Part shown: piece after piece, positions 1-21,711 of the stretch
Layout: the number at the start of each line of letters is the position of its first letter
Numbering within the stretch: the stretch's first letter is position 1
Source of the DNA: Candidatus Heimdallarchaeota archaeon
Lineage (GTDB): Archaea > Asgardarchaeota > Heimdallarchaeia > Heimdallarchaeales > Heimdallarchaeaceae
Reading direction: 5' to 3'
DNA length: 21,711 nt
Assembly (NCBI GenBank): GCA_030668825.1
Contig: DAOVET010000040.1
Coordinates: 1 to 21,711 of the forward strand
The notes under the pieces: generated by a model
Database searches by the model: none
What the model was told of the DNA's origin: nothing
What the model saw: only the letters and a program-made list of their open reading frames with translations
Position numbers and translations under genes: made by a program

Positions 1-803
1 AGTTTTATAATATTTGAAATTAAGGCAGAAAATTGATTTTCAAAAACAGCTTTCTTGGTTTGATTATATGAAACACCTAATAATTCTCCTAAAAATCTCA
101 TCTGAGAACCATTACGTAGATGTAATGGGGATTTTGGATTCATTGAAAATATGAAGGGAATGCGATTTTGAATTAGTAATTTCATCAACTTCTTGCCGTT
201 TCTTAATGATTGACTAAATTCTTTATCACCACCTGAAGTTAACAGAAAGGCTAAAGATAATTCCACAAATTTATTGTTTTGTTTTATAAGAGAACAAAGT
301 GCGGCATCAATTGAAGAAATGTTTGCACTAAGGTTTACCGCGATAAAATCAATTCTTCTGTCATGAGCTGCCCATTTCAGTATATTTTTCGTTTCTGAAA
401 GAATACCTATTAATTCATATTGAAAGCGTATTTTTGGTAGATTCCTTTTTATTTCATCTATATTTTTACCAGATACGTTCTTTCTTGTCACAATGATGTG
501 TTGATTTGAGTCCATATCTGATAAATGGTTTCGAAGAACAGTTATAGCTTGTTCCAAATTGTAACTTGTATTGCAGTACAAATTGTACATGTGAGCTGGA
601 GAGACTAAAGAAAACTTTGAAATACTGGCATCATCAATCAATTTGTTTCTTTCATCGATTGTTAGGTTATCAACCGCCATAATAGGTATCTTGGTTATGT
701 TAGCAATTTCGATAAAATCTAGTATTGTGGAACCGCCAATCAAGGACACATTGCTTTCAAAAGATAGCTGAACTTTATTGACATAATTCTCTCTGTTTGA
801 CAT
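1..803 (-). CDS. rnp3: Ribonuclease P protein component 3 (Rpp30/p30), partial; runs off the left edge of the window
   Basis: Not in the ORF track. Manual translation from ATG at 803 is open to the window edge: MSNRENYV...IIVTRK...YELIGI...WAAHDRRIDFI...KFVELSLAFLL...LRNGKKLMKLLIQNRIPFIFSMNPKSPLHLRNGSQMRFLGELLG. This matches the Rpp30 pattern (D-h-h strand, 'vEls...ll', 'p.i.s..a.s...lR....l..l...lG'). Confidence 0.85.
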   Translation of the reverse strand, partial: MSNRENYVNKVQLSFESNVSLIGGSTILDFIEIANITKIPIMAVDNLTIDERNKLIDDASISKFSLVSPAHMYNLYCNTSYNLEQAITVLRNHLSDMDSNQHIIVTRKNVSGKNIDEIKRNLPKIRFQYELIGILSETKNILKWAAHDRRIDFIAVNLSANISSIDAALCSLIKQNNKFVELSLAFLLTSGGDKEFSQSLRNGKKLMKLLIQNRIPFIFSMNPKSPLHLRNGSQMRFLGELLGVSYNQTKKAVFENQFSALISNIIK

Positions 804-1088
804 GCTTATTTTCACTTTCAACTAAGCTTTAGTTTCTTACTTTCTTCAAAAATCTTCCTTCTTAGTAGTTAGTACTCACACTCATAAACTTACTAATATA
901 CTTCAATAGATAGAATGTATAAAGGAAAAAATACTCTAACATCTATCTCTCAAAAGAAAGATTTTATTGCAGTAATAAAATCAGAAAGCCAAAAGTTAAT
1001 AAACTGTTTAGGTTATGAAACCTCGTCATAAAGCTTTATTATACACAACCTGCCAAAATGGAGAAAACAGAATAGGAGTCAAATTCAA

Positions 1089-1568
1089 ATGGGTTTATAT
1101 GAAAGAATTTGGAAAGATGAAAAAAACAGAACACTTCTCATTGGTTCAATAATTGCATTAGCAGTTTTAATATTAGCTTTTATTTTCTCAGGTTGGAATC
1201 AAAATAGTGCTCCAAGCTGGTTAAAGGGATTATATTTGGAAGATCCAACAGAAACATACAACGTTGGTTTGACAATCCTAGTTGGCATTTTTGTTTCAAT
1301 TTTCTACTTCTTCCTAATGTTAGCTCTAGCAACTCTTAGGGAAATCAGAGCTGGTTTACCGTCTTGGGGTTCATTCGTTAGTTCTTCCGTAACTGCCATA
1401 TTGATTACTTGGATAGTTACTTCAATTAAACCAGGATTAGCTCAAGAAACCAATTACACTTCAGCAATGCAATGGACAATTTTTGGAATGCTCATTTTGA
1501 CAATCATTCTCTCAATTGTATATATTTTCTTCACAGAATCTCCTGATGAAGAAGAGAAAAAGAAGTAG
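1089..1568 (+). CDS. Hypothetical integral membrane protein (~4 TM helices)
   Basis: Four hydrophobic stretches (LLIGSIIALAVLILAFIF; VGLTILVGIFVSIFYFFLMLAL; FVSSSVTAILITWIV; WTIFGMLILTIILSIVYIFF), a charged C-terminal tail, and an AGGAG ribosome-binding site upstream. No family recognised. Confidence 0.75.
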   Translation: MGLYERIWKDEKNRTLLIGSIIALAVLILAFIFSGWNQNSAPSWLKGLYLEDPTETYNVGLTILVGIFVSIFYFFLMLALATLREIRAGLPSWGSFVSSSVTAILITWIVTSIKPGLAQETNYTSAMQWTIFGMLILTIILSIVYIFFTESPDEEEKKK

Positions 1569-1570
1569 CT

Positions 1571-1587
1571 AAGGGATAAATTCCCTT
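1571..1587. terminator. Short hairpin between convergent genes, candidate terminator
   Basis: AAGGGA-TAAAT-TCCCTT inverted repeat in the 26-nt gap between the membrane-protein stop and the rps6e stop, followed by CATTTTA. Confidence 0.35.
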
Positions 1588-1594
1588 CATTTTA

Positions 1595-2002
1595 TTAACT
1601 GGAACTAACTTCGGAGATTAATTCTTCTAAAGCCTTAGAACCAGCTTTTAAAACTTTCATGTTAATTTGATATGATGCTTCAGAAATAGTATTCCCACGG
1701 ACTGCTTTTCTTACACGCCTACCTTTGCGTGGAACCTTATATCCGACACCGCCCTTTAATAGGTATTTTCTTCTACTAGCACCATCAATGCTTGCTCTGT
1801 GGGGGAATCCATCTCTATCGCTCCCACCAGTGATTGTAAATTCCCAAGAAGGCAAACCAATTAAATTCCCTTCAACTTTAGCTCCAAGTTTTAAGCCAAT
1901 CAGGGAATTTGCCTGAGCATCTCTAACGATTTTGGTGTGGCATTTACCTTTTTGATCTCCTATATTTAATTTAAACTCAAGTTGTCCTGCTTTTTGTGAC
2001 AT
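1595..2002 (-). CDS. rps6e: 30S ribosomal protein S6e (eS6)
   Basis: FKLNIGD, ITGGSDRDGFP and RVRKAVRGNTI motifs. Start moved to ATG 2002, which follows a GGAGTG RBS. Confidence 0.96.
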   Translation of the reverse strand: MSQKAGQLEFKLNIGDQKGKCHTKIVRDAQANSLIGLKLGAKVEGNLIGLPSWEFTITGGSDRDGFPHRASIDGASRRKYLLKGGVGYKVPRKGRRVRKAVRGNTISEASYQINMKVLKAGSKALEELISEVSSS

Positions 2003-2182
2003 TTTTTTCACTCCATGATTAAGGAATTGTTGTATCTTATTACTAAATTATTAGCCAAACGTGATGTTTTTAACAGTTTTCATCATTAACTTATTTATTT
2101 ATGTACTTTAAAAGGAATTTTCATTCGAATTTTCTCACATTTTTGCTACTTTGAGTTACCAAAAAATGAGTAGGAAAGTTCA

Positions 2183-2196
2183 GCCAAATTTAAATA
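2183..2196 (+). promoter_or_regulatory. Candidate BRE/TATA promoter of tfb
   Basis: GCCAAA-TTTAAATA, ending 43 nt before the tfb ATG; fits the archaeal TATA consensus TTTA(A/T)ATA. Confidence 0.45.
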
Positions 2197-2238
2197 CTCA
2201 ATAGTTAAGTTATATCCAGACTGCCCTAGGGTGTTATT

Positions 2239-3186
2239 ATGGCTCCGAAACCTATTAACATTACAACTAGTACTGAAGCTTCTCTTCCAAGGTGTCCTGA
2301 CTGCAACTCATTGAAGCTTACATTTGATGCCACTAGAGGCGAGGTGAGCTGTGGTAGCTGTGGGTTAGTAGTTGAAGATTCTTATATTGATCAAACTGCT
2401 GAATGGAGAGCTTATTCCAAAGAACAACATGTCAAAAGAGCTAGAACAGGAACTCCAAAAAATCTTCTTACTTATGATCATTATGGAACACTGATAGATT
2501 ATTCAAACAAAGATATTTTTGGAAATTCTATATCTCCAGAAAAAGCTAGCCAGATGTTTAGATTACGTACTTTACAACGTAGGGCAGTTTTGCAATATGG
2601 AACTGAAAGAAATCTGCTTAGAGCCTTGAACGAAATTAAACGAATAAGTAGTCAACTAAATCTAACAGTTAAGGTTCGAGAAACAGCAGCAATGATTTAT
2701 AGAAAGATTCTGAAAACTGGTTTAGTTAGAGGGAGATCTACTGAAGCTCTTGTATCAGCAGCACTATATCTTTCTTGCAGACTACATAAACAACCTGAGA
2801 CATTGGAAGATGTTGCAGATAAAACCAGATTAAGTAAGAAAAAGCTGGCAAAGAACTTCCGACTTCTTCTAAAGCATTTAGACTTGAAAATGCCTCTAGC
2901 AAGTCCTGAAAGTAGTATCGCTAAGTCCGCATCAGTTCTTAATTTCTCAACTAAAATACTTAATGATGCCCAAATAATTCTTACTAAAGCGAAAGCTGCT
3001 AAAATTACAGCTGGAAAAAATCCTAATTCTCTTGCTGCAGCTGCATTATATATTGCCGCATTGCAAAATAAAACAAAGTGCCCTCAGAATGAAATTGCTA
3101 AAACATGTCAAATTACTGAGGTGACATTGAGAAATAGATACAAAGAATTTATTCGAGTGCTTAATCTGAAGGTTAGTTTAAACTAA
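2239..3186 (+). CDS. tfb: Transcription initiation factor IIB (TFB)
   Basis: Zn ribbon CPDC...CGSC, B-reader EWRAY...RARTG, two cyclin repeats (RGRS, GKNP) and C-terminal HTH TEVTLRNRYKE. Confidence 0.96.
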   Translation: MAPKPINITTSTEASLPRCPDCNSLKLTFDATRGEVSCGSCGLVVEDSYIDQTAEWRAYSKEQHVKRARTGTPKNLLTYDHYGTLIDYSNKDIFGNSISPEKASQMFRLRTLQRRAVLQYGTERNLLRALNEIKRISSQLNLTVKVRETAAMIYRKILKTGLVRGRSTEALVSAALYLSCRLHKQPETLEDVADKTRLSKKKLAKNFRLLLKHLDLKMPLASPESSIAKSASVLNFSTKILNDAQIILTKAKAAKITAGKNPNSLAAAALYIAALQNKTKCPQNEIAKTCQITEVTLRNRYKEFIRVLNLKVSLN

Positions 3187-3596
3187 CCTGTTTTAATCAC
3201 TTTTTCAATTGTGATTCCAGTTACTTCAGCAATTGAACTTAAACTAGTTTCAATTTCATCTACTTCTACTGTCAAATCCTTTTCTTGCAAAAAACCTTCC
3301 CAGAAACACCTGTTTTCAACTAGACATAACCCGGTACTATAAACTACCTTTGTAGATATTTTTGAGATGTTATTCATAATTTTTGCGACGATTTCAGGAG
3401 TCAGCGGAAAAATTTGAATACTCAGTTTAAAGACATCAGAAGCCACTGGAAAGAAGTAAATTGCACGGGCATTCATAGAATAAATACTTAGTATGTTATT
3501 TGTCTCTGAGACTTCCGAGAGAGTACTTAAAATTTCTTTTTCAATTGCTACATCCTCTACAGAATTGTAAATTGTTGAATGGGTTAATTCTTCCAT
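3183..3596 (-). CDS. Hypothetical protein with a probable C-terminal ACT-like (ferredoxin-fold) domain
   Basis: Strand-helix-strand-strand-helix-strand pattern: FKLSIQI / PEIVAKIMNNIS / VVYSTGLC / CFWEGFL / VDEIETSLSSI / VTGITIEKV. GGTGA RBS upstream. The stop overlaps the tfb stop (CTAA). Confidence 0.6.
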   Translation of the reverse strand: MEELTHSTIYNSVEDVAIEKEILSTLSEVSETNNILSIYSMNARAIYFFPVASDVFKLSIQIFPLTPEIVAKIMNNISKISTKVVYSTGLCLVENRCFWEGFLQEKDLTVEVDEIETSLSSIAEVTGITIEKVIKTG

Positions 3597-3720
3597 ATAG
3601 TTTCACCAGGCTATAGTTTTTGGATATCGTTCTATCCTTCTACCATATATAAATCAATAGTTTTTGCATTTAAACTCTTTCATAGAAAAAGCCTAATAAA
3701 AACCTAGAAAAGCTATAGTA

Positions 3721-4293
3721 ATGGAAATTCATTTTGTAACTCACAATTCTTCAAAATACGAAGAAGCTTCGAGTATTGCTAAAGAGTACAACTTGTTAGT
3801 CAAATGGTATGATCACGAATATGAAGAACCTCAAGAAGATTCGCTTGAAATTATAGCACGAAAAAGCTGTTCTAGAGTAATTCAAGAGAAACCTGAACTA
3901 GAAGCACTTAATTTCTTTCTTGAAGATGCAGGGTTGTTCATAGAAGCTCTGAATGGTTTTCCTGGCCCATATTCCGCATATGTGTTTAAAACAATAAGTA
4001 ATGATGGAATACTAAAGCTAATGGAGGGTAAAGAAAATAGGAGAGCATATTTTAAATCAGTGATAGCGTTTCACAATGGAAAGTCTATAGAGACCTTTAC
4101 AGGAATAACAAGGGGTTCAATAATTCTCTCTACTATCGGTGACAAAGGATTTGGATTTGATCCAATTTTTAAACCAGAAGACAATGAACAAACTTTTGCT
4201 GAAATGACACTAGCAACCAAGAATTTATATTCTCACCGCCAAAAGTCACTTCGAATATTATTCACCTCCTTAACAGCCTTCGCAAAGCAATAA
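3721..4293 (+). CDS. rdgB: Non-canonical purine NTP pyrophosphatase (RdgB/Ham1, XTP/dITP diphosphatase)
   Basis: [39 protein letters not shown] and SHR motifs. Confidence 0.95.
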
Positions 4294-4306
4294 ACTGGTG
4301 AAATTA

Positions 4307-4759
4307 ATGGCAAGAATGCACGCAAGAAAAAGAGGACAAGCGAGTTCAACTCGACCTTATAGGAATCAACCCCCAGAATGGATGCCTTACGATAAGGATT
4401 TCGTAGTTAAGAAAATTGAAGAACTTCGAAGACAAGGCCAATCTTCGGCAATGATTGGAGTAATCCTACGAGACCAATATGGAATTCCCAATGTAAAGGA
4501 AGTTTTTGGCACAAAAATGAGCAAAATTGTAGAAGATTTGAATTTAAAGCCAAAATATCCTGAAGATTTAGTTAATCTTGTTAGACAAGCTTCTCATCTA
4601 AGAAAACATTTAGAAGAAAATAAGAAGGATCTTCACAGTAGAAGGGGATTACAATTAATCGAATCAAAGATTCGAAGGTTGGTTAAATTCTATAAGAAGA
4701 AGGGTATTTTTCCAACAAAATGGAAATATGATCCAAAAACTGCTGGTCTTTTACTCTAA
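4307..4759 (+). CDS. rps15: 30S ribosomal protein S15 (uS15, archaeal S15/S13e)
   Basis: [11 protein letters not shown]-terminus, [43 protein letters not shown] at 4307 follows a GGTGA RBS. Confidence 0.97.
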
Positions 4760-4816
4760 GTTACGATATTCTTTTATCTTTTATCTTTATTTTATTTTGT
4801 AGGATATTGGTAACTA

Positions 4817-6307
4817 GTGTCATCTATAGAAGTTCCCTATGAGAAAATTCAAGACCTTAAGGACGAGGCAGGCAAAATTTCTGAGTTGCTTAAAGGTTTA
4901 GAAGAAAATCTTGTAATAATCTGCAAGGTTAACCCTGATAATTTATGTGCATCTGGTATTCTGGTCTCCTGTTTAAGAGAAATAGATTTGGGGTGTCATA
5001 TAATCTTTATTGATAACAACTCAGATTTGGATGAGCGAATTAAGAAAATCAACTATTTAACATACATATTTATTGGTTTTCAGATAAAAGAGTTACCTAG
5101 TAAACTTCTCAAAGATGAAGCAAAAAATATTATCATAATAGGTAACAAGATCACAATTGATAAGAGATTAAAGCTGTCCTGGGATACTATCTTAACACTT
5201 TCATTGGAGGAATTAGAAATTCCAGTTATGGCCTTATCAAATGCAGGACTAGCATACTTCATTGCAAAAGAGTTTACAGAAGATTATTCAAAATTCTCAG
5301 GATTAGCTGTAGTAGGTGGTTTAGCAAACAAGCAAGTTGACTCAAAGAGCCAGGAGTTGATTGGTATAAACAGATTTATTCTAGATGAGGGGAACGAAGA
5401 GGGGATACTTGAAGAATCAAAGGGAACAAGAATATCAGGTAGAGAGAGTCTTCCCATTCATTTAGCTTTGAAATATTCAATCAACCCATATTTTCCAGGG
5501 TTAACTGGAAATGAAGAAGCTTGTACATCATTCGTGTCTAAACTGAAGATTCCAATGAAAAAAGATGGTAATTGGAGAACATTTTCATCGCTTACAACAA
5601 ATGAAACTAAGAAATTGTATGATAGATTGATTGCTCTTCTGGTAGAAGGAAACTCCCAATTCAGGACAGAATTGTTATTCGGCACCAACTATATAATTCT
5701 TACAGAAACAAGTAAAAGCCAAACAAGAGATGCAGAAGAGTATTTATGGCTGTTAGAAGGAGCATGTCAAATAAAAAAATATGGCTTAGCTCTTGCAGTT
5801 ATTTTAGGAGACAGAACCAATTTATATGATGAGCTTAAACGAAAAATGGAAAATTATCACGGAAAAGCAGCACAAATAATTGAAAAAATTACTCAAGACT
5901 CAAAAATTGTTGAAAATAAAGAATATTATAGGATCATAAGAAATCAAGATGTTCTTGATTTAGAATCAGCCCCTCTTGTGATGAAAGCTCTTGTTGAGAG
6001 TAATATCATATCGATAGAAATACCGCTTCTTCTTCACATAAAAGAGGCAAATATGAACTATTTGTATATGCATGATTCACCAACACAGATTCAAAAAGGA
6101 TTCCGAATATATCACTTCTTTGAGGATTTAGTTAAAGAAAAGACTATTGTTGAATCATGCTTCAAAGGAGAAAACGAGTTTTTCAGATTAGCACTCTCTG
6201 ATGAAGAGTATCTTGTTGTTCTTGAAGAGTTTGAAAAAGCACTAAAGAAACATCATGAAGGCACAAAAGCAGAAGCTAATTCAAAAGAGAAGGATGACGA
6301 TAAATGA
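4817..6307 (+). CDS. DHH-superfamily RecJ/Cdc45-like protein with degenerate catalytic motifs
   Basis: Lies between rps15 and pcc1/rps3ae, the conserved archaeal locus for this family. Family-like segments: SNAGLAY, LAVVGGLANKQ, LIGINRFIL, GRESLPIHLALKYSINPYFPGLTG, RDAEEY. Motif I reads KVNPDN and the DHH position reads GNK. Confidence 0.82.
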   Translation: MSSIEVPYEKIQDLKDEAGKISELLKGLEENLVIICKVNPDNLCASGILVSCLREIDLGCHIIFIDNNSDLDERIKKINYLTYIFIGFQIKELPSKLLKDEAKNIIIIGNKITIDKRLKLSWDTILTLSLEELEIPVMALSNAGLAYFIAKEFTEDYSKFSGLAVVGGLANKQVDSKSQELIGINRFILDEGNEEGILEESKGTRISGRESLPIHLALKYSINPYFPGLTGNEEACTSFVSKLKIPMKKDGNWRTFSSLTTNETKKLYDRLIALLVEGNSQFRTELLFGTNYIILTETSKSQTRDAEEYLWLLEGACQIKKYGLALAVILGDRTNLYDELKRKMENYHGKAAQIIEKITQDSKIVENKEYYRIIRNQDVLDLESAPLVMKALVESNIISIEIPLLLHIKEANMNYLYMHDSPTQIQKGFRIYHFFEDLVKEKTIVESCFKGENEFFRLALSDEEYLVVLEEFEKALKKHHEGTKAEANSKEKDDDK

Positions 6308-6561
6308 TTTCACATGAATCTAGCTTTACGATGGTTATTGAATGTAAAAATAATGATATGGCAAATATTATTGCTAAAAGTTTGGAACCTGAAAATAAGC
6401 AAGTGGATGACAAGACAACGATAACTATGGAAATTGATGAGAACAAATTGATTCTAAAGCTTAAATCCTCATCCCCGATTTCAACTTTAAGAAATACAGT
6501 AGATGACATAATTAGCACAATTAGTACTATTGAATCAGTTTACAAGAGCGTGAAAAGCTGA
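6304..6561 (+). CDS. pcc1: KEOPS complex subunit Pcc1
   Basis: 85 aa; AxIIAKSLEPEN...LILKL...STLRNTVDD pattern; conserved rps15-DHH-pcc1-rps3ae synteny. Confidence 0.85.
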   Translation: MISHESSFTMVIECKNNDMANIIAKSLEPENKQVDDKTTITMEIDENKLILKLKSSSPISTLRNTVDDIISTISTIESVYKSVKS

Positions 6562-6673
6562 TATTAAGCTAATTCTATAGACCCATTTTCTCTAGTTTTA
6601 AAGTTTATAATCAAACATAATATTTAAAACTCAATTAAAGAAGAAGAAAAACAACAGATTAGAGGTTAAACCA

Positions 6674-7333
6674 TTGTCATCATCTCGAAGACCAATACGA
6701 AAAATTAAAGGAAAAACAAAAGTAGTAGACAAATGGAAAGAAAAATCTTGGTACGAAGTAACTGCCGCAAGTTATATTGTTGATAAATCCTTAGGAGAAA
6801 CTCCTGCAAGTGAACCTGAAAAGCTAATTAATAGAGTGATTGAGATGGCTAGACTTGGAGTTGCTGAGGACATCTATTATGATATAAATCTAAAAATCAG
6901 ATTTCGAATTACAAGTGTTGAAGGTAATATTTGCACAACAGAATTTGATGGCCATGAAATTGCTAAAGAACAAATCAGATCTCAAATAAGAAGAAATCGG
7001 TCTAAGGTTGAAGCAATACAGAATGTTGTTACAAAAGATAAAGCAAGATTAAGAGTTTCATCTATTGTTATCACACCCATTAGATGTGGAGCAAGCACTC
7101 AAAAAGTTATTAGAAAAGCAATTGAAGATTTAGTAAGAACAACAGCTAGAGCCCAAATATTTGTGGAATTTACTCAAAACATGATAAATGGAACAATTGC
7201 TGGAGAGATGAAAAAAATCGTTGGGAAAATATACCCAATAGTTATGGTGGATATCAGAAAAAGCAAGGTATTATTGCTACCAGGTACCACTGTATCAACT
7301 CACCAAACCGCTGAAACTACTGTAACAGCTTAG
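6674..7333 (+). CDS. rps3ae: 30S ribosomal protein S3ae (eS1)
   Basis: DKWKEKSWYEV, NRVIE, TEFDGHE, IRSQIRR, KIYP...IRKSKVL. TTG start after a GAGGT RBS. Confidence 0.95.
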   Translation: MSSSRRPIRKIKGKTKVVDKWKEKSWYEVTAASYIVDKSLGETPASEPEKLINRVIEMARLGVAEDIYYDINLKIRFRITSVEGNICTTEFDGHEIAKEQIRSQIRRNRSKVEAIQNVVTKDKARLRVSSIVITPIRCGASTQKVIRKAIEDLVRTTARAQIFVEFTQNMINGTIAGEMKKIVGKIYPIVMVDIRKSKVLLLPGTTVSTHQTAETTVTA

Positions 7334-7373
7334 AAGATTTATTCTTCCACTTCTTTTTATTTTCAATTTAACT

Positions 7374-8573
7374 CTATTTTATAGCTGATACAATCTTTAT
7401 TATGTCATTATTTTGTAACTCGTAATCAGCTCCTACTCGTCTACCAGATGGTGCTAATGTGCCATGAATAAAATTCTTTGCAAAGTCTGTATGTACTTTT
7501 CCCGCAAACTCTTTAGCAGTTGTACCTTGGGGGACAAGATAAGCATCAGGAAGTACGTTTCCTGATTTATCGGTAAATTTGGTAGTATCTTCAACAGGAA
7601 AGACCACAATCATGTTAAACAAGTTGAAAACAACGTGAGACAGTATCTCTTGTATTCCAGAAGAACCATATTTTTGAAGCAGATCAGTATTAATTCTTTC
7701 AAGAAGCTGTACCTTTTTCTCTCCCAGTTTTTCTTGATTCAAGATTTTAAATCCAGGATCACCAGGAGAGTAAGAAATAGTTGCATTTTCCTGTTCAGTT
7801 CGTAGAAAAACCTCTGCAAGTGCTGAAGCTGGAAAAATGTCCTCATCTAGTTCTTCCTTCATCTTAAGGAAATTTTTGTTGGATGTAGGTTGATCAATTT
7901 TGTTTGCAACAATTATAATTGGTTTGGATTTTCTTCTTATCGTCGTAATTAGGTCATCTAGTTTGTTGTCCCAAGTATTAACATCATCGTCAATTAAACC
8001 AATTTCTCTAATAGATGCTTCAATCGTATGTTTTTTTATAGCCAGCCCCGTTAGCTTTTCGTGCAATAGAAATGAAAAGCTTATTTTTTCAGCGGAAGCC
8101 TTCTTTTTCATTGTCACATAATCTCTATTAACAATAGCTTTTATCCAAGCATCAATTTCCTCCTCCAAGAATTTTACATCATCTAATGGGTTCCAAGATC
8201 CTTTGTCCACTTGATTTCCTTCAGCATCCAAAGAACCACTTGTATCAACTACATGAAGAAGAACATCAGCTTGTCTTAATTCATCTAAGAACTTGTTACC
8301 TAAACCCCTTCCTTCAGAAGCTCCAGGAACTAGTCCTGCTACATCTAAAAACTGAACGGGGAGATATCTAATTCCATCCTTACATAGAGAGTTTTTTGGA
8401 TTATCTTCAACTCCTAAATCTTTACAGACACAAGGACTTCTTACATAAGCTGTTCCTCTGTTTGGATCTACGGTTGTAAATGGATAATCCCCTACTTTAG
8501 CATTAACCATTGTAAGGGCATTAAGAAATGTACTTTTTCCACAACTAGGTTTACCAACTATTCCAACTAACAT
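7374..8573 (-). CDS. ychF: Archaeal Obg-family translation-associated GTPase (YchF/Ygr210-like) with C-terminal TGS domain
   Basis: G1 GKPSCGKST, G2 YPFTT, G3 DVAGL, GRGLGNKFL, G4 NKID, Cys-containing insert CVC...C, TGS region (LPDAYL...VHTDF). True start taken as ATG 8573 (MLVGIVG). Confidence 0.92.
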   Translation of the reverse strand: MLVGIVGKPSCGKSTFLNALTMVNAKVGDYPFTTVDPNRGTAYVRSPCVCKDLGVEDNPKNSLCKDGIRYLPVQFLDVAGLVPGASEGRGLGNKFLDELRQADVLLHVVDTSGSLDAEGNQVDKGSWNPLDDVKFLEEEIDAWIKAIVNRDYVTMKKKASAEKISFSFLLHEKLTGLAIKKHTIEASIREIGLIDDDVNTWDNKLDDLITTIRRKSKPIIIVANKIDQPTSNKNFLKMKEELDEDIFPASALAEVFLRTEQENATISYSPGDPGFKILNQEKLGEKKVQLLERINTDLLQKYGSSGIQEILSHVVFNLFNMIVVFPVEDTTKFTDKSGNVLPDAYLVPQGTTAKEFAGKVHTDFAKNFIHGTLAPSGRRVGADYELQNNDIIKIVSAIK

Positions 8574-8690
8574 TAGTACTTCAGTTACTTCTAAAAATAA
8601 AGACTTTTTGTATAAGAAGCATTTTTTGAATAAACCGGCAATATAATACATAATCTCAATCTTTTTTAGGGTACCAAAGTTCAGTGAATC

Positions 8691-9044
8691 ATGTCTGAAA
8701 GAAAAGAATCCAGAGATGATGGGGACGATAAAGAGGATTTCCAAAGTCACTTTCCAGTTCTATATAGAGAGATAATGGAAGGAGAGGACAAAATTCAAGA
8801 AGATGAAATAAGAACACCTGCTGGATCCAAGAAAGCAAGAAAATTCAAAGGCCACACACCTGGTGTAATAGATTTTATATGTCGTTGTTCCACTGAAGAA
8901 GAAGCTTTAGAAATTATAGAATACATGTTTAAGAAAGGCGATGTTTCAGAAGGTCATACAAATGAGTTAAAAAAGCAATTAAAAGAAAAAGGTTTAGAGT
9001 TTTTTGGTGAACATCGAAAGCCAGGTTATTATGAAAAAGCTTGA
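8691..9044 (+). CDS. DUF2095-family archaeal protein
   Basis: FPVLYREI...PGVIDFICRCSTEEEALEIIEY...KGLEFFGEHRKPGYY matches the family pattern as recalled. Confidence 0.8.
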   Translation: MSERKESRDDGDDKEDFQSHFPVLYREIMEGEDKIQEDEIRTPAGSKKARKFKGHTPGVIDFICRCSTEEEALEIIEYMFKKGDVSEGHTNELKKQLKEKGLEFFGEHRKPGYYEKA

Positions 9045-9063
9045 AAAAAAAGAGAGGAAGATA

Positions 9064-10278
9064 TTATTCTTTCTTATAAGCGATTTCTCCATCTATTAAT
9101 ACGAGTATATTTTCTGCAAAGAAATTCTCCAAAGGATGATCAGACCAAATAACTAAATCTGCATCTTTTCCAATATCAAGACTTCCTAAACGATCACTTA
9201 TTCCAATCATTTCTGCTGCATTAATTGTAATGGCTTTTAATGCTTCATTAACAGGAAGTCCTTCCTTAATAGCCATGCAAGGGAGTATCTGGAAATGCTT
9301 AAGGCGAGTAAAGGAATCACTTTGGATTGAGATTTTGACACCAGCTTTCCACAATTTAGCCGGAGTTTCAAAACTAATATTACGAAGTTCAACTTTTTCA
9401 AAACCGACAAGAGAAGGTCCTACAGAAACAGGAACACCTTTCTTTGCAATATAGTCAGCAATTTTATGTCCTTCAGTAGCATGAACAAGCATGAGATCTA
9501 TATCAAATTCTTCAGCTAAACGAATGGCAGTTACTATATCGTTTGCTTGATGACAATGAAAATTCAAGGGTATTTCCTTTTTCAAAACCTTTAGGAGCAT
9601 TTCATTGTTTAAATCTCTATCTGGTTCTGAAGGTATCTTATCTAATTCCTCTTTTTTTTCTGCCTGCTTTTTCTTTAGTTTGTATTCTTCCCATTTCTTT
9701 CCGTAGTTCTGAGCATCTACAAAGGCTTTCCTGAACACAGCAGCTGTCCCCATCCTTGTTGAGGGTAGTTTCTTATCATCTCCATAAACTCTTTTTGGAT
9801 TTTCTCCTAGAGCTGCTTTCATAGAAGATGGTGTTTTAACTATCATATCATCTACTATCTTACTCTTACAGTATGTTTTGATTATAGTATCAGTTCCACC
9901 AATAACATTACCACTTCCAGGTCCTGTTTGAATTGTTGTAACTCCACCAATTCTGGCTTCTTCTAAACCAGGATCTTCAGGATTAATTGCGTCTAATGCT
10001 CTAACATGGGCTGTGTTTGGGTCTGTCATTTCATTTCCATCAAATCCTGCCCAACCAATACTACCATCAAACAAACCTTGGTGAGTATGAGTATCTATGA
10101 ATCCTGGGAAAACATGTTTTCCTTCTGCATCAATTATTTCATAGCCTTCAGGTATAGAAGTATCTCCTTCCAAAATACTCTCTATTTTACCATCTTTGAT
10201 TAAAATAGTACCCTTATCTATAATTTTTTCATCTTTATTTACAGTATAAATCTTACCATTAACAATTGCATAATTCAT
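9064..10278 (-). CDS. Metal-dependent amidohydrolase (imidazolonepropionase-like superfamily), substrate unknown
   Basis: PGFIDTHTH (HxH), GGVTT, MKAALGENPK, HCHQ, HATEG, QSD, TINAA...G...GSL..GKDADLVIW. Confidence 0.92.
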   Translation of the reverse strand: MNYAIVNGKIYTVNKDEKIIDKGTILIKDGKIESILEGDTSIPEGYEIIDAEGKHVFPGFIDTHTHQGLFDGSIGWAGFDGNEMTDPNTAHVRALDAINPEDPGLEEARIGGVTTIQTGPGSGNVIGGTDTIIKTYCKSKIVDDMIVKTPSSMKAALGENPKRVYGDDKKLPSTRMGTAAVFRKAFVDAQNYGKKWEEYKLKKKQAEKKEELDKIPSEPDRDLNNEMLLKVLKKEIPLNFHCHQANDIVTAIRLAEEFDIDLMLVHATEGHKIADYIAKKGVPVSVGPSLVGFEKVELRNISFETPAKLWKAGVKISIQSDSFTRLKHFQILPCMAIKEGLPVNEALKAITINAAEMIGISDRLGSLDIGKDADLVIWSDHPLENFFAENILVLIDGEIAYKKE

Positions 10279-10394
10279 CTTAATTTTCTTCTTTCAAAGG
10301 AATTTTTAAACTGATTCATTCGTATGTAGCTTTCCTAACCTCAAAGAGAGGAGGGTTTAAAAATTAAATTATCTGTTTACCCTCAGTGAATATT

Positions 10395-10727
10395 ATGACA
10401 ACAGATCTAACAGATAGACTGAAAGAATTTGGTAAAGAAATGAAAGATTGGGATAAAAAGAAGACAAGTGTCTCTGGAGTAACCATCGTTAAACTACCTA
10501 CAAAAGGTGATGATGCTAACTTTGGTTTAGAAATTATTCCTGCCAGAGAAGATGGAACTCCACTCAAGCGTAAAGGATTATTTGTTACATCACTTGAACA
10601 ATGGGAAGCGTTTAAAGAAATTTTTACTAATCCTAAAGCTTTTGATCTTATTCAAAGTATTAACAATTTACGAGCTCCAAGAGCAGCAACTCCTGAAGAA
10701 GCAGAAGGAGAAGTTTTCGAAGTTTAA
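10395..10727 (+). CDS. Small conserved-looking hypothetical protein, possible PC4-like ssDNA-binding fold
   Basis: Heads a co-oriented run with glmU. Beta-rich core ending KRKGLFVTSLEQWEAFKEIF, plus an acidic tail. ATG 10395 preferred over GTG 10386. Confidence 0.7.
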   Translation: MTTDLTDRLKEFGKEMKDWDKKKTSVSGVTIVKLPTKGDDANFGLEIIPAREDGTPLKRKGLFVTSLEQWEAFKEIFTNPKAFDLIQSINNLRAPRAATPEEAEGEVFEV

Positions 10728-10754
10728 CCACTTCACTAAAGGTGACAATAAAGG

Positions 10755-12056
10755 ATGAAGGTTGTTATATTAGCAGCAGGTGAAGGCATTAGATTAAAAC
10801 CTTTAACCGATTCAAATCCAAAACCATTGTTAAAGGTTTTAGGAGAACCAATCTTAAAGAGATCAATTAATGGGTTTCTTAAATTTGGAATCAATTCATT
10901 CGTAATTGTCACTCACTTTATGGAAGAAAAGATTAAGGATTATTTAGCAAAGGAATTTCCGACTGTAGAATTTACTTTTCTTCATCAGGAAGAGATCAAG
11001 GGAACAGGTAACGCATTTCTTTTAGCTAAAAGCGAAATTGAAAAGGATTTTTTCATTGGTGTTAATGGTGATTGTATATACTCTGAATCCCTTCTGAAAC
11101 AGACAGTAATTGCTGCAAGAAATGGTTTTATTTCCGTAGGAGGGAAGCATACTAAAGAAACAGAAAATTTCGGGATTATTATAGTAGATGAAAAAGAAAA
11201 ACCTATCAAGATTATTGAAAAACCAACAAAAGAGGATGTTCCAGAGGGATATGCAAACATTGGTTTGTATTCTTTAAACAAAGATATATTCGAGATACTT
11301 GAGAATCAACACAAAAACAATGAAATTTCTTCTAGAGGAGAATACGAGATTCCAGATGCTGTAAACTTCTTACTTGCTAATAAAAAGATTCCAGCTAGTT
11401 TAGTGAAACTCAATGAGGATGATTATTGGTTTGACTTAGGTCGTCCTTGGTCTCTGTTAGAAGCAAATGAATCTCTATTATCGAAAATCGATAATTTACG
11501 TGAGGGAACAATCGAAGAAAATGTGCAAATCAAAGGTAATATTATTCTCAAAAAAGGAGCTATCCTAAGAAGTGGGACTTATATCGAAGGTCCTGCTTTC
11601 TTTGATGAAGACGCAGACATTGGACCAAACTGTTACATTCGAAAATACTCTTTCTTTGGTAAAAAATCCAGAATTGGAAATGGTTGTGAGGTTAAAAATT
11701 CAGTAATAGGCACCAATACACACGCCGCACATCTTTCCTACATAGGTGATTCAATCATTGAAGATAATTGCAATTTAGGAGCAGGAACTCTTACAGCAAA
11801 TTTACGCATAGATAAAAAATCCATTCCTGTAACTGTAAAAGGAAAGAAAGAGGATAGCGGAAGGAGGAAATTAGGCGTAATAATTGGCGAGGGAGTGGAA
11901 ACAGGTATTGGGGCTTTACTAATGCCTGGAGTAAAAATTGGGAGTAACTCATGGATTGGTGCAGGAACAATAGTAAAGGAGGATGTTCCTCCAGATTCAA
12001 TTTATTTTGGTACTCAAAATTATACTGTAAAAAGGAAAAGAAAAGATGCAGATTAA
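10755..12056 (+). CDS. glmU: Bifunctional sugar-1-phosphate nucleotidyltransferase/acetyltransferase (archaeal GlmU type)
   Basis: ILAAGEGIRLKPLT...PKPL, GTG, NGD, EKP, RGEYEI, WFDLGRPW, followed by hexapeptide repeats (IGPNCYIR, HLSYIGDS, NLGAGT). GGTGA RBS. Confidence 0.92.
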   Translation: MKVVILAAGEGIRLKPLTDSNPKPLLKVLGEPILKRSINGFLKFGINSFVIVTHFMEEKIKDYLAKEFPTVEFTFLHQEEIKGTGNAFLLAKSEIEKDFFIGVNGDCIYSESLLKQTVIAARNGFISVGGKHTKETENFGIIIVDEKEKPIKIIEKPTKEDVPEGYANIGLYSLNKDIFEILENQHKNNEISSRGEYEIPDAVNFLLANKKIPASLVKLNEDDYWFDLGRPWSLLEANESLLSKIDNLREGTIEENVQIKGNIILKKGAILRSGTYIEGPAFFDEDADIGPNCYIRKYSFFGKKSRIGNGCEVKNSVIGTNTHAAHLSYIGDSIIEDNCNLGAGTLTANLRIDKKSIPVTVKGKKEDSGRRKLGVIIGEGVETGIGALLMPGVKIGSNSWIGAGTIVKEDVPPDSIYFGTQNYTVKRKRKDAD

Positions 12057-13659
12057 AGAACTGAACGCAATAAAGAAAAATTGGACCCATGAGAAAATCA
12101 AAATCGGTTTAATTTATCCAAACACTTATCGAGTAGCTATGACAAGTTTGGGTGTTCAGTTACTATATTTTCTATTTAACGAAAGAGATGAGATAATCTG
12201 TGAACGAATTTTCAAACCCCTTGATTATAAAATAGCCCCTTATTCTCTGGAAAGCCAAAAGAAACTAGCGGATTTTGATATTTTAGCGATCTCGTGTCAA
12301 TTTGAGCAGGATTATATCCAAGCAATTGGGCTGTTGATAAGAGGAGGAATAAATCCAGATGTTAGGCAAAGAAAAGAAGCAGATCCACTCATTATTCTTG
12401 GGGGACCATCAGTCACAGCAAATCCTTTTCCAGTCTTATTTGTGGGAGATATTTTTTTCTTAGGGGATATAGAACCAGTTAGTGAGGCATTCATATCGTC
12501 TTTAATGAATAGTAATAAAAAAGAAAGAATAGAAGCGTTAGCTTCGGTTCCAGGAATCATAGCTTATGCTCATCATTTTTCAGAAAAAGGGGAATGGATA
12601 GGAGATAATGTAAGAAGTGTTAAGCTGAAAGATATTTCTAATTCATTTTTCCCAATCAAACAAATCATACCTGAGGGTGTTAAAGGCACTAAGAATGAAC
12701 CAATTTTTGGTAAAGCATACTATCTAGAAACAGATAGAGGATGTTCTGAAAGATGCAAATTCTGTTTTGTGGGTCATTGTAGATTTCCTAGAACAGCTAG
12801 AAGTTTGGACAGTCTTATTGATATAATTGACCGAGCTGGTGAAGTAAACGATTTTGAAAAAATTGTACTTTACGGAAGCGCAATTGCTCAATCCGGCAAT
12901 CTTGATGATCTAATAGAATATATAGTGGCTAAGGGGTACGAAGTATCATGCTCATCATTTAGAGCAGATTATCTCACTGAAAAATTACTTAAGGCACTCA
13001 AAAAAGGAAAACAACGAACCATATCTCTTGCTCCTGAAACAGGGGATGAAAAACTCAGATTAGCTTTAAATAAAAGAATGAATGACGAAACCATTTTTTC
13101 AGCTCTTAAACTAGCTTGGGGTGCAGGTTTTAGGAAATTAAAATTATACATGATTTATGGGTTTCCTTGTGAAGGAGAGGAAATAAAGGTTGCAACAAAG
13201 AATTTTGTGAGTACAATTAGGGAAAGATATTTCCCTACAGGTCGAATAGGAATTTCTATGAATCAATTCATCACAAAGGCACACACTCCTTTTCAGTATG
13301 CCCCCATGATAGGTGTTAAGGAATCTAAAGAAGAACAAAAGTGGTACAAAAGCAATTTATACCAAATCAAAAATATTGATTTATCTCTTTATGCGCCTGA
13401 ATGGTCAATAATTCAAAGGGTTTTGTCCTTACAAAATCACGAGTATTATCCTGTTATTTATCAAATTGCAAAAGGAAGAAATACAGTAGGTAGCTGGAAA
13501 AAAGCTTTAAGAGAAATTGACAGTACTCTAGATAAAGAAGCTAAATGGAAATACAATGTAAATGAATCTCTTCCTTGGGAACACATAATACACACTCTAG
13601 AAAAGAAAACACTTATTTCCTCTTATAAGAAATATCTTGAGATTATGGACTGTAAATGA
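12046..13659 (+). CDS. Radical SAM protein with N-terminal B12-binding-like domain, function unknown
   Basis: RGCSERCKFC (CxxxCxxC), N-terminal YPNTYRVAMTSLG and ILGGP, SSFRAD, SLAPETG, KLYMIYGFP, KAHTPFQ. Overlaps the glmU stop. Confidence 0.9.
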   Translation: MQIKELNAIKKNWTHEKIKIGLIYPNTYRVAMTSLGVQLLYFLFNERDEIICERIFKPLDYKIAPYSLESQKKLADFDILAISCQFEQDYIQAIGLLIRGGINPDVRQRKEADPLIILGGPSVTANPFPVLFVGDIFFLGDIEPVSEAFISSLMNSNKKERIEALASVPGIIAYAHHFSEKGEWIGDNVRSVKLKDISNSFFPIKQIIPEGVKGTKNEPIFGKAYYLETDRGCSERCKFCFVGHCRFPRTARSLDSLIDIIDRAGEVNDFEKIVLYGSAIAQSGNLDDLIEYIVAKGYEVSCSSFRADYLTEKLLKALKKGKQRTISLAPETGDEKLRLALNKRMNDETIFSALKLAWGAGFRKLKLYMIYGFPCEGEEIKVATKNFVSTIRERYFPTGRIGISMNQFITKAHTPFQYAPMIGVKESKEEQKWYKSNLYQIKNIDLSLYAPEWSIIQRVLSLQNHEYYPVIYQIAKGRNTVGSWKKALREIDSTLDKEAKWKYNVNESLPWEHIIHTLEKKTLISSYKKYLEIMDCK

Positions 13660-13660
13660 A

Positions 13661-14323
13661 ATGAACTCACACTTTCCTCAAACTATTCGAGAAGCTAAGG
13701 ATTTTCAAAAAAAAATAGCAAATAAAGTTATTTTAGAAGATATGCTTTCTGAAATTACAACAATAGGAGCTTTTGATATATCTTATAAACAAGACAAAGC
13801 TTTTGCAGCTGGTATTATTATCGACAATGCAACTGAAGAAGTCCTGGAGGAAGAGGTTATTGTAAGCGAAATTCAGTTTCCATACATCCCAACCTTCTTA
13901 TTTCTACGTGAAGTTCCTTCCTTCATCTCCTTACTATCAAAAATTTCAATCAAACCTGATTTAGTATTAATTGATGGTCATGGTATTGCGCATCCAAAAA
14001 ACGCAGGCTCAGCTACAGTTTTTGGAGTATTAGCTAACATTCCTTCAATCGGTGTTGCAAAGAAACCTTTGAAATTCTTTGAATATAAATCATCTGAAGT
14101 CAAGTATCTAAAACAAGTTTTCTTAAATGAGAAATTTGTGGGATATAAATATCAGCCCAATACAAATTGGAATCCAGTTTTCATATCGCCAGGAAATTTG
14201 GTTTCAGTAGAATCCTCATTTACATTCATTCAGAATCTTTTCAAAAGTCGTTTCAAACTACCTGCACCACTACATAAAGCACACAATTTAGCTACACAAT
14301 TTAGAATTGAACATCTAACTTAG
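13661..14323 (+). CDS. nfi: Endonuclease V (deoxyinosine 3' endonuclease)
   Basis: GAFDISY, FPYIP wedge...LRE, LIDGHGIAHP, SIGVAKK, PVFISPG, LPAPLHKAH. ATG 13661 lies just after the radical SAM stop. Confidence 0.93.
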   Translation: MNSHFPQTIREAKDFQKKIANKVILEDMLSEITTIGAFDISYKQDKAFAAGIIIDNATEEVLEEEVIVSEIQFPYIPTFLFLREVPSFISLLSKISIKPDLVLIDGHGIAHPKNAGSATVFGVLANIPSIGVAKKPLKFFEYKSSEVKYLKQVFLNEKFVGYKYQPNTNWNPVFISPGNLVSVESSFTFIQNLFKSRFKLPAPLHKAHNLATQFRIEHLT

Positions 14324-14346
14324 TTGAAGGATCAACTATTCTTTTT
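14321..14346 (+). terminator. Hairpin plus T-tract at the end of the glmU-radical SAM-nfi run
   Basis: TAGTTGA-AGGA-TCAACTA perfect 7-bp stem starting at the nfi stop codon, followed by TTCTTTTT. Confidence 0.5.
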
Positions 14347-14599
14347 AATTTATATCACAGATTCAATTCCTCCCCTCAAGTTTTCATTATATCCTAATTC
14401 CTAATTGTGGCAAAAAAATAAACATGTGCAAAATTCGTATTTTGAAAGCTAACTATCATTATTGTGTTACTTATTTATGGAAAACGCCCAAAATGCCGAA
14501 ATTCATAAGTATCGATAGAAAATGAACTTTTTTTGTGTAGGAAGGAATAATATATACACAAAATTTCCTTTGTTCTATGAAAAACATTAGATAAAAATT

Positions 14600-14826
14600 G
14601 AAAAAACTTATACGGCTTGAAATTGGAATTATATACAGTTTAAAAGCATTTATGCAATTATTTAAACTTGTAGTTTATGCCTTTTGTTTTTTTGTAATTT
14701 TTCTTTGTGGAGTTAAACAAATGTTGAAACGGCTTTTAATTCAACAAATCGGTTGAACTTTACCGAATTCATTTTGAATAACTTTAAAAAGGAAACTTGT
14801 CGAATGTTGATTAACCAAGCAAGGAA
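14600..14826 (+). promoter_or_regulatory. Candidate promoter and long structured 5' leader or operator array of the wHTH gene
   Basis: GAAAAAA-CTTATAC (BRE/TATA-like, 14600-14613), followed by inverted repeats at 14634-14672, 14722-14746, 14749-14766 and 14767-14779. Confidence 0.35.
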
Positions 14827-15081
14827 ATGGTTAATGTGGCTGTAGCTCTTGAAAACCCAAATTTAAGTCAAAATCTTCTAACAGGTTTACCTCCTAGTGC
14901 TGTTACAATTTATAAGATAGTGATTGGCAAAGGGCCTATTACTAGTTGTGAAATAGTCGATTTATGCAGTTTAGCTCCAAGAACTGTTCGTCATGGACTA
15001 AAACTGTTAGTCAGAGCTGGTTTAATTCAAAAACTCCCTCACTTACTTGATATGAGATCATGTAAATTTTATGTTGATTAA
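14827..15081 (+). CDS. Small archaeal MarR-like winged-helix transcription regulator
   Basis: LPPSA..IY......GPIT..EI.....LAPRTVRHGLKLL...GLI...DMR...Y is a typical stand-alone archaeal wHTH pattern, with the MarR-type DxR wing. Confidence 0.85.
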   Translation: MVNVAVALENPNLSQNLLTGLPPSAVTIYKIVIGKGPITSCEIVDLCSLAPRTVRHGLKLLVRAGLIQKLPHLLDMRSCKFYVD

Positions 15082-15143
15082 AGCAAGAATAACTCATCTA
15101 ATTGCTTTAATCATATTTATTTTTAAAAAAGTAGAAGAGGATT

Positions 15144-17441
15144 TTATACCTCTACATCACTCGAATGGAATAAGACATCCCTATTAATTGCTGATTTAAA
15201 GAGACCTAGAAGTAACTCATTTGAAGTTCTCACAGCTATGGGTATTGAATCTGCAGTTAGGAAAGCGAATACAGCTTCGTTATTGCCATCCAAAATCCCG
15301 CAGTAGACATCTTTCTTATCATAGTGTTTCAGTTTCAATCCTGTAAACCTTTCTGAAAGTGGTCTAAGGATAGACTGATGTCTTTTGTCAAAATATGAAA
15401 CTAATGTTACTCGCTGAGCTTTTGTGTATTGCATCATTTCTTTAAGAAGATCTTCATCAACATCTGGTGTAACAAGAAGGAGTTCATAATTAGACCTCAT
15501 TGCAATGTCTGTAATACTGGCTTTGATAGCTTCTTCTCCTACAATAATAGATGTATCATGTTGTCCATCAAATGAATATGATGATGCAGCACCATCAACT
15601 TGCCTTAATTCATCTTCTCTTGTATTAACAACTTGATAGAAAGTCATTGCTTTTTCCAAAAGAGAATCCATTTGAGAATCTAATATTTCATCAACATCTT
15701 TTATTACAGCCGCAACTTGAGATACTAGAGTGTTGATTTGGATTTCTTCGCCTTCTGAAATCTGTTCTATAATCTGTTCCTTTTGTTCATCTTTATAATC
15801 CTTAAGATGCTGTTTTAGTCCAGTTAGCTGCATAGCTAATTGATTTCGTTTTTCTTCTGATTTCTGCTGAAAATGATTTAAAGAATTTTGTAGTTTTTCT
15901 TTTAATTCAAGTGCCATCTTCTCTGAATCTTGTTTTGATTTGCTTAACTCTTTAATAGTATCATTTTGAATTTTATTAATAATCTGAGTTTTTTCGTTAT
16001 CATGAGACTGAAAATCTTTTAGAACTTGTTCTTTAGTAGTATTTAGCTGATCTAGAGTGTTTTGCTTTAATTCTTCTGTTACCTCTGAACAGGAATCATA
16101 TGAAGAGGTGGCATACACTTCTGTTTGATTTTGGAGCGTTTCCAAGAGATTCTTTGGTAGCAAATCTATCTTCTCTATAATTGTATCAGTTAGTTCATTC
16201 TTCTTTGTTCGAATGGTTGTTTCTCCTGTTATCTGAAAATGGTCCAATTTAGAACGCAACGCTTCCCTAACTTCATTTAAGGACAAAACATGTTGATCTA
16301 TCAATTGCAATCCACTCTCATTCAAATCATTAGCTAAGTTTCGAACAGTATCTCTTGCATCTTGGAGAGGTGCCTCAATTTGTTTTTTTCCTTTACCCAA
16401 TTTCATCATAGTAGAGCCTTCTAGACCATTTAAAGCTTCAGCGATTTTTGAAGACAAAAAGTTTGTCTGTCTGTCGATTTGTTCAACACTTCTTCTAAGC
16501 TCTTGAGTCTGTTTAATTTGGTCAGAGAAAATGTTGTTTACTTCAGAAGAGAGTTCTTCGACTACTTTTTTCGACTCTAAGTTCCATGCACTATAAGATT
16601 CTTGCCAAATTCTATTATAATTCTCGAGGAAGGATTCTTGAATTTCAGTCACATCATTAACAAGATCTTTGAGTGCATTATCCATATCTGGAGCTAGTTT
16701 TTCTAGAAATTCTTTATGATTCTCTGTATGAGAACCTAAACCATTGTTAATAATCTGTGTTAGATTTTCAAAAGAACTTTGTATTTTTTCTTCAGTTGTT
16801 TGGACTAAAGCATCACTATTATGTTTTGCTGTATGGTGGAACTGTTTTACAAAAGCATTGAGTTCTTGCACAAAAGTTTCCAACTGTGTAGAAAACAGGA
16901 AGGGCTGATCCATCACTTGAGTCAGATACCCAGTTACTTCTTGTTCTGTTTCAGTTATGAAAGCAGAAGCTGATTTTTCAGTTTGTTCGCTATGCTCAAC
17001 ATATTGTTGAAATAGCGCTTCGACTACTTGTTTAATTAAACCACTAACTACATGAATGTCAAAAACAGAACCTTCACCAGTTAATTCTAGAGTTCCCCCA
17101 AATTTAGTTTTCTTTTCTCTATACTCTTCCTTTGCACCTTTTAATGCAGTTATTACACCATCTAAGGAGTATAATGCGTCTTTTTCTATAATTATGTATT
17201 CTTTAAGAAAGGGGAGCATAGCAAAGTACTGAGGGGTTTTTCCTGCTGTTTTCTTCAAGAAACCCAATTCTTCCAAATTCTTAACTGATTGAATGAGGGT
17301 AAGGGGATCCAAACCTGTTACTACTAGTAATTCACCTATAGTTACTTTTCCTAACCCAAGTGTAGCAGAATACACTTTTATATCAATTTCATTAAAACCT
17401 ATACGAGTTAATAGTGGGGGTAGTATATTGATTCTTGACAT
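15144..17441 (-). CDS. TrmB-like protein: N-terminal wHTH, ~540-aa helical insert, C-terminal PLD-like/TrmB effector domain
   Basis: LTRIGFNEIDIKVY...GKVTIGEL...LEELGFL...PQYFAMLP resembles the TrmB HTH. Residues ~78-622 are E/Q/K/L-rich helix. The C-terminus IIVGEEAI...I..RSNYELLLVTP...CGILDGNNEAVF resembles the TrmB/PLD-like domain. Confidence 0.75.
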   Translation of the reverse strand: MSRINILPPLLTRIGFNEIDIKVYSATLGLGKVTIGELLVVTGLDPLTLIQSVKNLEELGFLKKTAGKTPQYFAMLPFLKEYIIIEKDALYSLDGVITALKGAKEEYREKKTKFGGTLELTGEGSVFDIHVVSGLIKQVVEALFQQYVEHSEQTEKSASAFITETEQEVTGYLTQVMDQPFLFSTQLETFVQELNAFVKQFHHTAKHNSDALVQTTEEKIQSSFENLTQIINNGLGSHTENHKEFLEKLAPDMDNALKDLVNDVTEIQESFLENYNRIWQESYSAWNLESKKVVEELSSEVNNIFSDQIKQTQELRRSVEQIDRQTNFLSSKIAEALNGLEGSTMMKLGKGKKQIEAPLQDARDTVRNLANDLNESGLQLIDQHVLSLNEVREALRSKLDHFQITGETTIRTKKNELTDTIIEKIDLLPKNLLETLQNQTEVYATSSYDSCSEVTEELKQNTLDQLNTTKEQVLKDFQSHDNEKTQIINKIQNDTIKELSKSKQDSEKMALELKEKLQNSLNHFQQKSEEKRNQLAMQLTGLKQHLKDYKDEQKEQIIEQISEGEEIQINTLVSQVAAVIKDVDEILDSQMDSLLEKAMTFYQVVNTREDELRQVDGAASSYSFDGQHDTSIIVGEEAIKASITDIAMRSNYELLLVTPDVDEDLLKEMMQYTKAQRVTLVSYFDKRHQSILRPLSERFTGLKLKHYDKKDVYCGILDGNNEAVFAFLTADSIPIAVRTSNELLLGLFKSAINRDVLFHSSDVEV

Positions 17442-17564
17442 ATTATCAGCCTTTTTTTTAACTATAATAATTAGATTTGGTTTACTACATAAATTTTATT
17501 GCAGTAAAAAAATAATTTATCTTGCTTAAAAAGAATATACAAAAGGCAACCTCGTTTTTATCAC

Positions 17565-18215
17565 TCAATTGGTTTCCACACCATTTTTAGGACAATAAGA
17601 TTGCAAAAAGCATTCGATACATTTGGGCTTTTGTGCTTTGCAGATAGCTCTGCCATGTGAGATAAGTAGATGAGTAATTTTCCCCCATTTCTCCTGTGGA
17701 ATTATTTCCATCAATTCCTTTTCTATTTTGATAGGATCAATATTATTTGTCAAACCCAATCTGAAGGATATACGTTTTACGTGGGTATCAACGGCAATCC
17801 CCTCATGAATTTCAAACCAATCATTTAGAAGAACATTAGCAGTTTTCTGTCCTACACCAGTTAATTTGGTCAATTCTTGCAAGGATGTTGGGATTTTAGA
17901 ATCATATTTTTTGATCAATTCTTTTGACATCTCATGAATGAATTTTGCTTTGTTTTTATATAATCCAACTTCCGAAATGGCTTGCTCAATTTCTATAATA
18001 GAGGCACTTGCAAAAGCTTGGGGGTCTGGAAAAGTGGAAAATAATTCTTTAGTAACAGAATTAACTTGTTTGTCTGTACTCTGTGCACTTAGAATAGCGG
18101 CAACTAACAGCTGATAAGGAGAAGTATAATTAGTTAATCCACCCTTAAACGTAGGATAGTATTCCTCTAGTTTTTCTAAAAGTAATATAGTTCTTTTCTT
18201 TAATGAAGTGCTCAT
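17565..18215 (-). CDS. nth: Endonuclease III (HhH-GPD DNA glycosylase with 4Fe-4S cluster)
   Basis: LSAQSTD, HhH LTGVGQKTA (catalytic K), AVDTHV (catalytic D), CKAQKPKCIECFLQSYC. Start moved to ATG 18215. Confidence 0.95.
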   Translation of the reverse strand: MSTSLKKRTILLLEKLEEYYPTFKGGLTNYTSPYQLLVAAILSAQSTDKQVNSVTKELFSTFPDPQAFASASIIEIEQAISEVGLYKNKAKFIHEMSKELIKKYDSKIPTSLQELTKLTGVGQKTANVLLNDWFEIHEGIAVDTHVKRISFRLGLTNNIDPIKIEKELMEIIPQEKWGKITHLLISHGRAICKAQKPKCIECFLQSYCPKNGVETN

Positions 18216-18488
18216 CAAAGAAGAAGAAGAGATAGGTAATTTATATGTTTTTAAAAGACAGAAACTAAAAATCACTAGTATAACTCTTAAAATAATTAAC
18301 ACTTTAAAAAGGAAAATAAAAATAGCATCAATCATCTCATAAGGTTCTCATTAGTAGATTCATGGATTGATGTATTTTCACTCCCCAAATATTAAAGATA
18401 GAACTATTTTTTCTTTTTCTTATCTAAGCCACAAATTGCTGTAAATAGTGTTAGATATATCCAAGAAACATATACACAAAGAAATATC

Positions 18489-18502
18489 AAATAGTTTAAA
18501 TA
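18489..18502 (+). promoter_or_regulatory. Candidate TATA box of the Rab-like gene
   Basis: AAATAG-TTTAAATA, ending 43 nt before ATG 18545. Same octamer and spacing as upstream of tfb. Confidence 0.45.
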
Positions 18503-18544
18503 GTATCCAAGACTATAAATTATTTGTATAAAGGGGAATATAGA

Positions 18545-19114
18545 ATGGGCGCAGGACAACGGAAAATCTTCAAAATCACACTACTTGGAGACGGAGCAGT
18601 TGGCAAGACAAGTCTTCGAAAAACCTATCTAGGTGAGGGTTTTAAAGATGGCTACTCCATGACAATTGGGGCTGACTTCGCTGTTAAACGATTAAGAATA
18701 GATGACCAAGATTTTGTTGCTCAGATTTGGGATCTCGCAGGACAACAGAGATTCTCAGCTGTTCGTGAAGTTTACTATCGCGGAACATCTGGATGTTTAT
18801 TAGTTTTTGATATTTCTCGACGTTCAAGTTTTGAAAATATTCCATCTTGGATAGCAGAACTTCTAAAGAACAATAGTAATAGAGTTGTACCAATAGTTCT
18901 CATAGGCAATAAAAGCGATCTTCGAGCTACAGCTAAGGATCCAATTATGCGAGAACAATCTGAAGAGTATGCTCGCAGTCTTTCAGCTTGGTCAGGCTTT
19001 ACTGTTCCTTATATCGAAACCTCTGCCAAAACTGGCGAAAATGTTGATGAAGCATTTAAGACCTTGTTAAAGAATATTGTTTTGTTTTACGAAAAATTAT
19101 ATGCTCAACAATAA
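18545..19114 (+). CDS. Rab-like small GTPase (Ras superfamily)
   Basis: G1 GDGAVGKTS, G2 T in YSMTIGADF, G3 WDLAGQ, G4 GNKSD, G5 ETSAK, and RabF-like motifs IGADF, VAQIW, RFSAVR, YYRGT, LVFDIS. ATG 18545 follows GGGGA. Confidence 0.95.
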   Translation: MGAGQRKIFKITLLGDGAVGKTSLRKTYLGEGFKDGYSMTIGADFAVKRLRIDDQDFVAQIWDLAGQQRFSAVREVYYRGTSGCLLVFDISRRSSFENIPSWIAELLKNNSNRVVPIVLIGNKSDLRATAKDPIMREQSEEYARSLSAWSGFTVPYIETSAKTGENVDEAFKTLLKNIVLFYEKLYAQQ

Positions 19115-19142
19115 GTAATTGCTTTTCCTTTTCTTTTGTTTG
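19115..19142 (+). terminator. T-rich tract between the convergent Rab-like and coiled-coil/wH genes
   Basis: GTAATTGCTTTTCCTTTTCTTTTGTTTG; oligo-T runs are typical of archaeal intrinsic terminators. Confidence 0.45.
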
Positions 19143-19949
19143 TTACTGATTATTATTGATTCGTATATTCATTGTATCCTCATCAAATTCAGCATGAAGA
19201 GAAACTGTTCCATCTTCATTTATATTTAAAATCTTCATCTGTTCTAGCTCTGAAATATACTTCTTTGTTTGTGAAAGAGAAACCCCAAGTACAAAAGACA
19301 GCTGAATTGGAGCTATTACGCCCATTCTTCTAAGAAGGTTTATGATGTTAAATCTTGGATCAGTGGTTACTATTCTTTCTAGAATATTTTTTTGTTTCAT
19401 CCATTTATCCGTATCTTCTTTGATTTTCTCCATCTCATCTTCTAATTTCTTTTTTTCTACCTCAATCGCAACAACTTGGTCTGATAACTCATAAATTAAC
19501 GAATCTCTTTCTTCTAGAAGTAGATTGAGCATATCTTTTTCTCTTTGAAATTCCTCTAAAACCCCAGTGTCCATCTTCTCGCCACTTTCGGTAGCATCGT
19601 TAGATTTTCTTTGAATCATCCTTCTATCATGTTGATAGGGAGATACTGAGAACATGCTTGATAAGAAATTAAACAATCGGAAGAATTCTGATTTCATCTC
19701 AGCTATTACTACGTCTGAAGAGTTTTCCAGAAGCTCACTAACATATTGTATTGCGGGATCTAGTTCTAGAGTTGATGTTTGATTTTTTTTCTTGACCTTT
19801 TCCGCTTTAGCTTCTTTTTTTCCTGGTGATTTGAGATTTTCCTTTAATTCTTCAACTTCTTCAGAAAGCTTTGATATTTCTGTAGCGATTTCTTGAAATT
19901 CATCATCATCCTCAGATTTTTTCTCATCATAGTTTTCCATCGAAATCAT
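19143..19949 (-). CDS. Coiled-coil protein with C-terminal winged-helix domain
   Basis: Heptad-like coils at aa ~17-40 and ~130-193. C-terminal DPRFNIINLLRRMG...IQLSFVLGVSLSQTKKYISELEQMKILNINEDGTVSL is a wHTH pattern. The ATG abuts the upstream stop (TAG-ATG); alternative start at 19940. Confidence 0.75.
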   Translation of the reverse strand: MISMENYDEKKSEDDDEFQEIATEISKLSEEVEELKENLKSPGKKEAKAEKVKKKNQTSTLELDPAIQYVSELLENSSDVVIAEMKSEFFRLFNFLSSMFSVSPYQHDRRMIQRKSNDATESGEKMDTGVLEEFQREKDMLNLLLEERDSLIYELSDQVVAIEVEKKKLEDEMEKIKEDTDKWMKQKNILERIVTTDPRFNIINLLRRMGVIAPIQLSFVLGVSLSQTKKYISELEQMKILNINEDGTVSLHAEFDEDTMNIRINNNQ

Positions 19950-20780
19950 CTATATTTTTGCTGTTGATTCAATCTTGAAGCCTTCGGATTCAGAGGGGGT
20001 AAGATCAAAGTTTTCACTTACATAGGCTACTCCCATTAATTTTGTAATTGCAAAAGTATCTTTTATTCTGCTTCCGACAGTGCTTCTTGAAAAATAAAAT
20101 ACCCCCTGAGCAGCATTCATGATTATTCTTTCAGCTACAGAATCTAGCACATCTTGAGGTAATAGAAAGAAATGCACACCACCTATCTTAGTTAAAGACA
20201 TTATTGTTCCCTTTAAAAACGTGATTAGAGCATTTGAATCTTCATCCAATCTATCTTCTTTCATCCATAATAAATCATCAAAAACACTAAAACATTGTTT
20301 ATTCTGATTTTCTTTTACATGAAGCATTCTATCAATAATTTTCTTAACATAAGTTTTTCTTTTTACTTCAATCTTTCCTAGTTTTAGAGAAGAAGTCATT
20401 GAAGAGCTGGAAAGATTAAACATATTTTCAAAATACCAGTTCTTACCTTCGAAAGGTTTCACATCCCACTTATAAGCGTTGAATGAATTCAAAATATGAG
20501 AATACGGACGAGTACTATGAACATAGAAAATTACATTATTAGAGTTTTGAGCCCAATTCAGAAGAATTCTTTGAATAAATAATGTTGGTATCACTGTTTC
20601 TGAAGGATAACTTACCAGTATAAGAGATCCTTGAGGTAACCCTTTTCTTGAGGACATCTCCATCCCCAATTTTTGATCAAGTGATCTAATACCAGTTTGA
20701 ATTAAATCACCTCTTGCATCCTTTGAGGGGTTTGACTTTCCTATACGTTCTGTCCCTCCAGATAGTGAGTTCATATCCAT
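19950..20780 (-). CDS. Inactivated KaiC/RAD55-like RecA-fold protein (pseudo-ATPase)
   Basis: IQTGIRSLDQKLG...GLPQGSLILV is the KaiC/RadA N-terminal signature. The Walker A position reads YPSETVIPT, Walker B-like is CFSVFDD, and the C-terminus FAITKLMG...EGFKI resembles KaiC. GAGGA RBS. Confidence 0.8.
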   Translation of the reverse strand: MDMNSLSGGTERIGKSNPSKDARGDLIQTGIRSLDQKLGMEMSSRKGLPQGSLILVSYPSETVIPTLFIQRILLNWAQNSNNVIFYVHSTRPYSHILNSFNAYKWDVKPFEGKNWYFENMFNLSSSSMTSSLKLGKIEVKRKTYVKKIIDRMLHVKENQNKQCFSVFDDLLWMKEDRLDEDSNALITFLKGTIMSLTKIGGVHFFLLPQDVLDSVAERIIMNAAQGVFYFSRSTVGSRIKDTFAITKLMGVAYVSENFDLTPSESEGFKIESTAKI

Positions 20781-20802
20781 TGAACATTCCTCAAATAATT
20801 AG

Positions 20803-21315
20803 CTAAAATTGCTCTAGCTCCCGTAGTGCAAGTTCTAAATCAGATATAAATTCATCTTGAACCTTCTTCTCTTCTTCAACAGCAACTGGTTGGGCAGCTA
20901 CTACGGGTTGAACTTCCGGAGCTGGGACGGGTTTTGCTTCAACGTCCAATATATTTCTGATTTTTTCTGCTGCCATTTTCATGGTTCTTCTAACCATTCC
21001 AAGAGCTACACCGGCATCTGTAATTAAGCACACAACAGTACTTCCACAACTTGCTACTAAAATTAAACCATCTGAAAATTCAGAGATAATTATATCTAGC
21101 ACAGCTAATCCAACATTTGTACCTTGCTGTTCACTGGCTAAGTAAACTGCACTTGCTATAGCTCCAAGAGCTTCTGTTTCAAATTCATCAAAAGCGAATC
21201 TTGAAGAATAAGCCAATGTTAATCCTGTCTTATCAGCTAATATAACGTGATTAATATTAGCATCGCTTGTTATAATTTCATGAAGTATTGTATTTATTTG
21301 GTCAGCACCATACAA
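20803..21315 (-). CDS. Roadblock/LC7 (MglB/LAMTOR-like) protein with C-terminal linker and acidic amphipathic helix
   Basis: VILADKTGLTLA...EALGAIASA...LDIIISEFSDGLILV...LITDAGVALGMVR is the classic Roadblock pattern. A TTG start at 21315, 5 nt after GGTGA, is preferred over 21327. Confidence 0.9.
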   Translation of the reverse strand: MYGADQINTILHEIITSDANINHVILADKTGLTLAYSSRFAFDEFETEALGAIASAVYLASEQQGTNVGLAVLDIIISEFSDGLILVASCGSTVVCLITDAGVALGMVRRTMKMAAEKIRNILDVEAKPVPAPEVQPVVAAQPVAVEEEKKVQDEFISDLELALRELEQF

Positions 21316-21434
21316 GCAAATCACCAAGTATTTTACGACATCTCTTAATGTCTATTTGTTATTTAATATATTTATATGTAGTGTTAATATTTTTATCAAG
21401 CAAACTTTTTAAACATGACGTAAAAACTAACCAC

Positions 21435-21711
21435 ATGATTAAGATAACTTATCCCGTTATTATACTAAATTTTAAGAATTATGATCAAACGATTGGGAAG
21501 AAGGGATTACATCTTTCCAAGATTGCAGAAGAGGTTGCTAGAGAGTTAAGTGTGTCAATTGCAGTTTGTCCTCAAACCGTTGACTTAAGGAAAATCGCAG
21601 AAGAGGTTGATATTCCAGTTTTAGCACAGCATGTAGATGCAAATGATTCTGGAAGTTATACAGGAAATAATCTTATTCAAGCCGTAATAGAAACAGGAGC
21701 AATTGGTTCTC
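21435..21711 (+). CDS. tpiA: Triosephosphate isomerase (archaeal type), partial; runs off the right edge
   Basis: Not in the ORF track. Manual translation MIKITYPVIILNFKNY...IAVCPQTVDL...PVLAQHVD...GSYTG...GAIGS contains the NFK substrate-binding motif and the archaeal AQH-D...GS.TG motif. Confidence 0.93.
   Translation, partial: MIKITYPVIILNFKNYDQTIGKKGLHLSKIAEEVARELSVSIAVCPQTVDLRKIAEEVDIPVLAQHVDANDSGSYTGNNLIQAVIETGAIGS

What the first reader, a model, noticed from the sequence alone, without database searches (positions are those of the whole stretch)
15144..17441. TrmB-like protein split by a ~540-aa helical insert with a basic turn at the midpoint (giant hairpin)
Seen: wHTH at aa ~8-77, helical region at aa ~78-622, PLD-like domain at aa ~630-765. 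A conspicuous Gly/Lys-rich break, GLEGSTMMKLGKGKK (aa 339-353, nt 16383-16427), spans the arithmetic midpoint of the helical region (~aa 350). The PLD HxKxxxxD position reads DVYCGILD, so it is probably non-catalytic. Established: ordinary TrmB regulators join these two domains by one short helix, while SMC/Rad50 fold back at a central hinge to reunite their ends. Inference: an antiparallel hairpin of ~270 aa per arm (up to ~40 nm at 0.15 nm per residue), with a DNA-binding head and a basic/hydrophobic tip. This suggests a possible chromosome-membrane tether or chromatin-architecture protein rather than a simple regulator.
Basis: partly seen in the sequence, partly recalled or inferred. Interest (0 to 1): 0.72.

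Follow-up and report, generated by a model that had tools for sequence, protein, structure and literature searches.

The report
TrmB-type protein with long hairpin stalk
This Asgard-archaeal gene encodes a DNA-binding protein of the TrmB/TrmBL2 kind whose short linker helix has grown into a folded-back helical stalk about 35-40 nm long, a conserved design that suggests a fixed-length tether or spacer on the chromosome.

Summary
ORF 15144-17441 (-) encodes 765 aa: a TrmB wHTH (aa 11-74), a helical region (aa 73-620) and a PLD-fold C-domain (aa 630-765) closest to TrmBL2/TrmB and lacking HKD.

The hairpin inference is now supported by evolution as well as by modelling.
- The helix breaks are symmetric about aa 343-350.
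- The conservation profile is mirror-symmetric about aa 347 (r=0.81; 1 of 500 block permutations).
- Covarying residue pairs form an anti-diagonal ladder at i+j≈695 in this protein's own clade and at ≈687 in a Lokiarchaeial clade.
- A gap- or Gly/Pro-rich loop lies at relative position 0.45-0.53 in all 9 length-variant subfamilies.

New findings:
- The stalk has a phase-coherent 11-residue (hendecad, a-d-e-h) repeat and is acidic.
- The apex flanks are as conserved as the head.
- An invariant His-x3-His on one arm faces an invariant Cys on the other, all at core positions, which suggests a buried metal site.
- The family is spread across Asgard archaea with near-fixed lengths (117 of the 120 best Lokiarchaeial hits are 751 aa).

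The basic/hydrophobic tip holds in only some subfamilies. The tether function is untested, and an open antiparallel dimer is not excluded.

Verdict: new variant of a known kind; interest about 0.7.

The parts
15144..17441 (-). Whole gene, 765 aa plus stop
   Evidence: Single copy in the window's genome. 20 full-length orthologues of 762-767 aa.
17220..17411 (-). TrmB-type winged helix-turn-helix, aa 11-74
   Evidence: Pfam PF01978 E 4.1e-6, 27.0 bits against cut-off 25.6. The family profile matches TrmB 3qph (E 2.7e-7) and TrmBL2 5bpd (1.2e-6).
17100..17225 (-). Base helix N, aa 73-114; corresponds to the first part of the TrmB dimerisation helix
   Evidence: Helix. The N-module HMM (aa 1-112) aligns through this helix in the long homologues. 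The profile match to TrmB 3qph covers positions 7-140.
17058..17099 (-). Joint on the N side, aa 115-128, Gly-rich and conserved (G115 invariant, G116 nearly so)
   Evidence: Break. Conservation 0.82. Top Gly/Pro peak.
16416..17057 (-). N-arm helix, aa 129-342: 214 residues with an uninterrupted hendecad register (core at position mod 11 = 0, 3, 4, 7)
16716..16730 (-). His238-x3-His242 at hendecad core positions of the N-arm
   Evidence: Invariant in 43 of 43 clade sequences. Register. The equivalent motif occurs in 4 other subfamilies.
16392..16415 (-).
   Evidence: Break. Symmetry centre 347.0. Covariation centre 347.5.
15750..16391 (-). C-arm, aa 351-564: 214 residues with a kink at aa 422-431 (invariant P429). 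The register of 351-421 is shifted by +3; 432-564 has the same register as the N-arm.
16089..16091 (-). Cys451, at a hendecad core position of the C-arm and mirror-related to His242 (242+451=693)
   Evidence: Invariant in 43 of 43. Local covariation register 691-697.
15735..15749 (-). Joint on the C side, aa 565-569, opposite the N-side joint
   Evidence: Break. It lies 218-222 residues after the turn, against 218-231 before the turn for the N-side joint (my arithmetic).
15582..15734 (-). Base helix C, aa 570-620, leading into the PLD-fold domain
   Evidence: Helix. The C-module HMM (aa 572-765) aligns from this helix in the long homologues.
15147..15554 (-). PLD-fold C-terminal domain without the HKD motif, aa 630-765
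   Evidence: Foldseek: TrmBL2 E 1.0e-7, TrmB, Nuc, Zucchini. No HxKxxxxD. pLDDT 73-89.

Best explanation
The gene encodes a TrmBL2-type DNA-binding protein whose linker (dimerisation) helix has been expanded into a folded-back antiparallel coiled-coil stalk. The head is the wHTH plus the non-catalytic PLD-fold domain, held together by two base helices (aa 73-114 and 570-620). Beyond a conserved joint, two 214-residue helices with an 11-residue (hendecad, a-d-e-h) core run out and back. That is about 32 nm at 0.15 nm per residue, and about 38-40 nm including the base helices. They turn at aa 343-350. The stalk surface is acidic. About 105 residues from the apex, an invariant His-x3-His on one arm faces an invariant Cys on the other, all in core positions, most simply a buried metal site that staples the arms. 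The roughly 40 residues on each side of the apex loop are as conserved as the head, so the apex is a second functional site. I read the protein as a DNA-anchored, fixed-length architectural tether or spacer: the head sits on DNA as TrmBL2 does, and the apex engages a distal partner (another apex, the membrane, or a protein) at a set distance. Shown: the domain identities, the hendecad repeat, the antiparallel arm pairing, the central turn, the length constancy and the His/Cys conservation. Inferred: DNA binding, metal binding, oligomeric state, the physical length, and the whole tether function. My confidence is about 0.85 for the structure and about 0.45 for the function.
For: Domains: Pfam TrmB above its cut-off; the family profile matches TrmB and TrmBL2; Foldseek puts the C-domain next to TrmBL2/TrmB and PLD-fold nucleases.
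Hendecad repeat: hydrophobic periodicity 3.66, power 7.40 against a maximum of 2.40 in 5000 shuffles; the phase stays within about +/-75 degrees over aa 117-622; core positions are mod 11 = 0, 3, 4, 7. In 24 of 25 long homologues a 3.59-3.69 period exceeds every one of 300 shuffles.
Fold-back:
- Breaks are symmetric about aa 343-350.
- The model of aa 236-457 (pLDDT 76.7, pTM 0.42) has two helices and a 2-residue break. Its best PDB matches are the antiparallel B. subtilis Smc arm fragment 5nnv_B (TMq 0.49, 226 columns), the P. yayanosii Smc arm 5xg2 and Smc5/6 arms.
- Mirrored conservation is best at centre 347.0, r 0.81, reached by 1 of 500 block permutations. A 675-aa subfamily gives centre 303.0, r 0.79, 2 of 500. 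A 755-aa subfamily gives 343.5, r 0.57, 23 of 500.
- MI-APC covariation in this clade (43 sequences, Neff 17.8): over all sums i+j from 450 to 949, the best is 695, with 21 of the top 200 pairs within +/-8; about 7.5 expected (figure for S=694); null maximum 19 in 300.
- In the Lokiarchaeial clade (117 sequences, Neff 41): 15 of the top 200 pairs lie within +/-4 of 687; 3.9 expected; null maximum 13 in 500. They form a ladder of 23 pairs spanning 62-198 residues from the tip.
- A gap- or Gly/Pro-rich loop lies at relative position 0.45-0.53 in 9 of 9 subfamilies with spans of 439-558 residues, and is the top or tied-top peak in 5.
Apex: conservation is 0.86 and 0.84 in the flanks aa 301-338 and 354-392, against 0.63-0.72 in the mid-arms and 0.86-0.90 in the head domains.
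Length constancy: 20 of 20 full-length orthologues are 762-767 aa at 48-97% identity. 117 of the 120 best Lokiarchaeial hits are 751 aa and align without a gap down to 72% identity.
His/Cys: present in 43 of 43 sequences of this clade and 151 of 151 Lokiarchaeial proteins of 740 aa or more, at core positions and mirror-related.
TrmBL2 background (passages read): the succession wHTH, dimerisation helix, C-domain; a tetramer; a stiff nucleoprotein filament (PMC4877046, PMC4158304); it stalls SMC (PMC11840125, abstract and passages).
Against: - No experiment or computation here shows DNA binding. The Tyr that the TrmB review (PMC4158304) lists as important for DNA recognition does not seem to be kept; that is my reading of the sequence without a residue-level alignment. 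The wHTH is modelled at pLDDT below 50.
- The full-length model has pTM 0.28, so its overall geometry is unreliable.
- Foldseek E-values for the hairpin model are weak (0.04 at best), and a monomer prediction is biased towards folding back.
- Covariation and mirror symmetry cannot tell an intramolecular hairpin from an intermolecular antiparallel dimer.
- The tip is not basic or hydrophobic in 4 of the 9 subfamilies.
- In one subfamily (753 aa) the Gly/Pro peak nearest the centre lies at 0.452, while the His/Cys pair points to 0.50.
- The mirror correlation is partly helped by conserved ends and a conserved centre.
- The covariation pairs share hub positions and the sequences are kin, so the permutation figures overstate independence.
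- Gene neighbours give no functional pointer outside the family.
Confidence: 0.5

Rival explanations
1. Open, domain-swapped antiparallel dimer. Two extended chains lie side by side in opposite directions, so that the N-arm of one pairs with the C-arm of the other. This gives a two-headed rod of about 75-80 nm with a wHTH/PLD head at each end, which would bridge two DNA segments. The central Gly-rich stretch is then a hinge, not a turn.
For: It predicts the same i+j = constant covariation, the same mirror-symmetric conservation and the same symmetric breaks. The TrmB review describes the TrmB dimer as a domain swap about the coiled-coil helix (PMC4158304, passage read). That lipid-free apolipoprotein A-IV (entry 3s84, the second-best profile match) is a swapped helical dimer is recalled, not checked here.
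Against: A helix-breaking, indel-tolerant Gly/Pro loop sits at the symmetry centre in 9 of 9 subfamilies. A turn needs such a loop; a continuous antiparallel pair does not. AlphaFold2 folds the chain back, though that is a monomer bias.
Confidence: 0.2
2. Signal-sensing transcription regulator. The stalk works like the four-helix signalling bundle of chemoreceptors. The apex or the buried His2-Cys site senses a partner, a metal or redox state, and a change in arm packing is passed to the wHTH head, switching binding at specific promoters.
For: TrmB-family proteins are mostly ligand-controlled regulators (PMC4158304). A thiol-based TrmB-family regulator is reported (PMC9426492; search listing and abstract only). 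The His-x3-His/Cys residues are invariant at core positions. The apex is conserved as in chemoreceptor tips (the chemoreceptor comparison is recalled). A soluble chemoreceptor (3g67) is among the weak matches.
Against: The sugar-binding subdomain of TrmB is absent (no PF11495 hit; the domain ends at aa 765). A 2 x 214-residue stalk with near-invariant length across clades is much more than a sensor needs. There is one copy per genome and no conserved target operon next to it outside the family.
Confidence: 0.2
3. Apolipoprotein-like lipid binder. The 11-residue amphipathic repeats open on a membrane or lipid particle, as exchangeable apolipoproteins, perilipins or synuclein do, and the wHTH and PLD-like domains ride along.
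For: Pfam Apolipoprotein matches weakly (E 5.8e-4). The family profile matches ApoA-IV at E 3.9e-16 and ApoA-I. The period is 11/3. The tips are hydrophobic and basic in some clades, most clearly the Lokiarchaeial one.
Against: The Pfam score is 20 bits against a cut-off of 90. The hydrophobic face is the narrow a-d-e-h stripe of a coiled-coil core, and K/R are not concentrated at its edges. The rod is strongly acidic, net -21 and -17. The inter-arm covariation ladder shows that helix-helix pairing is the selected state. There are only 4 prolines in aa 78-630, so no proline-punctuated 22-mers.
Confidence: 0.05
4. Filament-forming cytoskeletal coiled coil. A parallel dimer of hendecad-type helices assembles into filaments like the bacterial proteins FilP and Scy, with a DNA-binding end.
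For: A long hendecad-type periodicity near 3.64-3.67 is a recalled hallmark of FilP/Scy-type proteins (not checked in any call). The period is 3.66 here.
Against: A parallel in-register dimer predicts no anti-diagonal covariation and no mirror symmetry. It also would not bring the conserved N and C modules together.
Confidence: 0.05

Closest known systems
TrmBL2 (TK0471 / PF0496), archaeal nucleoid-associated protein of the TrmB family, 264 aa
   Same: Same succession: TrmB wHTH, then a helix, then a PLD-fold C-domain without the sugar-binding subdomain. It is the best structural match for the C-domain (5bpi_C, E 1.0e-7) and matches the N-terminus by profile.
   Different: TrmBL2 joins the domains by one dimerisation helix (PMC4877046). 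Here about 455 residues are inserted in that helix and fold back as a stalk. TrmBL2 is from Thermococcales; this family was found only in Asgard genomes among those searched. DNA binding, tetramers and filaments are shown for TrmBL2 and are untested here.
SMC / Rad50 arms (antiparallel intramolecular coiled coils)
   Same: A long antiparallel two-helix arm reunites the N- and C-terminal parts in one head and carries a specialised apex. The best PDB matches of the aa 236-457 model are Smc arm fragments (5nnv, 5xg2, Smc5/6). The arms have joints.
   Different: There is no ABC ATPase head, no Walker A and no CxxC hook (no SMC family in Pfam). The head is a wHTH plus a PLD fold. The core repeat is a regular hendecad. 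The arm has about 270 residues; that this is somewhat shorter than SMC arms is recalled.
Methyl-accepting chemotaxis protein cytoplasmic hairpin
   Same: A long helical hairpin whose tip region is the most conserved part of the rod (the MCP property is recalled). There are weak matches to 3g67.
   Different: No MCPsignal family hit. The repeat is a hendecad, not a heptad. There are no transmembrane or HAMP parts, and the output is a DNA-binding domain.
Exchangeable apolipoproteins A-I / A-IV / E (PF01442)
   Same: 11-residue amphipathic helical periodicity and E/K/Q/L-rich composition. These are the strongest sequence-profile matches of the rod (E 3.9e-16).
   Different: The score is far below the Pfam cut-off (20 against 90 bits). 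There is no proline punctuation and the charge pattern differs. The likeness is one of periodicity and composition, not of shown ancestry.

Membership tests
TrmB family (Pfam PF01978; TrmB/TrmBL2 architecture) | N-terminal TrmB-type winged helix-turn-helix | tested here: met
   PF01978 E 4.1e-6, 27.0 bits against cut-off 25.6, aa 11-74. The family profile matches TrmB 3qph (E 2.7e-7) and TrmBL2 (1.2e-6).
TrmB family (Pfam PF01978; TrmB/TrmBL2 architecture) | Amphipathic helix directly after the wHTH (dimerisation helix) | tested here: met
   Helix aa 73-114. The profile alignment to TrmB 3qph runs over positions 7-140 against residues 7-149. Dimerisation itself was not tested.
TrmB family (Pfam PF01978; TrmB/TrmBL2 architecture) | C-terminal PLD-fold domain homologous to the first subdomain of the TrmB effector domain | tested here: met
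   Foldseek: TrmBL2 E 1.0e-7; TrmB 2f5t_X rmsd 2.8 A over 144 columns.
TrmB family (Pfam PF01978; TrmB/TrmBL2 architecture) | Domains joined by a single short helix | tested here: not met
   About 455 residues (aa 115-569) lie between the two base helices. This is the variant feature.
TrmB family (Pfam PF01978; TrmB/TrmBL2 architecture) | Sugar-binding C-terminal subdomain (TrmB and TrmBL1 only; PF11495) | tested here: not met
   No PF11495 hit at E up to 1, and the protein ends with the PLD-fold domain. TrmBL2 also lacks this subdomain (PMC4158304).
TrmB family (Pfam PF01978; TrmB/TrmBL2 architecture) | Binds DNA | not testable with these tools
   Needs EMSA or ChIP.
PLD superfamily enzymes (HKD phosphodiesterases) | Catalytic H-x-K-x4-D motif | tested here: not met
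   The string is absent from the protein, and from the last 170 aa of 0 of 49 long homologues. D-V-Y-C-G-I-L-D stands at aa 711-718.
SMC / Rad50 | Long intramolecular antiparallel coiled coil | tested here: met
   Whether the pairing is intra- or intermolecular is not resolved.
SMC / Rad50 | ABC ATPase head (Walker A/B, signature motif) | tested here: not met
   No G-x4-G-K-[ST] and no SMC or AAA family in Pfam.
SMC / Rad50 | Hinge domain or CxxC zinc hook at the apex | tested here: not met
   The apex is an 8-residue loop. There is no CxxC anywhere.
Exchangeable apolipoproteins (PF01442) | Pfam gathering score reached | tested here: not met
   20 bits against a cut-off of 90.
Exchangeable apolipoproteins (PF01442) | Tandem 11/22-residue amphipathic repeats | tested here: met
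   Period 3.66. Autocorrelation z = 5.1, 4.9 and 4.8 at lags 11, 22 and 33.
Exchangeable apolipoproteins (PF01442) | Class-A charge pattern (K/R at the edges of the hydrophobic face) and proline punctuation (definition recalled) | tested here: not met
   K/R are 0.05-0.19 at all wheel positions with no edge enrichment. There are four prolines in aa 78-630.

The most novel reading that the evidence does not exclude
Asgard archaea carry a phylum-wide, length-calibrated 'chromatin stalk'. A TrmBL2-like head coats or marks DNA. A metal-stapled, acidic antiparallel rod of about 38 nm holds a conserved apex at a fixed distance. There the apex inserts into the membrane (compare the Lokiarchaeial tip, with Gly, Phe-Phe-Trp-Met and a Lys run) or pairs with another apex. 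This would be a prokaryotic chromosome-to-envelope or DNA-to-DNA spacing system in the closest relatives of eukaryotes, working like a nuclear-periphery tether.
Probability: 0.2. Interest if true: 0.85.

Novelty: new variant of a known kind. Interest (0 to 1): 0.7.

Why it matters
TrmB-family proteins are known as compact regulators and, in TrmBL2, as a filament-forming chromatin protein that stalls SMC. Here the same head carries an SMC-like folded-back arm. I found no description of this combination in six full-text searches that bear on it. The family is spread across Asgard archaea (70 of 201 genomes searched) and stands as one copy in the window's genome. Its length hardly varies within clades, which is the signature of a molecular ruler. 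If it proves to be a tether or spacer on DNA, it bears on how the closest prokaryotic relatives of eukaryotes arrange their chromosome relative to the membrane. It is directly testable in the cultured species. The covariation ladders also give a ready register for modelling. The conserved core His-x3-His/Cys pair is a simple handle for mutagenesis.

Tried and rejected
- Complex prediction on the N-module (aa 1-128) against the C-module (aa 565-765): 'no answer', ipSAE 0.01 and 0.05 against a mark of 0.32; the controls were not run. This is neither for nor against contact.
- A helix-propensity scale to find breaks in single sequences did not reproduce the modelled breaks of the query, and I dropped it.
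- An HMM of the apex region (aa 300-395) found no clear match outside the query's own family; the best outside hit had E 0.011. The apex sequence motif is therefore clade-specific.
I then used A1, which reaches only the query's own family.
- Gene-neighbour linkage. The order Roadblock, KaiC-like, coiled-coil wHTH, Ras GTPase, EndoIII, target, small HTH is kept within the family; all six neighbours are present in 18 of 29 loci, and the rest are cut by contig or locus ends. Among 20 distant loci, a Ras-like gene lies in the locus in 4 and the trio in 1, all in the same order of organisms or not adjacent. I do not use it as functional evidence.
- Expression. Four runs labelled RNA hold short contigs over parts of the gene. 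Three are probably DNA by their record. The one true metatranscriptome gives a single 185-nt contig at 16511-16694. That is too little to claim transcription.
- Link to proteomics. A 'TrmB family transcriptional regulator' (DSAG12_03376) is among the ten top-ranked proteins of the P. syntrophicum proteome (PMC11284389, passage read). I could not establish that it is the stalked type. No hit with that organism's name appeared among the 120 best listed, and the locus tag occurs in no other paper. Supplementary tables were closed and might settle it.
- Literature. Searches found no description of a TrmB-type protein with a long antiparallel coiled coil in Asgard archaea. The library lacks most subscription journals.
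- NCBIfam gave no family.


Full report
WHAT IS THERE. The minus-strand ORF 15144..17441 encodes 765 residues. Pfam finds a TrmB wHTH at aa 11-74, just above its curated cut-off (27.0 against 25.6 bits, E 4.1e-6). It also gives a sub-threshold Apolipoprotein match over aa 302-479 (20 against 90 bits), and nothing for the C-terminus. NCBIfam finds nothing.

AlphaFold2 on 21 orthologues (mean pLDDT 67.2, pTM 0.28) gives helices at 73-114, 129-342, 351-421, 432-564 and 570-620, followed by an alpha/beta domain at 630-765 with pLDDT 73-89. The wHTH is poorly modelled. Foldseek places the model next to TrmBL2 (E 1.0e-7), TrmB (3qph; 2f5t at rmsd 2.8 A over 144 columns), Nuc, Zucchini and FAM83. So the C-domain is the PLD-fold domain of the TrmB family. 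There is no HxKxxxxD, CxxC or Walker A string.

WHO HAS IT. The word-indexed search gave 21 hits. Twenty are full-length, 762-767 aa at 97-48% identity, and the named ones are Heimdallarchaeota, including Heimdallarchaeum aukensis and H. endolithica. The exhaustive search of cluster representatives gave 53 hits at E<=1e-3. They include proteins of 646-763 aa at about 20-28% identity that match both ends, and short forms of about 360 aa.

In whole genomes the gene is single-copy in the window's own assembly. A match at E<=1e-5 occurs in 70 of 201 genomes of the phylum, and in 20 of 21 of the family. Open frames of 751-770 aa at about 20% identity occur in several other families, alongside size classes near 675, 646 and 606 aa and some much longer frames. 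The language-model atlas lists Promethearchaeota clusters of 872, 676, 652 and 796 aa as nearest.

A Lokiarchaeial homologue used as query returned 360 hits. Of the best 120, 117 are exactly 751 aa, and these align without a single gap down to 72% identity.

HMMs of the N-module (aa 1-112) and the C-module (aa 572-765) align in nearly all long homologues, including the helices 78-112 and about 585-620. The apex region does not. So the conserved unit is wHTH plus helix, then helix plus PLD fold, and the variable part lies between the two helices. In TrmB and TrmBL2 that place is a single dimerisation helix (PMC4877046 and PMC4158304, passages read).

THE ROD IS A HENDECAD COILED COIL. Hydrophobic residues recur with period 3.66. 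The power is 7.40 over aa 129-620, against a mean of 0.85 and a maximum of 2.40 in 5000 shuffles. Similarity autocorrelation peaks at lags 11, 22 and 33 (z about 5). The phase at 11/3 stays within about +/-75 degrees from aa 117 to 622, across all the breaks. The core positions are residue number mod 11 = 0, 3, 4, 7 (the a-d-e-h pattern) in both 129-342 and 432-564, and are shifted by +3 in 351-421. The polar face is acidic and rich in Q/N/S/T. The arms carry net charges of -21 and -17, and K/R are not concentrated at the edges of the hydrophobic stripe.

The periodicity is a family trait. In 24 of 25 long homologues, a period of 3.59-3.69 exceeds every one of 300 shuffles; the exception is P0043. 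This explains why the family profile's best PDB matches are apolipoproteins A-IV and A-I, tape-measure proteins and designed helical bundles. The likeness is one of periodicity and composition.

IS IT A HAIRPIN? Five lines of evidence bear on this.
1. Secondary structure is symmetric about aa 343-350: 214 helical residues on each side, then breaks at 115-128 and 565-569 (218-231 and 218-222 residues from the centre), then base helices of 42 and 51 residues.
2. A separate model of aa 236-457 (pLDDT 76.7, pTM 0.42) has two helices and a two-residue break at aa 343-344. Its best PDB matches are single-chain antiparallel SMC arm constructs: 5nnv_B (TMq 0.49 over 226 columns), 5xg2 and Smc5/6 arms. 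Other helical hairpins follow. All E-values are weak, 0.04 or worse.
3. Conservation along the rod is mirror-symmetric. In bins of 22 residues counted from the turn, the N- and C-arm values track each other: 0.83/0.81, 0.81/0.82, 0.69/0.83, 0.70/0.70, 0.80/0.73, 0.52/0.50, 0.77/0.69, 0.64/0.62, 0.54/0.56, 0.85/0.77. I scanned all centres that leave arms of at least 200 residues. The best is 347.0 (r 0.81), reached by 1 of 500 permutations of 11-residue blocks. A 675-aa subfamily gives centre 303.0 (r 0.79; 2 of 500). A 755-aa subfamily gives 343.5 (r 0.57; 23 of 500). With shorter arms allowed, other centres score as high, so the long-arm restriction matters.
4. Covariation (mutual information with average-product correction, pairs at least 40 residues apart).
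   - Lokiarchaeial clade (117 sequences, Neff 41): the sum i+j with the most top-200 pairs is 687. There are 15 within +/-4, against 3.9 expected and a null maximum of 13 in 500. At the top 50 and top 100 the peak (691-695) only equals the null 95th percentile. The pairs near that sum form a ladder of 23, with 17 and 20 distinct positions on the two arms, running from 62 to 198 residues from the tip.
   - The window's own clade (43 distinct sequences, Neff 17.8): the best sum over 450-949 is 695. There are 21 of the top 200 within +/-8, against about 7.5 expected (figure for S=694) and a null maximum of 19 in 300. For the top 100 the count is 13, equal to the null maximum. The ladder runs from 139/564 to 232/465.
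   - The centres, 343.5 and 347.5, fall on the respective tip loops.
5. Between two nearly invariant anchors (P77 and G635), I scored windows of nine columns for gaps plus Gly/Pro. This found a loop at relative position 0.45-0.53 in all 9 subfamilies, whose anchor spans range from 439 to 558 residues. It is the top or tied-top peak in 5 of them.

One thing these data cannot decide is whether the pairing is within one chain (a hairpin) or between two antiparallel chains (an open, domain-swapped dimer twice as long). The helix-breaking loop at the centre favours the turn.

THE APEX AND THE TIP. The 40 residues on either side of the loop are as conserved (0.86 and 0.84) as the head domains (0.90 and 0.86). 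The mid-arms are at 0.63-0.72 and the loop itself at 0.65. The loop is variable in sequence.
- Some close orthologues delete exactly 11 residues of it, which is one hendecad.
- Its net charge lies in the top tenth of rod windows in only 8 of 43 sequences.
- A recurrent theme in five subfamilies is Gly or Pro next to a hydrophobic pair and basic residues. It is most striking in the Lokiarchaeial clade (net +5 to +6 in four of its six sequences).
- Four subfamilies lack this theme.

So 'basic/hydrophobic tip' is a clade-dependent feature. The conserved apex flanks are the stronger sign of a second functional site.

A BURIED HIS/HIS/CYS SITE. His238 and His242 on the N-arm and Cys451 on the C-arm are invariant in 43 of 43 sequences of this clade. 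An equivalent His-x3-His and Cys occur in 151 of 151 Lokiarchaeial proteins of at least 740 aa, and in three further subfamilies of 753-768 aa that share only about 20% identity. They are absent from the 646-, 675- and 730-aa classes. The positions are mirror-related. In this clade 242+451=693, where the local ladder gives 691-697. In the Lokiarchaeial clade 237+445=682, next to the ladder pair 240/440. All three residues occupy hendecad core positions in both clades. Polar, metal-liganding residues kept in the core, opposite each other, are most simply a metal site that staples the arms, or a metal or redox sensor. This was not tested.

HOW IT MOST LIKELY WORKS. By homology the head should sit on DNA like TrmB and TrmBL2, which bind as dimers or tetramers with pairs of wHTH domains in adjacent major grooves (PMC4877046). 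The stalk then projects an acidic, probably rigid rod. At 0.15 nm per residue the paired 214-residue helices are about 32 nm, and about 38-40 nm with the base helices. The conserved apex would engage something at that distance. The near-invariant length within clades suggests a ruler. I therefore favour a DNA-anchored architectural tether or spacer. The apex partner (self, membrane or protein) remains open, and so does the oligomeric state. The wide a-d-e-h stripe would also suit a four-helix bundle made of two hairpins; that is inference. Rivals are the open two-headed dimer (a DNA bridge), a sensing regulator that uses the stalk and the His/Cys site, a lipid binder, and a filament former. 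Their evidence is set out under Rival explanations.

WHAT IS KNOWN. The closest family is TrmB, and within it TrmBL2. All defining features that could be tested are met except the short single-helix linker. It works like an SMC or Rad50 arm but is not a member, having no ATPase, no hinge and no hook. Six full-text searches found no description of such a protein; sources annotate it as hypothetical or as a TrmB regulator. A TrmB-family protein ranks among the ten best-detected proteins of P. syntrophicum (PMC11284389). I could not show that it is this type.

LIMITS. The full-length model is of low global confidence. The complex prediction gave no answer. The sequences in the covariation and symmetry tests are kin and the pairs share positions, so the permutation counts are guides and not probabilities. 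No function was tested.

Noticed in passing
window 16716-16730 and 16089-16091 (aa 238-242 and 451): An invariant His-x3-His on the N-arm faces an invariant Cys on the C-arm, all at coiled-coil core positions. The pair is also present in 151 of 151 Lokiarchaeial homologues and in three other subfamilies of about 755-768 aa, and absent from the shorter classes. It may be a buried metal site.
   Followed up: partly
window 18524-21327: Next to the gene lies a cluster of a Ras-family small GTPase (196 aa, 92-100% identical across the family apart from 87% in one locus (L041)), a 268-aa protein with an acidic N-terminus, a coiled coil and a C-terminal wHTH-like end (weak, sub-threshold Rab11-FIP3-like Pfam match, E 0.008), a KaiC-like ATPase and a Roadblock/LC7 protein. 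The cluster is syntenic in the family and partly so in a sister family.
   Followed up: partly
window 14827-15081 (+): A small 84-aa ArsR/HTH_20-like protein (sub-threshold Pfam hits) lies convergent with the gene's 3' end. It is found in 27 of 29 related loci, directly downstream in 24 of them.
   Followed up: no
L024 and L025 (orthologues at 88% identity); P0004: A natural deletion of exactly 11 residues (one hendecad) removes most of the apex loop, including its hydrophobic part, in some close orthologues.
   Followed up: partly
window 17565-18335 (-): The endonuclease III ORF as listed starts with about 40 strongly hydrophobic residues. Orthologue matches begin later: tblastn segments of about 200-233 aa, mostly 200-210. 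The true start is probably an internal Met.
   Followed up: no
other Asgard genomes, e.g. G006:C1, G064:C195, G070:C83, G041:C4, G050:C16: Very long open frames (1300-1816 aa) begin with a related TrmB-type wHTH. In one (G006:C1) the match runs over query residues 7-560, so even larger stalked relatives may exist. Some genomes hold two or three length classes side by side (for example 770 and 675 aa in G123).
   Followed up: no
L056, L063, L064, L068 (Lokiarchaeial homologues), near aa 336-350: The apex loop in this clade combines Gly, a Phe-Phe-Trp-Met/Leu run and four or more Lys (net +5 to +6 in 25 residues). It looks like a membrane-inserting motif.
   Followed up: no
window 16511-16694: One 185-nt contig from a metatranscriptome run lies on the gene at 95-99% likeness. 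Three other 'RNA' runs are probably DNA. This is too little to claim expression.
   Followed up: partly

What the first reader, a model, noticed from the sequence alone, without database searches (positions are those of the whole stretch)
18545..21315. Candidate undescribed GTPase signalling module: Roadblock - dead KaiC-fold - coiled-coil/wH operon facing a Rab-like GTPase
Seen: three minus-strand genes with 22-nt and 0-nt gaps form an apparent operon (Roadblock, pseudo-KaiC, coiled-coil+wH). It ends 28 nt from the stop of an intact Rab-like GTPase. Established: Roadblock domains regulate or scaffold small GTPases (MglB-MglA, Ragulator-Rag), many Rab effectors are coiled coils, and KaiC-like proteins have been proposed as archaeal signalling hubs. 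Inference: the four genes may encode a switch (GTPase), a regulator (Roadblock), a nucleotide-independent scaffold (pseudo-KaiC) and an output or effector (coil-wH). That would couple an archaeal KaiC-type hub to a eukaryote-like Rab switch. I know no named system with this composition. The link to the Rab gene rests only on adjacency, because it is transcribed convergently.
Basis: partly seen in the sequence, partly recalled or inferred. Interest (0 to 1): 0.82.

Follow-up and report, generated by a model that had tools for sequence, protein, structure and literature searches.

The report
Relocated MglB Roadblock with dead-KaiC operon
Three tightly packed genes (an MglB-type Roadblock protein, a KaiC-fold protein that has lost its nucleotide-binding loop, and a coiled-coil protein ending in a winged helix) form an operon conserved across one order of Heimdall-type Asgard archaea, whereas the neighbouring Rab-like GTPase gene stays beside it in only one family of that order.

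Summary
On the minus strand, Roadblock (20803-21315/21327), pseudo-KaiC (19950-20780) and coiled-coil+wH (19143-19949) lie 22 and 0 nt apart. The trio ends 28 nt from the stop of a Rab-like GTPase (18545-19114, +).

The trio is co-conserved. Roadblock-pseudoKaiC are adjacent in 30 of 33 loci of the order, and pseudoKaiC-coil/wH in 29 of 33.

The Rab-like gene is a neighbour only in family f1 (25 of 25 loci). Its 65-69% orthologues lie on other contigs in 5 of 5 genomes of families f3/f4.

New finding: the Roadblock is the reciprocal-best orthologue of a near-universal Asgard Roadblock (185 of 201 genomes). Its profile hits MglB best. Outside this order it is followed directly by an MglA-type GTPase in 13 of 20 loci. 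In this order the MglA locus lacks it in 6 of 6 genomes.

My reading is that the MglB orthologue moved into a new operon with two proteins whose strict orthologues I found only in this order. I infer that this operon links the MglA/MglB switch to a scaffold and a DNA-binding or adaptor output. Function and binding remain untested. It is a new variant of a known kind, of moderate interest.

The parts
20803..21327 (-). Roadblock/LC7 protein of MglB type. The probable start is the TTG at 21315, giving 170 aa. It has a Roadblock core, a variable Pro/Ala/acidic linker and a conserved C-terminal helix.
   Evidence: Pfam Robl_LC7 25.5 bits, above cut-off 23. Profile A2 best solved hit is MglB at 8.1e-7, then LAMTOR2 and CvnB5. 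A match is present in 185 of 201 genomes of the phylum sample. Reciprocal best hit of the Roadblock from cluster locus L075.
20806..20841 (-). Codons of the last 12 residues of the Roadblock protein: a C-terminal amphipathic motif (D/E-L-x-x-A-L-x-E-L-E-x-F at the C-terminus).
   Evidence: Invariant or nearly invariant in 11 of 11 order-level orthologues. Recognisable in the 16 orthologues from other Asgard families that I aligned.
20781..20802 (-). 22-nt spacer between Roadblock and pseudo-KaiC, with a GAGG 9 nt before the ATG.
   Evidence: Read directly from the sequence.
19950..20780 (-). Single-domain KaiC-fold protein (276 aa) without a Walker A lysine ('pseudo-KaiC').
   Evidence: Pfam KaiC 24.4 bits. 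Profile A1 against PH0284 8.2e-18. AF2 pLDDT 82.8. Foldseek matches KaiC/PH0284/FlaH/Sso2452. No Walker A lysine in 20 of 20 aligned sequences; Asp168 of the Walker B-like stretch is invariant within the order. Strict orthologues found only in families f1-f4.
19143..19949 (-). Coiled-coil protein with a C-terminal winged helix (268 aa). Its start codon abuts the pseudo-KaiC stop (0-nt gap).
   Evidence: AF2 model: helix 123-196, wH 198-251. Conserved W183, TDPR(Y/F) and wH core. Foldseek gives only weak matches (E 7e-3 or worse) to MarR/ArsR/DtxR-type wHTH domains. NCBIfam gives a weak Sul12a hit, 1e-4, far under cut-off. Strict orthologues found only in f1-f4.
19115..19142 (.). 28-nt convergent spacer. 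It is T-rich on the + strand, so it could be an oligo-T terminator for the GTPase gene. There is no T-run on the - strand.
   Evidence: Read directly from the sequence. The terminator role is inference.
18545..19114 (+). Rab-like small GTPase (189 aa), with no C-terminal cysteine. It is a neighbour of the trio, not a conserved component.
   Evidence: Pfam Ras 4.7e-49. Best solved hits are Thor-Rab, Ypt7/Rab7 and Rab11. 97-100% identical across 20 same-genus loci. Linked to the trio only in family f1.

Best explanation
The three minus-strand genes are one operon that is conserved across the order containing Heimdallarchaeaceae. Strict orthologues of its second and third genes were found only in that order.

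Its first gene is the Asgard orthologue of MglB. MglB is the Roadblock-domain regulator of the MglA-type small GTPase, and it carries a C-terminal helix after a flexible linker. In most other Asgard lineages this gene lies in a cluster: small Roadblock, this Roadblock, MglA-type GTPase, third Roadblock. In this order it has left that cluster. The MglA-type GTPase and the small Roadblock remain together on contig C89 of this genome. The relocated gene now sits directly upstream of a KaiC-fold protein that cannot bind nucleotide in the canonical way, and of a coiled-coil protein ending in a MarR/ArsR-like winged helix.

Most likely mechanism (inferred, not shown): the three proteins assemble. 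The Roadblock dimer reads or controls the nucleotide state of the MglA-type GTPase. The dead KaiC-fold protein acts as a nucleotide-independent oligomeric scaffold. The coiled-coil/wH dimer is the output, either DNA binding or adaptor.

The Rab-like GTPase next door is a syntenic neighbour within one family, not a conserved component.

Shown: gene layout, co-conservation, orthology, loss of the Walker A lysine, and relocation relative to the MglA locus. Inferred: complex formation, the role of each protein, and the link to MglA after relocation.
For: Operon and co-conservation:
- Gaps of 22 and 0 nt.
- Roadblock-pseudoKaiC are adjacent and co-oriented in 30 of 33 loci of the order. PseudoKaiC-coil/wH are adjacent in 29 of 33 loci, across families f1, f3 and f4, while the flanking genes change. 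In f2 the pseudoKaiC C-terminal piece and coil/wH are adjacent on a short contig.

Order-restricted partners:
- The pseudo-KaiC profile A4 gives E of 1e-115 or better in 28 genomes, all in f1-f4. The next best is 2e-25.
- The coil/wH profile A5 gives E of 1e-38 or better only in f1-f4.

MglB identity of the Roadblock:
- Best solved hits are MglB at 8e-7.
- A match is present in 185 of 201 phylum genomes, mostly as one strong match per genome.
- It is the reciprocal best hit of the cluster Roadblock.
- The C-terminal motif is conserved across the phylum.

Ancestral partner:
- In 13 of 20 loci from other families the orthologue is directly followed by a GTPase.
- The G000 orthologue of that GTPase hits MglA at 5e-31, against 3e-10 for Arf.

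Relocation:
- In 6 of 6 genomes of the order the MglA locus lacks this Roadblock, while the small Roadblock is beside MglA in 5 of 6.

Dead KaiC fold.

Precedent for Roadblock + GTPase + wHTH regulatory sets:
- Conservons (abstracts of PMC13343842 and PMC13621833).
- Group 3 MglA neighbourhoods with a wHTH protein (passage in PMC4316618).
Against: - No binding, activity or expression data exist for any of the three proteins.
- The trio is broken up in genera g7 and g12 of family f3 (3 of 33 loci). The coil/wH gene is missing at the locus, and was not found with this query, in G026, which is 91% complete. The three are therefore not obligatorily encoded together.
- After relocation nothing ties the trio to the MglA-type GTPase except ancestry.
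- The wH domain is only weakly similar to DNA-binding wHTH domains, so DNA binding is a guess.
- No fused forms of pseudo-KaiC with either partner were found (weak evidence).
- Kin genomes are not independent, so the counts overstate the support.
Confidence: 0.5

Rival explanations
1. One reading: the four genes form one module. The adjacent Rab-like GTPase is the switch, the Roadblock is its GAP/GEF, the pseudo-KaiC is the scaffold and the coil/wH is the effector.
For: - The GTPase lies within about 1.3 kb of the trio in 25 of 25 family-f1 loci spanning four genera. It stays close even after a local inversion in g4.
- Only 26 Ras-family genes occur in 2.76 Mb, so chance adjacency in one genome is roughly 2-3% by my arithmetic.
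- The GTPase is unusually constrained: 97-100% identity within the genus, where coil/wH is 52-95%.
- Roadblock dimers are generic platforms for small GTPases (introduction of PMC10933270).
Against: - The gene is convergent in 23 of the 25 f1 loci. In g4 it is on the trio's strand, but EndoIII on the opposite strand lies between them. It is therefore never placed to be co-transcribed with the trio.
- Orthologues (65-69% identity) are on other contigs in 5 of 5 f3/f4 genomes, including G036 with only 10 contigs.
- 0 of 8 f3/f4 trio loci show a match within the flanks.
- Orthologues elsewhere share no neighbour with the trio.
- The f5 GTPase beside a KaiC-like gene is not among the best matches to this GTPase.
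- The whole block TrmB-coil/EndoIII/GTPase/trio/TIM is syntenic in f1, so the adjacency can be inherited without selection.
- The Roadblock's ancestral neighbour is an MglA-type GTPase, not a Rab-type one.
Confidence: 0.13
2. The trio is a DNA repair or replication accessory. The pseudo-KaiC would be a RadB/Rad55/aRadC-like inactive RecA-superfamily mediator, and the coil/wH would bind DNA.
For: - Sources name close homologues 'RAD55 family ATPase' or 'KaiC/GvpD/RAD55 family RecA-like ATPase'.
- The RadA paralogue Sso2452 is among the best sequence and fold matches.
- Repair genes lie nearby in this window: EndoIII 17565-18335 and EndoV 13637-14323.
- In genus g7 the RFC small subunit directly follows pseudo-KaiC (L030) or the Roadblock (L032). 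A distant KaiC-like relative in f6 is followed by an RFC-large-like gene and an XPD-like helicase.
Against: - RFC-S is adjacent only in g7. It is on another contig in G000 and G038, and about 159 kb away in G027.
- EndoIII is a neighbour only in f1.
- RecA itself scores only E = 0.51 against the profile, whereas KaiC-like proteins score 1e-11 to 1e-18.
- The operon's first gene is an MglB-type Roadblock. I know of no repair role for that family (my own knowledge, not tested).
Confidence: 0.15
3. Three functionally unrelated genes are kept together only by inherited synteny, and no complex forms.
For: - The region is a housekeeping block: TIM, ABCE1-like, V-ATPase B-like and ribosomal-protein genes flank the trio in various genomes.
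- The trio is dispersed in g7 and g12.
- All genomes compared are kin.
Against: - The 0-nt and 22-nt spacing is kept while both flanks are replaced between families.
- The Roadblock moved out of a phylum-wide conserved cluster to this position.
- Both partner genes are as old as the relocation, that is, order-restricted.
Confidence: 0.1

Closest known systems
MglA-MglB polarity switch (Myxococcus xanthus, Thermus thermophilus)
   Same: - The Roadblock profile's best solved relatives are MglB.
- Architecture: Roadblock core plus linker plus a conserved C-terminal helix. The M. xanthus MglB C-terminal helix that binds MglA is recalled from the literature; of PMC6785124 I saw only the abstract listing.
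- Orthologues elsewhere in Asgard are encoded directly upstream of a GTPase (13 of 20 loci).
- The orthologue of that GTPase in this genome hits MglA at 5e-31.
   Different: - In this order the MglB-type gene is no longer next to mglA.
- Its operon partners are a dead KaiC-fold protein and a coil/wH protein, which are not part of any described Mgl system.
- The ancestral Asgard cluster has three to four Roadblock paralogues rather than one.
- The NCBIfam MglB equivalog cut-off is not reached (18.4 against 200 bits).
Actinobacterial conservons / G protein systems (CvnA-D)
   Same: - A Roadblock/MglB protein, an MglA-family GTPase and an accessory protein form a regulatory set (abstracts of PMC13343842 and PMC13621833; passages of PMC4316618).
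- CvnB5 appears among the solved hits of the Roadblock profile (6.5e-3).
   Different: - No histidine-kinase-like CvnA was found among the window proteins scanned.
- There is no GTPase inside the operon.
- The pseudo-KaiC and the coiled coil have no counterpart.
Archaeal KaiC-like ATPases as signalling hubs, including inactivated homologues (Makarova, Galperin and Koonin 2017)
   Same: - A single-domain KaiC-like fold, like PH0284, Sso2452 and FlaH/ArlH.
- Loss of the ATPase motif.
- Linkage to a putative wHTH output.
   Different: That paper is not held. Its content is recalled from its abstract and from citations, so I cannot say whether a Roadblock-linked inactivated KaiC family is listed there. 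This family's strict orthologues were found only in one Asgard order.
Ragulator (LAMTOR2-5) - Rag GTPase scaffold of eukaryotes
   Same: - Several Roadblock paralogues sit around a small GTPase in the ancestral Asgard cluster.
- Weak Pfam hits: this Roadblock to MAPKK1_Int/LAMTOR3 (0.0037 here; 1.4e-7 for the L075 orthologue), and the 99-105-aa Roadblock to LAMTOR5 (4e-6).
- LAMTOR2 is among the solved hits (1.2e-3).
   Different: - The GTPase is MglA-type, not Rag-type.
- No LAMTOR1-like anchor was looked for.
- MglB scores better than any LAMTOR.
- Nothing like pseudo-KaiC or coil/wH occurs in Ragulator.
Asgard Roadblock - Rab-like GTPase - DENN operon (Liu et al. preprint 10.1101/2020.10.19.343400)
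   Same: A conserved Asgard neighbourhood joining a Roadblock-superfamily protein with a small GTPase (passage seen).
   Different: That operon has a LAMTOR1-like protein, a Rab-like GTPase and a DENN protein. None of these is in the trio. I could not see its figure or supplements, so I cannot tell whether the Roadblock-MglA cluster found here is also recorded there.

Membership tests
Roadblock/LC7 (Pfam PF03259) | Sequence match at or above the Pfam gathering score | tested here: met
   25.5 bits against a cut-off of 23, residues 17-99.
MglB-type GTPase regulator | Closest characterised relatives are MglB proteins | tested here: met
   Profile A2: MglB 8.1e-7 to 1.6e-6 are the top three solved hits; LAMTOR2 scores 1.2e-3. 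The NCBIfam MglB equivalog scores only 18.4 bits against a cut-off of 200. This is therefore family-level likeness, not equivalog membership.
MglB-type GTPase regulator | Encoded next to an MglA-type GTPase | tested here: not met
   Not met in this window or in the other 5 genomes of the order examined (6 of 6 lack it at the MglA locus). Met for orthologues in 13 of 20 loci of other Asgard families. An MglA-type gene exists in G000 on C89.
MglB-type GTPase regulator | GAP (or GEF) activity on its GTPase | not testable with these tools
   Needs a biochemical assay.
KaiC family (Pfam PF06745) / KaiC-like ATPases | Sequence and fold of the KaiC-type RecA-superfamily domain | tested here: met
   This protein alone scores 24.4 bits, under the cut-off of 26.6. 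Orthologue P0053 scores 31 bits. Profile A1 against PH0284 gives 8.2e-18. Foldseek TM about 0.75-0.79 normalised to single-domain targets.
KaiC family (Pfam PF06745) / KaiC-like ATPases | Walker A motif G-x-x-x-x-G-K-T/S | tested here: not met
   No lysine at that position in 20 of 20 aligned relatives. The order consensus there is P-P-x-T-x-L-P-T-L-F, aligned to the G-P-G-T-G-K-T of PH0284.
KaiC family (Pfam PF06745) / KaiC-like ATPases | ATPase/autokinase activity; hexamer formation | not testable with these tools
   Not assayed. Oligomer state was not modelled.
Bona fide circadian KaiC | Two tandem KaiC domains (about 500 aa) | tested here: not met
   276 aa, one domain.
Rab family small GTPase | Closest relatives are Rabs | tested here: met
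   Thorarchaeota Rab 1.2e-39, Ypt7/Rab7 about 1e-35, Rab11, Rab2 and Rab1.
Rab family small GTPase | C-terminal cysteine(s) for prenylation | tested here: not met
   The protein ends ...YEKLYAQQ with no cysteine near the end (translation). Thor and MK-D1 Rab-like proteins also lack it, according to PMC10933270 (passage).
[quoted passage not shown] | Sequence or fold match to wHTH families | tested here: inconclusive
   Pfam HTH_24 0.026, under cut-off. The AF2 model has three helices and a hairpin at 198-251. The best Foldseek E is 7e-3, to PF0095, MarR and CadC. NCBIfam Sul12a 1e-4, far under cut-off.
Conservon (CvnA-D) | Histidine-kinase-like CvnA and MglA-family CvnD inside the operon | tested here: not met
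   No kinase domain among the window proteins scanned. No GTPase on the operon's strand.
Anti-phage defence systems (PADLOC) | Match to any defence-system protein model | tested here: not met
   0 families for each of the four proteins at E of 0.01 or better.

The most novel reading that the evidence does not exclude
In the order that contains Heimdallarchaeaceae, the pan-Asgard MglB orthologue was rewired. It left the MglA/Roadblock cluster and became the first gene of a newly assembled operon with a nucleotide-blind KaiC-fold hub and a coiled-coil winged-helix protein. This would create a pathway not described elsewhere, in which the state of a small GTPase is passed through a Roadblock dimer and a pseudo-ATPase scaffold to DNA, that is, transcription or chromatin. 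In family f1 it may additionally have captured the neighbouring Rab-like GTPase as a second input.
Probability: 0.22. Interest if true: 0.65.

Novelty: new variant of a known kind. Interest (0 to 1): 0.45.

Why it matters
Asgard archaea carry many small GTPases and Roadblock/longin proteins. Matching regulators to GTPases from genome layout has been called difficult (PMC10933270, discussion passage).

This locus gives one concrete assignment. A near-universal Asgard Roadblock is an MglB orthologue whose ancestral neighbour is an MglA-type GTPase. One order has moved it beside two proteins whose strict orthologues I found only in that order.

That yields a small, testable set of five proteins for asking how a prokaryotic-type GTPase switch is wired to downstream components in close relatives of eukaryotes: the Roadblock, the pseudo-KaiC, the coil/wH, the MglA-type GTPase and the Rab-like GTPase.

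It also adds a clear case of an inactivated KaiC-fold protein in a conserved operon.

It does not show a link between a KaiC hub and a eukaryote-like Rab.

Tried and rejected
- **Complex prediction.** I sent Roadblock (A2), coil/wH residues 140-268 (A3) and pseudo-KaiC residues 24-276 (A4, as partner). One search gave no usable answer and I re-sent it once, as the tool advised. The result was 'no answer', score 0.00 in two runs, and the controls were not folded. This is neither support nor evidence against binding.
- **Makarova et al. 2017.** The paper is not held by DOI or by PMC id. Its content is recalled or cited second-hand only.
- **The search for related loci with alignment A1.** I did not re-run it and used the genome search with profiles instead.
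- **Fusion search for pseudo-KaiC ('longer').** 1726 candidates, none at E of 1e-5 or better. This is weak evidence of absence.
- **ESM Atlas for coil/wH.** Best scores were 0.86-0.88, to unnamed Asgard clusters and HTH_24/MarR clusters. These are under 0.9, so they are leads only.
- **Sequencing runs.** Only assembled contigs were available.
  - X1, labelled RNA-Seq but probably DNA, has six 100%-identical pieces over all four genes.
  - X6, an RNA library, has one 254-nt contig at 21052-21305 with 5 differences.
  - X4 has one 244-nt contig spanning 18919-19162 across the convergent spacer.
  - None of these shows transcription, strand or co-transcription, and uncovered parts mean nothing.
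- **Sigma-70 promoter and hairpin terminator scan.** Counts were at or below the shuffled expectation (11 found against 14.7 expected; 2 against 1.9). The models do not fit archaea, so I discarded it.
- **Class-wide GTPase/KaiC-like linkage in f5 (L038-L040).** Rejected. That GTPase is a paralogue. It sits in its own operon with a 93-aa protein, a metallophosphoesterase and a DUF63 membrane protein.
- **Coil/wH as a paralogue of the 765-aa TrmB-coil neighbour.** Rejected; BLASTP best E was 0.087.
- **Supplementary files.** They were closed. The asCOG tables of Liu et al. and the tables of Wuichet and Sogaard-Andersen may already list the Roadblock-MglA cluster.
- **Literature searches for this gene combination.** No paper found describes it. 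They cover only the held library.

Full report
**What is in the sequence**

- A plus-strand gene at 18545-19114. An upstream TTG at 18524 is possible, but orthologues in several genomes start at the ATG.
- Three minus-strand genes at 19143-19949, 19950-20780 and 20803-21327.
- The spacers are 28 nt (stop to stop, convergent), 0 nt and 22 nt.
- The Roadblock gene most likely starts at the TTG at 21315, where the orthologous ORFs of other genera begin.
- The 22-nt spacer carries GAGG 9 nt before the pseudo-KaiC ATG.
- The 28-nt convergent spacer is T-rich on the plus strand only.

**What the four proteins are**

*GTPase.* It matches Pfam Ras at 4.7e-49. Its best solved relatives are the Thorarchaeota Rab, Ypt7/Rab7, Rab11, Rab2 and Rab1. 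It has no C-terminal cysteine.

*Roadblock.* It passes the Pfam Roadblock threshold (25.5 against 23 bits).

*Middle protein.* On its own it scores just under the Pfam KaiC threshold (24.4 against 26.6 bits).
- A profile of 20 relatives hits the single-domain KaiC-like protein PH0284 at 8e-18, then KaiC, Sso2452 and FlaH. RecA scores only 0.51.
- An AF2 model (pLDDT 82.8, pTM 0.81) superposes on the same proteins.
- Where PH0284 has G-P-G-T-G-K-T, all 20 aligned relatives lack the lysine.
- 'Dead KaiC fold' is therefore a fair description, although loss of nucleotide binding is inferred from the motif and was not measured.

*Third protein.* It has only sub-threshold Pfam hits.
- Its AF2 model has one 74-residue helix (123-196) followed by a three-helix, two-strand winged helix (198-251). 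Block-mean pLDDT is 84 or more across 131-250.
- Foldseek finds only weak matches (E of 7e-3 or worse) to MarR/ArsR/DtxR-type DNA-binding domains.

**Is the trio conserved?**

The window is contig C44 of genome G000. Source names on near-identical proteins read Candidatus Heimdallarchaeaceae or Heimdallarchaeota.

I fetched 33 loci around pseudo-KaiC orthologues. They come from families f1, f3 and f4 of the window's order, which holds four coded families, and I mapped all neighbours by tblastn.

| Feature | Count | Exceptions |
|---|---|---|
| Roadblock-pseudoKaiC adjacent and co-oriented | 30 of 33 | L030-L032 (genera g7 and g12) |
| PseudoKaiC-coil/wH adjacent | 29 of 33 | L025 and L030-L032 |

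- In L030-L032 the genes lie 3-14 kb apart or on other contigs.
- In L025 (G026, 91% complete) the coil/wH gene is missing at the locus. It was also not found in that genome with this query.
- The flanks differ between families: EndoIII and the GTPase in f1, ABCE1-like and phosphate-transporter-like genes in f3, and a V-ATPase-B-like gene in f4. Only EndoIII and the GTPase were confirmed by Pfam. The f3 and f4 neighbours are named from the look of their N-terminal sequences.
- The trio's internal spacing stays tight all the same. In G040, for example, the pseudoKaiC-coil/wH gap is again 0 nt.

Profile searches over a 201-genome sample of the phylum show that strict orthologues of pseudo-KaiC occur only in f1-f4: E of 1e-115 or better in 28 genomes, with the next best at 2e-25. 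The same holds for coil/wH, with E of 1e-38 or better only in f1-f4. Weaker coiled-coil+wH paralogues occur in many Asgard lineages and in G000 itself.

**Is the Rab-like gene part of it?**

Within family f1 it is always close (25 of 25 loci). However, the whole block TrmB-coil/EndoIII/GTPase/trio/TIM is syntenic there.
- In the two complete genomes of genus g4 the EndoIII-GTPase segment is inverted. The GTPase then lies directly upstream of the 765-aa TrmB-coil gene, and EndoIII separates it from the trio (L023/L024).
- In families f3 and f4 no match to it lies in the flanks of 8 of 8 trio loci.
- Its clear orthologues (65-69% identity) are on different contigs in 5 of 5 genomes searched, including G036 with 10 contigs.
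- Those orthologues share no neighbour with the trio.
- A GTPase convergent on a distant KaiC-like gene in family f5 looked promising. It is not among the best matches to the window's GTPase in those genomes, and it belongs to its own operon.

With 26 Ras-family genes in 2.76 Mb, the adjacency is somewhat unlikely by chance in a single genome. It is not a conserved linkage.

**The unexpected part: identity of the Roadblock**

- A profile of the Roadblock found a match in 185 of 201 genomes of the phylum, usually one strong hit per genome.
- I fetched 20 of these loci from families outside the order. In 13 of 20 the orthologue is directly followed, on the same strand, by a roughly 190-aa GTPase. 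Commonly a 99-105-aa Roadblock precedes it, a roughly 121-134-aa Roadblock follows the GTPase, and a fourth Roadblock is divergent.
- G000 has that GTPase on contig C89 (55% identity to the f5 one). Its best solved relatives are MglA of Thermus and Myxococcus (5e-31 and 1e-28), far ahead of Arf (3e-10).
- The Roadblock profile's best solved relatives are MglB (8e-7).
- The orthology is reciprocal: the cluster Roadblock of L075 finds the window's gene as its best hit in G000 (3.8e-33, next 1.6e-6).
- In all 6 genomes of the order that I examined, the MglA locus lacks this Roadblock. The small Roadblock remains next to MglA in 5 of 6.

The simplest history is that the MglB-type gene left the Roadblock-MglA cluster at or before the base of the order and was placed upstream of pseudo-KaiC and coil/wH.

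The protein's last 12 residues form a motif that is invariant or nearly so within the order. The motif is recognisable across the phylum, so its binding partner is presumably older than the trio.

**How it most likely works**

*Shown:* the layout, the co-conservation, the orthology, the loss of the Walker A lysine and the relocation.

*Inferred:*
- The three proteins assemble.
- The Roadblock dimer still communicates with the MglA-type GTPase.
- The pseudo-KaiC serves as a nucleotide-independent scaffold, possibly co-assembling with active KaiC-like paralogues. Weak hits to 470-490-aa proteins appear.
- The coil/wH dimer is the output, as a DNA-binding protein or an adaptor.

Precedents for Roadblock + MglA-family GTPase + accessory or wHTH regulatory sets are the actinobacterial conservons (abstracts of PMC13343842 and PMC13621833) and the Group 3 MglA neighbourhoods (passage of PMC4316618).

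I give this reading 0.5.

**Comparison with the literature**

Six full-text searches found no paper describing a Roadblock/inactivated-KaiC/coiled-coil-wH operon.
- Tran et al. 2024 (PMC10933270, passages) describe Asgard Roadblock and Rab-like structures. They note that MK-D1 GTPase genes are generally not in operons with Roadblock genes.
- Liu et al. (preprint, passages) list three Roadblock/longin families and two small-GTPase families in the Asgard core. They describe a different Roadblock-Rab-like-DENN operon.
- The KaiC-hub paper of Makarova et al. 2017 was not available, and supplements were closed. The Roadblock-MglA cluster, and perhaps this pseudo-KaiC family, may therefore already be tabulated there.

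**Verdict**

The added finding, an MglB orthologue relocated from its MglA cluster into an order-specific operon, makes this a new variant of a known kind of GTPase-regulatory module. Interest is moderate (0.45). It gives a defined five-protein set for experiments, but there is no functional evidence yet.

Noticed in passing
L071-L090 (for example L075:6184-8981); G000 contig C89 (L096:6310-7223): A phylum-wide Asgard cluster of three to four Roadblock paralogues around an MglA-type GTPase: a divergent Roadblock of about 118 aa; then a Roadblock of about 99-105 aa (weak LAMTOR5 hit); the MglB-type Roadblock with the C-terminal motif; the MglA-type GTPase; and a Roadblock of about 121-134 aa. 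The GTPase is present right after the MglB-type gene in 13 of 20 loci. Two loci (L077, L089) keep the Roadblocks without the GTPase.
   Followed up: partly
window 15144-17441 (-): A 765-aa protein with an N-terminal TrmB-type wHTH (Pfam 4.1e-6), a very long helical/coiled middle and a conserved C-terminal domain. It lies within about 1-5 kb of the trio in f1 and in parts of f3 (L029, L033). In genus g4 it is directly downstream of the Rab-like GTPase on the same strand (L023, L024). It is not similar to the coil/wH protein. Its PADLOC ZorA hits look like coiled-coil composition.
   Followed up: partly
L030:6610-8410; L032:9758-11285; L036:6366-10880: In genus g7 the single-copy RFC small subunit directly follows pseudo-KaiC (G036) or the Roadblock (G032). 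In family f6 a distant KaiC-like protein without the Walker A lysine (Pfam KaiC 4e-35) is followed by an RFC-large-like AAA+ protein and an XPD-like helicase. RFC-S is far from the trio in G000, G027 and G038.
   Followed up: partly
L040:3626-7171 (also L038, L039): Family f5 has an operon of a 93-aa protein with no Pfam match, a Ras-family GTPase, a calcineurin-type metallophosphoesterase and a DUF63 membrane protein. It is convergent on a KaiC-like gene whose P-loop reads G-E-P-G-T-K-F.
   Followed up: partly
L025:5156-6475 (G026): The coil/wH gene is absent between pseudo-KaiC and the convergent GTPase (21-nt gap). It was not found elsewhere in that 91%-complete genome with the window's protein as query.
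   Followed up: partly
window 18545-19114 and L002-L020: The Rab-like GTPase is 97-100% identical in protein sequence across 20 loci of the genus (one of them, L019, covers only residues 28-189). In the same loci the Roadblock is 83-97% identical, pseudo-KaiC 76-96% and coil/wH 52-95%. This is an unusually constrained small GTPase.
   Followed up: no
L099:5627-5959; L102:6664-7029: In two f3 genomes a small basic/acidic protein of 110-121 aa directly follows the orthologue of the Rab-like GTPase. A roughly 495-aa thioredoxin-like protein lies nearby. A similar roughly 498-aa protein lies upstream of the f6 KaiC-like gene (L036:2683-4179).
   Followed up: no
window 3721-4293, 13637-14323, 17565-18335: Three enzymes that deal with damaged bases or nucleotides lie in one 15-kb stretch: Ham1/ITPase, endonuclease V and endonuclease III. 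The listed EndoIII ORF has a hydrophobic N-terminal stretch of about 40 residues that orthologues do not align to, so its true start is probably further in.
   Followed up: no
window 19115-19142: The convergent spacer has a T-run only on the plus strand. The minus-strand operon therefore has no obvious oligo-T terminator before it would run antisense into the 3' end of the GTPase gene. One 244-nt contig of run X4 crosses the spacer, but it shows neither strand nor RNA origin.
   Followed up: partly
window 21288-21710 (+): Triosephosphate isomerase is divergent from the Roadblock gene. The Pfam TIM match begins at residue 56 of the listed ORF, so the real start is probably near 21435. That leaves a divergent promoter region of about 120 nt that is very AT-rich. 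Trio-TIM adjacency is kept in f1 and in G038 (f3).
   Followed up: no
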